Shown here in pieces: positions 1 to 64,000 of a DNA stretch of 64,000 nucleotides. The DNA is from a phage. The notes beneath the pieces are model-generated. The model was given only the letters and a program-made list of their open reading frames with translations, was not told where the DNA came from and made no database searches. The position numbers and the translations under genes are program-made. The stretch is from assembly GCA_012401045.1 (NCBI GenBank), contig GCA_012401045.1_4704.1. One strand, given 5' to 3'. Each line of letters starts with the position of its first letter. The stretch's first letter is position 1.

Positions 1-30
1 CGCTTCGTCGAGGTAGGGGAGGATAACACT

Positions 31-1785
31 TTATGCCGCTACATACCCAGGCCAACGTTCTCTTGGCCAGTTTGTTGCGCCCTGTCCAACGTTGTCCTTA
101 CCAGAAGTTACATTACTTACATCCCAACCACTAAGATCCTGGTTAAATGCGGTGTTGTTACGCATCATGAGGTCGATATTACGTAATGATTGGGTATTCC
201 AGCCGGAAATGTCTTGGTTGAATGCCGTGTTGTAAGCAAACATGTTAACAACGTTTTGTAATTTTGAAGTGTTCCAGCCGCTAATATCGCCATTGAACTG
301 CATGCTCGAGAACATACTGCTAGCATCGATAAGACTATCTGTTTTCCAGTTAACCAGCTTGTTCTCATCAAGTGCGTTGCAACTACTGAACATGTAACTC
401 ATGTTGTTAACTTTGGATACATCCCATTTATCTAACCCGTTACCAACGAACTCGTAACAAGCTTGGAACATCCAGCTCATGTCGGTAACCTGGCTCACAT
501 TCCATTTGCTAAAGTCGAGGTTGAGTTTTGCGCATCCGGAGAAAGTTTTATACATACTGGTGATACGACTAACATCCCATTCTTGAATGTTAGGATCATT
601 AAGTATAGATAAGAATTGGAACAATCCGTCTAACGACGTCCATTTCTCTGGAATACGGTTTGGTACTGTACGGAGCGATGAAAGGTTATTGGTTGACGGA
701 GAGCGGAACATACCGTTATCCCAATTTACGATTTCCGTAATGTTGTACCCACGGATCGTTTGGCGTCCATTACCATTATACACAGACCCTGTTGCAGTTA
801 TTGTATATTCGTTTGTATCAGCATACGTATGTTCAGCCTGTGTAGGCCACTCACCTATTACATCCCTATTCCCATCACCCCAATCGATGGAAATATCTGT
901 CCAACCATCAAGATCTAGGGTAACGGTCCCGCCATTGGTCTTCAGGATGTATTTACCTGCATTGTCGGTATAATAACAAACGATCATCGCACCGTATAGG
1001 TTACCAATTTGCCAATCATCCTTTTCTGTTACCGCGATTTGCGCTGTACCACGTTGTAAGAAAAGCACCGTACGGTTGTCGTCAGTCTGTAACGCGGTTA
1101 ATGCTTGAGCTTTGTCGTCGCCGGTAATTTCACCAGCTTCCACTAAAGCATTTAACATCCTTTCGAAGTATTCGATGGGTAATTGACGCCCTACAGACAT
1201 ATCAACAGACGGTACAGCAAGATCACCCAATGCCGCAGTGGTAGCCAACGTCAATGAACCCTTGGTCATATCTGTTTCTTGGATGTAATGCAGTCCCGTA
1301 AGCTGGTACGCTTGAATAATAGTAATCAGGTCCAACGTATCGTTAACGACCTGTACTTGTAAATGCCCGGACCACACATAGCTGCTTTCGGCAATTGGTA
1401 GTTCGATTGACTGAATACCTGATGTTTCAAAGGTGATCTTCTTATTAAGATCGGTTTCCAGGAAATCAACCACGAGGTCGAAATTAATGCCGTACTTTTC
1501 AGCGATGGAATCTACGATATTTCTGAAAGCAACATCGGTGCTTACGATAAAACGTAACGGAATTCCTGTAAATGCATTAGCGATATCTCGACGAACATAT
1601 GTAAGCGATTGTTCGAAGAAATAGGGACTGTTATCTCCAGGCTTGATGGTTACCTGACATGCTTCAGGATGTTCGGCTGGGATGAACGATTCGAATTTAA
1701 CGTCGGACTCCTTCAACGAAAGCATGTTCTTCCGGTTTACCAACGCCAGAAGATCAGCTTTCCATTCAGGATAAACTGTAGACAT
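31..1785 (-). CDS. DUF285/BspA-like repeat protein, putative tail fibre or receptor-binding protein
   Basis: Track ORF 31..1803 trimmed to ATG at 1785 with GGAG RBS. C-terminal ~190 aa is tandem ~25-aa repeats (FNQDISGWNTS...V..M..MF) typical of DUF285/BspA-type repeats. N-terminal region is paralogous to 43948..45402 and 5436..6266. Confidence 0.6.
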   Translation of the reverse strand: MSTVYPEWKADLLALVNRKNMLSLKESDVKFESFIPAEHPEACQVTIKPGDNSPYFFEQSLTYVRRDIANAFTGIPLRFIVSTDVAFRNIVDSIAEKYGINFDLVVDFLETDLNKKITFETSGIQSIELPIAESSYVWSGHLQVQVVNDTLDLITIIQAYQLTGLHYIQETDMTKGSLTLATTAALGDLAVPSVDMSVGRQLPIEYFERMLNALVEAGEITGDDKAQALTALQTDDNRTVLFLQRGTAQIAVTEKDDWQIGNLYGAMIVCYYTDNAGKYILKTNGGTVTLDLDGWTDISIDWGDGNRDVIGEWPTQAEHTYADTNEYTITATGSVYNGNGRQTIRGYNITEIVNWDNGMFRSPSTNNLSSLRTVPNRIPEKWTSLDGLFQFLSILNDPNIQEWDVSRITSMYKTFSGCAKLNLDFSKWNVSQVTDMSWMFQACYEFVGNGLDKWDVSKVNNMSYMFSSCNALDENKLVNWKTDSLIDASSMFSSMQFNGDISGWNTSKLQNVVNMFAYNTAFNQDISGWNTQSLRNIDLMMRNNTAFNQDLSGWDVSNVTSGKDNVGQGATNWPRERWPGYVAA

Positions 1786-1803
1786 AAGCACTCCAAAATT
1801 CAT

Positions 1804-1820
1804 GGGGCGGTAACCGCCCC
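1804..1820 (-). promoter_or_regulatory. hairpin abutting the track start codon of the fibre-like gene
   Basis: Palindrome GGGGCGGTAACCGCCCC (7-bp stem) directly adjoining the track ATG at 1803 and 5 nt after the stop of the 1198-aa gene. Confidence 0.4.
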
Positions 1821-1825
1821 ATCGG

Positions 1826-4800
1826 TTAAATTGTCGGTTTTACATCACGTAATAAGGCAATATAATAGCCTAATCCTCGGAGGATCTCCCCACTCCAGAA
1901 ACCAAAATACATTCCGTCTCTGCCGAGATTAGCGCTATCTGGTGCGGGACTCCACCCACCATTCATTACGTCATCAACGGTGTAGCGGTTGATGTAGTTT
2001 TCAACGATTTCATTATAAACGTTAACGGCAACAGGATAGCCTTTATCGTTGGGATGCCCATACAACATCGCTAACGACGCACCCGCTAACCATAATCCTG
2101 CCATGTGACCAGTAAAGTCGTTCGGGATAAAGGCAGGGGGTTTATCCATCGGAAAATCCGTAGGAGATTGATAAGCGTTTTCCTGTTGATACGTAAACAA
2201 GAAATCAATCCAATGGCTGATGTAAGTGGTTAACTTCTCAGGGACAGCTAAACCACGATCAAGCAGTCCAGCATAAAGCCTCACCGCTGAAAAGAAAGCC
2301 CTCGGCTGATAACCAGACCATGCTGTCTGATCGCCGAAATGGTACATCGTAAAATCATTAACTTTTGATCCGCTTGGCGCATCCCAACGATCCCACACGT
2401 ACGCACTTGCTCCTGGCCCTAAAACCCCGAATTTCTGATAATACCACTGCTGCGAGTCATACCAGAAATTCACAACATTCTGAATCATGAGGTCACGTCG
2501 TTCAGCCGATACGTCCATATCCAGGAAGACCCATGGATGTTGGTAGCCGGGATAAGGCTGACCACGCCAACTGTCGAACGTCGGTGCGTTAGGGATATAG
2601 TTGTTAGAGAACGGAATAATACCCGGAGTATAAGGCAATGGATCCAGACGTTGGTTGACAATCGTGCAATCGCCAACACGTAATGTTCCCTCCGCCTCAA
2701 AGGTTGCTTTTAACGTAAACAGCATGGTATATCCGTCATCCGTGGTGTAAGTTGACGGCGGATTGTTGATGGCGTAGAGCTTAAATACCCCCTCAGCGAT
2801 ATCGCTGTCGTCAGGCAAGAACAGAATTTCAGTTGAACCGTCGCCCCACACAGGTGCGGAAGGTTTAGGGTCAGTATCAGCATGGCCAGGTTGATACCCT
2901 GAGAGCCTCCATCCGTTCGCCGAAAGCGTCAATGTATTTCTTGCTGTGGTGGCCGGTAGCATATACCACCATCGCCAACCATTTGCATCTTCTACACGAA
3001 CGTTGTAGTCAATCGACGCGAAATAACTGACCTGCCTTACGATCTGTTTTGCGGTTGGATTGAATTCAAATTGTCCGCCTGCCGCAGTAAGCTGCGCTTT
3101 TAGGAACAACCCATCCCAGGAATCTTCCACCGCTTCGCTGAATTCTGTTGTGATTGCGATATCGTCTTTCCAGCCGACTTTATCAGCCGATATCAACACC
3201 GAACCTGTAACAGCATCACCGGTTGGTGTTGAAGCTTCATCAACCGCGTCAGCAGGAATCAACGAGCCTATTTTGAAATCCCATCCTTTCGGTTCAGCGC
3301 TGGAAGGTAATACCAGCTTGTACGTTTTGGCGTTCGCTTCGGTTTTGTCCAAAGAAAGCGATAATGAGATTTCAACCGGAATTGCAACGCCTGCTGTATC
3401 TTTACCTCCGCAGGTTATACGAAGAATTGAATCACGATTGACGCGGAACGGGATGGCCTGCTGTTCAAGGTAAATTTGTGCTGAAGATGCTTGAATCACG
3501 ATCCAGCCATCGGTATCACGCGTGATTGTAAACGGTGCTTTCGATGGGTATGTATACGTGTAAGCGATACCGTCGGTGTCGTAACGATCGGTTCCTTTTA
3601 CCTGACGGAAGAACTTATCGTTGGCGTCAATACGGGTATATTCTTCAATCGTGAACAAAGATGCCTTGTACGCTTTCTGATAACGCTCCTGCTGCGTTAA
3701 ACGGTATAAGGTGTATGCTGCTTCACAAAACCACTGTTCGGCGTCTGACGCGTTTCCCATGTAGTCTCTGGTGACCGGTACCTGGATCGGTCGGTTATGC
3801 TGACATTCGTTTGTTTTAATAAGGTATCCGCCGTATTCAACAGGAACACGGGGTGCCCATGCAACCAAGTAAGAACCATTGACGGATCTATCTTTGAGTA
3901 CGATGGTACCTACTTCATCGTCGGTACACGCTTCAAGATCGTCCCCGTCAGCACTTACGTAACGTTTTGTGCGTAACGCAACTTTCTCGATAGGAAACAC
4001 CGTACCCTTTGTATCCCAGTCGATCGTCCCATCATCATTGGTTTTGAACACATCCGCGTTCAAATTCTGCCAGCCGAGTTTACCCTCATAGACCTGAACA
4101 ACAAGATCCGTGTACTCCCCGAACGTGGGCGCACCGTGTGTTATTTTTCCAATACCGTTGGTGAATGTAACCGCTGTGTCATGGAAACCACCGTGTGTCG
4201 GATAATCGTCTTTTGCAAGAGGATAATGGGCCAGCACGGGTTGTTTACCATTAACAATCCAGTTAGCGATCCAGCGTGCCGGTGTATCCGGTGGTTCAAG
4301 GCCCGCATAGAACGCTTTTATATACGCATCGAACGATGACTCTGCTAATGTGAGATAATGCGCTTTAAGCTTGCTATCATCCGTTGTATGACTGAATATA
4401 CCGGCACCCAGAATTAACAACGACTGTCCTTCTGTTGTTGCGTCACCATCCGGTTGTGCTTCTTGTCGTGTTGCTGCAATGAAATGGCGGTTGTTTACCA
4501 TGACCCCGCTTTCATTTAACACGTAATGATCGGTTTCTGGATTGGTAAACGTTCCTGTATTTCGGGTTAAGAAGCTTGCATGACCATAACCAACGAAATT
4601 AACCGGCGACGCTGTAATCACCCATTTACCGATAAGTTGAGCAACATCATTATAACGCTCGGATGATGTGATTTGTTTCACGTACCAGTCTTTACGGTTG
4701 AATGTCCAGAGCAAGAAGTAATAGGTGGTATCGATTTTCATCACTGGGAACGTCGGTGTTAACGGCTCCAGCGTTAAGTAGTTGCTCCAGTCGATTTGTC

Positions 4801-5422
4801 CGCCAACAACCGATGGGGTAATCTCTAATAACTGACACCATTCATAACGGTCTGGTACACTACTGGACGTTGTTGGTAAAGGTAACTTGTATACACCAGT
4901 ACGATTCAGATTGAGTGCTTTTCTAGCCGATCCTAAATCAACATAAATGCTCGATGATGCGCTTGCACTATATGCCCCCAAAGCACCCAGCGTTGACCGA
5001 TACATTGAGATGAACAACGTATCTTTCCAATACGGATTATCCGTAACAGGCTCAAGTGCAATTTGTGCGGAGATGCTGTTCCATGTCCCTAACTGGTATG
5101 TCGCATTTAAAGATTCTTCCGTGAAATAACTTTCTGCAATCGCCAGATGGAACTGCTCGTTCAATAATGCGAGTGCCGCGCGACCAGTAACATCCTCATT
5201 ACCGGTTTCTTTTTTCATGATCGCGCCGAACGGAAACAGTGTCGCGAATGACCGTTTTGGTTTATTAACCGTAACCGTCCCCGTGTAGTTTCCAACACCA
5301 TCAAGTTTTTGACTATCGCCAACAGCAGTGACTGCGATACCATCAGCCGGGATATTTGTTTTATTTAGTATATTGAGTTGGTCAACCAGATCCTGCTTAT
5401 CGTCAGGTAAGAATGTCGCCAT
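1826..5422 (-). CDS. large hypothetical protein (1198 aa), possibly virion or fibre associated
   Basis: Long uninterrupted ORF with strong RBS (AAGGTGGAG) before ATG; sits between two fibre-like paralogues. No motif recognised. Confidence 0.5.
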   Translation of the reverse strand: MATFLPDDKQDLVDQLNILNKTNIPADGIAVTAVGDSQKLDGVGNYTGTVTVNKPKRSFATLFPFGAIMKKETGNEDVTGRAALALLNEQFHLAIAESYFTEESLNATYQLGTWNSISAQIALEPVTDNPYWKDTLFISMYRSTLGALGAYSASASSSIYVDLGSARKALNLNRTGVYKLPLPTTSSSVPDRYEWCQLLEITPSVVGGQIDWSNYLTLEPLTPTFPVMKIDTTYYFLLWTFNRKDWYVKQITSSERYNDVAQLIGKWVITASPVNFVGYGHASFLTRNTGTFTNPETDHYVLNESGVMVNNRHFIAATRQEAQPDGDATTEGQSLLILGAGIFSHTTDDSKLKAHYLTLAESSFDAYIKAFYAGLEPPDTPARWIANWIVNGKQPVLAHYPLAKDDYPTHGGFHDTAVTFTNGIGKITHGAPTFGEYTDLVVQVYEGKLGWQNLNADVFKTNDDGTIDWDTKGTVFPIEKVALRTKRYVSADGDDLEACTDDEVGTIVLKDRSVNGSYLVAWAPRVPVEYGGYLIKTNECQHNRPIQVPVTRDYMGNASDAEQWFCEAAYTLYRLTQQERYQKAYKASLFTIEEYTRIDANDKFFRQVKGTDRYDTDGIAYTYTYPSKAPFTITRDTDGWIVIQASSAQIYLEQQAIPFRVNRDSILRITCGGKDTAGVAIPVEISLSLSLDKTEANAKTYKLVLPSSAEPKGWDFKIGSLIPADAVDEASTPTGDAVTGSVLISADKVGWKDDIAITTEFSEAVEDSWDGLFLKAQLTAAGGQFEFNPTAKQIVRQVSYFASIDYNVRVEDANGWRWWYMLPATTARNTLTLSANGWRLSGYQPGHADTDPKPSAPVWGDGSTEILFLPDDSDIAEGVFKLYAINNPPSTYTTDDGYTMLFTLKATFEAEGTLRVGDCTIVNQRLDPLPYTPGIIPFSNNYIPNAPTFDSWRGQPYPGYQHPWVFLDMDVSAERRDLMIQNVVNFWYDSQQWYYQKFGVLGPGASAYVWDRWDAPSGSKVNDFTMYHFGDQTAWSGYQPRAFFSAVRLYAGLLDRGLAVPEKLTTYISHWIDFLFTYQQENAYQSPTDFPMDKPPAFIPNDFTGHMAGLWLAGASLAMLYGHPNDKGYPVAVNVYNEIVENYINRYTVDDVMNGGWSPAPDSANLGRDGMYFGFWSGEILRGLGYYIALLRDVKPTI

Positions 5423-5435
5423 TATTTACTCCACC

Positions 5436-6266
5436 TTAATCGTAACTAAAATAAAGTTTGCTGCTGACGCCGCTATCGGAATGAGGTTTTAATACCAGAA
5501 CAGAGCTTCCGAACGACGGAAGTATTGGAACGTTTAAATCGTTTGCGTCGGCAACTTTTCCATTATAAACGACACTGGCTGTAGTGATGAGTTCCCAAGC
5601 TAAGGTATAACTCATTGAAATCAGCGATGAGGCTAAACGGAATGCGTTGTATCCTTCGGGGGTATCTCCAACCGACATCGAACGTATCGCATCTTGCGGC
5701 GGTAAATTTAGCTTGATGCCGTAGGTACTGAAAGTATGGAAATCCCCTTGTTTACTATCTTCTGGATAATGCGAGGTTAGCGGTTCTCGCACCGTAATCA
5801 GTTCGCTAATATCGGTACTTACCGCTTTTCGAGCGAGGAATTGAAACGTACCGTACCACGATGCTGATGCATCAGAATGAACGGGAACAGCTATGGTTTT
5901 CTCGTCGCTTTCAAATTTAACCTGTGACACTAACGCTGAAGCATCAAAGATCGTTAAATCGATCTTCAACCCATACTTCTTAAACAGCTGCGTTAAGCAG
6001 TCTGCTGTCGTCGTTTTATCAGCAACGACAATAAAAGGTTGGTGTTTGATAAAGAGCTTGTTAATATCGCGACGTTGAAGATAAACCTGTACGGGGTCTT
6101 CGATATAGTAAGCCGATTGTGGTGTGGGGACTATAGAAAGGCGTAACCGACCTGATGCACCATACCAGGCTGGCGTTAACGTAACGTCTGACAGAGACAA
6201 CGGATGCTGGAGATAGGCGTTTATTTTAGATAACACTTCCTCCTGCCATGATGCTTCAGGATACAT
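5436..6266 (-). CDS. hypothetical protein sharing N-terminal domain with the DUF285 fibre-like proteins
   Basis: GAGGT RBS before ATG at 6266. Segment YLQRRDINKLF...KYGLKIDL aligns by eye with YVRRDIANAF...KYGINFDL of 31..1785 and YIRRDIAKNF...RYGLVFD of 43948..45402. Confidence 0.5.
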   Translation of the reverse strand: MYPEASWQEEVLSKINAYLQHPLSLSDVTLTPAWYGASGRLRLSIVPTPQSAYYIEDPVQVYLQRRDINKLFIKHQPFIVVADKTTTADCLTQLFKKYGLKIDLTIFDASALVSQVKFESDEKTIAVPVHSDASASWYGTFQFLARKAVSTDISELITVREPLTSHYPEDSKQGDFHTFSTYGIKLNLPPQDAIRSMSVGDTPEGYNAFRLASSLISMSYTLAWELITTASVVYNGKVADANDLNVPILPSFGSSVLVLKPHSDSGVSSKLYFSYD

Positions 6267-6319
6267 GCTGACCTCATAGATGATCGTTGATAGGAAAGAA
6301 ACCTAATTCATACCATGGG

Positions 6320-6383
6320 AGCCTCAAAAAAAAAAAACGAAAAAATAGGAAAACGGCGTTCATCCCTAAAAAGGATGAACGCC
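6320..6383 (-). terminator. intrinsic terminator (minus-strand sense)
   Basis: Perfect 11-bp stem 6355-6365/6373-6383 (GGCGTTCATCC...GGATGAACGCC), followed on the minus strand by a long T-run (A12 on plus strand at 6326-6337). Confidence 0.75.
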
Positions 6384-6404
6384 GCGTACCGTTATATCGA
6401 ACGA

Positions 6405-6983
6405 TTAATGAGGAATCAGATCGTTAAGCTTTTCTTCTTCGATGACGAAGAAGTTGTTCTGGTCGTCTAAATCTGTTAACAGGACTTGTCCGACAGTAAA
6501 GCACATGCCACCCTTCTTAGGCATCCATACCGGCTCATTCGTTACCTTATCGGGATACCATTTGAAACGATTGGTATCTAAGAAGAACGCTGCTTTGTTC
6601 GCTTTATCGGTTGATCGGTAGCTTACTAACGCTGGCCACTCAATCCAGGTATTTGTGCATGGCACATGTAGAGGATACCAGGCACGCCAGCGTTTGCCTG
6701 GCCTGTTAGGATCAACCCAATACTCGGCAGTCAATACAGCATCTTTATAGTGTTTCTGCATTAACATTTCGAGCACAAGCTCATTTCCTTTTGATGCATC
6801 TAAAGTCACTTCAGTCATATAAAGAGATTTAGGTAATCCAGACTGTTTTGCGGTTGGTGTTACAACACCGGTGACCAGCGGTCTGCTCGGTTTACGTTTC
6901 TGTTCTTTCCGACGTGTGTAAAAGAATAGTCCGATAGCTACGGCAACAAGTATAATAAACAACACTACCTTAATCCAATTCAT
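6405..6983 (-). CDS. membrane-anchored hypothetical protein
   Basis: N-terminal hydrophobic helix (VVLFIILVAVAIGLFFY) followed by a basic stretch; stop is followed by a hairpin terminator. Confidence 0.5.
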   Translation of the reverse strand: MNWIKVVLFIILVAVAIGLFFYTRRKEQKRKPSRPLVTGVVTPTAKQSGLPKSLYMTEVTLDASKGNELVLEMLMQKHYKDAVLTAEYWVDPNRPGKRWRAWYPLHVPCTNTWIEWPALVSYRSTDKANKAAFFLDTNRFKWYPDKVTNEPVWMPKKGGMCFTVGQVLLTDLDDQNNFFVIEEEKLNDLIPH

Positions 6984-7747
6984 TCGTCAATATCTCCTTC
7001 TACAAACAGAGTCAATTTGATTTCAGGGTCATAGAACATGGTAATCACACCATCTTGCTCTACTGAACGCTGCGCTGTCCATATTAACTGTTCATCCCGA
7101 ATATCAAATTTATGCCGCTCATCACTCACCACAGCTTCTGCGTCGACGTAATGGTAAACATCACCGAGAGGATTCTCAATCCAGCCGCGTACCATCAAAC
7201 GTTCTTTTTGTTTACGTGTAAAGAAGCGATAAGGATCTTCGCATGTGCGCCACACATCCCCGTTCTCGTTAACCAGTTCATCATAAACTTTAGAGAGTTC
7301 GTCAGGTACCGGAATCAAAATGTTATCCTGATAGTTCGACCAGAAACGACGTACATCTTGGATCAACTCATCGTCTGGGAGTTTAGTCGCTGTGTTACTA
7401 TAATCGATTTCAACAGTATCGATATCAAGACGGGTAAACGGAAGAGCGTCTAGGTTTCCCACCACGACCTCGATACCGTCATGATGAACACGAATCCATC
7501 CATCGAACCATCTGTACCCATCAGCTTGATATAACGTTGTGTGATAAGTGACGACGTTAATGTCCTCGAACGATTCTAATAAGGCTTTAGCTGCTAAAAG
7601 CGGCGAAAAGTTCTTTGATTGTCCTGGTTTACGTATTTCTTCTTTGATGAACAATTTACCAAGAGCTGGGTGTTCGATAACAAAACCACAGGAGAGCATG
7701 ATGCTTCCTTGATAACGTGCTTCTTGCATTTTCCATTCCTCAAACAA
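6980..7747 (-). CDS. hypothetical protein
   Basis: 255-aa ORF whose stop overlaps the start of 6405..6983 (ATGA-type coupling). Confidence 0.5.
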   Translation of the reverse strand: MFEEWKMQEARYQGSIMLSCGFVIEHPALGKLFIKEEIRKPGQSKNFSPLLAAKALLESFEDINVVTYHTTLYQADGYRWFDGWIRVHHDGIEVVVGNLDALPFTRLDIDTVEIDYSNTATKLPDDELIQDVRRFWSNYQDNILIPVPDELSKVYDELVNENGDVWRTCEDPYRFFTRKQKERLMVRGWIENPLGDVYHYVDAEAVVSDERHKFDIRDEQLIWTAQRSVEQDGVITMFYDPEIKLTLFVEGDIDE

Positions 7748-7905
7748 ATGTGTGTCTTTTACGCGACATGATTACTAGTACACAGGTTACTGGATTTCTG
7801 TAAAAGTTAATTTTCGTAAACTAAAAGAAAATGTATCCGTGTTTCCTGGTTCTTCCCCTCCACAGCCTCAGGAAGAGAAGAACCGTTTACTAAGTTGTTA
7901 TGTAA

Positions 7906-8154
7906 TTAAAATGCGTTGATTGGATTGTTCAGCGCTTTATCGCGAATTTGAATCGCTGCCAGCATTGCTTTCTGATACGAATCATAGGCATCGACAGAAA
8001 CCGTCATATCAACCAATTTCTCTAATACGGATTCAGCCGCTTTTACGCGGATGCGGAACTTGGTGATGACGTTATCTTTGTTACGGTAAACCGTGATGTG
8101 GTGCAGCGGCTGGACATTCGTTTTAACGGATTTAGTTGCTTTGATCGTTTTCAT
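7906..8154 (-). CDS. hypothetical small protein
   Basis: 82-aa ORF in the same orientation as neighbours; no motif recognised. Confidence 0.4.
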   Translation of the reverse strand: MKTIKATKSVKTNVQPLHHITVYRNKDNVITKFRIRVKAAESVLEKLVDMTVSVDAYDSYQKAMLAAIQIRDKALNNPINAF

Positions 8155-8194
8155 GATGATTTCCTTCTTTATTAGGATGATTACGTTTAGTCAG

Positions 8195-8233
8195 TTTAAC
8201 GGCATAAACCCTTCCTGCGTAAGGCAGGAAGGG
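8195..8233 (-). terminator. hairpin terminator
   Basis: Perfect 10-bp stem CCCTTCCTGC/GCAGGAAGGG at 8209-8233 with T-rich flanks on both strands. Confidence 0.5.
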
Positions 8234-8247
8234 CATACGGATTTGTT

Positions 8248-8745
8248 TTACGTGTGTCGTCGTTTACCAAAGAAAATGTGGCTGTCTACCACGGTGATAT
8301 TGGTAGCATGTTTTCTGAAATGCTTAGGGCGAAGATGTTTCGCGTTAAAGAATACGGCTCCTCGTGTTGGGTCGGCTTTATGGTAAGCCGCAATGTCAGT
8401 ATAACGTAATGTTGCGACCTCTCGTGCTATTGCTCTTGCTCGCTCAAAAGCAGCATGATCGCGTATGACAATACGCCTTTGTTTTGTCCAGGGGAATTGA
8501 CCTCTCTGCAGTACGACGTCTTTGACGTTAGTAGGGAATCGGTAGTCCATAGATCGATTATGTATTAAAAACGCCACGGAGTATTGCCCTTTTACAGATT
8601 CGCCTCTGGCTTCCATATACACAGCGCATGCGACGATCTCTTTCCGGCAATCGATTCTAGGTCCTGCGTTCACCGATGCTTGACTGAACGGTGCGATAAG
8701 CAACATAACAAGCCCTAAAACCAACGTGTGTAAAATACCTTGCAT
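8248..8745 (-). CDS. secreted cell-wall hydrolase, SleB/CwlJ family (putative endolysin)
   Basis: N-terminal signal peptide (LVLGLVMLLIAPFSQA) followed by CAVYMEARGE, matching the hallmark CLA..Y.EARGE motif of the SleB/CwlJ hydrolase family. Confidence 0.6.
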   Translation of the reverse strand: MQGILHTLVLGLVMLLIAPFSQASVNAGPRIDCRKEIVACAVYMEARGESVKGQYSVAFLIHNRSMDYRFPTNVKDVVLQRGQFPWTKQRRIVIRDHAAFERARAIAREVATLRYTDIAAYHKADPTRGAVFFNAKHLRPKHFRKHATNITVVDSHIFFGKRRHT

Positions 8746-8997
8746 CTTAATAACCTCACGATAAGGTGCTGTCCACTGGCGTCTTGATAACGCATCCCGT
8801 CATCGGGTTGTTCTATTCAGCGGGCAGCAGGTTAGCGTCAGATGTTTGCCCGACATCCACGACAGAAATAAACGGTACTGAAATTACGGTCTCCTCTGGT
8901 TTGGCAATAAACATAACGTTGGATAACAGAACCCATTTCCCGCATCCAACGCGGTAAAGGTGTACATCGTTTGAATTCATATAGTTTCTCAAAGATG

Positions 8998-9309
8998 TTA
9001 ACCTCTACCGTCAAGCCATAGGTTGTATTTATCCCGAACATACGGATCGCGATAAATACGTCGATATACTTGATGTGGTATAAACTCGCAATGTACGAGT
9101 TCGTCGCTTAATTTATGGCGTCGCTCCATACCGTTGTGAATACGACGTATCTCCCGGATATTAAAGGTTGTTTTATTCAAGAGAATAGACATAATGGCAG
9201 ATCGATGATCCAGATTAAAGATCGCCATCACGCTTCGTATCTCGCGTAAAACAACTTCTCTATCGACAAGGATGCGATTAGTTAACTTAAGATTCTCCGT
9301 GATACCCAT
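8998..9309 (-). CDS. hypothetical protein
   Basis: Track ORF 8998..9402 trimmed to ATG at 9309 with GAGGAAG RBS, which removes most of the overlap with the upstream gene. Confidence 0.35.
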   Translation of the reverse strand: MGITENLKLTNRILVDREVVLREIRSVMAIFNLDHRSAIMSILLNKTTFNIREIRRIHNGMERRHKLSDELVHCEFIPHQVYRRIYRDPYVRDKYNLWLDGRG

Positions 9310-9658
9310 AACCTTCTTCCTCGACACGTCGACACATCGGTAAAAATAAACACCAGCTTGTTGCACTGAGGATCGCCGTTGCGATGATATTTGCGATATC
9401 ACTCAATCGAGCATCGGCTTGCCACATAACAAGCATGAAAAGAACGTACGCGAACCCATACACGACAAACCGTCTGATGTTACGCGTCGACCACGTACAA
9501 ATATACAAAAGGGGAAGCTGCCCTATAACACAAACGATGGTTCGGATAACGTAATAAACGCGTTCCGTCGTTGTTTCAAAATCGATATTCGTTGCAGAAA
9601 TCCCAATCATTATAAAAGTGAAAATGAAATAGATTTTTGCGTATGTCTTTAAACTCAT
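9287..9658 (-). CDS. multi-pass membrane protein (lysis cassette candidate)
   Basis: 123 aa with 3-4 hydrophobic segments; adjacent to the holin-like ORF and near the hydrolase. Confidence 0.4.
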   Translation of the reverse strand: MSLKTYAKIYFIFTFIMIGISATNIDFETTTERVYYVIRTIVCVIGQLPLLYICTWSTRNIRRFVVYGFAYVLFMLVMWQADARLSDIANIIATAILSATSWCLFLPMCRRVEEEGYGYHGES

Positions 9659-9674
9659 GGCTTTTCCCGATCGT

Positions 9675-9908
9675 TTATTTGTGTTTTCCTACATTCCTCA
9701 ACAAGGTAACGATAACGAATACCGCTATCATCAAGAAGACGAACCATAACCCTACGTTAATTCGGGCAGCAGGTTCATCGACCATGAAGAACATCATCCC
9801 ACAAAACCCAATGACCATCCATGCTAGAACCATCCCCGTTAATCCCCGTAGTAGCATATGTCCCATCATGAACTCCTTCTTACTTTTTCTGATAAAGCGA
9901 TGATTCAA
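9675..9908 (-). CDS. small two-helix membrane protein, holin-like
   Basis: 77 aa with two hydrophobic helices and a charged C-terminus (RNVGKHK); position upstream of the hydrolase. Confidence 0.4.
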   Translation of the reverse strand: MNHRFIRKSKKEFMMGHMLLRGLTGMVLAWMVIGFCGMMFFMVDEPAARINVGLWFVFLMIAVFVIVTLLRNVGKHK

Positions 9909-10042
9909 ATTTTAGAAACATCACTAACGCGAATGCGAGTAATAACGCACGTACCCACATACCTCCTTGACAACTGTTGTACAACATAAAGACCAGAGCA
10001 ATGCCGCCCATATGTAGGCGGCACTTATCGAACAATGTTGGT

Positions 10043-10252
10043 TTATACATAAGAGATTAAACGTTGAATGATTTTTACTTTGCCTTTACCTGGACCTTTC
10101 TTGCGGCGATTCAACAGACGGATACTGTTTCCAGTTACGGTGTCGCCATCATAATCAGCCCGGAACTGTGATAAAAAAGCAGGTTGTATCTGATCGACAC
10201 CAGGATTGCTGTGGAAAGGATTGAGACTTAAAAGAGGGTTAGCTGGAATCAT
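10043..10252 (-). CDS. small basic protein with KKGPGKGK motif
   Basis: Track ORF trimmed to ATG at 10252 with AAGGA RBS; C-terminal NRRKKGPGKGKVKII motif shared with three small ORFs at 28588-29154. Confidence 0.4.
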   Translation of the reverse strand: MIPANPLLSLNPFHSNPGVDQIQPAFLSQFRADYDGDTVTGNSIRLLNRRKKGPGKGKVKIIQRLISYV

Positions 10253-10270
10253 CGTATTGTCCTTACTCAA

Positions 10271-10621
10271 TTATTTACCCAGATAGAGATATTCACCACC
10301 CTGAACAACACCGGTTGCTGGATCAACAAGTATACGAACCCGCGCGTAGGTCTTGAAAGAGGGGTTGAAAACTTCGAAGTCTGCCACTTTCAATTTCACG
10401 CTGGGGTTGGTAGGGTTCTTAACTCCGGGAAGTTCTTTCGGGGTACCGAAATCAACACCGCATTCTTCAAGGTCTGCTGGCGTCATGCTCTCCATGGCCA
10501 TGTAGATTGCTTTTGCTTTATCGTAAACTTCTGGGCTATCCAGCAATCCAGCCTGCGCCGAACCGACAACACTACCGAACAGAATAGCAACAGCAACAAA
10601 CAATTTAGTTAACGTTTTCAT
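10271..10621 (-). CDS. secreted hypothetical protein
   Basis: Signal peptide (LFVAVAILFGSVVGSAQA) and GAGG RBS. Confidence 0.55.
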   Translation of the reverse strand: MKTLTKLFVAVAILFGSVVGSAQAGLLDSPEVYDKAKAIYMAMESMTPADLEECGVDFGTPKELPGVKNPTNPSVKLKVADFEVFNPSFKTYARVRILVDPATGVVQGGEYLYLGK

Positions 10622-10657
10622 GATATTTTCCTCGAAAGTAAAATGTTACAATACCTA

Positions 10658-11080
10658 TTAACGTACGGCCGCTACGCTGTTAGCGCATGCCTGAATATCA
10701 TCGGTATTTACGATGATGGTTTCGTTAAACGCACGAATACGCGCACGACGTGCTTCTTTAAGGCTGGCGATTGCGCTAGCAGCTTGATCTGTATTCGCAA
10801 GGCTAATAACCGGGATCAAACGCATGTCAGGACTGCAGATATTCAATGCTTGGTATACACGTCCATTGATTCCTACGGTATCAGACATCGGATAGTGCGC
10901 GCTGCATTGAAATTGACCCATGACAACAAGCGAACGATCGGAGATACCAATCTGATAACGACCGTCTTCGCTGTAGGCGTAGCAGTTATTCCCACGAGCC
11001 ATCCAGTTAGCCTGTGCTTGCGTGCTAACAAAAGCCAGGGTGGTGACGATAGCGAATACGATATTTTTGAACAGTTTCAT
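10658..11080 (-). CDS. secreted hypothetical protein
   Basis: Track ORF trimmed to ATG at 11080 (MKLFKNIVFAIVTTLAFVSTQAQA signal peptide) with AAGGA RBS. Confidence 0.5.
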   Translation of the reverse strand: MKLFKNIVFAIVTTLAFVSTQAQANWMARGNNCYAYSEDGRYQIGISDRSLVVMGQFQCSAHYPMSDTVGINGRVYQALNICSPDMRLIPVISLANTDQAASAIASLKEARRARIRAFNETIIVNTDDIQACANSVAAVR

Positions 11081-11138
11081 GATAAAGATCCTTATTGAAA
11101 TAAAATCGGTATAAAGGCCCCCATTTAGGGGGACCTGA

Positions 11139-11456
11139 TTAGTTTGCACGTAAGAAATGACCTAGAACCGTTACAATTGGAAACAGTCCTGTAACCGTAT
11201 TATCACCCGAAAACATCATCTTTGAGTCGTTAACGGTGATGAAACGGATGTCGGTTGCGGATCCGTCGATAGCGACAAAACGCATTGAGTTCGGTGGAAG
11301 GTCCTCAACCACTTCCACGAGGTACTCGCGATTATCAAAGGCTTCTTTAACACGACGCATGAAACGAATCAAGGTTCCTTCCGCGTCAGCTTCCAAATGA
11401 CCTAAGATATCGCGATTATTACGAATAGCGAATACAGCCATTTTAAACATACTCAT
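11139..11456 (-). CDS. hypothetical protein
   Basis: 105-aa ORF with AAGAGGA RBS; conserved 20-nt motif lies ~70 nt upstream. Confidence 0.45.
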   Translation of the reverse strand: MSMFKMAVFAIRNNRDILGHLEADAEGTLIRFMRRVKEAFDNREYLVEVVEDLPPNSMRFVAIDGSATDIRFITVNDSKMMFSGDNTVTGLFPIVTVLGHFLRAN

Positions 11457-11526
11457 CTTGACATCCTCTTATATTGGATTGGTTGCTAATAATTCAAGGT
11501 GAAGCTGATTACTGCATTGCTTCACC

Positions 11527-11546
11527 TAAGTAATATAGCCGTGAAA
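11527..11546 (-). promoter_or_regulatory. conserved upstream motif copy 1 (candidate phage promoter)
   Basis: Plus-strand TAAGTAATATAGCCGTGAAA, 20/20 identical to 41604-41623; minus-sense TTTCACGGCTATATTACTTA lies ~70 nt upstream of the start codon at 11456. Confidence 0.4.
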
Positions 11547-11564
11547 ATTAATGTATTAACCCAT

Positions 11565-12521
11565 TCACGCTTTTGCTAAGTAGGGTTGGATCTCATTAAT
11601 CCGTTTAACCACAACCTCAGGGAAAAGTTTGAGTATTTCATCAGGCGGTATCGTACCTTCTGTCCAACGATAGCGTTCAACCATCTCGATGCGTGGACTC
11701 CCTCCGACATCAGCGATACGAAAGATACAGGCGATGCCTAAATCGAAGCATACGCTGTAAATATCTTCCGTACCTCCTTTATCAGCAAGTATTTTCGCAA
11801 AATGCTCGTTATCAGGAAGAATGGCTAAATTACGGATACACCAAACATTACTACCCATTTCTTCAAGTTTTGGGTAGGTTAAAGTGTGCCCGTATCGTGT
11901 TAACCATTGATGATTTTCGAGGTAGAAGTCCTTATCCCCTGGCCGATAACCCAATATCACCCCAGTGTAGAAGAGATTGGGCATATCGAGCAGTTCTTGA
12001 ATCGTTGGACCCGTATGCTCCCAGAGACAGATTTGTTTACGGTCTATATCGTAATCTGTGACGTTACTCACCTCCCAACTTATCGTAAGTTCATCGGCAA
12101 CATGCCAACCTAAAGCCTGTTCACCACCAAGCAGATTAACAATGGCTGTTATTTCATACTTGTCAAATACGCCTAAATTACGCGGTGGCTGCATTGTACG
12201 TAATGGCTCCCACAGCACACTGTAATCATAGAGCAAATGACGACATAAACTTTTTGTTAGGGGTGTCTGTTCGGTGAACAGCGGAAGAATCACCGTATCC
12301 AATAACGGGCGTAACGGATGACCATCCGGTGGTAACGGGGTAGCCAGCCGACCTCCTTCTTTGAGGTAATCGAGACCAAACCCGTAACGCTCCGAAATGA
12401 GTGCAATCAGCACTTTTGCTACGCGGTTACGTAGTATGCGATGGATATCATCACTGTAACTGAATTTCGGTTTATTGCCGCAAACGAAGGTGAAGTATCT
12501 GGGCGTTAGCACAGCCATCAT
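11565..12521 (-). CDS. hypothetical protein
   Basis: 318-aa ORF in operon orientation; no motif recognised. Confidence 0.5.
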   Translation of the reverse strand: MMAVLTPRYFTFVCGNKPKFSYSDDIHRILRNRVAKVLIALISERYGFGLDYLKEGGRLATPLPPDGHPLRPLLDTVILPLFTEQTPLTKSLCRHLLYDYSVLWEPLRTMQPPRNLGVFDKYEITAIVNLLGGEQALGWHVADELTISWEVSNVTDYDIDRKQICLWEHTGPTIQELLDMPNLFYTGVILGYRPGDKDFYLENHQWLTRYGHTLTYPKLEEMGSNVWCIRNLAILPDNEHFAKILADKGGTEDIYSVCFDLGIACIFRIADVGGSPRIEMVERYRWTEGTIPPDEILKLFPEVVVKRINEIQPYLAKA

Positions 12522-12528
12522 CTTTCCC

Positions 12529-12975
12529 TCAATCTAAATAGTACGTGATGGATAGGTCTTTTCCATCGAATACAATATCCGTGCAGTCATGGATGGTCGG
12601 TAATACCATTTTTGCTGCTATTGGGACGTATGCCTGCAGTTCCATGAAGTTGTTCATACGGAACGCACGACGTACCATCAACGGCGTTAAAGTAAACGTT
12701 ACGCTAACGTTACCGCTTGGGAGCAGGTGCATTATCGCATGTCCGTGATCGCACCAGCAATGGTTTTCGATCCATCCGGTGTAAATCAGAATGTCTTTAT
12801 CTTCGTCGTAATAAGCAATGCCGGTCTGCTTTAGATGACTAGTGAATCGAGAGGCTTGCTCGTAGCCTGCACGCAACATTCGAGCAACCAGTCGAGTATT
12901 GTTAGCGATTCGATTCTGTTCGTTGGTTTTTGTGGTTTTGAAAATTTCGATACGTTCTGCTTTTGTAATTTGCAT
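12529..12975 (-). CDS. hypothetical protein
   Basis: 148-aa ORF; no motif recognised. Confidence 0.5.
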   Translation of the reverse strand: MQITKAERIEIFKTTKTNEQNRIANNTRLVARMLRAGYEQASRFTSHLKQTGIAYYDEDKDILIYTGWIENHCWCDHGHAIMHLLPSGNVSVTFTLTPLMVRRAFRMNNFMELQAYVPIAAKMVLPTIHDCTDIVFDGKDLSITYYLD

Positions 12976-13053
12976 GATTACTGTCCTTTTGAAATATGTT
13001 TAGATAAGGAGGATTTACCCGGTATTAAAAGTTATTTGGTGTATGTAATGTTT

Positions 13054-13653
13054 TTACTTAGGTTCCAGTATTGGTCCGAACAACCAGAATGTCAGACGCT
13101 GGTAAACCTGTTCGATGACTGCAGCTTCTGTTTGCTCTTCTAGTGCTTTCCCTTTCTTATGTTGTATTTCTGGCGGGATGTCGCCGTTGTAAACATACCC
13201 TGTTGAGAAGTCCCACGCCAACCGTTTACCGAAAGTGGGTAAGAACACCTCTTCGAATCGGAACGCTTTCGAATTCCAATGAAGCAGCTGATCGGATTCA
13301 ACATGTAAAGCTTTATTACGTTTGCTTGGCATGTTTCCGAAGTACTGAACGATAGCTGATTTCATAACCTGATCTGCGAAGTCTTTAGCTTCGGCCTCAT
13401 CGAGGGGAGGCAGACGATGCGACAGATTCAGCTTGCGTTGTTCAACATCAATCTTACGCATCGCTTTAATCAAATCACCAGGAACGATTTTACCCTTATG
13501 TCCTTCCTGTCGGTGTACGAAACACCCCTGGAATAACACGCAAAGTTCTTGAGGCGCGCTACTTTCCATTCGTCCGTAAACAACGATCACCGAACGACGA
13601 CGATCGATAACTTCGCGGATAAACCGCGGCTCAGTAATACTCACCACTGTCAT
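13054..13653 (-). CDS. hypothetical protein
   Basis: 199-aa ORF; no motif recognised. Confidence 0.5.
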   Translation of the reverse strand: MTVVSITEPRFIREVIDRRRSVIVVYGRMESSAPQELCVLFQGCFVHRQEGHKGKIVPGDLIKAMRKIDVEQRKLNLSHRLPPLDEAEAKDFADQVMKSAIVQYFGNMPSKRNKALHVESDQLLHWNSKAFRFEEVFLPTFGKRLAWDFSTGYVYNGDIPPEIQHKKGKALEEQTEAAVIEQVYQRLTFWLFGPILEPK

Positions 13654-13697
13654 TTAAAGCCCTCTTTATCTTTTTCCATTTCTCTTTACATAACCAC

Positions 13698-14423
13698 TTA
13701 AGACGTTGCCATCTTACCTTCCAGAGACTTCTTCGGTAAACCATGGATAACTCCTTCCGGGGTTAAGAACACACAGTCTGGATTCTGCGTTCGTGAACGG
13801 TCGTCTGGACTATTCAACGAGAACAACAACGCAGAAATACCTTTTGTCCGATTTAACGTTGCGACGATCACATCAAGTTGTCGTAGCGCATCCGATACGG
13901 TTCGATGCGGAACGATTCGCGACTGTTTGAAGCTGGCTAAGCGCCAAGTCTCGAACAAACAACGTAGTTTAAACACGTCGGACGGAATAGCAGTAGATCC
14001 CTGTTCGATAACCTCAACACGATCAGCTTCAGGATAACCTACAGCAACCGCACTAAAGTGTCTTACCCCATTATGAAAATCATCGATAGATGCTTCGGCG
14101 TATTTACATACCGTGCCAGAAACGACCATCACTTTTGCTAAACCGCGATAATTGATCGTCAATGGAATACGAAATACGCGTAAAGCATGTTCCGGATTTA
14201 ATGAGACGTCGTTAACCTTTGTTGCGGTCAACTTACCGCGCTCGTAACGTGCGGTGAACGGCAGTCCATCATAAACGGGATTGATTACAACGCCCCCTGG
14301 TGAGGCGTTAGCGTTAAGATGGACATTAAGCCAATCGGATACTTCCTGTCTGCTAGTTACGATTAACATAAAACGGTCCTCCATTTCTTTTCCTTTATTC
14401 ATGACGAGTATCTTCCAAATCAT
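13698..14423 (-). CDS. hypothetical protein
   Basis: 241-aa ORF; no motif recognised. Confidence 0.5.
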   Translation of the reverse strand: MIWKILVMNKGKEMEDRFMLIVTSRQEVSDWLNVHLNANASPGGVVINPVYDGLPFTARYERGKLTATKVNDVSLNPEHALRVFRIPLTINYRGLAKVMVVSGTVCKYAEASIDDFHNGVRHFSAVAVGYPEADRVEVIEQGSTAIPSDVFKLRCLFETWRLASFKQSRIVPHRTVSDALRQLDVIVATLNRTKGISALLFSLNSPDDRSRTQNPDCVFLTPEGVIHGLPKKSLEGKMATS

Positions 14424-15078
14424 CCCTTTGTTTTGTAAATTCTGATTGCTTGCGATAAACCGTCCACGAATCGTGTATACCGTTAAAAGTCAAATGGCGC
14501 GCATTTAAGTTCACGGTGAATTCTTCCACAGAGGCAAAATCCGAACGAAGCATCGAATGGAAGGTGTCATCTCCAGTGCAGCCTCCGTACCCTTCGCCCT
14601 GATAAACCAAAAGCTGGTGGGGTTGGATACGTGCGGCAACCAACGCCGCTTGTGATTCGTGGTAAGGTGGCCACGACAGTAGAATAACGTCGTACTGTGA
14701 AAGATCGATGTTTGTGTAGTCCGCTTGCTGGATATCATCAATAAACGGATGGGGGTGTATTGCGATGTCGTACGCGGTAATATCCTCAACACCAAGTTTA
14801 CGTAACACGTAAGTCAGATAACCTGTCCCACAACCCAAATCAGCGACGCGTCGCCCGTAACAGATGTTTGCTAACTGGAGCGCGGTATCCATGGTTAACA
14901 ACGACCATCCGACGTGTTGAGTATATTCTTCACGGACAATCCATTGTTGATGGTGCGTCATTGGTTCTAAGATAGCAGCAAGCTGCTGGTATGGCAACGG
15001 CATTTTGGTTTCGCCTTGCGTGAGTAATGCAATAACATCGTTCATTTTGTTTCCTTTTATCGGCATAAGCCCTCCCAT
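14395..15078 (-). CDS. SAM-dependent methyltransferase (amino-methyltransferase-like)
   Basis: Motif I VADLGCGTG (Rossmann SAM-binding) and a downstream WPPY motif at the spacing expected for motif IV ([DNS]PP[YFW]) of N-methyltransferases. Confidence 0.6.
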   Translation of the reverse strand: MGGLMPIKGNKMNDVIALLTQGETKMPLPYQQLAAILEPMTHHQQWIVREEYTQHVGWSLLTMDTALQLANICYGRRVADLGCGTGYLTYVLRKLGVEDITAYDIAIHPHPFIDDIQQADYTNIDLSQYDVILLSWPPYHESQAALVAARIQPHQLLVYQGEGYGGCTGDDTFHSMLRSDFASVEEFTVNLNARHLTFNGIHDSWTVYRKQSEFTKQRDDLEDTRHE

Positions 15079-15093
15079 GCCGGGAGGGTACGA

Positions 15094-15522
15094 TTATTCA
15101 TTTTCAATAACTTTAAGATTCGGTGTACCGAGCGTTTTCTTCACCAACGCCTCGGCAACACGTTTCTCGATGAAATCGGTCGCATTGCTTCCGTCTATCG
15201 TACACATGTCACCACGGAAGTTATTGAAGACCATAAACAAGTCACAACCGTCGATAGGTATCGCAAGATCATAACTGACTTGCGATGCGGTGAAATGGAC
15301 ACCCACGACAACGGCGGGAACGAATTTAACCGCCGTGTTATCTCCTTCTTCTCCGGCTCCGAACGGAAGCTCAACACGATCACCGATAGAGAACTGTGTG
15401 ACATCATTAATCGCGTGAGTTAATGCGATTCGTTGCATGTCGGCGATCTTTTCCTTATTCGCGTCGCAAGGTAGGTCCAAGACTTCTTCCAACGTGAAGA
15501 ATTTACGATCGAACCAGCTCAT
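15094..15522 (-). CDS. hypothetical protein
   Basis: 142-aa ORF directly downstream of the GNAT gene. Confidence 0.45.
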   Translation of the reverse strand: MSWFDRKFFTLEEVLDLPCDANKEKIADMQRIALTHAINDVTQFSIGDRVELPFGAGEEGDNTAVKFVPAVVVGVHFTASQVSYDLAIPIDGCDLFMVFNNFRGDMCTIDGSNATDFIEKRVAEALVKKTLGTPNLKVIENE

Positions 15523-15523
15523 G

Positions 15524-16057
15524 TTAAGCTCCTTTCTGTTTTACGGACGATGTTAACCAGGACGATCTTACTGTGAAACCCTCAGACTCGTAGAACGCCT
15601 GGGCTTCATCATTGTCGGCACGAACATCCAGGCCGATAGAATGCCCACCGCACTGGTAAGCGATGTTACGTGCCTCATTCATCAAGGCGTGGCCGATCCC
15701 ACGTCCGCGATATTCGGGTTTTACAACAATCGATGTAACGTCATAAATGCCCATATGGCTCTCTGTATTCACTTCCAAGAGACCTACTGGTATCGAAGCG
15801 ATAGCATCGATCATAACGACCAACATTGCAGTGTCTGGTAAACGCTTTTCTAATTCTAAGGCATCGTACTCGCGTTTTAAATCGGGGATATTCTCAAACA
15901 TAAACGTGGTAGCCCATGCCTCTGATTCTACATCGTCGAGAATACGGTACAGCTCACGAATCTGTCGTTTATGTGGGTAAAGGTGTGGATCGGCCGCCGT
16001 TGAGGCGATAACGCAATAGAACGGCCGTTCATTAATAACTACTGTTTTGATGCTCAT
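15524..16057 (-). CDS. GNAT family N-acetyltransferase
   Basis: Motif A VKPEYRGRGIGHALM (R-x-x-G-x-G) and overall GNAT-like layout. Confidence 0.65.
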   Translation of the reverse strand: MSIKTVVINERPFYCVIASTAADPHLYPHKRQIRELYRILDDVESEAWATTFMFENIPDLKREYDALELEKRLPDTAMLVVMIDAIASIPVGLLEVNTESHMGIYDVTSIVVKPEYRGRGIGHALMNEARNIAYQCGGHSIGLDVRADNDEAQAFYESEGFTVRSSWLTSSVKQKGA

Positions 16058-16560
16058 GCTAAAATTCCCTCATTACCTAACAGTCGATTACGATGACGTC
16101 GGTACAATTGACAAAGTGTTGTGATTTGATAATGTTTGTTGTAACGTACCTCGATACGTTTTTGCACCTCTTTCCATGGAAGTTTATCGTATTGCCGATA
16201 ACGATGGATTTCATTTAACATACGAAGACGAGTAGGATCGGTGTTCTTTATCGTCGTGAGCTTCACACGTTGGTATCCACGCTGTAGTCCCGATTCGGAA
16301 TACGTGACGTCAAACTCATCTTGAATGATGGTAATGATCTCCCGCCACCGACGGTTCTCGCCATCACGTAAATGGACAACCCGCGATAAGATATCGTTCC
16401 GATTACGATGACTCAGTTTAATGTTAAGCATTGAAGCAATCGCGCTAATTGCTCTCTGACTCCGTCCTAACGCTTCACCGATTTCTTTCGATGTCATGAC
16501 GCCCGCGTTTCGGCGTATGAATGCGATTTCGGTTGTTGTGTATTCTTTACCTGCTGCCAT
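16054..16560 (-). CDS. Myb/SANT-like HTH repeat protein (array member 6)
   Basis: Paralogous to five upstream genes; HTH-like EIGEALGRSQRAISAI and a W-containing third repeat. Confidence 0.5.
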   Translation of the reverse strand: MAAGKEYTTTEIAFIRRNAGVMTSKEIGEALGRSQRAISAIASMLNIKLSHRNRNDILSRVVHLRDGENRRWREIITIIQDEFDVTYSESGLQRGYQRVKLTTIKNTDPTRLRMLNEIHRYRQYDKLPWKEVQKRIEVRYNKHYQITTLCQLYRRHRNRLLGNEGILA

Positions 16561-17024
16561 TTCTTACCACGTGTGTTATAATAGTAACGCTGACAAAGAT
16601 GTGTGTGACGATACTCCCGTTTGAACTCGACGCTGATAATGCGAGCAACTTCTCTCCAGTTAACCCCTTTACGTCGAAGTGCTGTAATACGGTCTGAAAT
16701 TTTGCACCATTCATCTGGGTCGTATCGTCGTAGCTTGAGTCGTCGTATTACGGAGGCGACACTCGCTCTCGATCGGCCAAGATGATTTGACAGTTGTTTA
16801 ACCGAGTATCTGTGGATATTGTCGCGAATATAGGAAATCTCGTTGTTCGTATATGCCTCATTGGTTCTCGACGAAGGGAACAGCATATACAACTTATTCT
16901 TAATCGCGCTTTCTGTGCGTTGAAATACAGAAGCCAGCTCACTAACCGGTGGTCTGGGTATCTGGTCCGCGTAATTCTCGAGGCGTGAGAGTTCCTCATC
17001 TGTCCAGCGACGGTATTTGCGCAC
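16494..17024 (-). CDS. Myb/SANT-like HTH repeat protein (array member 5)
   Basis: Track ORF 16494..17126 trimmed to a GTG start at 17024 preceded by AAAGGAG RBS; RWTDEELSRL repeat. Confidence 0.45.
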   Translation of the reverse strand: MRKYRRWTDEELSRLENYADQIPRPPVSELASVFQRTESAIKNKLYMLFPSSRTNEAYTNNEISYIRDNIHRYSVKQLSNHLGRSRASVASVIRRLKLRRYDPDEWCKISDRITALRRKGVNWREVARIISVEFKREYRHTHLCQRYYYNTRGKKWQQVKNTQQPKSHSYAETRAS

Positions 17025-17499
17025 GGGCAACTCCTTTGTTTTTCGTGTAGTAACACCAACGTTGATACAACGCATGTTTATTCGTTGTAATCCCAAATTT
17101 AACAACAACGTCGTATGTGATAACATTCCAATTTTGGGTGACGTTAAGTCGTTCCGCGATAAACGCGATAATCGCTTCCCGTTCTTGCTTTGTTAACGCA
17201 CGACGAATTCCATTAAGCCGTATAAACTGACGAACCGAGTCATACGAGCGGTTTAAATCGTACGCGATCTCACGCAGCGATTTTTGTTTGATTACGGACT
17301 TGATGTACGCGCGTTCTTCTTCCGTATAAGGTCGATGCTTTTGGCGTTGACGTATTCCCAAACGTCCCAGACGCGCGTCGATGCTGGCGCGTGTTCGTCC
17401 TGTCCGTTGTGCGATTTCATCAATCGTCATCGATGTGTTTAAGTACAGATGCGTGACGTCTTTCAGCTCGTCGTCACGCCACGGTTGAGATCGTCCCAT
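16996..17499 (-). CDS. Myb/SANT-like HTH repeat protein (array member 4)
   Basis: WRDDELKDV...IDEIAQRTGRTRASIDARL and YTEEERAYI repeats. Confidence 0.5.
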   Translation of the reverse strand: MGRSQPWRDDELKDVTHLYLNTSMTIDEIAQRTGRTRASIDARLGRLGIRQRQKHRPYTEEERAYIKSVIKQKSLREIAYDLNRSYDSVRQFIRLNGIRRALTKQEREAIIAFIAERLNVTQNWNVITYDVVVKFGITTNKHALYQRWCYYTKNKGVARAQIPSLDR

Positions 17500-17977
17500 C
17501 TTGTATCCCTCTTTTCTTTCTATGATGCCACCAACGCTGATAGACAGCTTGCTTCGTACGTGTTATACCGAAATGCGCATTAACCCGTTCAGCAATGTGG
17601 TGCCAATCCTGCGTTTCTTCCAACAATGTATCAACGAAGGCTACGAAGATCTTAGTATCAGCCTCGCTTAACCGCTTAAAACCATGACGGTGTGCTATCG
17701 TTTTAATACTGTTTGGATCCCTGTTTAAATCGCGTGCGAGCTGTTTATAACTTTTGTGTTTGCAGTGTGCTCTGATATATTCCAACTCATCGACGCTGAA
17801 ACGTTTATGTGGTTTACGACGTTCAACATTTAAGTATACCAACCTCGATTTAATTGCACCGTACGTTGTTTCCATGATTTCTGCGATTTCACGGATTTTT
17901 AATTTCGGGTGACGATAGTACAATTCCAGCAACTGTTCATCATCCTTACGATTCCATCGTCGTACTGGAGGTTTCAC
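17474..17977 (-). CDS. Myb/SANT-like HTH repeat protein (array member 3)
   Basis: Three repeats with spaced aromatic residues (W..DDEQLLELY, FSVDELEYI, DWHHIA...YQRWW). Confidence 0.5.
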   Translation of the reverse strand: MKPPVRRWNRKDDEQLLELYYRHPKLKIREIAEIMETTYGAIKSRLVYLNVERRKPHKRFSVDELEYIRAHCKHKSYKQLARDLNRDPNSIKTIAHRHGFKRLSEADTKIFVAFVDTLLEETQDWHHIAERVNAHFGITRTKQAVYQRWWHHRKKRGIQDGTISTVA

Positions 17978-17990
17978 AACGAGATTTCTC

Positions 17991-18458
17991 CTATTCTGCG
18001 CGTTTTAATGCTTGAGTGTAGTAGAGGCTATGAACACCGCTTAACGTGTAATGGGTGTTAAATTCGTTATTGATAATATTCCGTATTCTCTCCCAGGTGT
18101 TATTCTCTTTTCTAAGGGCGTGTATTCGATAATAAATCATCTCTCGACGTTGTGCTTTGCACGCAACAATACCGTAACGGTAGCAGAGTTTAGCGATTGC
18201 ATCCACGCTACGGTTGAACATCGCTGCAGCTTCTTTTACGCTGTGCGTCTTGAGATAATCGGCTAACATCACGCGTTCTTCGAAACAACAATAGCGATGA
18301 CGCGACGTGAGTTTCCAGCGCTTGCGATTACGGTTAATTCGACCTTGAACAGAGCCTTCTGTTCGGTCAAGCCGTGCCGCAATCTCTTGCATCGGGATAC
18401 CGTTTCGGTACAGAGTAATCAATATCGCGTCTTCTTCGGGTGTCCAGTCCTTGACCAT
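17991..18458 (-). CDS. Myb/SANT-like HTH repeat protein (array member 2)
   Basis: WTPEEDAILITLYRNGIPMQEIAARLDRTEGSVQGRINRNRKRW closely matches the Myb repeat pattern. Confidence 0.55.
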   Translation of the reverse strand: MVKDWTPEEDAILITLYRNGIPMQEIAARLDRTEGSVQGRINRNRKRWKLTSRHRYCCFEERVMLADYLKTHSVKEAAAMFNRSVDAIAKLCYRYGIVACKAQRREMIYYRIHALRKENNTWERIRNIINNEFNTHYTLSGVHSLYYTQALKRAE

Positions 18459-18470
18459 AGTGCCACCCCA

Positions 18471-21161
<2,691 letters not shown>

Positions 21162-21241
21162 AAAATTGTCAAAATGTACATCAGCATAACGCCCGTGCCC
21201 GCCCGCGATGGGAGGGACACAGGCAATACGCTTTTATTTCT

Positions 21242-21874
21242 TCAAGACTTCACGACGCATTCGACTTCGTCGTTCATATAAGCTTCGTATAACGACAGCA
21301 CTTCCTTCATTTTAATTTCGGGTAACGCAACGGAACGAATCGCTTTCAGGATATTCCGTGTTTGATGGTGTTTAACCTTCGCTTCACGGGATTTACAGAA
21401 TTGACGGATACAGGTATTAACCTTACCCCCTTCCGCACGTTCGAGGGCAACATGCAGTTTCAGGTCCAGTAATACTTCCGTGAGTTCCTGGGTGGCAGGA
21501 TCGTTACGAATAAGTCGCACCGTCCGTTCATCCGGATTCAACATCGTGAGGAACTGAAGCTTGATCTGTTCAGGTACGGGTTTCGTGTTCATCATGATGG
21601 CGTCAAACTGTTCCTTAACATCCAACTCATTGAACACATAACGTTCGATGTGTACGACGTGTGCTTTTCCCGACTCACCGTAAATCGCCATCGCACGATA
21701 GTCATCGAACAACACGACATACATCAGATCTTGTTCCGGTCCGATGGTACCATCCATGAGCTTCGGGGCGTGTTTCCTAAAGAAGCCGTAGCGAACCGCT
21801 TCATCCGGCATGAGCGTCCACGCATTAACGGGCTGTTTTACGAGTTCCATGTAACACCTCATCAAGATTATCAC
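21242..21874 (-). CDS. hypothetical protein
   Basis: 210-aa ORF; no motif recognised. Confidence 0.5.
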   Translation of the reverse strand: MIILMRCYMELVKQPVNAWTLMPDEAVRYGFFRKHAPKLMDGTIGPEQDLMYVVLFDDYRAMAIYGESGKAHVVHIERYVFNELDVKEQFDAIMMNTKPVPEQIKLQFLTMLNPDERTVRLIRNDPATQELTEVLLDLKLHVALERAEGGKVNTCIRQFCKSREAKVKHHQTRNILKAIRSVALPEIKMKEVLSLYEAYMNDEVECVVKS

Positions 21875-22133
21875 TTACGCCAGGCGGTACCACAATACCG
21901 GTACGAATCACAGCAGCAACTTCCTGCATGCCCTTACCCTTCAACGCATAGGTTTCATGTACCACATTACGTCGAGTCGTTAATCCAACAAATTTACATA
22001 CAACCATGTTGTTTTCTGAAAGATAAGCGGTGTCGAGTTCACCGTGCAACAATTCTTTTTCTTTGGTATCAATACCTAATAACGCAATTTGATAAGCAGA
22101 AAGTTTCCAATAACGCATAATCGTCCTATTCAT
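21825..22133 (-). CDS. hypothetical protein
   Basis: 102-aa ORF overlapping neighbours at both ends; start uncertain. Confidence 0.35.
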   Translation of the reverse strand: MNRTIMRYWKLSAYQIALLGIDTKEKELLHGELDTAYLSENNMVVCKFVGLTTRRNVVHETYALKGKGMQEVAAVIRTGIVVPPGVSDNLDEVLHGTRKTAR

Positions 22134-22953
22134 AAACTATCAAATATTCTGAAACCAAGTTTCTTGTTTCTACTTTTGCCGAAATCGTTCTTCGTACAGT
22201 TACGGGGTACAATTTTGTCGCCGAACTATAAATCTCTTCAGTCAACGCACAAGCACTGTTGCTAATGATTGTAGGAATTCCCCGCGAGCGCAAGTTGTCA
22301 GCCTTTTCTGCAAGATAACGATGATCGTCTAATGTAAACCCCTCTTGAGTATAGCCCGTAAACGATGCGGTGGGGGAAATGGGAATATAAGGAGGGTCGC
22401 AATAAACGACGTCACCCGGAACCACCTTTTCAAGATGCTTCTGGAACCCACCACTTACAATTTCTACCCCCCCCCCCTCGACGAAGGCAGCCTGAAGATG
22501 GTTCGCTGCCAGACGCAATTCCTGTTTCGGGAAATAGACGGTCTTATACCGCCCATGCGCAACATTAAATAAACCATCACGATTATAACGACATAAGCCA
22601 TTGAAACCGTAACGGTTTAAATACATGAAGCAAACTGCGCGTTCCCACGGATCTTCAGCGCGGTTAAAACGTTCACGTATCTCGTAGTAGCTTCTGACGT
22701 CGGTAGGATCCGTTTGAAAAAGACGTTCCACTTCTTCGATGAAAGATTCTGGACGCGCTAGCAACGCAGACCATACTGAGAGAATATCCTCATTCGCATC
22801 ACCTATCGAATACGCTGGGTACTTAAGAGCAAGCGTAACAGCGCCGGAACCAACGAATGGTTCAACAAGACGCTTTCCTTTAGGTAACACTTTTTCAAGC
22901 TCAGGGATAAGCCTGGTTTTGTTCCCAAGCCATTTAAGAAATGTTCTGCTCAT
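22126..22953 (-). CDS. dam: DNA adenine methyltransferase, Dam family
   Basis: N-terminal FLKWLGNK (Dam KWAGGK-like), EPFVGSGAV (FxGxG SAM motif) and catalytic DPPY; co-linear with E. coli Dam over its length. Contains an internal G11 tract. Confidence 0.85.
   Translation of the reverse strand: MSRTFLKWLGNKTRLIPELEKVLPKGKRLVEPFVGSGAVTLALKYPAYSIGDANEDILSVWSALLARPESFIEEVERLFQTDPTDVRSYYEIRERFNRAEDPWERAVCFMYLNRYGFNGLCRYNRDGLFNVAHGRYKTVYFPKQELRLAANHLQAAFVEGGGVEIVSGGFQKHLEKVVPGDVVYCDPPYIPISPTASFTGYTQEGFTLDDHRYLAEKADNLRSRGIPTIISNSACALTEEIYSSATKLYPVTVRRTISAKVETRNLVSEYLIVYE
22467..22477. repeat. homopolymeric C11/G11 tract inside the dam coding sequence
   Basis: Eleven consecutive C on the plus strand (G11 in gene sense) encoding E-G-G-G-V in frame. 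Confidence 0.9.
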
Positions 22954-23368
22954 CGATTGGCGTTCCGATAATGTTGATGACTATTTCCGTTCGAACCGGA
23001 TTGGTCAGTACGGCCTGCATGCGTTCAAGCATTGTTGGGTTATCCGTAACCACCACATCGGCGTAACACAACGGATGGCTTTCGAACGCTTCGGTATCAC
23101 TTACTAACAGAACACCCATCACATTTACGTATTGCGGTATGCGACCACGAATGCGTTGCCACATGTCTTGAGTAAGGTCCTCGCTTTCTAATGCAACCAC
23201 AACAACAGGACTGATATTTACCGGAAAACGCGGATGCACCGTACGACGAAATGTTATCCAGTTTTCGATGTGGGATAATGCAAGTTCGAGAGAACAGCAT
23301 TTTGGAGAAATCTGTATGTTTATTTGTTGAATCAATGAACGGGGGTTTTGTACAGTCTCTTCAGCCAT
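22934..23368 (-). CDS. hypothetical protein
   Basis: 144-aa ORF; no motif recognised. Confidence 0.45.
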   Translation of the reverse strand: MAEETVQNPRSLIQQINIQISPKCCSLELALSHIENWITFRRTVHPRFPVNISPVVVVALESEDLTQDMWQRIRGRIPQYVNVMGVLLVSDTEAFESHPLCYADVVVTDNPTMLERMQAVLTNPVRTEIVINIIGTPIDEQNIS

Positions 23369-24346
23369 TTACTTTTTCCTGAAAATCAATGTCGGTAAAC
23401 CATTCCTTACAGCATAGTACAACACTAAGAGGTTAATCTTGCCAGCGGATACCGTAAGCATTTTACGGCGACGTGGTAAACTAACCGGTACCGTCGACGC
23501 CATCGTCGCACTGTTCTTGAACGTTTGGGAATAACGTCGTAACGATGCTTCGCCTAACAACGGAAGGAAAAGATCTTCGGTAAGAATATCATCGCAGATA
23601 TACGTAATCGCAAGTAACGGCGGATTCCATTCGTTCAGGAATTCGAAAATCTCGTTTGCGATACCCAGCGCATTATTAGGAAGCGGAACCTCACGAACGT
23701 ATTTCTGATTGCCTTTATCCAACAGGATTCTTGACATACAGTAATCGTGGATTATACCCGCGATATCATCCGCTGTTTCTGCGCTCTGCATCAACGCCTG
23801 TGCTTCTTCCCAGGTCAGCTGACGTTTTGTTTCGTAGTAGGTTGGTTTCAAAACCGCGTAAAAATCATGGATTAAGCGACCAACGTCCCCACGGGTTTTC
23901 GCAGCCATCGCGATTGCGTACGCTTTCTTCTCCGCATCCGTTAAGATCTGATTACGCCACAGTTCATATTCGTCTAACAGCTCGGTGTATTTGGCAGTCC
24001 AGTCAGAGGAAAGATAATAACCAATACCGTCAATCAACGCATGTGTTAAAACACCCAGACGCTCGCGTCTTGGATCGACCGACGGCTCATAGACAAAAGG
24101 TAGCTTCGGTTTTTCAAAGCCGCTGGCTACGACGGTATCTGAAAAAGCGTTAGCGAAAACACCCATCGGTTTCCACGACGTAAGGAGATCCTGATACAGC
24201 ATTGGATGAACGTTATTAATCGCTGTGAGTTTATCATCGAAAAGACTCACGCTTGGATGTTCGGCATTCGCAAGCTCAAAATAAATTCTTTCGAGCAGCG
24301 CCTTTACCGCATCGCGTGTCTTATCGATTGGGCCAACAGAAGCCAT
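23369..24346 (-). CDS. hypothetical protein
   Basis: 325-aa ORF; no motif recognised. Confidence 0.5.
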   Translation of the reverse strand: MASVGPIDKTRDAVKALLERIYFELANAEHPSVSLFDDKLTAINNVHPMLYQDLLTSWKPMGVFANAFSDTVVASGFEKPKLPFVYEPSVDPRRERLGVLTHALIDGIGYYLSSDWTAKYTELLDEYELWRNQILTDAEKKAYAIAMAAKTRGDVGRLIHDFYAVLKPTYYETKRQLTWEEAQALMQSAETADDIAGIIHDYCMSRILLDKGNQKYVREVPLPNNALGIANEIFEFLNEWNPPLLAITYICDDILTEDLFLPLLGEASLRRYSQTFKNSATMASTVPVSLPRRRKMLTVSAGKINLLVLYYAVRNGLPTLIFRKK

Positions 24347-24360
24347 GTAAATTATCCTCG

Positions 24361-24615
24361 TTAAAAAGTACCCATGATCGATAGGGCAATATGGTCTTTA
24401 TTCGCACGCGCATTTAACGACATATTGAGACCGCTTTTCTTAATATGCCAACGTGCCACCAGTTCCGGTTGGTCAACGGAATACAACCCTTCTCGATGTT
24501 GATTCAACCATTTAGCAATTGGATGCAATTTATCAGGATCGACCACGCCCAATTCCAACCCACCGGGTGTTAATGGTTTAGAATAAAAGTCAAGTGCGTT
24601 CCGTAAAAAAGTCAT
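24361..24615 (-). CDS. hypothetical small protein
   Basis: 84-aa ORF; no motif recognised. Confidence 0.35.
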   Translation of the reverse strand: MTFLRNALDFYSKPLTPGGLELGVVDPDKLHPIAKWLNQHREGLYSVDQPELVARWHIKKSGLNMSLNARANKDHIALSIMGTF

Positions 24616-24817
24616 CCTCGATGCTCATCGTAGCATACCTACTATGCCAATTACGGCAAACACTACACCGACAGCACTATACGCAAGCAGCGCTTTAGCG
24701 ACCCAAGATTTTATTTCCGTATACTCTTCATTATTCACCATGTCTCACCTCGTTCGGTTGTTGTCTGATCTCATACCTTTACTTAAGCGTATCCCCGCCA
24801 TTAAGACGGGGTGCTTA

Positions 24818-25192
24818 TCACCAGAGACGATTACCTTCCTCGTCCCACCAAGCAATCGCTCGTGTCGACTCGAATGCGTTAGGGCGTAACGTCATACCCA
24901 TGTGGTCAACGATTAACCGCAACTCAGTACCGAACCATTCAATCGAGATAAACAAACCCTTCCGAATGATTGCTTGATAACCTGATAGCCGGTCAAAGAG
25001 TCGTTGAAAGATCTCATCGTGCTCACACGACGTTAACGCTTCCGAATAGCGTCGCATCGATTTTGCATCGCTAGGTAAACGTGTTTTACAGTCCCACCAT
25101 AACACAGCGTACATCAGTGCAGCATTACGCAATCGTAACGATTGAACTGGTGTTAGTTGTCGTCCTTCAACATCATCGATAATAACGTACAT
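24818..25192 (-). CDS. hypothetical protein
   Basis: 124-aa ORF; no motif recognised. Confidence 0.45.
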   Translation of the reverse strand: MYVIIDDVEGRQLTPVQSLRLRNAALMYAVLWWDCKTRLPSDAKSMRRYSEALTSCEHDEIFQRLFDRLSGYQAIIRKGLFISIEWFGTELRLIVDHMGMTLRPNAFESTRAIAWWDEEGNRLW

Positions 25193-25425
25193 TGCGTCTT
25201 ATTCCGCGTTTGTTTCCTTAACATGGACACATTCCGCATCGATAGTCACACCGGTAGAACGACTGGTCTCGTTGGTAGAATCAAATCCGCTGTTGAACAA
25301 CATTGCGAACGTGTTATTATCCATACGAGCAAAGGTCTCCGCAATACGATCGGGATGAAAATCGGTGCGGTTGATGGTCGATTTCACAAAAACTCCTATA
25401 AACAATTTAATTATTGGTATTAAGA

Positions 25426-25911
25426 TTAAAGCAGGATCTGCGGACAGCAGCACGATTCGTAACCACCTTCATGCGGTAACGTATTGCTGGTGTCAGGCCA
25501 GACAAGCTGAATACCTGCAACTTTTTTACCGTATCGAGCGAAAGCTGCTATCGCATACACTTCGTTGAAGGATTCAATATCCTCAATTTCGCGTACGTCG
25601 AGACGCAAGGTTTCACCCGTACCCTTCAAAGTCAGATTGCCATCGAACGCGCCTAACGGGATGGTCTTTGCCTTCACCATGAAGTTACCCAGTTTGTTGA
25701 TTGCTGAACCGAGGGCAGGACAGTAACCGGATACGAAGATTTCCGGCATTCCGTGTTCGGTTAGACCAACAGTATACATAAAGCCAGGCTCGTCGCTTCC
25801 CTCATCAGGAGCGACACTGATAATAGCCCATTGCTTTTTCTCGATATATTCTTCGATAAAATCGTCCAGTTTTGAAAAATTGTTTTCATTAAGTTTAACT
25901 GTGTTACTCAT
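25426..25911 (-). CDS. hypothetical protein
   Basis: 161-aa ORF ending in a Cys cluster (SCCCP); no motif recognised. Confidence 0.45.
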   Translation of the reverse strand: MSNTVKLNENNFSKLDDFIEEYIEKKQWAIISVAPDEGSDEPGFMYTVGLTEHGMPEIFVSGYCPALGSAINKLGNFMVKAKTIPLGAFDGNLTLKGTGETLRLDVREIEDIESFNEVYAIAAFARYGKKVAGIQLVWPDTSNTLPHEGGYESCCCPQILL

Positions 25912-26197
25912 GTTCTTTATCCTTTAAAGCGTTTTCTAACCAGCGGACATAACTTTCACGATAAAGGTGAATGTGTCTTTTACCGTCGCGAAAGTTAGGG
26001 TCAATGAGATGAATCGCAGCATGGGTTGAAGTCATCGCATGCTGTAAATGTTTTCGTGTTAATCGTCCAAGTTTTACCCAACGTTGAATATACCGTGCGT
26101 CTGCCGCTAAACAGGTACGTTCATCGATGAAAGGTACCAATACCTGAACGATACTACCGTAATACACCATCGAACTGTTGAACATCTGCGTCTCCAT
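25904..26197 (-). CDS. hypothetical protein
   Basis: 97-aa ORF coupled to the downstream gene. Confidence 0.4.
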   Translation of the reverse strand: METQMFNSSMVYYGSIVQVLVPFIDERTCLAADARYIQRWVKLGRLTRKHLQHAMTSTHAAIHLIDPNFRDGKRHIHLYRESYVRWLENALKDKEHE

Positions 26198-26215
26198 GCA
26201 AATGGATGGGGCGGA

Positions 26216-26524
26216 TTAGTGAAGAATTACTGTTTGCGACCCTTTCTCGTATTCGGTAAGTAACTCGTCGTACCGACGATCAACTACCATGATCGCATTA
26301 TCGATCTCTGTCATGTCTGATGCAACAGATCGTTTCGCTTCCAGTCGATATACTAACGCATCACGCATACCCTCAGCTGCAGCGAGTTCGCAAGTTGCTT
26401 GATGTTTATTATCCGAAAAGACGAAGAATGGTTTGTTTTCTTCATCAGCCAAGAAGTAGTCACGAATCGCAACCAACCTTTCTTCTGGAACCAGTTCACA
26501 ATTGTTTTCGTTCATTTTCATCAT
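26216..26524 (-). CDS. hypothetical acidic protein
   Basis: 102-aa ORF; no motif recognised. Confidence 0.45.
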   Translation of the reverse strand: MMKMNENNCELVPEERLVAIRDYFLADEENKPFFVFSDNKHQATCELAAAEGMRDALVYRLEAKRSVASDMTEIDNAIMVVDRRYDELLTEYEKGSQTVILH

Positions 26525-26529
26525 CTCTC

Positions 26530-26862
26530 TTAAAGTTTTAACGTATTGACGCCGCTTATAAAGGCGTTGATTTCATTGTCGATGTTACCGGTTTGCTCGA
26601 TAATCTTCTCCACCATCAATCTTGGTTTGTTATAAGCAATACTTACAGCATCGGGACCATTCCCATACATGCTCGCCACGTAAATTCGAAGTTCTTTTAA
26701 ACGATCAAGTAACAACTGCGCGATTTCCAGAACTTCTTCTGTAGCGGTCTGTACGTTGCATTCGCGTAACTTGTGCTCTAACAGCGAAGTCGCAGCATCG
26801 AGCATGGATGTGTATTTACGGTAGTTATAAATATCAATTATAGCTGTCTGATTCATATACAC
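26530..26862 (-). CDS. hypothetical protein
   Basis: 110-aa ORF; no motif recognised. Confidence 0.45.
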   Translation of the reverse strand: MYMNQTAIIDIYNYRKYTSMLDAATSLLEHKLRECNVQTATEEVLEIAQLLLDRLKELRIYVASMYGNGPDAVSIAYNKPRLMVEKIIEQTGNIDNEINAFISGVNTLKL

Positions 26863-26867
26863 GTTGT

Positions 26868-27236
26868 TTATTTATCGGGGTCTGGAAAATAGTAAAATCG
26901 CCAATGCAACATAGAAATCGCATTTCTTATTCGATTCGCACGAACACGACGTCCGAGAAAGGACTTGTAGCAAGAATCGCAATCCATAAACAACTCATGG
27001 CTCGATTTCATCAGAACCACGATATCTCTTATATACGAATTGCAGTACTCGATAAACGGGTCTGTATCGTACGTATATTTCCTCGCACTACCTATCCCCA
27101 ACTCTCTATTTAACTCACGACAATTTATCATAAGCTTCACATAACGGATAAGCCGAACGAAGTCACGTAAATTACGATTAAACCAATATCGATACCAAAA
27201 TGACTGTATACTCCGAACAGTTCTATTTAACTTCAT
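26868..27236 (-). CDS. hypothetical basic protein
   Basis: 122-aa ORF, Arg/Tyr/Trp rich. Confidence 0.4.
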   Translation of the reverse strand: MKLNRTVRSIQSFWYRYWFNRNLRDFVRLIRYVKLMINCRELNRELGIGSARKYTYDTDPFIEYCNSYIRDIVVLMKSSHELFMDCDSCYKSFLGRRVRANRIRNAISMLHWRFYYFPDPDK

Positions 27237-27864
27237 TGATACCTTCTATTAGTTGTACAGCAACTTCTTTTTCGGTGCTATAAAAGAACTTGCGGTGGAA
27301 CTGAACAAGAAGCTTTTCGAATTTACATTGAACGATCTTTTTGCGTTCGATGTGACCCAGGGAGAGCAAAGCACCCATGCAACGTACCGCTTGTTCGAGA
27401 ACCTGTTTCGCGGTATCGTGATCGTCCGGTAACGGTAAATCTTCCTCGTCATCTTTAGCGATAAGACGTCTAATGATGTTATCGATACGTATCTCATCAC
27501 CGTTAATGAAAGCGCCTTTCTCCCATTCATCAAATCGTTGATGGATTCGACGTTGTAAGTTGGCCCTGTCTTCCGTTAACTCTTTCAACTGGTTTTCTAA
27601 GTGGGATACGGTACGGCGGTCGGTTTCAGTGAAGTTTTCCGATTCTTTGTACCACCAATCATTACGCGCTTGTAAGTCATTAATGCGAGATATTGTCCGA
27701 CGACACTCACTAACAAGCCCATCACCATTCGGTAGCTCTGTACCGAAATAGCTTTTGTATTTATAACGCATAACGCGGATTAAACGTTTCGCTAGAAAAC
27801 CTTGTTTTTCCAGTTTCTTCTTCAGCTGTGTATATTTCTCTTCTTTTGTTTCCATTAATTCCAT
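27223..27864 (-). CDS. hypothetical coiled-coil protein
   Basis: 213-aa ORF with charged heptad-like stretches. Confidence 0.45.
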   Translation of the reverse strand: MELMETKEEKYTQLKKKLEKQGFLAKRLIRVMRYKYKSYFGTELPNGDGLVSECRRTISRINDLQARNDWWYKESENFTETDRRTVSHLENQLKELTEDRANLQRRIHQRFDEWEKGAFINGDEIRIDNIIRRLIAKDDEEDLPLPDDHDTAKQVLEQAVRCMGALLSLGHIERKKIVQCKFEKLLVQFHRKFFYSTEKEVAVQLIEGINEVK

Positions 27865-28253
27865 GATGTTGTACCTCGTTCAGCAATCAGGAGAGTCGTG
27901 GTTGTGCTTTTCACTAATCTATTAAAGTCTTGATATATCCGCCTGAGGGATTGTTTTAGATCGCAATAACGGCTGAAATAAACCTTCAAGTCATCTTTTG
28001 TCACTGTCTCCGTATTTATTTTCGTAGAAACACCGAGATCGATAAACTCTTTTCTTAATTGGGATAATTCATCAAGAAGTCGATGGTGGCTTAGATAAAT
28101 AACAGATTTATCGGATAACAACTCGCCGGTTATCCGGCTCTGGCGTTCATCGAAATATTGGAGCCGCCATTCAATTCGCTTACGTAATTTATCAAGTAAA
28201 TCAACAAAAGCGGTATAGCTGTTAACGGCTAGGTTAACTTGACTCGTTATCAT
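27855..28253 (-). CDS. hypothetical protein
   Basis: 132-aa ORF; no motif recognised. Confidence 0.45.
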   Translation of the reverse strand: MITSQVNLAVNSYTAFVDLLDKLRKRIEWRLQYFDERQSRITGELLSDKSVIYLSHHRLLDELSQLRKEFIDLGVSTKINTETVTKDDLKVYFSRYCDLKQSLRRIYQDFNRLVKSTTTTLLIAERGTTSWN

Positions 28254-28600
28254 TCCACTTTCTCCGTTATATGCTTTAAACTGTTACGTATGCTTTTCAA
28301 TCGATGGTTAAATCCGGAACGATAACATTTCCGTACATCCCGTGCTGCTCGCGCTTTATTCGCCTGATGAAGCTGTTCATTCACCTGCGACGCTATACGT
28401 AAACGCTCTAATAAAGACCTCAACCGAACGACAACCAACGGCTGTTCTTTCACCTTCTCTAGTTTGAGTAAATAGTCAATATGAAACTTTATTTCGATAA
28501 TCTGATTCCTGTTTTTGCGGTACTGATGAATATACCAACATCGACGAAAATAGGCGATGTTTAGCATCGGGTAGATCCTTTTCAACGCTACCTCCAACAA
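28250..28600 (-). CDS. hypothetical basic protein
   Basis: 116-aa ORF; no motif recognised. Confidence 0.4.
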   Translation of the reverse strand: MLEVALKRIYPMLNIAYFRRCWYIHQYRKNRNQIIEIKFHIDYLLKLEKVKEQPLVVVRLRSLLERLRIASQVNEQLHQANKARAARDVRKCYRSGFNHRLKSIRNSLKHITEKVE

Positions 28601-28785
28601 TACATCGGATTAGGCGCTTTATGGTATTTATAGATACCTACTTTCTTCTGTTTACCTTTACCTGGGCCTCGTTTAATACGTTTGTTATAAACACGATCCA
28701 AATATCGATCAACGATAAATCGGGATAAATACACCGGATCGATATAAGCCAGGGTACCCGCTTCTGTTTCTTCGAGACATTGCAT
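28588..28785 (-). CDS. small basic protein with KRGPGKGK motif
   Basis: 65-aa ORF with GAGAGG RBS; motif NKRIKRGPGKGKQKKVGIYKY. Confidence 0.4.
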   Translation of the reverse strand: MQCLEETEAGTLAYIDPVYLSRFIVDRYLDRVYNKRIKRGPGKGKQKKVGIYKYHKAPNPMYCWR

Positions 28786-28811
28786 GCGTAACCTCTCTTT
28801 CCTCTAAAAAG

Positions 28812-29015
28812 TCAGTCCAACATAAGCCATGGCATCGCTTTCGCGATAGAATCCACCGCAGCATTTGCGATCCTTCGTTCGGTGGTTGGTACCACATGCA
28901 CCACGAACCGTTTTCCTTTATTGCAACCTTTCTTGTGTTTTCCTTTGACTAAACGAACACCAATCATGTCGTTGATAACATGATTTAGTATATGGCGCTG
29001 TAGAGAATTAATCAT
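28812..29015 (-). CDS. small basic protein with KKGCNKGK motif
   Basis: Track ORF trimmed to ATG at 29015 with GGAG RBS; motif VKGKHKKGCNKGKRFVVHV. Confidence 0.4.
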   Translation of the reverse strand: MINSLQRHILNHVINDMIGVRLVKGKHKKGCNKGKRFVVHVVPTTERRIANAAVDSIAKAMPWLMLD

Positions 29016-29154
29016 CACTTTTACTCCAGGCCGAGAAGATTCTCGGTTTTAGTTCTATCTGTCCGCATATCCAGGTGTATCTCCATTTACCTTTACGAGG
29101 ACCTTTCTTATTTTTAACACCTATCAGAATACGATAGGGATATGACCAAGCCAT
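29008..29154 (-). CDS. small basic protein (48 aa) with KKGPRKGK motif
   Basis: Not in the supplied track (under 60 aa). ATG at 29154 preceded by AGGAG RBS; translation MAWSYPYRILIGVKNKKGPRKGKWRYTWICGQIELKPRIFSAWSKSDD; stop overlaps the next start. Confidence 0.35.
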   Translation of the reverse strand: MAWSYPYRILIGVKNKKGPRKGKWRYTWICGQIELKPRIFSAWSKSDD

Positions 29155-29184
29155 TCTAAACTCCTAAAATAAATCTCGATATTC

Positions 29185-29511
29185 TTAATGCAGTTGCTTC
29201 TTAAAACCTAATTTAAGAAGCGTCATTCTCTTGTCGATGGTATCTAATGCTTCCAGCAAGGATTCACGCTGTTCTTTCGTAAGCATATCGACGCGTAGAC
29301 GTTCGTTAATTTCCGCTTTAAGCTGTATAGGAAGGGTTTGTGTAAGTATGCTATCAGCCTCCATCTCGTAACTATTTTTCGGTGTGGGTAATGCTTCAGT
29401 AACACCAGTGAGATAAAAACCGATAGTGGTTACTCGTTCATCCATTGCTTCTAGCAGTTCAGAACTTACCTCATCCACGATAGTTCTCCGTATTAGGGTG
29501 GGCGTACCCAC
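29185..29511 (-). CDS. hypothetical protein
   Basis: 108-aa ORF; track start is GTG inside a hairpin, an internal ATG at 29445 is possible. Confidence 0.4.
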   Translation of the reverse strand: MGTPTLIRRTIVDEVSSELLEAMDERVTTIGFYLTGVTEALPTPKNSYEMEADSILTQTLPIQLKAEINERLRVDMLTKEQRESLLEALDTIDKRMTLLKLGFKKQLH

Positions 29512-29525
29512 CCTCAGTTGTTAAT

Positions 29526-30545
29526 TTACACCGCCACCTTAGCCTTGATAGCGGGGTGTGATTGATATCCGACGAACACAAAGTCTTCGTAACGGTAATC
29601 CGTAATACTTTCCGGTTTACGTACAATTGTTAGCTTCGGTAATGGGTACGGCTCACGGCTGAGCTGCTCTTTAACCTGTTCGAAGTGGTTGTGATAGATG
29701 TGGCAATCTCCACCCGTCCACACGAACTCACCAACGTCCATATTCAGCTGTTGGGCAAGCATATGTGTTAACAACGAATATGAGGCGATGTTGAACGGTT
29801 TCCCAAGCACCGTGTCGCACGATCTCTGGTAAAGCTGACAGGATAAAGCACGTGTTGGTACGTTATGTGCATTCAACCAAAGTTCCGTTTCACTGTGTCG
29901 TACATCATCCGTAACCCACTGGGTTCTTAATACGTCGTTGCGTTGAACATAATCAACACGTTCATCGATCGTGAGCTCGTGGGTATAGAACTGATAGAAA
30001 CTGTGGCATGGGGCGAGGTGCATATCGTCTAAATCGCCTACGTTCCACGCGCTAACGATGATTCGTCGAGAATCAGGATCTTCTTTAAGCTGACGCATCA
30101 CGTTTGCAATCTGATCGTGATGTCTAACATACACGAGGTGTTTTAGCATACCGTCATTAAGAATGCCGCAATACTCATAGCCGCGTTGCATCAACTCACG
30201 AGTACGTTCTGTATCGTGCGGAACAACCACTTTGTAGTCAATCCATTCCCGCCACTGCCTACCGTAAATCGGTCCTAGATTCCCTTCTTCGTCAGCCCAT
30301 TCATTCCAGATACGAACACCGTTATCTTGAAGATAAGCAACGTTTGTGTCGCCGTTAAGAAACCAGAGCAGTTCGTGGATAACGCTCTTAAGGTGAATCT
30401 TCTTGGTGGTTACCAGCGGGAATCCTTTCTTCAAGTCAAAACGCATTTGACGTCCGAATACCGAACGGGTACCGGTACCTGTACGATCGGCTTTATCGCG
30501 ACCGTTATCCATGATGTCTTGCAAAAGGTCCAAATACTGTCTCAT
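29526..30545 (-). CDS. thyA: thymidylate synthase (ThyA family) with two internal insertions
   Basis: Track ORF trimmed to ATG at 30545 with AAGGA RBS. Near co-linear with E. coli ThyA ([28 protein letters not shown], catalytic [21 protein letters not shown]), interrupted by insertions of about 35 and 45 aa. Confidence 0.85.
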
Positions 30546-30546
30546 G

Positions 30547-30786
30547 TTAATCCTTGTTTCGTTTTGTTGACAAGATCTTATATAAGCGTTCAGCTTGTTC
30601 GAGCATATAAACCGCACGCTTGGATGCGCTCAATACAGCACAGTAACCACGTAATACGAACAGTGCGTGGTCAATCTGTAAACCACGCACCTTTGGATCT
30701 GACGACAATTCCAATGAAGTACCATCAGAAATCCATAACTCGATACTCTCTTTTTGTTCTTTCGTTAATGCTTGTTTCATAATCAC
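30547..30786 (-). CDS. hypothetical small protein
   Basis: 79-aa ORF immediately upstream of thyA in the same orientation. Confidence 0.45.
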
Positions 30787-30849
30787 CTCGTGGTAAAAGT
30801 AAATAGAGTTTTGTCGAGACGCCCTAATTACTTACAACGTCGGTTATCC

Positions 30850-31731
30850 TCAATAACAGTTATAATGGGTTCCAAGCCGCTCCGGTTTTCTCAGAAGACT
30901 ATCTTTAAGCGGTACGACGTCGATATCAACGTTTTCTGAATAATAACCATTAGAACTACCATACCAACGAATAACAACACATCCTTTTGCTGTACGAATA
31001 TGGTAAAACGTCCATCGCGTACGTTTGCAAAAGTCGTCATCCTCGTCTCTTTCCTCGGTTCTTTCTTCAGCGCTAAGTATCTTCTCACCAATAATGTCGT
31101 TAAGATCGCCATCGATGTCTTCAAGGTACACTTTTTCACAGCAATCTTGCTTATGGCAGAATTCAACAACGTTCCCATCGCCCCGATAGAAAAGAAGGGC
31201 AATACTGTATTGTAGCTGTTCGGCCGTTAAGTCTGTGGCGCAATACAAACTTTGATCTTCGGTTATCACCAAGACATTGTTGATTACGTGTCCGGCAAGC
31301 GCTCCGATCTTATTTACCGTGATAATCGGACGAACCGGTTCAGGTTGAACGATAGGGATACGAACACAGCCAATTAAAGCCATCCGTCCTTTCTTTGGTC
31401 TAACCGCAAGGTAAGGTGATTTTCTTGGGTGGTTATGTAGTCGTATTTCTACCTCGTTGAATTTAATCCCGTATATACCCAAAAACCGATCGAACAGTTT
31501 ATGAAATTCCTCGGTTGCCTCTTGCAGTGTGATGTTATTTACCGTGAGTTTATGTCCCCTGAACACCCGGGTTAAATCGATAACATCCAGTGTTTTGAAA
31601 TATATTTCCGTAAGGGGATGATCGGTGTTTTCCAGGTAAGTAATTGTTCTTTGAACCACGATTTTAGGTTGTGCACCTTTAAAACGTTTCAGGTATTTAA
31701 CACGATAACGGGTATGATCTGATGTTAACAT
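30850..31731 (-). CDS. hypothetical protein
   Basis: Track ORF trimmed to ATG at 31731 with GGAGAGGAG RBS, removing overlap with the upstream terminator hairpin. Confidence 0.5.
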   Translation of the reverse strand: MLTSDHTRYRVKYLKRFKGAQPKIVVQRTITYLENTDHPLTEIYFKTLDVIDLTRVFRGHKLTVNNITLQEATEEFHKLFDRFLGIYGIKFNEVEIRLHNHPRKSPYLAVRPKKGRMALIGCVRIPIVQPEPVRPIITVNKIGALAGHVINNVLVITEDQSLYCATDLTAEQLQYSIALLFYRGDGNVVEFCHKQDCCEKVYLEDIDGDLNDIIGEKILSAEERTEERDEDDDFCKRTRWTFYHIRTAKGCVVIRWYGSSNGYYSENVDIDVVPLKDSLLRKPERLGTHYNCY

Positions 31732-31789
31732 TTTAATCTCCTCTCCCGACTTCAGAGAATTCTTAAAATCCGTTAGTTTTGATAGACAG

Positions 31790-31827
31790 GATAAGACGGC
31801 ATAAAAGCCTCCCGTAATGGGAGGCTT
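31790..31827 (-). terminator. intrinsic terminator
   Basis: 9-bp stem AAGCCTCCC/GGGAGGCTT at 31805-31827 followed on the minus strand by UUUUAUGCC. Confidence 0.6.
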
Positions 31828-31838
31828 CATTAATCAGC

Positions 31839-32387
31839 TTATTTCACAAGAACAGCGAATTCGAGAACATGAATAGCTTCATCGTCCATCGGATTTGTCG
31901 TGGTATAACCAACGAAGCAATAGCCCATATCCGCGATAAACTCGCTAAGTTTATCGATGACTGATACCCCGATACGATCGTCAACAGACAGGCGACATTT
32001 ACGGGTTATGTTTTGCCCGCGAGGAACGCCAGCTAACACGGATAGGAAATGTACGATCCGGTTATTGGTTGCGAACTGCATGTAATCATCGTAGTACTTA
32101 AGGTCTTTCATCGCAGACTCTACCGTCATACGACGACCAGGTGACACATACTCAGAATAAGAATAAGCTGCGATCGTGCGGCGGTCTTCAGTGAGGTAAG
32201 TATTCCCTTCGGGATGATAACTCTCGACTGTTCCGTCTTCATAGGTGACGGTCACAACAGGTGCACCGTACTCGTCGCGACCGAAATCAATTTTACATTT
32301 ATCCGAAAGCGGTAGAACCGTGCAAGGTTTTGCACTGTTCTCATCAGGGAGATCGTAACCACTCATCATTTTCAAGAACATAGACAT
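31839..32387 (-). CDS. hypothetical protein, paralogue pair member A
   Basis: N-terminus (SMFLKMMSGYDLPDENSAKPCTVLP) parallels 32472..33005 (SVIVKVMGNCDTSDRNNAKPFTLHV). Confidence 0.5.
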   Translation of the reverse strand: MSMFLKMMSGYDLPDENSAKPCTVLPLSDKCKIDFGRDEYGAPVVTVTYEDGTVESYHPEGNTYLTEDRRTIAAYSYSEYVSPGRRMTVESAMKDLKYYDDYMQFATNNRIVHFLSVLAGVPRGQNITRKCRLSVDDRIGVSVIDKLSEFIADMGYCFVGYTTTNPMDDEAIHVLEFAVLVK

Positions 32388-32471
32388 AATAGAACCTCAT
32401 GATAATAGATAATAGAAATGATAGATAGTACAACAAATTGAGGGGTATTATCCCACCCCTCGTAGGGATTA

Positions 32472-33005
32472 CTACTTAACGATCGCGATGATTTTGCCAC
32501 CCGCACCGGCGTAATATGCCGTTAACTTACCAGTAAACAACTCTTGTAAAAGACGATTTACGTTACTAACAAAATTAGGATTGTCCGATTTTACAAACTC
32601 GATGTGTCGCGTTTGTTTTACATCACGATCGATTAAGCGTATTTCCAATAACGCACAAATAAGGCTATCGTCAAGTTCACCATTTGCATCCAGCACATTC
32701 CCATACGTCGTAGCACGGGCGTCTGCATACATACGGTCAACATCATCCTTCCCAAAACCACAGGAATAGGCATACGTTGCGATGGTATTACCATTATCCA
32801 TCACATAAACGTTACCGCCTGGGTAATCGATAAATCGTTGGGATTTATCGCCATGAGCGACGAACTCCAACGTCGGTTTACCCATCGAATTACGGTTGAA
32901 TTCAATTGTGGTCAAGCGATCTGGCACCACATGCAACGTGAACGGTTTCGCATTGTTACGATCGCTAGTATCGCAGTTGCCCATTACTTTTACGATAACA
33001 CTCAT
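32472..33005 (-). CDS. hypothetical protein, paralogue pair member B
   Basis: Tandem paralogue of 31839..32387 (shared ...IATYAYS... core). Confidence 0.5.
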   Translation of the reverse strand: MSVIVKVMGNCDTSDRNNAKPFTLHVVPDRLTTIEFNRNSMGKPTLEFVAHGDKSQRFIDYPGGNVYVMDNGNTIATYAYSCGFGKDDVDRMYADARATTYGNVLDANGELDDSLICALLEIRLIDRDVKQTRHIEFVKSDNPNFVSNVNRLLQELFTGKLTAYYAGAGGKIIAIVK

Positions 33006-33079
33006 GTTTTATTCCTTAGTAGTCCTAGTAGTAGTATTGAGGAATTTCACCTCATTAGATAGTCTATTTTGGTAATGTT

Positions 33080-33379
33080 TTACTGAAACAAGACATTAAA
33101 TTCGACAAGATACCCATCGGATCTATCGCCCCGATAACGGTTGCAGAAAACACCGAATTTCATCAAGAACGCACATAACTCTTCGGCTTTGTACAGCGGA
33201 ATACGATTTTCGTCGAGCAGAGGGCACTTATGGCTAACCCGCTCCGACGAATCAACGCAACACAAATAAAGAAGGAACCGAACGATAGCCCGGTTCTTAG
33301 TGAAGCTCTCGAATTCACCTGCGGTTCTGAACTCATCGAGGAGCTTTGTCGTTTTCTTCAATCGTTCACGATCAAGCAT
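33080..33379 (-). CDS. hypothetical protein
   Basis: 99-aa ORF; no motif recognised. Confidence 0.45.
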   Translation of the reverse strand: MLDRERLKKTTKLLDEFRTAGEFESFTKNRAIVRFLLYLCCVDSSERVSHKCPLLDENRIPLYKAEELCAFLMKFGVFCNRYRGDRSDGYLVEFNVLFQ

Positions 33380-33433
33380 GTTAACCTCAATACGAACATA
33401 ACCCTCCTCCTTCCCTTACGGGTTGGAGGAGGG
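33380..33433 (-). terminator. hairpin terminator
   Basis: 9-bp stem CCCTCCTCC/GGAGGAGGG at 33402-33433 with a T-rich downstream tract on the minus strand. Confidence 0.5.
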
Positions 33434-33442
33434 AATATGCTG

Positions 33443-33757
33443 TTATTCTGTTTTCGGTGTTGAACCGTTCTTCTTGAAGTCGGATTCGTATTTCACGTTA
33501 GAATCGAGAACCTCACGAACGGTTTTATCCGTACAACCACGAGCGATGTATGCATTAAGATCATCACGTAATTTACGCATCGTTGTTTTATCCACATCAG
33601 AAACATCTGACTTGGTAAGACGGAATGCGATTGCATCGCGAATTTTATTCAACGTTGCTGGGTTATTACGCTGTTCTGCAAATACCGCTTTGATGAACTT
33701 ATCGCTATCTTTCGAAGCAATAGCAGCATCAAGAATCTCAATATGCTTTTCAGACAT
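33443..33757 (-). CDS. hypothetical protein
   Basis: 104-aa ORF followed by a hairpin terminator. Confidence 0.45.
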   Translation of the reverse strand: MSEKHIEILDAAIASKDSDKFIKAVFAEQRNNPATLNKIRDAIAFRLTKSDVSDVDKTTMRKLRDDLNAYIARGCTDKTVREVLDSNVKYESDFKKNGSTPKTE

Positions 33758-33808
33758 CTTCTTTCCTTTAATAAACGATCATCGTCATATTCATTGCGCG
33801 TGACGTCG

Positions 33809-35038
33809 TCACTTCAGAAGCTTAGACGCCGCCATGCTTCGCGCCTTCGCAACGTCATACGCATCCATGATTGCGTCACCGATAGCGGTATGACGGATCA
33901 ACGGAATACCCATATCTGGATACTCTTTGGTACCTAAGATGGATACCGGTTTGTCTTGATATGCGGCAATCATCGAACGGATATCCTGAACCTGGTTATA
34001 ACGACAAACTGGCTTAAAGCCTGCTTTACGGAACCAATGCTCTAATTGAGGCCAATCTGTTTCACCGCGAGCAAGATAATAGAAGGCATCCTTACCGTAA
34101 TATTCGGTCATTTCATCACGGATATTGTTAACAAACGCATTCACTGTGGTAATGGCTTCTTTATAGTCCATCACTCCGTCATGCTGAAAACAATAGTCGC
34201 GCGCTTCCTTCGGTGCTTTGGTTTGCCACCATTCTACCGTGGACTTACTAATATCACCACCATCAGCGATTTGACCATAAACGTCAGGGAAGATATCTAT
34301 ACGTGGGCCGTTAATAACAGATTCTGGATTAGCTAGATCAAAGAACAAGATGCCGATTTCCAGCAGTACCCCGTTCTTTTCCAGACTGAGATTCTCCACA
34401 TCCAGGCAAAACGCAGGTTTCTCTACCGCTGAAAAATCAAAATATCCTTCGAAACGTGGCGTTGGTTCAGCAGCGAGAAACGTCTCATGGACGAACTGAG
34501 AGAATGTCTTATTCTCTGCTACTAAGTCAATGCCCAATTTACTTAGCAGTGGTATAAGCGCACGGTCGTTCTGCTCGATTATCACCAACTCTTGGTTTTT
34601 GATATAACGACCAATTGAGTAAAAAAGATGAACGATATCTAACGGTTTATACGGAGCCCCAAATGTTGTTCCCTGGAACGACTGAGCTAGCGCCTTATGC
34701 GTTTCTTCGCGATGATTCATCAGTTGGATAATAGCGCAGCGCAGATAATGCCGTAATGTTATCTCGTGAAGATGCGACGTATCTTCCTGAAATAACGTCA
34801 TGAAACCGTGATACGTATAATACTCTCCTCTTTTAATTTCTTCGAGGAGTTCTTTGTCCCCATTTATTTCCTCTGGTGTTATCGGTTCGATTTGATCGTG
34901 GATAATGTTGAGCAGGTCACTGCCGTGTACCTTAAACAGTTTTTCAACGTCAAGATTAGGTAAAGTCGCAATCGCCGCGTACATTAATGTTTCTGCGGGA
35001 TTAAGTTCTTTATTGTCAATTGTGATGGTTAAAGCCAT
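33809..35038 (-). CDS. protein with C-terminal DnaQ-like (DEDDh) 3'-5' exonuclease domain
   Basis: Track ORF trimmed to ATG at 35038 with GAGGT RBS. C-terminal half has FCLDVENLS (Exo I D-x-E) and HTAIGDAIMDAYD (Exo III H-x4-D) in the expected order. Confidence 0.45.
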   Translation of the reverse strand: MALTITIDNKELNPAETLMYAAIATLPNLDVEKLFKVHGSDLLNIIHDQIEPITPEEINGDKELLEEIKRGEYYTYHGFMTLFQEDTSHLHEITLRHYLRCAIIQLMNHREETHKALAQSFQGTTFGAPYKPLDIVHLFYSIGRYIKNQELVIIEQNDRALIPLLSKLGIDLVAENKTFSQFVHETFLAAEPTPRFEGYFDFSAVEKPAFCLDVENLSLEKNGVLLEIGILFFDLANPESVINGPRIDIFPDVYGQIADGGDISKSTVEWWQTKAPKEARDYCFQHDGVMDYKEAITTVNAFVNNIRDEMTEYYGKDAFYYLARGETDWPQLEHWFRKAGFKPVCRYNQVQDIRSMIAAYQDKPVSILGTKEYPDMGIPLIRHTAIGDAIMDAYDVAKARSMAASKLLK

Positions 35039-35082
35039 TTTGTTATACCTCATCGAAATCAAATTAGTTCAGTTCTGGTTTA

Positions 35083-35418
35083 TCATTCCGGTCTATCAGC
35101 AGCCAGACCAAGTCCAGTCAGCATCACGTAGTCGTACCAAGCTTTTACTTTTGCTTTCGCCTCATCTAAACTATCTGCGTTGATGTGCGAAAACTCATCG
35201 TTGACTGGGAAAGGTAAATCGCAGTCGTAGCTTGTATAGTCTTTCCAACCTTTCCATTCGATAGTTAGAGAACCAAAAACGGTCTCAGCAACAACGTGGT
35301 TATAGCGACATTCTTCACATGGCGAGCGCTCTTCCGACCAAACAAGCTCATGCTGCGCTAAAAGTTGTTGTACGACCGATAACGGTTGCTCTTCATTAAG
35401 TTCGATGCTGTCTATCAT
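35083..35418 (-). CDS. hypothetical protein
   Basis: 111-aa ORF coupled to the upstream gene. Confidence 0.45.
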   Translation of the reverse strand: MIDSIELNEEQPLSVVQQLLAQHELVWSEERSPCEECRYNHVVAETVFGSLTIEWKGWKDYTSYDCDLPFPVNDEFSHINADSLDEAKAKVKAWYDYVMLTGLGLAADRPE

Positions 35419-36011
35419 CGTATACCCTCCTTTTCCTTATCGTAATCGCTGCAAATATTGACAAACGCAGTATTATCAGACAGCGTGGCGACCATCTGAC
35501 GGATTGCGTCCAACGGTTCAAGTTTAGGATTGATTGATTCACCGGTCAACGCGCTTATTGCTCGTGTGATCTCAACCAAATCAACGTTCGGGTCGTTATC
35601 ATCGATGACGAGCAGACTCTTCGCTGGTTTCTGACGACGTTTGATGATCAACAAATACGTGATGAGATTCTCACGCCATGCGTCAGAATCCAGATTGCGT
35701 ATCAGGGTTAACGCACGACGTTCTTCCGCCCACGATGGTTTCTCACGGATAACAGGCATGTAAGATAACTGCTCAGCAAGTCCTTTCAAACTGACACGGT
35801 TGGTACCACCAGGATGCTCACTAATCCGCAACATCTCGGTTAACAGACGGACATAGGCGGCTGTTGTCGAAACACCCCTCAACGGCAGGAACACATTATG
35901 TCCTGGGACACCATCGTGACTCAGCGGTGCGATATACGCCATGAATCGCCGAATATCATCATCGGTCTGTTCCCCAGCAACGAACTTAAACGCTTCACGT
36001 AAAACGCTCAC
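35415..36011 (-). CDS. hypothetical protein
   Basis: 198-aa ORF; no motif recognised. Confidence 0.45.
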   Translation of the reverse strand: MSVLREAFKFVAGEQTDDDIRRFMAYIAPLSHDGVPGHNVFLPLRGVSTTAAYVRLLTEMLRISEHPGGTNRVSLKGLAEQLSYMPVIREKPSWAEERRALTLIRNLDSDAWRENLITYLLIIKRRQKPAKSLLVIDDNDPNVDLVEITRAISALTGESINPKLEPLDAIRQMVATLSDNTAFVNICSDYDKEKEGIR

Positions 36012-36297
36012 TATGAAGTCTCCTTAATGTTTCTTGCATACGTAGTCTCTTCGGCAGAAATAGACGTTTGTATAGATCAATTAACAGATAACGCATAACA
36101 GAAGCGACCACCAGGTATTCACCTTCAGCTTCCGAATAACGTATCATGTTAATTGGGTAATTCAAATAAGAATAAGAAAAGAGATCATCGTTGGTAAGGT
36201 GATGATCTTCAAGATACTGACGAAACAATTTTGCTAAGGCATCGTACTCCATTCCGTAGTAACACAACGACACCTGTCTTGCAGATAGTCGTTTCAT
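35995..36297 (-). CDS. hypothetical protein
   Basis: 100-aa ORF coupled to neighbours. Confidence 0.4.
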   Translation of the reverse strand: MKRLSARQVSLCYYGMEYDALAKLFRQYLEDHHLTNDDLFSYSYLNYPINMIRYSEAEGEYLVVASVMRYLLIDLYKRLFLPKRLRMQETLRRLHSERFT

Positions 36298-37136
36298 GCT
36301 GGGTTACCTTTTAGTTTTCCACGTATCATGTCGACAACGCGTGAGGGATCAGAAATAACATTGGCGATAAGATGATCGATAGGTAGGTCGAGAATGATAT
36401 TCTTCAGCTGGAAAGCCGTATCTTTACGACGCACGCCGTAGAACACGCCATCTTTAAACACAACCTCGTACGAGATGGGGAGCTGGCTAATAACCGTGTT
36501 AGCGTAATCACCCAACCACATCGACCCCGCCATCAGATGCGCACAAACCGCATGACTAATACGCACATCTTTGTTCTTCCGGTTAACGTCTTTGGTTTTC
36601 GACATGGTAACCAGAAGCTCACCGATCTTACTCAGCATATCGTCGTATACCCCAAAGAACTTAATCAGTTGTCGGGCACCTAACGATATATATGTTTCTC
36701 GTGGTAAGACACAACACACCTGCGGTAACGTTCCAACCCCATAGACACAACTGTGTGGTGATAATGGAAGCAAATCAGCAACCGCGTTCTTGATGTTGTT
36801 ATACTCAACGATATCGTTGAACGGTGAAAGACCTTTCGTAATCGGTTTATCAATCGCCACATCGAACTCCGCGAACGTCCATGCTGATTTACGTGGTTCC
36901 CCTTTCTGGTACGGTGGAGCCAGTACCGCGACAACACGAAGTCGATGTTCATGGGTATCACGTAGCTTAAGTTGGATACCCTCACCGTCACCCTCACGCA
37001 CAAGTGAGTAGCGGCTTGCGCAGTCATCACATACCACCGTTGGTTCGTGTTGACCGTATGCTGCAAGCATCGGTTTACTAAGATCTTTATCACAGTGTTT
37101 ACAGCGATGATCCTGTTCCTGATAACTAATTTTCAC
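36294..37136 (-). CDS. hypothetical protein with N-terminal zinc-ribbon-like Cys pairs
   Basis: CKHC ... CDDC near the N-terminus. Confidence 0.45.
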   Translation of the reverse strand: MKISYQEQDHRCKHCDKDLSKPMLAAYGQHEPTVVCDDCASRYSLVREGDGEGIQLKLRDTHEHRLRVVAVLAPPYQKGEPRKSAWTFAEFDVAIDKPITKGLSPFNDIVEYNNIKNAVADLLPLSPHSCVYGVGTLPQVCCVLPRETYISLGARQLIKFFGVYDDMLSKIGELLVTMSKTKDVNRKNKDVRISHAVCAHLMAGSMWLGDYANTVISQLPISYEVVFKDGVFYGVRRKDTAFQLKNIILDLPIDHLIANVISDPSRVVDMIRGKLKGNPA

Positions 37137-37151
37137 ACCGAGACCCCTTTG

Positions 37152-38108
37152 TTAATGCAAGACACGATCTGCTGGAATTATCGTGGCATTGCTGTCGGAC
37201 AGATTCGTCGCTTTACGATCAGGACTGAATCGACGAGCGTTCTCTTCATGGTAGTTGACGGGGTTATCCTGTTTTAACAGTTCCATTGCCTCATCAAACG
37301 TTAGTTCCCGAAATCCTCTTGGGTAGAGGAACAAGGGTTCATCAACATCCAGCCCTTTAACAAACCCGTGCGACAACCAGACGCTACCATCAGCACTGTA
37401 AAGAACCGGCTCAACATCATAATCCAAGACGTATTGATACCAATAATTAAACAGTTGAGCAATCCACCGATTACGTAATAAGTAATCGATCATAACCGCA
37501 CTACGCACGCTGTGACACCAGCCGATCTTACCATCAACTTTCTGCAACAACGTACCCTCATTTGCTTGATGGATAACCGCATTAAATAACCACGCAAGAT
37601 CGGTTGCGAAAAGTGCTGCTTCTTGAATATCGCTAACGTAACGCACGGGTATCGTCAGATGCGTGCGGTAATGCGACATCGCCTCTTCGTAGTTGTCTCC
37701 TTCGATGCAGAGAGTCCCGTTTGGTGACAGATGTCCCTGATTCAACGACTGACCGATATAAAGATCAGCGATCGCGTTAATATGTTCGACGGTACCCAAG
37801 GTTAACTCAGACATAAAACAATCGACATCAACAGCCATCGATGTACTGGAAACAAACGGATTGGCTGGGCGAGTTGTATTAGAGAAAATAATCGACCAAA
37901 TCGCTTCGTGTTTTTCATCCGATGGCAAAAACGAAATATGGCGTTCTGCGCTATTATCGACAACAAATACCTTTACGGTTTTCAAACAGCTAGTACAAAC
38001 ATAGCACGTGTTCGGCAACGGCATATCCGAAAACATATCGTAACGAATCGATGCCAGCGAAATGTCATGTCCGCAATGAGGGCATGTCGTATCAATAAGC
38101 GTTTTCAT
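37152..38108 (-). CDS. hypothetical protein with N-terminal zinc-ribbon-like Cys pairs
   Basis: CPHC ... CYVCTSC near the N-terminus. Confidence 0.45.
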   Translation of the reverse strand: MKTLIDTTCPHCGHDISLASIRYDMFSDMPLPNTCYVCTSCLKTVKVFVVDNSAERHISFLPSDEKHEAIWSIIFSNTTRPANPFVSSTSMAVDVDCFMSELTLGTVEHINAIADLYIGQSLNQGHLSPNGTLCIEGDNYEEAMSHYRTHLTIPVRYVSDIQEAALFATDLAWLFNAVIHQANEGTLLQKVDGKIGWCHSVRSAVMIDYLLRNRWIAQLFNYWYQYVLDYDVEPVLYSADGSVWLSHGFVKGLDVDEPLFLYPRGFRELTFDEAMELLKQDNPVNYHEENARRFSPDRKATNLSDSNATIIPADRVLH

Positions 38109-38338
38109 TATTGAATTCCTTTTGATAAGAATAACTGAATATCGGTAAACTGTTCTTCAGGAACATCGTCAGCAGCCGTTAGAACCTTAGGGCCGTGTTC
38201 ATTGAGGTAAGCTTCCCGTAGACGATGATGACGTCGATTGGCTTCCTGGAACTCGGTGTCCGTCATGTAAACCAGCGTAAACTTCGAACGTTTATTCGGA
38301 TTATATCTCTTATTACGTTTCTTTGGTTTCTTCGCCAT
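38108..38338 (-). CDS. small basic protein
   Basis: Track ORF trimmed to ATG at 38338 (MAKKPKKRNKRYNPNKR) with GAGG RBS; a perfect 12-bp hairpin lies just upstream. Confidence 0.4.
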   Translation of the reverse strand: MAKKPKKRNKRYNPNKRSKFTLVYMTDTEFQEANRRHHRLREAYLNEHGPKVLTAADDVPEEQFTDIQLFLSKGIQ

Positions 38339-38349
38339 AATAGCCTCGT

Positions 38350-38378
38350 GAAGGTGGATGGGTGTACCATCCACCTTC
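38350..38378 (-). promoter_or_regulatory. perfect 12-bp stem-loop in intergenic region
   Basis: GAAGGTGGATGG-gtgta-CCATCCACCTTC; no U-tract; immediately upstream of the RBS of 38108..38338. Confidence 0.45.
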
Positions 38379-38385
38379 CTCTATG

Positions 38386-38907
38386 TTAAAGTGCGTTCAA
38401 TTCTTCAGGTGTACGTACAGTACGCGTGTTAGGATCAACCATTGCTGGCACACCCGCTGGACATTTACGGACATCGATCCGCATTTCCGGCTCGATCGGA
38501 CGAACACGATACGTTTTACCGTCGTCGGTTAACACCGAAATGGTCAACGCTTGATTCAACTCACTAACGAAGTTCACCAAACGCTGTTGTCCGCCCTTCG
38601 ACCAGAAGTTAAGATCGGTTTCTCCATTGAAATAACTGATTCCATCAGCGGTTCCAATCGTGATTTTAACGATACCCGGATAGTCACGAAGAAGAGGTGC
38701 CTGATAACCTTCATCTTCCGTATCCAGTTTTACCCACGCGCCTCCCGTAGACAAGCAGTTAACTTCCAGGGCGGTTGGTGCACTGACTTCTGCTGATGAC
38801 CAGGTATACATCGTGCCTAGTTTAGCGTGTCCGGTTTCCAGTTCGCTATAATCCCAAGCATGTGCTGATGCCGTAATAAAGAAAGCCGCAAGAAATAACT
38901 TTTTCAT
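38386..38907 (-). CDS. secreted hypothetical protein
   Basis: Signal peptide MKKLFLAAFFITASAHA. Confidence 0.5.
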   Translation of the reverse strand: MKKLFLAAFFITASAHAWDYSELETGHAKLGTMYTWSSAEVSAPTALEVNCLSTGGAWVKLDTEDEGYQAPLLRDYPGIVKITIGTADGISYFNGETDLNFWSKGGQQRLVNFVSELNQALTISVLTDDGKTYRVRPIEPEMRIDVRKCPAGVPAMVDPNTRTVRTPEELNAL

Positions 38908-38961
38908 TCTTTCGATTCCTATTAAAAGTGACCGATTTCTGTGGTCGAGATTGCTAATAAA

Positions 38962-39423
38962 TTAATTCCGGTTTTGTTTCCGTATTGCACGGTTACGTTT
39001 ACGTTCTTGGTCTTTGACTGCACCAAGAAACTTCTTTAATTCTGATGGTTCGAGTGTACCCTCACGTACCACACCGTTTTGTTCGATATGGTACGACCAA
39101 TAACCAACTTCAGCCGTTAAGGATAACGTTGTCGGTTGCTCATCAGGTAACGATCGGGGTGAAAAAATAAAGAGTAATTCAAAAGGCGTTTCTCGGCTGA
39201 TGGTGGGACGGATACTCACATCGAGTCCCTCCCATCGCTGAGGTTTAAATATTCCTCCGGCGGCGATGATTGTCTCCGAGCGCTGGTCTACAAGCTCAGC
39301 TAATTCACGATCATCATTGAAATAAATATCGTGAAGGATATCCGTATCGATAAAAAACCCGCGATCCGAATCGTGACGAACAATGGAATTCTTCATTCTA
39401 ACGCCTTTATTGTTTGTTTTCAT
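38962..39423 (-). CDS. hypothetical protein
   Basis: 153-aa ORF; no motif recognised. Confidence 0.45.
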   Translation of the reverse strand: MKTNNKGVRMKNSIVRHDSDRGFFIDTDILHDIYFNDDRELAELVDQRSETIIAAGGIFKPQRWEGLDVSIRPTISRETPFELLFIFSPRSLPDEQPTTLSLTAEVGYWSYHIEQNGVVREGTLEPSELKKFLGAVKDQERKRNRAIRKQNRN

Positions 39424-39470
39424 GTCCTATACGAACATGAAAAACCGTTAATTTTTACCGTAGTCGCGTG

Positions 39471-39746
39471 TTAAAAATCCACCCCGCGACCCGTCATCGA
39501 CGAAGGAACCGCGCGATAATAGAAGTAGATGTAATGGTCGCGATGGCTAAAACAGTTTTTGCAAGCATAGAACTCTCCAGATCCAATGAATGATTTAATA
39601 CGTGTAACTTGAGGGTGTCGTGCGAGTAACGCCCGTAGGACGATTTCCATTTGGTGTGCGCTCAAACCGGGTCGAGCTGCGACATGATAATGAAGCTCCG
39701 TAAGAAATCGTTTCCAGGGATCAGTTTGTGTCGATGATCGAGACAT
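39471..39746 (-). CDS. hypothetical protein
   Basis: 91-aa ORF; no motif recognised. Confidence 0.4.
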   Translation of the reverse strand: MSRSSTQTDPWKRFLTELHYHVAARPGLSAHQMEIVLRALLARHPQVTRIKSFIGSGEFYACKNCFSHRDHYIYFYYRAVPSSMTGRGVDF

Positions 39747-39812
39747 CTTTATCTCCTTAACAGGTGCTGGTAACGCAGCATAAACCCTCCCCGAAGGGAG
39801 GGCGATTAACGA

Positions 39813-40370
39813 TTACTCCATCCATACTTCTTCGTCGTAATGATTTTCTATCGCATTACGCCAAAAACGCACGGTGTCCAAACTAATCGGTGCATAAAAA
39901 TGCTGATCAACGCCGACATTAAGTCCGTTGGCCTTCGCTAACATACAGCGATGAATATGACCGAATAAATTAAAGTAGCCTGGGTTTCTTTCGCTGGGCT
40001 TATGGCAGAGCCAGTAGGATTCGTCATTGCTAATCGGTAGCACCAACGGATGTTCATAAACCGCAGCAAACCCCATACCGAGCAGTTTATCACGCCAAGC
40101 TTCGAAGCTTAACCCTGTTGCTCTGCATGCGTCTTCGTCCCAATTCCCCAATACCAATTGAACCTGGATATCAGAACGAATGGCTTCCACGAACTCGAAC
40201 TTACCCCAATCACCTAAATGCCATAACACACTGTTCTTTGGAAGCTTATTGATGGCTTTCAGCATATGCTGGTTCATATCGGCGACGCTTGCGAACGGAC
40301 GGCGTGAATACGTCCATGTACGCTCGCTATCAAAATGGGTATCCGATATAAAGAAGATGGGTGAGGTCAT
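39813..40370 (-). CDS. calcineurin-like metallophosphatase
   Basis: Ordered metallophosphoesterase motifs SDTHF (D-x-H), GDW (GD), GNWD (GN-D) and GHIH. Confidence 0.65.
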   Translation of the reverse strand: MTSPIFFISDTHFDSERTWTYSRRPFASVADMNQHMLKAINKLPKNSVLWHLGDWGKFEFVEAIRSDIQVQLVLGNWDEDACRATGLSFEAWRDKLLGMGFAAVYEHPLVLPISNDESYWLCHKPSERNPGYFNLFGHIHRCMLAKANGLNVGVDQHFYAPISLDTVRFWRNAIENHYDEEVWME

Positions 40371-40849
40371 TGATCTAATTGCTCCAGAAACGCACGACCC
40401 GATTTACTTGCTTTTAAATGCTGTTCTGCGGAAGTAAGCAGAAGATCGGTTGGTGTGAACGCAGCGCTACCTTTCCATGCTGTTTTCAGTTTACCCTTTT
40501 CGATACTGAACTGAATCAGTTGTTGGGTACCGAAGTTAAGCGTGTTCGTCGCGGCGCTAAATACACCACCCATCATGCTGTAACCAAAGACTTTCACATT
40601 TTCCGTGTAGAAGTCATTGTCGATCAGTTTGTTCTGGAGCTCGAGTTGGTCGGACGGCAGCAATCCCCCATCAAAGACACTTAAAATACCAGCCAGGCGA
40701 TACATACTCACCTTTCCTGAAACGCCCACAACGTAATTGCCGTACAGGGTTTCTTCCAGTTTAGCAACAACGGTGCGATCGTCGGAGGTTTTCATCGAAA
40801 CCTCAATACCATCACCAATTTCTGTTAACGTTAAATCAACGATACTCAT
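40367..40849 (-). CDS. hypothetical protein
   Basis: 160-aa ORF coupled to the metallophosphatase gene. Confidence 0.45.
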   Translation of the reverse strand: MSIVDLTLTEIGDGIEVSMKTSDDRTVVAKLEETLYGNYVVGVSGKVSMYRLAGILSVFDGGLLPSDQLELQNKLIDNDFYTENVKVFGYSMMGGVFSAATNTLNFGTQQLIQFSIEKGKLKTAWKGSAAFTPTDLLLTSAEQHLKASKSGRAFLEQLDQ

Positions 40850-40871
40850 TCATTATTCTCCGCTTTCATGT

Positions 40872-41558
40872 TTAACACATGATTTCACCATGTTTCTTTT
40901 CGACATACGTATAAACATCATCCAAATAAGCAATGAGTTTATCACGATCCGCACAAAGCGATTTAATCGCCGCAATCTCTTTCATATAAAGCTGCTGACC
41001 TAACGCTGGATACGTAATCCAAGCGTAGCCGTCAGGCGCAAATTTAGAAATAAGATAATCGGCGGTTTCCTGTAATGCGAACTCTTTGCTCATCTGACCG
41101 TAACGATGTTCGATTGCGCGGATACCAAAACGTTCGCTATCAAGACGACCCATATCCGCCAGACGAAGCACCTGAGAAGCAACCGAGCTGCGTGGACCAG
41201 AGTACGAGGCACGATGTTCAGCAATAAGTACACGTATCTCTTCGATGTCTTCCGGTGTGAAAATATGCTGCTCGTTACGAAGCAGAATAACCGACGCACG
41301 AATACCCCCGATAAGGTGGTGGTAGGTTCTGTTTTCATGGCAAGCGATATCATGCATAAAAGCAGCTGTTAATAGACGGCGGCGTTCGGTAGGTCTAATA
41401 ATCCCAACCACATCAGCAAGTTCATTTGCCAGTTCAACAACAGCAAGCACATGTTCTTCTTGATGTGCAAGATCGTTCTTCCGAATATTTTCAATTACTT
41501 CAGCGCGTGTTTCCTGAGATAAGAAATTTAAACAATCCAACGAATATAAAGATTTCAT
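40872..41558 (-). CDS. HD-domain phosphohydrolase-like protein
   Basis: H ... HD arrangement (HQEEHVLAV ... AAFMHDIACHE) typical of HD-domain metal sites; conserved 20-nt motif ~45 nt upstream. Confidence 0.45.
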   Translation of the reverse strand: MKSLYSLDCLNFLSQETRAEVIENIRKNDLAHQEEHVLAVVELANELADVVGIIRPTERRRLLTAAFMHDIACHENRTYHHLIGGIRASVILLRNEQHIFTPEDIEEIRVLIAEHRASYSGPRSSVASQVLRLADMGRLDSERFGIRAIEHRYGQMSKEFALQETADYLISKFAPDGYAWITYPALGQQLYMKEIAAIKSLCADRDKLIAYLDDVYTYVEKKHGEIMC

Positions 41559-41603
41559 CGCACGTACCTCTTTGAATCTATTAATAAATTTTCTTTACTC
41601 ACG

Positions 41604-41623
41604 TAAGTAATATAGCCGTGAAA
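41604..41623 (-). promoter_or_regulatory. conserved upstream motif copy 2 (candidate phage promoter)
   Basis: Identical 20-mer ~45 nt upstream of the start codon at 41558. Confidence 0.4.
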
Positions 41624-41702
41624 GGATTTGTGTTGGCCCGTTTCGATGCCCATCGTATTTTATGGATTGTCGAATGACGTCATTTTAAGGGACATCCCCG
41701 GC

Positions 41703-41737
41703 CTCCTCCCCAGGAAAGGTGTGGGGAGGAGTTTTTA
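41703..41737 (+). terminator. terminator-like hairpin plus T-tract in divergent intergenic region
   Basis: Stem CTCCTCCCC/GGGGAGGAG followed by TTTTTA on the plus strand, directly upstream of the SNF2 helicase gene. Confidence 0.45.
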
Positions 41738-41766
41738 TCATACATTCTATTAAATCGAGCGCGATT

Positions 41767-43848
41767 ATGTTGGATAGAATCAATCGTCTAATGAACCGAA
41801 TAACGGTTAAAAATCAGAGTAACAATACCGTGCATATCGGGGGTATCGATGCCTGGCGTCTTTCAGATGACATTCAGCGAATATGGGGTACCTCCCGATT
41901 TACGAAACATATGTTTCGTAATTTCTCTTCTAGTGGACTCAGCCTCCACAACTTTTACCTCCCCGATTTCGTTTATATTCTCGAGACGATCATCGAAGCA
42001 AAGAATACCCGCAGTAACAAACGCATGCTGAAACACCTTATTGAGGTACTGCTACAGGAAACCTGGTTGCAAAATACCACAATCGAGCAACCTGCAATCC
42101 TCGATAAAGCACGCATGAACAAAATGCTAACGCTCTCTTTGTTCGATTATCAAGATGAGTTTATCGACATCTATAACCGTAACGTACCTAAATATCGACT
42201 GAAAGGATACGTGTGCGCGATGGGTGCCGGTGCGGGTAAAACGATCACCGCGTTGGCATTAAGCGCCGCAATGAACGTCGATGTATTTGTGGTCTGCTGT
42301 CCTAAGAACACGATGCGTTCAGCATGGCAATCCGATGTAAACAAAGCCATCGTTGACCCTGCAACAGAAACCGCGTTCTGGTCAGATACGATGCCACCAT
42401 CACAGCTGCAGAAAAGCGATAAGTACTATTTTCTGCATTACGAATCGATGGGTTTATTAAACGATGTAATGATCAAGCATAAACGCACCGCGAAGCGCGT
42501 GTTGATCGTGGTTGACGAAAGCCATAACTTCAACGACAAGAACAGCCAACGTTCCCAACGACTGGTTGATCTCGTACAGACGATGCGTCAGACCATGAAT
42601 GCGGATGTGCATGTCTTGTTTATGTCAGGTACGCCCGTTAAACAGATGGGTTCTGAGATGATCCCATGTTTAGGTTGTATCGACCCGATGTTCCAAGGAC
42701 AGGTGGTTGATAGCTTCAAAGCAATTTACGGTTTAACCAGCAGTCGCGCTAACGATATCCTCAGACATCGTCTTGGGTTCATGATGCATGTCGTACCTAA
42801 AGAAGCTTATCGTAAAACCCGGCCGGAAGTTCAGGATGTTTACGTGAAGCTCCCTAACGGTAGCGATTATACCATCTCAAGTATCCGCGACGACATGGCG
42901 ATATTTGTACGCGATCGGGCGAAGTATTACAAGGATAACTGGGGGCATTACAGAAAGATTTTTGATGACGCCTTGGACTACTATCGTAAGACTATTCGTA
43001 CCGACGGAGAACGTAAAGAGCTATCTCGATACGAATCGATTGTTGCTCGTTTCCAGAAAGGTTACGATCCCGTCAGAGACAAAGAAGATGCGATGTTCTG
43101 CAACACGTTTGAAAAACGTTCCATCATGCCGGTTCTTCCTTCTGATTTAAGAGTTGCTTTCAAAGACGCTAAGAGTGTCATCAAGTACGTTGGGTTGAAA
43201 ATTCAGGGTGAAGCGTTGGCACGTGTTCTAGGTGCAGCCCGCATTCAGTGTCATGTCGACATGGTGGAGTACATCGACTTCGAAGGGTACATCAACAACG
43301 CTGAAGCCAAAGTGTTGATCTTCACGTCGTACGTTCAGGTGGTTGAGCGCGTCGACAACCTGCTTCGCGATGCGGGTTTCTTACCTGAACCCATTTACGG
43401 GAAGACCAACAAAAACATCAACCAGATACTTGCTCGCTTACGGGACGATCCTGACAGCGGTCCCGCTATCGCAACATTTGATAGTTTAGCTGAAGGGGTT
43501 CCAATGTTGATGTGTAACGTGGGTCTCTTCTTGAACAATCCGTGGCGCTCATCCGATGAAATCCAGGCCATCAGCCGTCTCGACCGTGTAGGGCAAACAC
43601 AACCCGTTCGGATTTATCGTTTCATGTTAGATACAGGAAGCGAGGGTAACGTTTCTACACGCAGCCACGAAATCATGGAGTTAAGCCGACAGCTTGTTGA
43701 AGAAATCACGGGTGTCAAATACGTGGTGAACAAGCAAGACGATGTTAACTTGCAAGAAACGCTGGCGATGGAAGGATACGATCAATACGTTACCGTAAAC
43801 ACCACGGAATACGATATTAAACCACGACCTGCGTTCTTGGAATGGTGA
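41767..43848 (+). CDS. SNF2-family (SF2) helicase/ATPase
   Basis: Walker A GAGAGKT, Walker B/motif II VVDESHN, motif VI QAISRLDRVGQ. Track start 41719 is a GTG inside a hairpin; ATG at 41767 preferred, but its RBS is weak. Confidence 0.7.
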   Translation: MLDRINRLMNRITVKNQSNNTVHIGGIDAWRLSDDIQRIWGTSRFTKHMFRNFSSSGLSLHNFYLPDFVYILETIIEAKNTRSNKRMLKHLIEVLLQETWLQNTTIEQPAILDKARMNKMLTLSLFDYQDEFIDIYNRNVPKYRLKGYVCAMGAGAGKTITALALSAAMNVDVFVVCCPKNTMRSAWQSDVNKAIVDPATETAFWSDTMPPSQLQKSDKYYFLHYESMGLLNDVMIKHKRTAKRVLIVVDESHNFNDKNSQRSQRLVDLVQTMRQTMNADVHVLFMSGTPVKQMGSEMIPCLGCIDPMFQGQVVDSFKAIYGLTSSRANDILRHRLGFMMHVVPKEAYRKTRPEVQDVYVKLPNGSDYTISSIRDDMAIFVRDRAKYYKDNWGHYRKIFDDALDYYRKTIRTDGERKELSRYESIVARFQKGYDPVRDKEDAMFCNTFEKRSIMPVLPSDLRVAFKDAKSVIKYVGLKIQGEALARVLGAARIQCHVDMVEYIDFEGYINNAEAKVLIFTSYVQVVERVDNLLRDAGFLPEPIYGKTNKNINQILARLRDDPDSGPAIATFDSLAEGVPMLMCNVGLFLNNPWRSSDEIQAISRLDRVGQTQPVRIYRFMLDTGSEGNVSTRSHEIMELSRQLVEEITGVKYVVNKQDDVNLQETLAMEGYDQYVTVNTTEYDIKPRPAFLEW

Positions 43849-43854
43849 TTAAGA

Positions 43855-43890
43855 AGCTCTGCCTGACATCAGGCAGAGCTTTATGCTGTA
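43855..43890 (+). terminator. intrinsic terminator after SNF2 helicase gene
   Basis: Perfect 11-bp stem AGCTCTGCCTG/CAGGCAGAGCT with 4-nt loop, followed by TTTATGCTGTATTTGTT. Confidence 0.75.
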
Positions 43891-43947
43891 TTTGTTGCAA
43901 GATCGTATGACGTATATGCGTTGTACTTATTTAATAAGGCAGAATAA

Positions 43948-45402
43948 ATGAAACTTAAACAAAGCTGGAAAGACGAACTTCTCGCGTTAGTAAACAGCAA
44001 AAACAGTTTACAACTGACATTAGACGATGTAAAATTTGAACTAACGGCACCGGTAAGCGAAGTGCCTGGAACGGTCGTTGTTACAATCAAACCGAACGAT
44101 AATAGTCGCTACTTTAACGAGCAGTCTCTGACCTACATCCGTCGAGACATCGCTAAAAACTTCACTGGGATCCCGTTACGGGTCATCGTTAAAAAAGATA
44201 CCGCTGTAAGGGATATCATCAATACGATTGCTGAACGTTACGGATTGGTATTTGACACAGCCGTCGACTTCCTCGAATCCGAGCTGAATAAACAAATTAC
44301 GTTCGCAGACACCGGTATTAAAGACATTACGGTTCCGGTTGCAAACACGTCTTATGTTTGGGCGGGTAATCTTCAGTTCAATATTGCTAACGATACGTTA
44401 AGCTTGATTACTATCATCAAGAAAACCGATCTTACGAATCTGGTTTATCTGGATGGTGTTGAAGCTGACACATCTGGTTCGTTACTATTAGCAACCGCAG
44501 CACTTGTTAACGAACACGTAAATGAACCGATGGTTGAAAACGAAGATATCGTTAATGAATTTATTAACGTTCTTAATACTCTAGCCAAATATGGTGACAT
44601 AACCGGCGATGAATTAGATGCCGCCTTACAAGCGTACGATGAAGCAGAAAACAGGAATAAAACCACGGTAATAACTCTTGGTGATATCCAGTGTGTTGCA
44701 ACAGAAAAAGACGATTGGGAAATTGGACGTTTACGCGGTCAGATGGTTCTCGCGCTCAAATCCGATAAATACCCGGAGCCCGATAACACGTTCAGGTTGT
44801 TTACGAATGGTGGTGACGTATCGCTAACGTTAAACACAATGAAAGATATAAGTATCGATTGGGGTGATGGGAATAAAGTAACGTTGGATGCTGAAGAAAG
44901 ATACGCGCACCACACATACGCCGACAATAACCAGTACCAAATCGAAATTGTGTCTCGTACGGACCCAGATGTGCTGCGACCAAATTATATTTCTGGGAGT
45001 GAGATAACCGAAGTAATTCACTGGGCTACTACTTCAACAATAGCTCTGAATTTTGTTGGATGCGATAATTTAGCGACTGTTCCAGATGAGATCCCAACTT
45101 CGTGGACAACGTTGGACAGCATGTTTGAAAGTTGTACGAATTTGAATGATCCGTCTATCTCTAACTGGAATACAAGTAACATCACATCAATGAATGGTAT
45201 GTTCGGCGGATGCACTAAATTTAACCAACCTTTAGCTGCCTGGGATGTCAGCTCAGTAACTGACATTGGTGGTATGTTTAACGGATGCAACAGTTTTAAC
45301 CAAGATTTAAGTGGGTGGCGATTACCGTCAGGAGTAACCCACGACAATTACGATAGTGGTGCTTTCTCGTGGCAGACGGAACATAAACCGACGTTCCAGT
45401 AA
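43948..45402 (+). CDS. DUF285/BspA-like repeat protein, paralogue of 31..1785
   Basis: N-terminus KLKQSWKDELLALVNSKN parallels STVYPEWKADLLALVNRKN; C-terminal repeats NWNTSNITSMNGMF...FNQPLAAWDVSSVTDIGGMFNGCNSFNQDLSGW. Confidence 0.65.
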   Translation: MKLKQSWKDELLALVNSKNSLQLTLDDVKFELTAPVSEVPGTVVVTIKPNDNSRYFNEQSLTYIRRDIAKNFTGIPLRVIVKKDTAVRDIINTIAERYGLVFDTAVDFLESELNKQITFADTGIKDITVPVANTSYVWAGNLQFNIANDTLSLITIIKKTDLTNLVYLDGVEADTSGSLLLATAALVNEHVNEPMVENEDIVNEFINVLNTLAKYGDITGDELDAALQAYDEAENRNKTTVITLGDIQCVATEKDDWEIGRLRGQMVLALKSDKYPEPDNTFRLFTNGGDVSLTLNTMKDISIDWGDGNKVTLDAEERYAHHTYADNNQYQIEIVSRTDPDVLRPNYISGSEITEVIHWATTSTIALNFVGCDNLATVPDEIPTSWTTLDSMFESCTNLNDPSISNWNTSNITSMNGMFGGCTKFNQPLAAWDVSSVTDIGGMFNGCNSFNQDLSGWRLPSGVTHDNYDSGAFSWQTEHKPTFQ

Positions 45403-45462
45403 AAAAAAAATAGTTAGCCTATCTTCCTCCCTACCCATAACGGGCGGGGAGGAAGGTTTTAT
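45401..45462. terminator. bidirectional terminator between convergent genes
   Basis: A10 run, stem CTTCCTCCC/GGGAGGAAG, then TTTT; sits between the plus gene ending 45402 and the minus gene ending 45474. Confidence 0.65.
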
Positions 45463-45473
45463 GGCGTTATGAC

Positions 45474-45812
45474 TTAGAACCAGAGTTCTTTCATGAAGTA
45501 GGCTTCCGTATCGTAGATAAGCCACTCATCAGGGATTTCTAAAGGATCGTCTTCGGTTAAGGTGAGCATGTGCAGGGCGAACGCACGCTTAATATCTTCC
45601 AACAGCTTATCATCACCGTAACCTTCGGGTAGTTTACGGTCAGCCAGCTGAGTTTGTTTATAGACATCGCGGAACGCTTCAGGATTATGTTTATCCATCG
45701 GGAATTGTTCAGCAGCCTGAACCATCGAAAGCGTCCAGCTTACAACATTGTAACGCTCACCGTTAATTTCACTGAACTGATCATCGATTAAACAGATTTG
45801 TTGTATATTCAT
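45474..45812 (-). CDS. hypothetical protein
   Basis: 112-aa ORF; convergent with 43948..45402 across a shared terminator. Confidence 0.45.
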   Translation of the reverse strand: MNIQQICLIDDQFSEINGERYNVVSWTLSMVQAAEQFPMDKHNPEAFRDVYKQTQLADRKLPEGYGDDKLLEDIKRAFALHMLTLTEDDPLEIPDEWLIYDTEAYFMKELWF

Positions 45813-46702
45813 TCATTTTCTCCATTCTTATCTTGGTCGCAATCACACTCTTCGACGTCTTTCTTACTTAAACGTAAGACACCGAGTGCGGCATGCTTGA
45901 GTTCTTGCAACGCGCTTTTCAGCTGACCTTCTTCATCGAAATCAAAATACTTCTCGTTGTAGCTTAATGCCGGAATCATATTTACGAGAGGTTCGATGGC
46001 GGGCATCAGCATTTCAATGACGACCTTAGGATCGACAAAGCGTTCAAACCCTTCAGGAAGTTTGCTCGCCACAACCTTATCGTTCTTGATGTAGAATTTG
46101 TTCTTGAATAGATCGTCAAGAATAGCATTCTCTTCATCCGTACGTTTTGCGTGAGGACGATCGATCATCTGCACAAACACACCGCTCAACGCTTCAGGCA
46201 AAGTCGGATTTTCACGAAGATAAGTTCCGGCCGGAATTTCAATATCGATCTTCGCCCACTCAACAACCTGGTGGTCTCGCGTATAGATGACGTCAACTTC
46301 CCATGCCAGACCGTCCGGACTTTCCACGGTGTAACGTGTTTTCGCTTGACCTTCCGGAGCCATACGCTCGATCGCGTCAAACATCTCGACTGGAATTTCG
46401 ACCTCGCTTTCCGTTGCATCACCTGGACCACGATACACCTTCGTGGTCATGATGTATTTCGGTTCTTCGTTATCGATCTGTATCGCACGTGCTCGTACTT
46501 GACCTTTCACACCACCAACGGCCGTGTTATCAAACAACCATTGATGCTGCACCATATGTTCGATTTTTGATGCGACTTGACGAAGACGTTCAACACCGTC
46601 TTCAGCCAGTTTACCAAAGAAGACCAGCTCACGTTCCTGCTGTGTCTCACCACTTAACATCATTAAATTGGCGATTTGTTTCACGCCTCTTACGTGTGAC
46701 AT
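45809..46702 (-). CDS. hypothetical protein
   Basis: 297-aa ORF; no motif recognised. Confidence 0.45.
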   Translation of the reverse strand: MSHVRGVKQIANLMMLSGETQQERELVFFGKLAEDGVERLRQVASKIEHMVQHQWLFDNTAVGGVKGQVRARAIQIDNEEPKYIMTTKVYRGPGDATESEVEIPVEMFDAIERMAPEGQAKTRYTVESPDGLAWEVDVIYTRDHQVVEWAKIDIEIPAGTYLRENPTLPEALSGVFVQMIDRPHAKRTDEENAILDDLFKNKFYIKNDKVVASKLPEGFERFVDPKVVIEMLMPAIEPLVNMIPALSYNEKYFDFDEEGQLKSALQELKHAALGVLRLSKKDVEECDCDQDKNGENE

Positions 46703-46770
46703 ACATGCTCCGGTTATAAGGGCCTGCTTCGAGACCCTTCATTGATTTTTGATTCCACCAAACGCTATCG

Positions 46771-49032
46771 TTACAATTCAAAATCTTCATCGATAACACG
46801 CTGGGTAAGCACTTTGTCGCTGAAGAACTCCACCTTGCGCTGATGGTATTTACGGTGCGCTTCGATAGAAGTACATACCAGATACCAGAACGTTGGCGTC
46901 ATTCCTTCAAACTTTCCTTTCAGCTGACGCAGTCGCCCCAACACCTGAATGTTACCGGTTCGTGACCCCATCGCTAATGTCATGAACGTCATCACCAAGT
47001 CAGGAAGGTCGATACCTGTACCTGCCGATTTCACCGTTGTAACGCTAATATCGTTATCCAGCAAGACCATGAAATCTTCTTCAGCGGTATAAGGACCGAT
47101 CTCTAACTCAGGGATACGTTCACTGAGATAATGCGACAACGACTTACACATATCGACGGTTGCACAATACACCAGCATCTTCATACCTTCCTGATACTGG
47201 TTCATGAAACCCTTGATAATAACGGTATAGATGAAGTTAAAATACGCGAGTTTGAGTTGCTTGTTCTTCATGATAGACTGTTCGAATATCGTGTGTGAAT
47301 AAGCTCCACCAAACCCTTTGTATCTGACTTTATCTGTACTGCGTAGTCGGTACGTTACCGCATTTACCGCAATGTATTTCTTGTATTCGCCTTTCGCATA
47401 ACGAGCTTCTTTCGGATACATCAAATACAGCATCTGTTCGATAAACGGATCATCGGATACCGCTGTTGCCGACAGATAAATGATTTCCGGAATATTGGCG
47501 TAACACTTGACCTTAAACAAGAAATGCAATGCTTCGTGACACTCGTCATGAATCAGCAAACCTATGCCGGTCTTTTCCCAAAACTCAGCGGGATGAAAGG
47601 CATATGGCGCAACGCAGTTATTCTTCTCGTAGTCCGCAATATAACGTTGGAACATGTTCAAGGAGAACAATGCGATTTTAAAGTCGAGTTCACCTTGTTC
47701 AACCAAGGTTTGAAACTCCAACATACTGTAACGAGGAATGTCGGGATGCGGTGGATCCTCCTTAGCGTTCCCGCGTATCTCGATAACGTCCCCTGGTTCC
47801 ATCCCGAAGAAGTTCAGCAGTGAGCTTCGCCAACCTGGCATATACCGTGGAGAAAGTATAATGCCTGTGCGCACACCCCGTCTGAACACGATTTCCTGCG
47901 ACATCGCGGTGTTATGCGTGACGATGTGGTCTTTAATAACATAAAGGCTTTCGTCATTGTCCACCGTGATGCAACGTGCTTTCGCTTTCACTGTCGGTAC
48001 GATGCTATCAATCGCTAAACCAGGAAGCCGGTTAACGGGGAGATCGTCTGGAACCTCAATGTCGTCAGGAATAAGCTTACGCAAATCGGAATGATAAATT
48101 AATGTCTCCATCGTGTAACTATCGATGGGGCATTTATACGCGATTCCTCCTAACTGATAAGCCAACTCCCAAACCTTGGCCGTTATCTGCGAATCGACGG
48201 TTCTGACCGCAAGGTGAGCTTGCCCGTTTCTGATTCTCAGTTCACAGCGACCTTTGATTACCGCCTTAAATTCCTCGATACCGACGAGTTCTTTCGGTTC
48301 GTAAAGTCGGATTCTTATTGGACGAGATCGAGCAGGTCTGTCGTAAAGACATTCCATGATTTCGTCCGTGCTGAGAACCTTATCGGGGTCAGTACACCGC
48401 CAGAGATGATCGCCACACGCTTCAACCATCCTACCGTCTTCAAAGAAGATAGCATGAAGCTGAATATCGTCATGATCAAATATAGCGGTTACGTTCGTCG
48501 GTAACCCATCCGCACCAACAACCTGATCCCCTACCTGAAGCTCACCAATCGGCTTCCAACCTCCTGGAACCTTCACGGGTGTGGTAAGCCGTACCGCTTT
48601 CCCTGACCCCGTTTGAGCGGTGTTTAGGCTCATTCTGAAGGGGGTATCCTTACCCCCGTCCATGTACTCCAACCATTCTTGCTGATCTTCACGCCATGGA
48701 AACTTCCATTTCTTTACGAACTCCACTTCTTTACCTGGTACCGGATCGTGATAGACGATTTCCAACCACTCTTTTCGTATCCCTCGGGAAAAGATAAAAT
48801 CCAAAAACGATTTCAACTGTTCACGGAGTAAGTATACCTCGCTATAATCGCTTCTTGCCGCGGCATACGTGTTTATGGTATCGGTAACCATTCTCCGTGT
48901 ACGAGGGTCACGCCGTTTCCTCAGATGCAAACAACGGTCTCGAAGGTAATGGCCGATAAGATGGGCAAATCGAAGTCCGTATCCGCTCAGCCTCATGCCA
49001 TGCGAGAAGACGTCGATACGAGCTAACTTCAT
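46771..49032 (-). CDS. SF2 DExH-type helicase with an intein-like insertion in the P-loop
   Basis: AQTGSGK then ~229-aa insertion then TAMSQ (reconstituting GSGKT); downstream DECH (motif II), SAT (motif III) and QVLGRLRQ (motif VI). Confidence 0.6.
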   Translation of the reverse strand: MKLARIDVFSHGMRLSGYGLRFAHLIGHYLRDRCLHLRKRRDPRTRRMVTDTINTYAAARSDYSEVYLLREQLKSFLDFIFSRGIRKEWLEIVYHDPVPGKEVEFVKKWKFPWREDQQEWLEYMDGGKDTPFRMSLNTAQTGSGKAVRLTTPVKVPGGWKPIGELQVGDQVVGADGLPTNVTAIFDHDDIQLHAIFFEDGRMVEACGDHLWRCTDPDKVLSTDEIMECLYDRPARSRPIRIRLYEPKELVGIEEFKAVIKGRCELRIRNGQAHLAVRTVDSQITAKVWELAYQLGGIAYKCPIDSYTMETLIYHSDLRKLIPDDIEVPDDLPVNRLPGLAIDSIVPTVKAKARCITVDNDESLYVIKDHIVTHNTAMSQEIVFRRGVRTGIILSPRYMPGWRSSLLNFFGMEPGDVIEIRGNAKEDPPHPDIPRYSMLEFQTLVEQGELDFKIALFSLNMFQRYIADYEKNNCVAPYAFHPAEFWEKTGIGLLIHDECHEALHFLFKVKCYANIPEIIYLSATAVSDDPFIEQMLYLMYPKEARYAKGEYKKYIAVNAVTYRLRSTDKVRYKGFGGAYSHTIFEQSIMKNKQLKLAYFNFIYTVIIKGFMNQYQEGMKMLVYCATVDMCKSLSHYLSERIPELEIGPYTAEEDFMVLLDNDISVTTVKSAGTGIDLPDLVMTFMTLAMGSRTGNIQVLGRLRQLKGKFEGMTPTFWYLVCTSIEAHRKYHQRKVEFFSDKVLTQRVIDEDFEL
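47911..48597 (-). mobile_element. putative intein (Hint domain, about 229 aa) within the helicase gene
   Basis: N-terminal AVRLTTPVKVPGGWKPIGELQVGDQVVGADG resembles Hint block A; C-terminal RCITVDNDESLYVIKDHIVTHN followed by Thr resembles blocks F/G (HN plus nucleophile). Confidence 0.5.
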
Positions 49033-51035
49033 AACGTGATTACATCCTCCGGTTTAGGTTCTTTACGCGGTAACAGCATGTAGTCGATCGGATGATCCGG
49101 CTTCATGGTTGGGATATAACTGTTCGGGTTTTGGAACGCATCCAGTTGCTCTTGGTGAGCGAACTTCATACTCAAGGAGCGCATGTTCATGTTCTTCTTG
49201 AAGGTACTGAAGTATCGTGTTGTTCCCTGTTTCGGCATGCGATAATCTTTCGTGTGTGGCGAACGAATCATGCTGGCGTAGAGAATAACATCGAGATGCG
49301 AAAGGTTCATTCGTAGGCGCTGGGCACACAGACGATGCCAATAATACAGCACGTTTGCAACTTCTTCCGGTGTTGCTTCGTCTTCCGAGAGGAATCCGGC
49401 ACTGAAAGAACCTTTCCCGAATTTGAATTCACGTTCGATTTCTTTTGCGTACTCCATCATGTTTTTGTGGATTAACGGCATCTGGAATAACATACGTGAA
49501 TTGTCCCAATGTTTCAAGTCGAAAATCACAATCCCGTCAGACGTCACTTCCCAGCTATGGCGTTTAAGATAACGGATAAACGCTTTACTCGGTACAACAG
49601 GACGGCCGCAGAAATCGAAATTGACTTTGAGCTTACGATAGCTTTCATCTTTCCTGTCGTAAATCTCCATATCGCAAAGCGTCATGTTAAACAGACGTTG
49701 CGGTATCAGCGAACCGATTTCTTCCGCTTCCGCTACGTCGTACAACATGTTTGCAAGACCTAACTTCATCTTAATCAACACGTGTTTACCTTTCAGCTCA
49801 CGTGCGAGTTTGATGTCGTTCATGTTCTGGCTATAGCGAAGGATATGTTGATATTCCGGTGGGATTGGTGCTGTGGATACCGTTGACGAACCATCGTGGT
49901 GTTTGGTAGAAAGAATGTTCTGCGTTACCTGTTGCGAACAGGTACGCGCTGCACCATCGCCGACATTATCAGTCAATGCGAAGTTATGGCTTAATTCACC
50001 ATAACACGTCGTACATACCCCAGCAGGATCGGGATGATGACAATAGTTAACGGAGCGCATGCGCACCGTCGTGCCGATCAATTCTTTCATGTGTGGTTGT
50101 ATCGCTACCAACGAACCGTCATCACGAATAATGAATCGACCATGGAAGCCACGCAGGTCGGTCTCATCACGGATTGGCATCGGGATGGTCTCTTTACTAC
50201 CACAATCACCAGGATGAAGTCGTTGTACAACCGCTGTCGCTATCTGAAGTTCACGACCGAAATATTCAGACTTTTTAATCTGCTCTTTGTTGAACAGCAA
50301 CGATTTCGCCGCAGAACGACTTTCTTTCAAGCTGTCGGGAAGAGAGATCAAACCAGCTGCGTACGACCGCATTACTGGATCACGGAATATCTCGGAGTTA
50401 ATATCAGTCAAGAATCCACGCATCCCAATACACTGTAGCACCTGCCCAATCGAAACGTGTTCGGTTCTTACCGCACGTGCAATAGGGTTTGCATGTAACG
50501 TTTTATCGGTGCTCAGTACCTTGGTCAGTTTCTTGTATGCGCTTTCGATACCTTCACGGGTGGGTTCCGCTTCGGCGATGATTTTCTTAACTTCGGGGTG
50601 TACAGTAATCTGATAAAAATCATCCGCGCAAATCGTTGTTACGTATTCCTCCAACGCATACGTAAAGAAGTTATACACATTGTTAAACATATCGAACAAT
50701 GCTTTCCAGAGAACCTCACGATTCTCTTGTGGGTAAGCATACATGCATTGACGATACGCGGCGCTTTGCAACGCAACCGATGAACCCGCTGTGAACTTGC
50801 GTTTATCAACCAGGTTCTCTTTTGTCAGTGGTGTCTCAGGATACATGCGATGCACAGACCAGTGCATGTAACTAAAGAAAATGCGTCGCGCACGCAATTC
50901 ATGAACGCCATCGTCCATCTCGATATATACACGGTCATTAGGCTGTGCCCACTCGAACACCTCATCAACCGGCCAATGCATAAGCTCGCGTGCCCTCACA
51001 CGACGTTTCGTGGTGGTCGTCTGTGTTATAGTCAT
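49029..51035 (-). CDS. hypothetical protein with Cys/His cluster, translationally coupled to the helicase
   Basis: 668 aa; CHHPDPAGVCTTCYGE cluster; stop overlaps helicase start (ATGA). Confidence 0.5.
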   Translation of the reverse strand: MTITQTTTTKRRVRARELMHWPVDEVFEWAQPNDRVYIEMDDGVHELRARRIFFSYMHWSVHRMYPETPLTKENLVDKRKFTAGSSVALQSAAYRQCMYAYPQENREVLWKALFDMFNNVYNFFTYALEEYVTTICADDFYQITVHPEVKKIIAEAEPTREGIESAYKKLTKVLSTDKTLHANPIARAVRTEHVSIGQVLQCIGMRGFLTDINSEIFRDPVMRSYAAGLISLPDSLKESRSAAKSLLFNKEQIKKSEYFGRELQIATAVVQRLHPGDCGSKETIPMPIRDETDLRGFHGRFIIRDDGSLVAIQPHMKELIGTTVRMRSVNYCHHPDPAGVCTTCYGELSHNFALTDNVGDGAARTCSQQVTQNILSTKHHDGSSTVSTAPIPPEYQHILRYSQNMNDIKLARELKGKHVLIKMKLGLANMLYDVAEAEEIGSLIPQRLFNMTLCDMEIYDRKDESYRKLKVNFDFCGRPVVPSKAFIRYLKRHSWEVTSDGIVIFDLKHWDNSRMLFQMPLIHKNMMEYAKEIEREFKFGKGSFSAGFLSEDEATPEEVANVLYYWHRLCAQRLRMNLSHLDVILYASMIRSPHTKDYRMPKQGTTRYFSTFKKNMNMRSLSMKFAHQEQLDAFQNPNSYIPTMKPDHPIDYMLLPRKEPKPEDVITL

Positions 51036-51180
51036 TATTGCTTTCCGATTTAAATGGTTTTATCATACGGTTTACCAAATCCGTTGGACTTTACTATCGT
51101 TGTGATAGCATCGGGAATCCCTTCCCTTAGGTTATGTAGGTGTTAATATATCTCCACTGCTGACCTTTATGTCGGCAGCA

Positions 51181-51666
51181 CTATCCAGCTTTCTGTTGTA
51201 AAGCGTATGGATCCATAGCGTCTGACATATCCGCAAAAACGGTGAGAATAAACCCCTTTATCTGTCTCACCTCGGTTACACGAAGCCCTTTATCATTGCG
51301 ATATACGTTTTCTTCACCGACTAACTTTGGTCGAATAACATAAACTCCATCAACAAGCGGGAATGTCGGATACGGATAAATACCAATACGAATGATGTTT
51401 GGGTGATCGCCTAGAAGGTCACGTCCAAACTTATCGACTCGACCATAAATCGCCCCATCCGCACCTTCCACTTCAATGAGATCATTTCGAATATCCTGAA
51501 ATAGTTGCTCTAACGTGTCGGCGGGATACGTATATGCGATGCCTAACGCAGGATCCTCGATCGTTTTGACACTGAAACCGTTAAGCCAAACAATCCGTTC
51601 ATCCGCCCATGTTTCTTCATATACCGTTAATCCATCGCCGTATATGTTGGCGTGTGCTATCTCCAT
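51181..51666 (-). CDS. hypothetical protein
   Basis: 161-aa ORF; no motif recognised. Confidence 0.45.
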   Translation of the reverse strand: MEIAHANIYGDGLTVYEETWADERIVWLNGFSVKTIEDPALGIAYTYPADTLEQLFQDIRNDLIEVEGADGAIYGRVDKFGRDLLGDHPNIIRIGIYPYPTFPLVDGVYVIRPKLVGEENVYRNDKGLRVTEVRQIKGFILTVFADMSDAMDPYALQQKAG

Positions 51667-51759
51667 AATCTCATTTCCTCTTCTACGTAGAAATAGATGA
51701 CATGTTGGATATACGTTGCCTTTGCATATATTGCTTTATTTCCGTCAGAAATAACGGAA

Positions 51760-51809
51760 AATAAAACAACGACATAGTTCCCTCCCACCTCCACGTGGGA
51801 GAGGGAGGG
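51760..51809 (-). terminator. hairpin terminator
   Basis: GC-rich imperfect stem CCCTCCCAC...GTGGGAGAGGGAGGG followed on the minus strand by a UUGUUUUAUUUUCC tract. Confidence 0.55.
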
Positions 51810-51822
51810 CTATTCGTGTTTA

Positions 51823-52185
51823 TTACTCTATGCTATCTTCGTCCGTATCTTCCTCTTCAGAACCATCGAACGTTTTCTGCACCGCTGTGGTATCCCAGTT
51901 AGCTGCGTAATCAGCCATCGCTTCGCGCAGCGCTTCTTCACCAGCATCACCAGCCAGGTCAAGTACAACTAAACCCTGTGCGACGTTTTGAGCAACGGTA
52001 TCGATAACGGTTGCATCTTCTTCAAAACTACGTACCGGTTCAATGGTACCTACATCAACAGCGTAGTTCGTGGTTGCTGTAAGCACGGCGACTTGTAGCG
52101 CATTGCTATCTTCATCATGCAGTGCTGCTTCAATACCGATTGGACGAGCCAGTTCTTGCAGTGTTAATTTGCGAATTAAGTTCAT
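51823..52185 (-). CDS. small acidic protein (paralogue family)
   Basis: AQGLVVLDLAGDAGEEAL parallels ARGLMLLELFGEQGRTEL of 52683..53093; N-terminus parallels 52218..52565; acidic C-terminal tail. Confidence 0.45.
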   Translation of the reverse strand: MNLIRKLTLQELARPIGIEAALHDEDSNALQVAVLTATTNYAVDVGTIEPVRSFEEDATVIDTVAQNVAQGLVVLDLAGDAGEEALREAMADYAANWDTTAVQKTFDGSEEEDTDEDSIE

Positions 52186-52217
52186 TATGTTTTCCTCAGG
52201 TGAATGTTAGCAATCGT

Positions 52218-52565
52218 TTAAAACTTTAAAACTTTTTCGATACGATGGTTGACAAGTTCATTGAACGACTCTTCAACTTGTTCAATGATTTCATCAACGT
52301 CGATATCTAATTGTTGGGGTTGGATAACATGCTCTTTCATGGTTTCCAGCCAGTATTCGGCTTTAACCATGACGTTAGCGACGTGTTCGACCTGGCTGCG
52401 TATGTCGACGATCTGGCAGTCAGGATTGTTAATGTCGATGATGTGTCCGTGGTGGTTGATAAAACCTAGCTTGTTTGATGCCCTTACTGCATCACGAGTC
52501 AGTTCTTGCAAAATTAAATTATTGACGTAGTTCACTGCTACGGAACGATTTTCATTATCACTCAT
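52218..52565 (-). CDS. small acidic protein (paralogue family)
   Basis: N-terminal NNLILQELTRDAVR parallels NLIRKLTLQELARPIG of 51823..52185. Confidence 0.45.
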   Translation of the reverse strand: MSDNENRSVAVNYVNNLILQELTRDAVRASNKLGFINHHGHIIDINNPDCQIVDIRSQVEHVANVMVKAEYWLETMKEHVIQPQQLDIDVDEIIEQVEESFNELVNHRIEKVLKF

Positions 52566-52620
52566 ACCAGGGATCCTTTTAAGTCTTCACATTCTAGTGT
52601 TAAGCAGTTAAAATAAACCG

Positions 52621-52671
52621 TTCCTTTAATCAGCATAAACATCCTCCTCCCACCACATGGGCAGGAGGAGG
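52621..52671 (-). terminator. hairpin terminator
   Basis: 8-bp stem CCTCCTCC/GGAGGAGG with 13-nt loop; moderately U-rich downstream on the minus strand. Confidence 0.45.
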
Positions 52672-52682
52672 CGTAATATGCA

Positions 52683-53093
52683 TCAGAAAGGAGGACGATC
52701 TTTAAATTCTAACAACGTGTCTTCGAAGCAAGCGATGAGTTCAGACTGCAATTCGGTACGGCCTTGTTCACCGAAGAGTTCCAGCAACATTAACCCCCGA
52801 GCGGTCTTCGTAGCAACCTCTTCGCAGATGCGGAGATCGTGAACTTCATTATCGTTGACATCTTTGCGTAACTGCGCTGCGATAGGCTTAAGATTGCCGT
52901 TTTCATCGTGTTCGTCACGAAATGCATCATAAGCCGCATCGATGTTCGCGATCCGTGTCAATCCTTCAGAATCCCGCCAGTCTCGATATAATCCAAGCAG
53001 GCGATTATGATTCTTCGTTTTGATGTTCGGTGCTGGAAGGTTGCGCAACAGATGTGGTGTAATCATTGCTATCACGCTATCCGAATGATCCAT
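52683..53093 (-). CDS. small acidic protein (paralogue family)
   Basis: Shares the ...A.GL..L.L.G..G...L motif with 51823..52185. Confidence 0.45.
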   Translation of the reverse strand: MDHSDSVIAMITPHLLRNLPAPNIKTKNHNRLLGLYRDWRDSEGLTRIANIDAAYDAFRDEHDENGNLKPIAAQLRKDVNDNEVHDLRICEEVATKTARGLMLLELFGEQGRTELQSELIACFEDTLLEFKDRPPF

Positions 53094-53104
53094 CGTATAC
53101 CTCG

Positions 53105-55273
53105 TTAGCTTTCGCAGTCATCTGCGTCGATGATTTGTCCGCCAGCAACGTTCAGTTGATGATACAGAATCCTCAACGCACGGTTGCCACCAATGGGATA
53201 CTTCTCGAAGTTGGTTGCGATAGGAATCGCTGACGGCTTATCGGTCGCATAGATGCTTTCAGTGATGCTATCCACCTGTTTTGGATTGTTCGCATAATCC
53301 ATAAAGACGCTTGCGAACCATCCGCCAGCAAAGGCGGTCACTTCGCGATGTTCAGATTCACCACAGTAACGAGTCGGTTGCTCTTTACCCGGAGAACTGT
53401 ATTTATCGCTATTACTGAGCTTCGACGGTAATCCATGCGCCTGCAATTTAGGGATACCCACAGCTGACCAATCGTTCGCCGTCTTCTCCAACATCATGAT
53501 GTACGTGTCACCGATCGCAATATCGTTCTTGGTTGTCCGCCACTGCCCAGAACGTCCACGATACCGTACAGGACCTTTCTTCAACGGGAACTCACGAATC
53601 AGATTCTCCATACGTTCTGAACCTGCTGCGATACTGTCCGTCGGGATATAAACTTCCGTACCATGGCGTTGTACGTACCGTAAATGATCCCATTTATCCT
53701 CATCCGTGATACAGTATTTTTCAACAACCTGTTCCACGAATTCAGGACTGACGATATAGTAGTAGCGCATCAGTGTGTTCCAAGCGGTCTCCAGATCGCC
53801 TGCATCCATCACCGGTTTCAGTTCACGCATGATCTGATCACCAACACCGTTGATGTACGGTGCGTTAACACGACTTAAACTCATCCTTTTGATTACCGTG
53901 CTATCGTCGAACATAAAGTCCGCAACGTTACCCCATTGGTCAACCGGCATTTCATCGTCTTCCATGATGTCGGTTACAACGAATTTATCACCCGCCATAC
54001 CGGTGAATTTAAACCCGATACCTGGGACAACGTCATACGTGTATGTGATGGTCACACGCCAATCATCGAGATTCTCTTTGCGGTAATCGCGGGTTGGTAA
54101 CACATGACGTAGCTGTCCGTTGGGATTGCGGATATCAATACCATGTTCAGCATCAGCCAGGTTCAACCACCACATCACCGTTTGATGATGACGTATCGGC
54201 GTACCAACGCGTTCACGTTCGTACTTACGAACAGCATCCTGAATTCGGGTGTAAAGCAAACCGATTGCGTTCTCGTATTTCAGGAATTGACGATACGGAG
54301 GACGCATCTTCTCTTCCATCATAATCGCACGCTCGCGGGCTTGACGTCCAGAACGACGATGTCGGTCGCTGACAACATCGATATCCGTTACACGCGCATT
54401 CGGTTCCGCGTAAGTGAGATCATCGTAAACATAATCCACACGCTGAAGGTTACACGTCATCATGTCAACAACGCTGAGGATAGGATCGATTTCGCGTGTT
54501 GCTGCAAGTAACCCATCCTTACGAATACGCTCACCGTTCTCGGGTATTGCTTGATATACCTCATCATCACCGTAGAGATTGATTGGGTATCGTGATTTAC
54601 CTGATGTGATCGTTCGCTTCTCAATGCCGGTACTGGTGAAATGCTTCAATACACCACGACGGGCAACACCACCATCCTCGATACACTGATAGAAGCTACC
54701 GAAACACACTTTGCAATCGCGACCGTAACCCCACTCGCGCGTTTCTTGATTGATCGCTGGGCTTTCCATCAAACGAGAATATCGCGGTACGATCTGGCCT
54801 CGACGAAGGGAATGGAACAAGTTGGTTGGTCGAAAACGGAAACCGTACTGCTGATGCATGATGTGATGCTCAGGCACTTCAAGCAAGCGTAGCTCGTGGC
54901 GGTTACCATCCTCTTGGTTTTCGTACAGCACGTAATGCATCGTGTTTGTTTTGATGCTGTTTGCTGTATGCCCCGGTTGGAAACGTGGGATGATATCTAT
55001 GATGCGAGATTCGACTGGAAACTCTACTGACCACGTGTTCTGTCCGTACTGGTATTCGATCCCCGTCGTCAGTCGGGACGGTTTCGCATCTTTGATAACC
55101 AACGCTTGGCTAAGATGTCCACCAAACATCGCAGCGCGCTGTGCTGAGTTATAATGCAGTAGCCCGTTAAGTCCAGTCCCTACGCCAGTATACTCCTGTT
55201 TAATGGGAATGATTTTACCTTCAGCGATTGCCTGCTTCACAGATTCATAAAGAGGTTTTTCTTTATAATGCAT
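53105..55273 (-). CDS. large hypothetical protein, possible divergent RNA polymerase beta-like subunit
   Basis: Track ORF trimmed to ATG at 55273 with AGGAAG RBS. Weak by-eye resemblance to the C-terminal conserved regions of bacterial RpoB (GMAGDKF...EDDEMP...SRVN...GDQI; IGDTYIMMLEK; GESEHREV). Confidence 0.5.
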   Translation of the reverse strand: MHYKEKPLYESVKQAIAEGKIIPIKQEYTGVGTGLNGLLHYNSAQRAAMFGGHLSQALVIKDAKPSRLTTGIEYQYGQNTWSVEFPVESRIIDIIPRFQPGHTANSIKTNTMHYVLYENQEDGNRHELRLLEVPEHHIMHQQYGFRFRPTNLFHSLRRGQIVPRYSRLMESPAINQETREWGYGRDCKVCFGSFYQCIEDGGVARRGVLKHFTSTGIEKRTITSGKSRYPINLYGDDEVYQAIPENGERIRKDGLLAATREIDPILSVVDMMTCNLQRVDYVYDDLTYAEPNARVTDIDVVSDRHRRSGRQARERAIMMEEKMRPPYRQFLKYENAIGLLYTRIQDAVRKYERERVGTPIRHHQTVMWWLNLADAEHGIDIRNPNGQLRHVLPTRDYRKENLDDWRVTITYTYDVVPGIGFKFTGMAGDKFVVTDIMEDDEMPVDQWGNVADFMFDDSTVIKRMSLSRVNAPYINGVGDQIMRELKPVMDAGDLETAWNTLMRYYYIVSPEFVEQVVEKYCITDEDKWDHLRYVQRHGTEVYIPTDSIAAGSERMENLIREFPLKKGPVRYRGRSGQWRTTKNDIAIGDTYIMMLEKTANDWSAVGIPKLQAHGLPSKLSNSDKYSSPGKEQPTRYCGESEHREVTAFAGGWFASVFMDYANNPKQVDSITESIYATDKPSAIPIATNFEKYPIGGNRALRILYHQLNVAGGQIIDADDCES

Positions 55274-55304
55274 AGGACTTCCTATTATCGAATTGAGGTA
55301 CGTC

Positions 55305-55658
55305 ATGTCTAACACGCCCCTGAACGACTTTCTTAAGACAAACCCCGATGACCTCATCCACGATCTTGATTTCAGGAACGTTGTTGAGATGCATCTGGAA
55401 TATTTCAAAAATGCCGGACTGGTCTCTACGATAGACATACCACCCGAACGCGCCTACGAATTCGATGGTAACTTTTATGGATTGTGTCGTGTTCTGCTCG
55501 GTGAGGGCAGTGAACCAATGCACTGGATAACCATGAGACTCAATGGTTATCGCGACCCTACGGAATACACCGCCGATGTTCTAACCATGAAGATTGTCGA
55601 TACAAGCGCAATCAACACATTAAAACAACAGTACCGCACAATCCACTACAGCGCTTAA
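55305..55658 (+). CDS. hypothetical protein (plus-strand island)
   Basis: ATG at 55305 with GAGGT RBS; followed by a hairpin terminator; divergent from the large minus-strand gene. Confidence 0.4.
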   Translation: MSNTPLNDFLKTNPDDLIHDLDFRNVVEMHLEYFKNAGLVSTIDIPPERAYEFDGNFYGLCRVLLGEGSEPMHWITMRLNGYRDPTEYTADVLTMKIVDTSAINTLKQQYRTIHYSA

Positions 55659-55663
55659 GATAA

Positions 55664-55700
55664 CCCTCCCACAGCGTAAAGCGTAGGGAGGGCATTTATG
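55664..55700. terminator. bidirectional terminator-like hairpin
   Basis: Stem CCCTCCC/GGGAGGG between the plus gene ending 55658 and the minus gene ending 55724. Confidence 0.5.
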
Positions 55701-55723
55701 CCGTCGTTCGATGACTTAATACA

Positions 55724-57004
55724 TCAGAAACGATTCACAGTACGTCCTGTCCACGCGCTCAGGATGTTGTTACGTTCCATCTCAGCACGACGACGTAAAC
55801 CGTTTGGCGACTGCGGTGCTGGCGGCATCCCCCAGCCAGCAGGTTGCATGCCCATGCCTGGCCAAGCAGCATTATTGAACATCGTACCGTTACGTTCCGC
55901 AACACGGTTCATCAACGCATCAAACGTGCTATTACCTGCCGGTTGGTTACCGCCGCTTTCCCACTGATTAGGTTGGACAGGTGCGGTTTTACCTAACAGG
56001 TTATCGATCACACTGCCTGTTGAAGCAGGACGCGGTTGCATACCTTCATGTGCGGCTGCCGATGGATTTGGCTTAACCGTCGGCTGCGGACGACTGTTCA
56101 GCGTTACACCCATGTTGTATTTCGCTGGCGGAATCTGACCACGATGTTGATTGATCGGTTCAAAATCCTCAACCCAGGTAACATCACAGTAGCCGTTCTC
56201 TTTACCGTCGTACTTATCACCAAACAGTTTGATGAGATTGTTCAGCGGTTCCATCAGCTTAGCGAAGCTGTGGATAAGACAATCGAAATACGGAGCATGA
56301 GGATCGCTTGACCCAGCGTTGTACGTTTCACTTACCTCACCCGCGTGCGGGATAACGTACTCAACCAGGTTTCTCAGCATGTTAAGATCTTTCTTGGAAA
56401 TCTCAACACCACACCAATACGTTTTCTTATCTTTCGTGCTGATGTGTTCTTCTTCCATGAACGGGAAAGTAACGACCGCAACACGGGTCATCTTCTTACC
56501 CATGTAGGTTGCGCCGGTACGACGAAGATAAATTTTGGACAGCGTATACGGTGTGTCGCGTTTCAGCCAAACGGTGACCAGTTTACCCAGGGTCGTTAAT
56601 GTTTTATCGCTGGCGTCCGCAAGGATGTTGAAGAACTCTTTTTGCTTCGGTCCGAAACGTTTTGCTTCTTTAGGATTGATTGCGGTTTCAACCATCCAAA
56701 TCAGCATGGAGCATAGCGTGGCGTTAAAACGAACAACCATCGCACGACGCAGGAACTGAAGTACTTCCGATTCGCCGTTCATCACGTCTTCACTTAGCGG
56801 ATGGAACAGCACACGTTCAGCCAGCTGATTTCCGGTACGGACTTCGGAAACCGGCATCAGCAACGGCATGCTTTCCACGGTAGCGGCAACTGCAACAACT
56901 TTACCATCCCCATCCGTAAAACGATATTCTAATTCGTGGGCGTCATTCTCAAAATAGTTAACGCTCTGTAGTGCTTTGCGATAAGCTTCGATAAGCTTCG
57001 ACAT
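55724..57004 (-). CDS. hypothetical protein with low-complexity C-terminal tail
   Basis: 426 aa; last ~110 residues rich in G, P, Q, N, M (QPAGNSTF...MGMQPAGWGMPPAPQSPNG). Confidence 0.5.
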   Translation of the reverse strand: MSKLIEAYRKALQSVNYFENDAHELEYRFTDGDGKVVAVAATVESMPLLMPVSEVRTGNQLAERVLFHPLSEDVMNGESEVLQFLRRAMVVRFNATLCSMLIWMVETAINPKEAKRFGPKQKEFFNILADASDKTLTTLGKLVTVWLKRDTPYTLSKIYLRRTGATYMGKKMTRVAVVTFPFMEEEHISTKDKKTYWCGVEISKKDLNMLRNLVEYVIPHAGEVSETYNAGSSDPHAPYFDCLIHSFAKLMEPLNNLIKLFGDKYDGKENGYCDVTWVEDFEPINQHRGQIPPAKYNMGVTLNSRPQPTVKPNPSAAAHEGMQPRPASTGSVIDNLLGKTAPVQPNQWESGGNQPAGNSTFDALMNRVAERNGTMFNNAAWPGMGMQPAGWGMPPAPQSPNGLRRRAEMERNNILSAWTGRTVNRF

Positions 57005-57059
57005 ATTGTATTTCCTTTTCTTTACGTCAACGGTCCCCCTACAACAGGGGACCTATGGA

Positions 57060-58646
57060 TTAGAAGTTGCCTTTGGTAGTTACCGCATCCACCAGGTTAA
57101 ACAAATCAACGCTCAGCTTATACACCTCCTGCTGGCTACGGTTGAGCAGCGGGCTGTATGCAGATGGGTTGATGTTCGGCATGGTGTACGGAATCGGTGC
57201 AGAACCGTCAACGCTGATCTTGAACTGGCTGTCCAGGAACAGGTTAATCGCGCCGCTCACCATAACCGCATTCGGGTTGTTGCCCAACATGGAGGGTAGG
57301 ATATTGGTAATCATGTCAGAACGCATTTGTTCAGCAGCACGGTTACAATCGTATCCTTTAATGAACGGCACAGCGTCGGTAACCGCAACCGCCCACTGAC
57401 CAGGCATGATACCGAGTTCTGGGTGACCATGGTTGTCAGCAATGAAACGGAACGATTCCAACATGCGGTATGTCATCGCAGCAGGCATCATTGCAGCAAG
57501 CGATGAACAATACAGCGTTGGATAATCGATCACATCCCAGCTCTGGCTATCGGTCGGCATCCAACCAAACTCGGTGGTTGCTGATGTACCACGACGAGCT
57601 TCCACATACGGGAATAACGTTAAGACATCACGGATATGTTCACCGAACATCCGTTTCATGTCAGCCCAACTCAGGCTACCGCTGAAAGCGAATCCTTCAT
57701 CACGCATAATCGCACCGAATACCGGATGCGCAACCAGAGGTTCTTCACGAACAGCTTGAGCGGCTTCCACGTAAATATCCTCGTTCTCTGCGCTACCTGG
57801 ATGAGACCCGCTTTCGTACGTCTGACGAATAGCACCAACATTATCGAAGGCTTTTCTTAGATAAATGGTTGGGATGTTCGTATCGGCACTAGCGGGTTTG
57901 ATTTTCTCTGTTGCGAAACACATTGCCGCTTCCACACCACGGAAAACCGGTTCCGGTTGCGGTGGGTAGGATGTACGATGAACCACATCAGCGTAGGCGG
58001 GATCGAACTGTTGCATCACGTTCTGCATGGCTGGGTCCATGAACTGGTTATCAAAACCACCATTGCCTACCCAACGTGCTGTTGATGCATAGGTCAGCGT
58101 ATCCTGAACACGAGTACTGAACTGAACATCACGATTAACAGGGTCGTATGCGCCGGTCAACAGGTTCGTTGCGTCCATCGGGGTTGCACGAACGATTTGC
58201 TTACCGAACATATCCGTTGTGGTTGTTTCGGTTACCTGGATTACGTTCGTGAAGAAGAACACCAGTTCATTCGGCAGATCGATAGCACGCGTTGTAAACG
58301 CATCGAGGCTTACAGAATGGTCGGTGTATCCAGAAATGTAATGGACACGCTTGGTTCCTGGTGCGAGGGCCAAGGATTCTTCTACCGCCATCATGAAATG
58401 GAAACGGCGTGTGCCCCAACCATTCGCAATCTCCGAAACCCCCTCAGGTTCTGCAGACTGCTGCAACAAACCGGTTGCAAGCTTATTGATTGCTGATGGT
58501 GTTGTTGCCGTACCGAACCGCGTCGTGTTAATGAAGTCTTCGATGCTACGCATGCTATCTGCGTGGAATCGTAGTGGACGACGTTGTACGTTGTTGTACG
58601 GTGCGGTTTCAACCATCAGTATTTCACGAACATTCATCGGGATCAT
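57060..58646 (-). CDS. hypothetical protein (528 aa)
   Basis: AAGAGGA RBS then A-run before ATG; coupled to the upstream gene (ATGA overlap). Confidence 0.5.
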   Translation of the reverse strand: MIPMNVREILMVETAPYNNVQRRPLRFHADSMRSIEDFINTTRFGTATTPSAINKLATGLLQQSAEPEGVSEIANGWGTRRFHFMMAVEESLALAPGTKRVHYISGYTDHSVSLDAFTTRAIDLPNELVFFFTNVIQVTETTTTDMFGKQIVRATPMDATNLLTGAYDPVNRDVQFSTRVQDTLTYASTARWVGNGGFDNQFMDPAMQNVMQQFDPAYADVVHRTSYPPQPEPVFRGVEAAMCFATEKIKPASADTNIPTIYLRKAFDNVGAIRQTYESGSHPGSAENEDIYVEAAQAVREEPLVAHPVFGAIMRDEGFAFSGSLSWADMKRMFGEHIRDVLTLFPYVEARRGTSATTEFGWMPTDSQSWDVIDYPTLYCSSLAAMMPAAMTYRMLESFRFIADNHGHPELGIMPGQWAVAVTDAVPFIKGYDCNRAAEQMRSDMITNILPSMLGNNPNAVMVSGAINLFLDSQFKISVDGSAPIPYTMPNINPSAYSPLLNRSQQEVYKLSVDLFNLVDAVTTKGNF

Positions 58647-60235
58647 TTTATTTTTTTTCCTCTTAAATTTACTACGTGTTCATTTAATCGAACAACTAAT
58701 TGCACAAGCTGCTGACGGATATCTGCTGGACAAAGCATCAATCCTTTACGGTCAGCTGGGACTTTCTCAAGGATTTCCGGGCCTGCTGCTGAAACATCCC
58801 AGTCCCATTCACAAAACGCATCGGCCACCATGTTAATACCGACAACCGGTAAAGTTGTACGTTCATCTTCATACATGGCGTGTGGATACAATTTATTGAC
58901 AGTAATGATCTCCTGTGGTTTTAATTGGTGGATAATCTGATAAACATCGTCGCGTTTGACCTGGATACCTACGGTCAGCGCGGCCAGTTGAGGAAAACCC
59001 CAATGGTCTAACAAACAAGCTGCGATCGCTAACGCTTTTGCCTGATGCACGGCTTCAATCGGTGCCAGACTTCTCGCCGGAAGATGGCTATCAAGCAACC
59101 ATTGCGCCAGTGCTCGGCATCCGCGGTTGATTGGTTTTAACTCAACGGTGTCATCGTGTTTAGCGTACGTGTATCCGTCGTAACGTTTTGCGATACGCGC
59201 ATACATGTCTTCAACTTTACCGTAAGGTGCCGTTTCGTCGACGTCGTGCAACACACGTTCCATCTGGGTAAGATACGCAATGTCGAGAATGAGTACACGT
59301 GGTGAACGTTTATCTTTCACCATCAACGCATCAATCACGCCTTGACTGTCTTCATCTTGCGCATTCCCTCGCGGCGTTTTCTCGCGAATCGGTCCGCTGA
59401 AACGTCGTTCCGTACAAAGGTTATTCACATAGCTGAAGATCAGTGTTACTAGATGCGTACAACTCACTAACACCCCATCTTTAACGACAGGCTGTACAGC
59501 TTGGTCCAAGTCGCGTACGGCGAGACGGCGGACGATGGCTTGTGAACGCAACCAGCCGGGCACTTTCTCCGTCGACATGTAATCCACGGTCATCGACAGC
59601 GTGATCTTTTTATCACCCGTCTGTGCGCGGATATAGTCTTCCAGTCGGTCGTAAGCGGCGATATCATGAATGCGTGTTTTATACATCAACGACATAGCCA
59701 CTTCTTCTTTACGAACCGTTCCGTACGTTTTCCCTGCGTCAATCAGAAACTCTGCCCAAATCGGCACCATCAGACGGACGTAGATCGCTAACGCCGTTAA
59801 CTCAACGTAATCATTTCGTAAATAGGTTTTCTCAGGTATGTCATCCTCACCTAATGTTGTTTTCATGTCCGGTGGTAATTTTACCCAACCTGGGGTATTA
59901 CACAATGCCAGAATCTCTTCGTACACAACCGGTTTGTAAATTTCACCAACAGCGCGACTCAACTCCTCCATTTGTTGTTGTGGAGCAATGTAGTTATCCA
60001 TCGCTTCACGTGCTTTAACGAACCCTTCGAAGATGTCGTCAATTCGACGTGGGTTCTTTTGTTCTATCCAGGCGAGATACTTGTTAATCTCCCGCATCTG
60101 ATTGCTAGCCATATCCCCATCAATCTTGATGTAACCCTGACCTGAAAATTCCACAGTACGTCCATCACGGTGTTTGATGAGATAGTGATCCAGCTTTTCT
60201 TTTCCTTGCGTCGTAATGACGGGCACTATGTGCAT
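58643..60235 (-). CDS. hypothetical protein
   Basis: Track ORF trimmed to ATG at 60235 with AGAGG RBS; conserved motif ~56 nt upstream. Confidence 0.5.
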   Translation of the reverse strand: MHIVPVITTQGKEKLDHYLIKHRDGRTVEFSGQGYIKIDGDMASNQMREINKYLAWIEQKNPRRIDDIFEGFVKAREAMDNYIAPQQQMEELSRAVGEIYKPVVYEEILALCNTPGWVKLPPDMKTTLGEDDIPEKTYLRNDYVELTALAIYVRLMVPIWAEFLIDAGKTYGTVRKEEVAMSLMYKTRIHDIAAYDRLEDYIRAQTGDKKITLSMTVDYMSTEKVPGWLRSQAIVRRLAVRDLDQAVQPVVKDGVLVSCTHLVTLIFSYVNNLCTERRFSGPIREKTPRGNAQDEDSQGVIDALMVKDKRSPRVLILDIAYLTQMERVLHDVDETAPYGKVEDMYARIAKRYDGYTYAKHDDTVELKPINRGCRALAQWLLDSHLPARSLAPIEAVHQAKALAIAACLLDHWGFPQLAALTVGIQVKRDDVYQIIHQLKPQEIITVNKLYPHAMYEDERTTLPVVGINMVADAFCEWDWDVSAAGPEILEKVPADRKGLMLCPADIRQQLVQLVVRLNEHVVNLRGKKIK

Positions 60236-60290
60236 AACAACCTCTTTTCGCGGTTCCCTGTTAAAACGTCTTCTGTGACGTCTACCACAA

Positions 60291-60310
60291 AGGTAATATA
60301 AGCGTGAATA
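60291..60310 (-). promoter_or_regulatory. conserved upstream motif copy 3 (candidate phage promoter)
   Basis: AGGTAATATAAGCGTGAATA shares the GTAATATA-N3-GTGAA core; ~56 nt upstream of the start codon at 60235. Confidence 0.35.
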
Positions 60311-60439
60311 ATTTTGGATTCCGGCTGAGTTATCGCTCAGCATGCAAGGCATCCCGCCGAAGCGAGACACCTTGCACTAACGGAAAATATTCGCGTTACC
60401 TTCTGAATCGAAGACTCAGAATGCGATGCTAAAGCATGA

Positions 60440-61231
60440 TTAGAACGCTAAGCCATCAAAGGCTACGGACGGATCATCGTCGTCATTTGCGCTTGGCGCA
60501 TCCCAACGGGTATCAGGGGCCGCTGAAGCCGAACTTGATGCGTTAGAGTTACCGTTGTACTGGCCGTTACCAGCATTACGGTTACCGCCGCCGTTGTTAT
60601 TGTTACGGTTATAGCTATTGTTGCCACCATTACTTACGCTACGGCTTTCACCGTCTAAATTGGTTGCGAGGATGCTCGGCAACACTGCGCGATGAATACG
60701 TACAAATTCCAACGCACAAAGCGGAGAAACAACCCCGATCTGTAAAGGTTGCCCAGACTCATCAACCAGAGCGTGGAAACGCGGTGGCTTGAATACGAAT
60801 TGGATGTTCGGTTTTTGGTACGCGGTTACAGCGATATATACCGAACCATCATCGTTCTTACCAACCCATGTTGTACTTTCGGTAATCTGTTTCTTCTTAC
60901 CTGGATTATTGCGATCGTCGATAACCTTTTCGTTCTTCATCGCAAAACGTTGGCCTGGCTTACCCTTAGCAACCTGCTCGAGGATCGCAAGCAGGTTATA
61001 GAACGCGTATGAACTCATGCGTGCCCAAATGCTTTCGGCGCGACCCTGCTGGTCTTTACGACCTGTATAAACCGTGATGCGCGGTTGATTCTTAGCAACG
61101 CTAATTTTCAATGAGGGGATTGAATTACCGCCCTCAACCTTTTCGTCCGCCCACAGTTTCCAGTTGTTGTCGTCATACGCTGTAGGAATAATGTTTCCTT
61201 GTGGTTTACTGCCCGAATTCCAATTGCTCAT
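60440..61231 (-). CDS. putative single-stranded DNA-binding protein
   Basis: Gly/Asn-rich linker (GGNNSYNRNNNNGGGNRNAGNGQYNGNSN) followed by acidic tail DDDDPSVAFDGLAF ending in Phe, as in SSB and T7 gp2.5-type proteins. Confidence 0.45.
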   Translation of the reverse strand: MSNWNSGSKPQGNIIPTAYDDNNWKLWADEKVEGGNSIPSLKISVAKNQPRITVYTGRKDQQGRAESIWARMSSYAFYNLLAILEQVAKGKPGQRFAMKNEKVIDDRNNPGKKKQITESTTWVGKNDDGSVYIAVTAYQKPNIQFVFKPPRFHALVDESGQPLQIGVVSPLCALEFVRIHRAVLPSILATNLDGESRSVSNGGNNSYNRNNNNGGGNRNAGNGQYNGNSNASSSASAAPDTRWDAPSANDDDDPSVAFDGLAF

Positions 61232-61304
61232 TTTCAGCCTCGTTACGTAGTGTGAATCAATTTCTGGTTCAGATGATAGTTAATATTAGTTAAAAATTAC
61301 AGCC

Positions 61305-62138
61305 TCAGCGGAACATGTCCAACAGAAAACGTTTTGCAAAGGGGTCACGTAACTGGTTGACACCAAAGCGTGTACGGTCTTCCGTTGTTAATGGATTCCA
61401 CTGACTCTGTTTCGCAAGATCTAACAGCATCCTTTTTATTTTCACCGGCCCGCTATTGAACTGTACGGCTTGGTCACCGAACGTTCCCAATGTCATCTTT
61501 GTAAATGGAAGATTCGCAACCTCTGGACGATCCCCACCAGTAAGTTTAGTCGACCACTGATGTTTTCGTTTCAAGGTTCCGGTATGGCTCTCCACCAAAA
61601 TAAGTTCACCAAAACCGGTTCTTGCCAACAAGTCAGAAACATAGTGCGTGGTGATATACGATGTCTTGGTTATCGTGGGTAATTTACAATCCATCGATTC
61701 GATATTAGGGAGTCGATCTACAGACGCCATCAACCCACGATAAAGTGTAGCGAGTCCTTTTTGTTTTTCGGTGTGTGGCTCCTTATGTAAAGCGTGCGGA
61801 TAAACACGCTTTATTGATGCGTAGGTTGGCGCATATATCCGCAAACGAATATGGGGAACGAGTTCATTCACCAACTGCCTTAGCTGCAGTAACTCGTTTT
61901 GAAAATCCCCTGTTATCATCGATAACGGTAATTTATGTTGTTCAACGTCTTCAAAGCTTTCAACAAAATTGCGTGCTAAAGTGCGCAGGTTGAACAACCA
62001 ATCCATCGGTGTTTCTGGCTGTTGCTGTACTGCTGATAGTGTTGCTGACGTCCCTACCGATAAAGGATAATCACCTAACGTGCGGGCGTACATATTGCTC
62101 ATACCCCACAACTCCTTCTTATCATGGCAACGTATCAA
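61305..62138 (-). CDS. hypothetical protein
   Basis: 277-aa ORF immediately downstream of the SbcD-like gene. Confidence 0.45.
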   Translation of the reverse strand: MIRCHDKKELWGMSNMYARTLGDYPLSVGTSATLSAVQQQPETPMDWLFNLRTLARNFVESFEDVEQHKLPLSMITGDFQNELLQLRQLVNELVPHIRLRIYAPTYASIKRVYPHALHKEPHTEKQKGLATLYRGLMASVDRLPNIESMDCKLPTITKTSYITTHYVSDLLARTGFGELILVESHTGTLKRKHQWSTKLTGGDRPEVANLPFTKMTLGTFGDQAVQFNSGPVKIKRMLLDLAKQSQWNPLTTEDRTRFGVNQLRDPFAKRFLLDMFR

Positions 62139-63264
62139 GCCAAGCAGAAACCTTTAAGGCATCAACGTTCGGGTATTTATTACGAATGCGTTCGACCAAC
62201 AAACGCTTAACGTTGTCCTTTGTCAAGTCTCCACCTTTCTCGATAACGTTATTGACAAAACTGTTCTTTAATAGCGACTGGTTGTTCTTGGCGTCCGTTT
62301 TAATTGACCAAACGAAGCCTGGATACAAAGAAGGGATAGAACGAAACGTTTTCGCCGCATCGTCTTCCTTATCGCAGCGTATTCGGATATGATCACCCTT
62401 CTTCAATGGAGCCAATTCCCGTTCCAACACACGGACAATTTCATCTCCAACAAGACCATGCAGTTTTATCGTCTTGTAGACATCTGCTTTCTTGTTTTCA
62501 ACAAATTCCCACTGGTCGTTAAACGTTTCCGTTAACATATAACGGAGATACCCTTTTGGACCTTCTTCACCGTGCGCCAAGCGACCGAACGAACCGCCAA
62601 CCATGATACGTCCTTTCTGGGATTGTAAGTGAATATGTCCACTCACGATCCATCCCTGGGTCTTCTCCACCATTGCGTTATACGCATCGCTGCTATGAAC
62701 ACATGTCGCTTTTAACGCTTCTGGTGGAAGCTGATATTCGAACGCGCCATGCATCAGAATGAAGTCAGGCGATCCCTTCTCATCAATAAGTCGGTTCACA
62801 GCCGACAACGTCACATCCGGATCGTGGCTGTAGTTATCTGGAAGATAAAGTACTTTTAAACCAAAGTCTTCATCAACCATGCAGAGATCATCGTAATAAC
62901 GAACTTTCGCTCCTATTTCCATGACCTCGTTCTGTTCAACGAACCACTGACTTTGCTTCTGGTCGTGTAAGTTGGTACCCTCAAGAAAGATCAACGTAAT
63001 ATCGTGTTTTCTTGCATACCGTAACAACCAGGTACCCCAGGCACGAACAGCAACCACGTCACTCGTTACAAATGTCGTAATGCGATCGAAGACATCGCCA
63101 CTGAACGTAATCACATCAAGCAGCGCAGGATCTTCTTTTGTAATGTAATAACGCAGCTGGCTAATCAGGTTTACTGTCGGTGTTTGACGATGGATAAAGT
63201 GAATATCCGACAAGTTGATTCCACGTAATACCCCAGGCGTTTTATTTCGACTGAAGTCGCGCAT
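62122..63264 (-). CDS. SbcD/Mre11-like metallophosphoesterase nuclease
   Basis: Ordered motifs INLSDIHF (D-x-H), SGDVFDR (GD..D), EGTNLHD (GN-H/E-like), ILMHGAF and SGHIHLQ (GH-H). Confidence 0.7.
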   Translation of the reverse strand: MRDFSRNKTPGVLRGINLSDIHFIHRQTPTVNLISQLRYYITKEDPALLDVITFSGDVFDRITTFVTSDVVAVRAWGTWLLRYARKHDITLIFLEGTNLHDQKQSQWFVEQNEVMEIGAKVRYYDDLCMVDEDFGLKVLYLPDNYSHDPDVTLSAVNRLIDEKGSPDFILMHGAFEYQLPPEALKATCVHSSDAYNAMVEKTQGWIVSGHIHLQSQKGRIMVGGSFGRLAHGEEGPKGYLRYMLTETFNDQWEFVENKKADVYKTIKLHGLVGDEIVRVLERELAPLKKGDHIRIRCDKEDDAAKTFRSIPSLYPGFVWSIKTDAKNNQSLLKNSFVNNVIEKGGDLTKDNVKRLLVERIRNKYPNVDALKVSAWLDTLP

Positions 63265-63998
63265 CAGAATTCCTCTAAGTTGCTGCTGCTAATAGTCCCC
63301 GTCGTAGACGGCATGTTTCTACTACCCACCGACGCAGTTGTTGAAGAAGTTCTGGTCAGATTCAATCCGTTTAATAACCCACGCTCTTTTACCGTACGAC
63401 GTGAACCATCACGAACGTCGTAAAGGGGTACGTTATAATGGTCAAAAATCCGAAGCCATTGCACGTAATCAGCAACAACGTGGTCTTTGCTTTCATTCGG
63501 GGCAAAGCGATCAAGCTGATGGTCGACGTAAGCTTTAGCGCTTTCAGGATTGAAGTTATACTGTCGACGTGCTTTGTCCACCATCGCGAGGAAACATGTG
63601 TTGGGGTCACGATTGATGTATGAACGCGTCCGGATAAAGATAGCCGGTACCGTAAACAGAACCTTGTCGTTATTCCCATCAGCAACGATGTTAACCGCAC
63701 GATGCGGTTGGCCTGCTATCTTACACCAATCGTGAACAATGGTGCTATTACTCAGCATCTCCGCGTATTCAGGATCCTGGGAAAACATTCCTGCGAACGG
63801 ATACAAGAAATGTTTAACGAACAGCGATTCAGGCAGGATGTTGGGACGCGTCATCTCCTGTAAACCTTTTCGTAGAAGCTCGCTATTGTCTACCAGCTCC
63901 TGCCACATGTCCGGTCGTGTTTTCGGGATGGACGGATCCTGAGCGCGGCGAATGCGCTCTTCCTCATTTACAACCACTACCCCAGCCGGATACCCCAA
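63264..63998 (-). CDS. hypothetical protein, possibly truncated at window edge
   Basis: ORF reaches the last codons of the window; true start may lie beyond 64000. Confidence 0.4.
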   Translation of the reverse strand: MGYPAGVVVVNEEERIRRAQDPSIPKTRPDMWQELVDNSELLRKGLQEMTRPNILPESLFVKHFLYPFAGMFSQDPEYAEMLSNSTIVHDWCKIAGQPHRAVNIVADGNNDKVLFTVPAIFIRTRSYINRDPNTCFLAMVDKARRQYNFNPESAKAYVDHQLDRFAPNESKDHVVADYVQWLRIFDHYNVPLYDVRDGSRRTVKERGLLNGLNLTRTSSTTASVGSRNMPSTTGTISSSNLEEF

Positions 63999-64000
63999 TA

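Follow-up and report, generated by a model that had tools for sequence, protein, structure and literature searches.

The gene at 53105..55273 (stop codon included) on the minus strand of the window, which is the whole stretch of 64,000 nucleotides of phage DNA analyzed here, encodes a highly divergent homolog of the RNA polymerase (RNAP) beta subunit that covers the C-terminal half only, about residues 660 to 1292 of Escherichia coli RpoB. This product, betaC, is almost certainly the C-terminal-half beta subunit of the phage's own non-virion RNAP (nvRNAP), and its gene is the ortholog of Goslar gp171, phiKZ gp71-73, and RAY gp248. Orthology, fold, conserved catalytic residues, purifying selection, and synteny come from the analysis of the window itself.

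The gene and its closest relative

A 20-kb stretch around the betaC gene had only one match in the phage collection, Escherichia phage vB_EcoM_Goslar (MK327938.1 / NC_048170.1, 237 kb), with 96% identity and 92% of the query covered. When the window was compared with Goslar by local BLAST, collinear blocks with 90-97% identity were obtained, together with several insertions and deletions. The nucleotide identity was 97.6% for the betaC gene and about 95-97% for its surroundings. Judged from these alignments, the source of the window is a Goslar-like chimallivirus, a nucleus-forming jumbo phage near Goslar yet a distinct isolate.

At the protein level, betaC is 100% identical to Goslar gp171 (QBO63964.1 / YP_009820856.1), as indicated by tblastn. 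Among the 2169 nucleotides of the gene, 53 are different in Goslar; every one of these differences is synonymous, and 52 of them are at third codon positions. Exclusively synonymous changes are direct evidence that betaC is translated and that strong purifying selection acts on its gene. In RefSeq, the Goslar ortholog carries the name "RNA polymerase beta subunit," and the original GenBank record listed gp171 as hypothetical, with a remark on its weak resemblance to a beta subunit of RNAP.

Translation of the open reading frame 53105..55273 yields 722 amino acid residues. An earlier note on this DNA, made from the sequence alone, had placed the open reading frame correctly but had counted 723 residues. 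A longer reading frame reaches as far as 55438; the Goslar annotation places the start at the ATG that corresponds to 55273. A Shine-Dalgarno-like ribosome-binding site, AGGAAG, was read from the sequence at 55278..55283 on the minus strand and ends 4 nt 5' of this ATG. When the whole window was searched with Rfam at gathering thresholds, neither an intron nor any other RNA family was detected. The betaC gene is uninterrupted, unlike its phiKZ counterpart. In phiKZ, gp71 and gp73 flank an endonuclease-containing intron, and the tblastn match comes in two pieces, whereas the gene in the window is continuous.

Homology to RNA polymerase beta subunits

In comparisons of single sequences, the likeness of betaC to cellular RpoB is marginal. 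The Pfam family RNA_pol_Rpb2_6 (PF00562) matched betaC with 16.5 bits (E 0.0049), which is below the gathering cut-off of 23.4 bits, so that betaC did not score as a canonical member of this family. With phmmer, residues 1063-1241 of E. coli RpoB were matched with an E value of 0.0056. Matches to phage proteins extended over the full length and placed betaC in the phiKZ-type orthogroup: PHROG 3295, "RNA polymerase beta subunit," covered residues 24-719 with E 1.5e-180, and PDB entry 7OGP chain C (PHIKZ071) was matched by phmmer with E = 6e-86 in two stretches spanning residues 33-712. The runner-up in the phmmer search was the AR9 nvRNAP chain C with 2e-17. Homologs of betaC were found by tblastn in 308 phage records, in which they are mostly annotated as RNAP beta, and 23 of 27 metagenomic homologs carry PF00562 according to precomputed assignments.

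An alignment of 25 sequences of the betaC family was used for hhalign, for the evaluation of conservation, and for an AlphaFold2 model. The family profile aligned with E. coli RpoB 660-1292 in 564 columns, with a probability of 99.4% and an E value of 2.3e-21. At this level of sequence profiles, the homology between betaC and cellular RpoB is beyond doubt. The model reached a pLDDT of 79.4 and a pTM of 0.70. Its best match in a Foldseek search against the PDB was the phiKZ nvRNAP chain C (8que_C, E 1e-55, TM 0.75-0.78), followed by the AR9 nvRNAP chain C (E 1e-40) and subsequently by hundreds of bacterial beta subunits (around 1e-29). The suggestion of the earlier note that a divergent RpoB-like beta subunit is encoded here, for which a structure search for the RpoB fold had been proposed, was borne out by the hhalign probability and by these RNAP beta matches of the predicted fold. 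Hence, betaC is a remote homolog of cellular beta and no canonical full-length RpoB.

Probable partner subunits in a conserved gene block

The gene at 49029..51035 on the minus strand encodes a beta'-like C-terminal subunit of 668 aa and is orthologous to phiKZ gp74 and to Goslar gp165, to which its product is 99.7% identical. phmmer matched this product to 7ogp_D (PHIKZ074) with E 3.4e-86 and, less strongly, to bacterial beta', and PHROG 3015 was matched with E 2.6e-169. The sigma-like fifth nvRNAP subunit is encoded at 58643..60235, again on the minus strand, by the ortholog of phiKZ gp68 and Goslar gp175. Here, the E values were 6.6e-28 for 7ogp_B (PHIKZ068) by phmmer and 4e-68 for PHROG 3209, and the identity to Goslar gp175, the "putative nvRNAP sigma factor" in Table S3 of Prichard et al. 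(2023), was 99.8%. The phage-encoded multisubunit polymerase that had been considered before is upheld.

The block is ordered as ChmC (the gp176 ortholog), the gp68-like subunit, two conserved unknowns (gp69/70-like), betaC, the gp74-like subunit, and a gp75-like SF2 helicase. This is conserved block 2 (cg10-cg17) of the chimallivirus core genome (Prichard 2023). Five small lineage-specific open reading frames lie between betaC and the gp74 ortholog, unlike in phiKZ.

A beta subunit split into two polypeptides was found, in that the hhalign alignment covers RpoB 660-1292 only and the gene for betaN, the N-terminal half of beta, is located outside the window. In Goslar, betaN is the product of a separate gene, gp039 (phiKZ gp123), and beta'N is gp247, which is encoded beside the chimallin gene. 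The earlier note had also proposed a search for beta'-like open reading frames with a DxDGD motif; in the window, the beta'C ortholog was found but no polymerase gene with DxDGD. The only beta'-type DxDGD match in the window was a DIDGD in the open reading frame 30850..31830. This candidate for beta'N was rejected because its product is a DUF7448 protein and no polymerase. Since this was the sole DIDGD, the gene for beta'N is not in the window. The complete set of five subunits is thus seen only in Goslar, and the betaN and beta'N partners of betaC are outside the window.

Assignment to the non-virion enzyme

In chimalliviruses, there are two multisubunit RNAPs, and in both of them beta as well as beta' consists of an N-terminal and a C-terminal polypeptide (PMC4666361, PMC7598289). 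The virion RNAP (vRNAP) is injected with the DNA, and the nvRNAP is a product of early genes and is responsible for the transcription of late genes (PMC4666361, PMC7598289). In phiKZ, gp71-73 is the nvRNAP subunit that matches the C-terminal half of beta. Entry cg15 in Table S3 of Prichard et al. (2023) equates Goslar gp171 with phiKZ gp071/gp073 and with RAY gp248, so that Goslar gp171 shares this core-genome entry with the "nvRNAP beta subunit 2" of RAY. A fusion of gp248 of the Erwinia phage RAY to GFP is nuclear and localizes with the phage DNA.

Mass spectrometry of the Goslar virion (Table S4) labels gp171, gp165, gp175, and gp247 as "nvRNAP." Of gp171, 1 peptide was detected, which gave a calculated copy number of 0. 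The vRNAP subunits gp78, gp196, gp205, gp207, and gp210 were all present with at least 5 copies per virion. Since phiKZ gp71-73 is the best match, the gene is in the nvRNAP gene block, and the Goslar virion data agree with it, the assignment of betaC to the non-virion enzyme is secure.

Alternatively, betaC may be the beta-like subunit of the virion-packaged vRNAP, which would be injected with the DNA and transcribe the early genes. Chimalliviruses carry two paralogous split beta/beta' sets, and the sequence on its own says only that betaC is a homolog of the C-terminal part of beta. This is nevertheless very improbable, because the top full-length match is an nvRNAP subunit, phiKZ gp71-73, because the betaC gene resides within the nvRNAP block beside the orthologs of gp68 and gp74, and because in Goslar the virion copy number of gp171 is 0 and other proteins are the vRNAP subunits. 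Between the family profile and gp207, a vRNAP subunit of Goslar, hhalign gave only a weak alignment (probability 7.9%), though at the corresponding ED and GDK...K segments, and there was no other family match in Goslar 200-237 kb. A second copy of betaC was not found when the family HMM was run against the open reading frames of Goslar 100-150 kb and 200-237 kb. The combination that would mark a virion RNAP beta subunit, orthology to phiKZ gp149/gp178 or Goslar gp207 together with presence in the virion, was not found for betaC. As a sequence comparator for betaC, the vRNAP paralog is too divergent.

Sequence motifs and active-site residues

All strings quoted in the earlier note are present in betaC in the order given there, which is GFKFTGMAGDKF at residues 420-431, IMEDDEMP at 436-443, SRVN at 467-470, GDQI at 478-481, IGDTYIMMLEK at 587-597, and GESEHREV at 638-645. 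The register of these motifs was taken from the hhalign alignment of the family with RpoB. Four of the six pairings with RpoB proposed before are homologous in this register, namely GMAGDKF with GRHGNKG, IMEDDEMP with INPIEDMP, IGDTYIMMLEK with VGYMYMLKLNH, and GESEHREV with GEMEVWAL. The pairings of SRVN and GDQI were out of register: KRMS at residues 462-465 of betaC is the counterpart of SRMN in RpoB, and LSR is that of GQI.

The motif GFKFTGMAGDKF of the double-psi beta-barrel is encoded at 53981..54016 on the minus strand and contains the lysine residues K422 and K430. In the alignment, G420-F-K422-F-T-G-M-A-G-D-K430-F of betaC is opposite to G1063-D-K1065-M-A-G-R-H-G-N-K1073-G of E. coli RpoB. 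The lysines of RHGNKG had been regarded as not conserved, which was wrong, since K422 and K430 align with K1065 and K1073 of E. coli. Among the 25 homologs, K422 is invariant and K430 is conserved to at least 90%. According to the register of the phmmer alignment, both residues are K386 and K394 of phiKZ gp71-73, which are the two conserved barrel lysines in the nvRNAP structure paper (PMC8287921). The alignments and the modelled fold agree in a double-psi barrel of the beta type with two lysines. The other conserved segment, IEDGG at residues 198-202 (54668..54682, minus strand), is in the hhalign register the equivalent of NFEDS at positions 811-815 of E. coli beta, which contains E813/D814. 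Here, D200 is invariant in the family and E199 is conserved to at least 90%.

The pair R1069/H1070 of RpoB is replaced by M426/A427 in betaC and G1074 by F431. Compared to the family consensus xHGGKG, the Arg-His pair and the final Gly are gone in the MAGDKF motif of the Goslar lineage, and phiKZ has FHGGKG at this site. These changes in the Goslar lineage are probably the reason for the sub-threshold Pfam score. The MAGDKF variant of HGGKG could, though this is unlikely, indicate a slightly altered active site in this lineage.

A stronger interpretation of the replaced equivalents of R1069/H1070 and G1074 in GRHGNKG, and of the Pfam score under the gathering threshold, would be that betaC is an inactive and degenerate relic of a polymerase, or was co-opted, for instance, for a structural or regulatory role. 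This is hardly credible. Relative to Goslar, there were 0 amino acid changes versus 53 synonymous changes; both lysines, the ED pair, and further family-invariant residues are kept; betaC is a core gene in all chimalliviruses (Prichard et al. 2023); and the stretches of the Goslar genome that were examined contained no second annotated gene for an nvRNAP betaC. That short motifs of an unrelated protein just happened to resemble RpoB, as the single-sequence E values of about 0.005 against cellular RpoB and the two of six pairings out of register might suggest, can be dismissed in view of the profile-profile E value of 2.3e-21 over 564 columns and the structure-search E values of 1e-55 to 1e-29 against RNAP beta chains.

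Transcription of the gene block

A scan for sigma-70 promoters between 51.0 and 61.4 kb gave 12 sites versus 16 in shuffled sequence, so that promoters for the host RNAP were unsupported in this region. A candidate early (vRNAP) promoter motif, TTCACGCTTATATTACCT, is located at 60291..60308 on the minus strand, about 55 nt upstream of the gene for the sigma-like subunit and at the head of the block. The 18-nt motif TTCACGSYTATATTACYT occurs in three exact copies in the window, all of them on the minus strand and all of them intergenic, and the core of the copy at 60291-60308 is conserved in Goslar at the equivalent place. In jumbo phages, early operons are preceded by promoters with a conserved, AT-rich motif about 10 nt in length (PMC7598289), and the nvRNAP subunits of phiKZ are early gene products. 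Because the motif fits these early promoters and the phiKZ subunits are early, we infer that the TATATTAC motif at 60291-60308 is an early vRNAP promoter and that the minus-strand block is an early operon. The betaC gene would then probably be transcribed early by the injected virion RNAP, within the block headed by this motif.

The sole plus-strand gene of the block is the gp172 ortholog (PHROG 3455) at 55305..55658. Its start is 31 nt from the start codon of betaC, in divergent orientation. A GC-rich hairpin at 55664-55693, between the gp172 ortholog and gp173, has a T-rich tail that fits the plus-strand gene. Thus, a plus-strand gene at 55305..55658 and a hairpin intervene between betaC and the upstream genes of the block. 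Due to the arrangement of gp172, the transcript of betaC must start in, or read through, gp172 in the antisense direction. A tuning of the betaC supply by sense and antisense transcription with gp172 may be imagined but is unlikely.

Comparison with known enzymes and proposed role

Full-length homology with about 29% identity connects betaC to phiKZ gp71-73 (7OGP/7OGR/8QUE chain C; Yakunina 2015, de Martin Garrido 2021). Both proteins are alike in their fold (TM 0.75), in the two barrel lysines, in their gp68, gp74, and gp75 neighbors, and in the part of beta that they cover. The AR9 nvRNAP betaC of a Bacillus phage (7S00/7S01 chain C) has the split-beta architecture and the fold in common with betaC at an identity of about 18%, and the AR9 enzyme is likewise composed of five subunits, including a gp68-like promoter-specificity subunit. 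In contrast, AR9 is a uracil-DNA phage with no nucleus, and its enzyme recognizes deoxyuridine in the template strand. E. coli RpoB is homologous to betaC from residue 660 to 1292, which includes the double-psi barrel, K1065/K1073, E813/D814, and the GYMYMLKL and GEMEVW segments, but betaC represents only the C-terminal half, with about 15-20% identity and without R1069/H1070. Compared to bacterial RNAP, the enzyme containing betaC would operate without alpha and omega subunits.

In the phiKZ nvRNAP, the beta-side double-psi barrel of gp71-73 faces the DFDGD barrel of gp55 (PMC8287921). Moreover, gp71-73 contributes the flap together with part of the clamp, and its largest interface is with gp68, which is found where a sigma factor would be in the bacterial enzyme and is needed for activity and promoter binding; alpha or omega subunits are absent (PMC8287921). 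A five-subunit, rifampicin-resistant, and promoter-specific polymerase has been established biochemically for phiKZ and AR9.

Because the fold and the key residues are conserved, the same role as that of phiKZ gp71-73 is the natural reading for betaC. Subunit assembly, nuclear location, promoter class, and timing are taken here from the literature on phiKZ, AR9, RAY, and Goslar. By homology with the solved phiKZ enzyme, betaC would supply one of the two double-psi beta-barrels of the active site, and K422 and K430 would contact the nucleic acid beside the catalytic Mg2+ held by beta'N. The flap and a portion of the clamp would come from betaC as well, and the sigma-like fifth subunit would dock mainly on betaC. 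For assembly, betaC should join betaN (gp039), beta'N (gp247), beta'C (49029..51035), and the sigma-like subunit (58643..60235). The resulting enzyme, alpha- and omega-less and rifampicin-insensitive, would be located in the phage nucleus and transcribe middle and late genes there.

Ever since the sequencing of the phiKZ genome, it has been known that phiKZ-like phages have split multisubunit RNAPs. The phiKZ nvRNAP was purified in 2015 (Yakunina 2015), and its structure followed in 2021 (de Martin Garrido 2021). The betaC family, the solved structure of a relative, and the assignment of Goslar gp171 are all already published, so that no new biology is added. A reading of the raw sequence without tools can nevertheless detect a very divergent RNAP beta homolog, and betaC is of practical use as an annotation anchor for the conserved nvRNAP / ChmC block in a nucleus-forming, Goslar-like phage infecting E. 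coli.

The non-virion RNA polymerase genes and their neighbors

The gene of the SF2 helicase (46771..49032, minus strand), the ortholog of Goslar gp164 and phiKZ gp75, encodes 753 aa in the window versus 524 aa in Goslar, and the difference is due to an in-frame insertion of 229 aa immediately past the Walker A motif GSGK (approximately 47911-48597, minus strand), which is absent from Goslar. This insertion starts with AVRLTTPV, ends with DHIVTHN and is followed by Thr, and it matches the structures of the DnaB and gp41-1 mini-inteins (PDB 6rix/6bs8) with an E value of 1e-10. It has Ala1, and by their position its Trp, Cys, and Thr look like candidates for the WCT hallmark of class 3 inteins.

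While no gene is located between gp73 and gp74 in phiKZ, small ORFs orthologous to Goslar gp166-gp170 reside between the betaC and beta'C genes (51181..53093, minus strand), two of which, 51181..51666 and 52683..53093, were searched against PHROG and Pfam and gave no match. The orthologs of gp166 and gp168-gp170 shared 92.9-98.1% amino acid identity with their Goslar counterparts compared to 99.7-100% for the polymerase subunits; judged by these identities, evolution is quicker in these four proteins than in the polymerase subunits. On the other side of betaC lies the sole plus-strand gene within the conserved non-virion RNA polymerase (nvRNAP) block, the ortholog of Goslar gp172 (55305..55658; PHROG 3455, unknown function, core gene cg14). 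It is divergent from betaC with 31 nt between both start codons, so that the 5' regions of the two genes would have to overlap in antisense orientation.

The catalytic motif NADFDGD is universal. The nvRNAP beta'N gene of Goslar, gp247, is located outside the window in a region with an intron and an HNH endonuclease gene (NC_048170.1, 17860-20910). The gp247 product terminates with GYNADF, and its gene continues with a group I intron that matches Rfam RF00028 (46.9 bits) and would thus split this motif. The HNH gene comes after the intron; just past it, GAC GGT GAC (DGD) is followed by GCT TAA. About 340 nt beyond this site, gp185 encodes 79 aa with the N terminus MLNTTMNNHIVP, which resembles the E. 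coli sequence DGDQMAVHVP.

Two other minus-strand ORFs of the window, with 326 aa (30850..31830; DUF7448 domain, E value of 5e-24) and 275 aa (22126..22953), are located in segments without a Goslar counterpart, that is, in gaps between the collinear BLAST blocks.

Candidate transcription signals

Three exact copies of TTCACGSYTATATTACYT were present in the window (60291-60308, 41605-41622, and 11528-11545, all minus strand), each of them intergenic and on the coding strand, and the core recurred at matching positions in Goslar. This sequence is a candidate consensus for the early promoters used by the virion RNA polymerase and may be the "non-sigma70-like upstream motif" named in the earlier note.

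At four sites, (G/A)TTTATGC comes directly after a GC-rich hairpin, at approximately 52643-52671, at 39785-39803, and at approximately 8209 on the minus strand, and at 55664-55693 with the tail on the plus strand. These elements look like a recurrent terminator-type signal. Late promoters of phiKZ have the short consensus TATG (PMC7598289), and since TATG is also contained in the hairpin tail, combined terminator-promoter units are conceivable.
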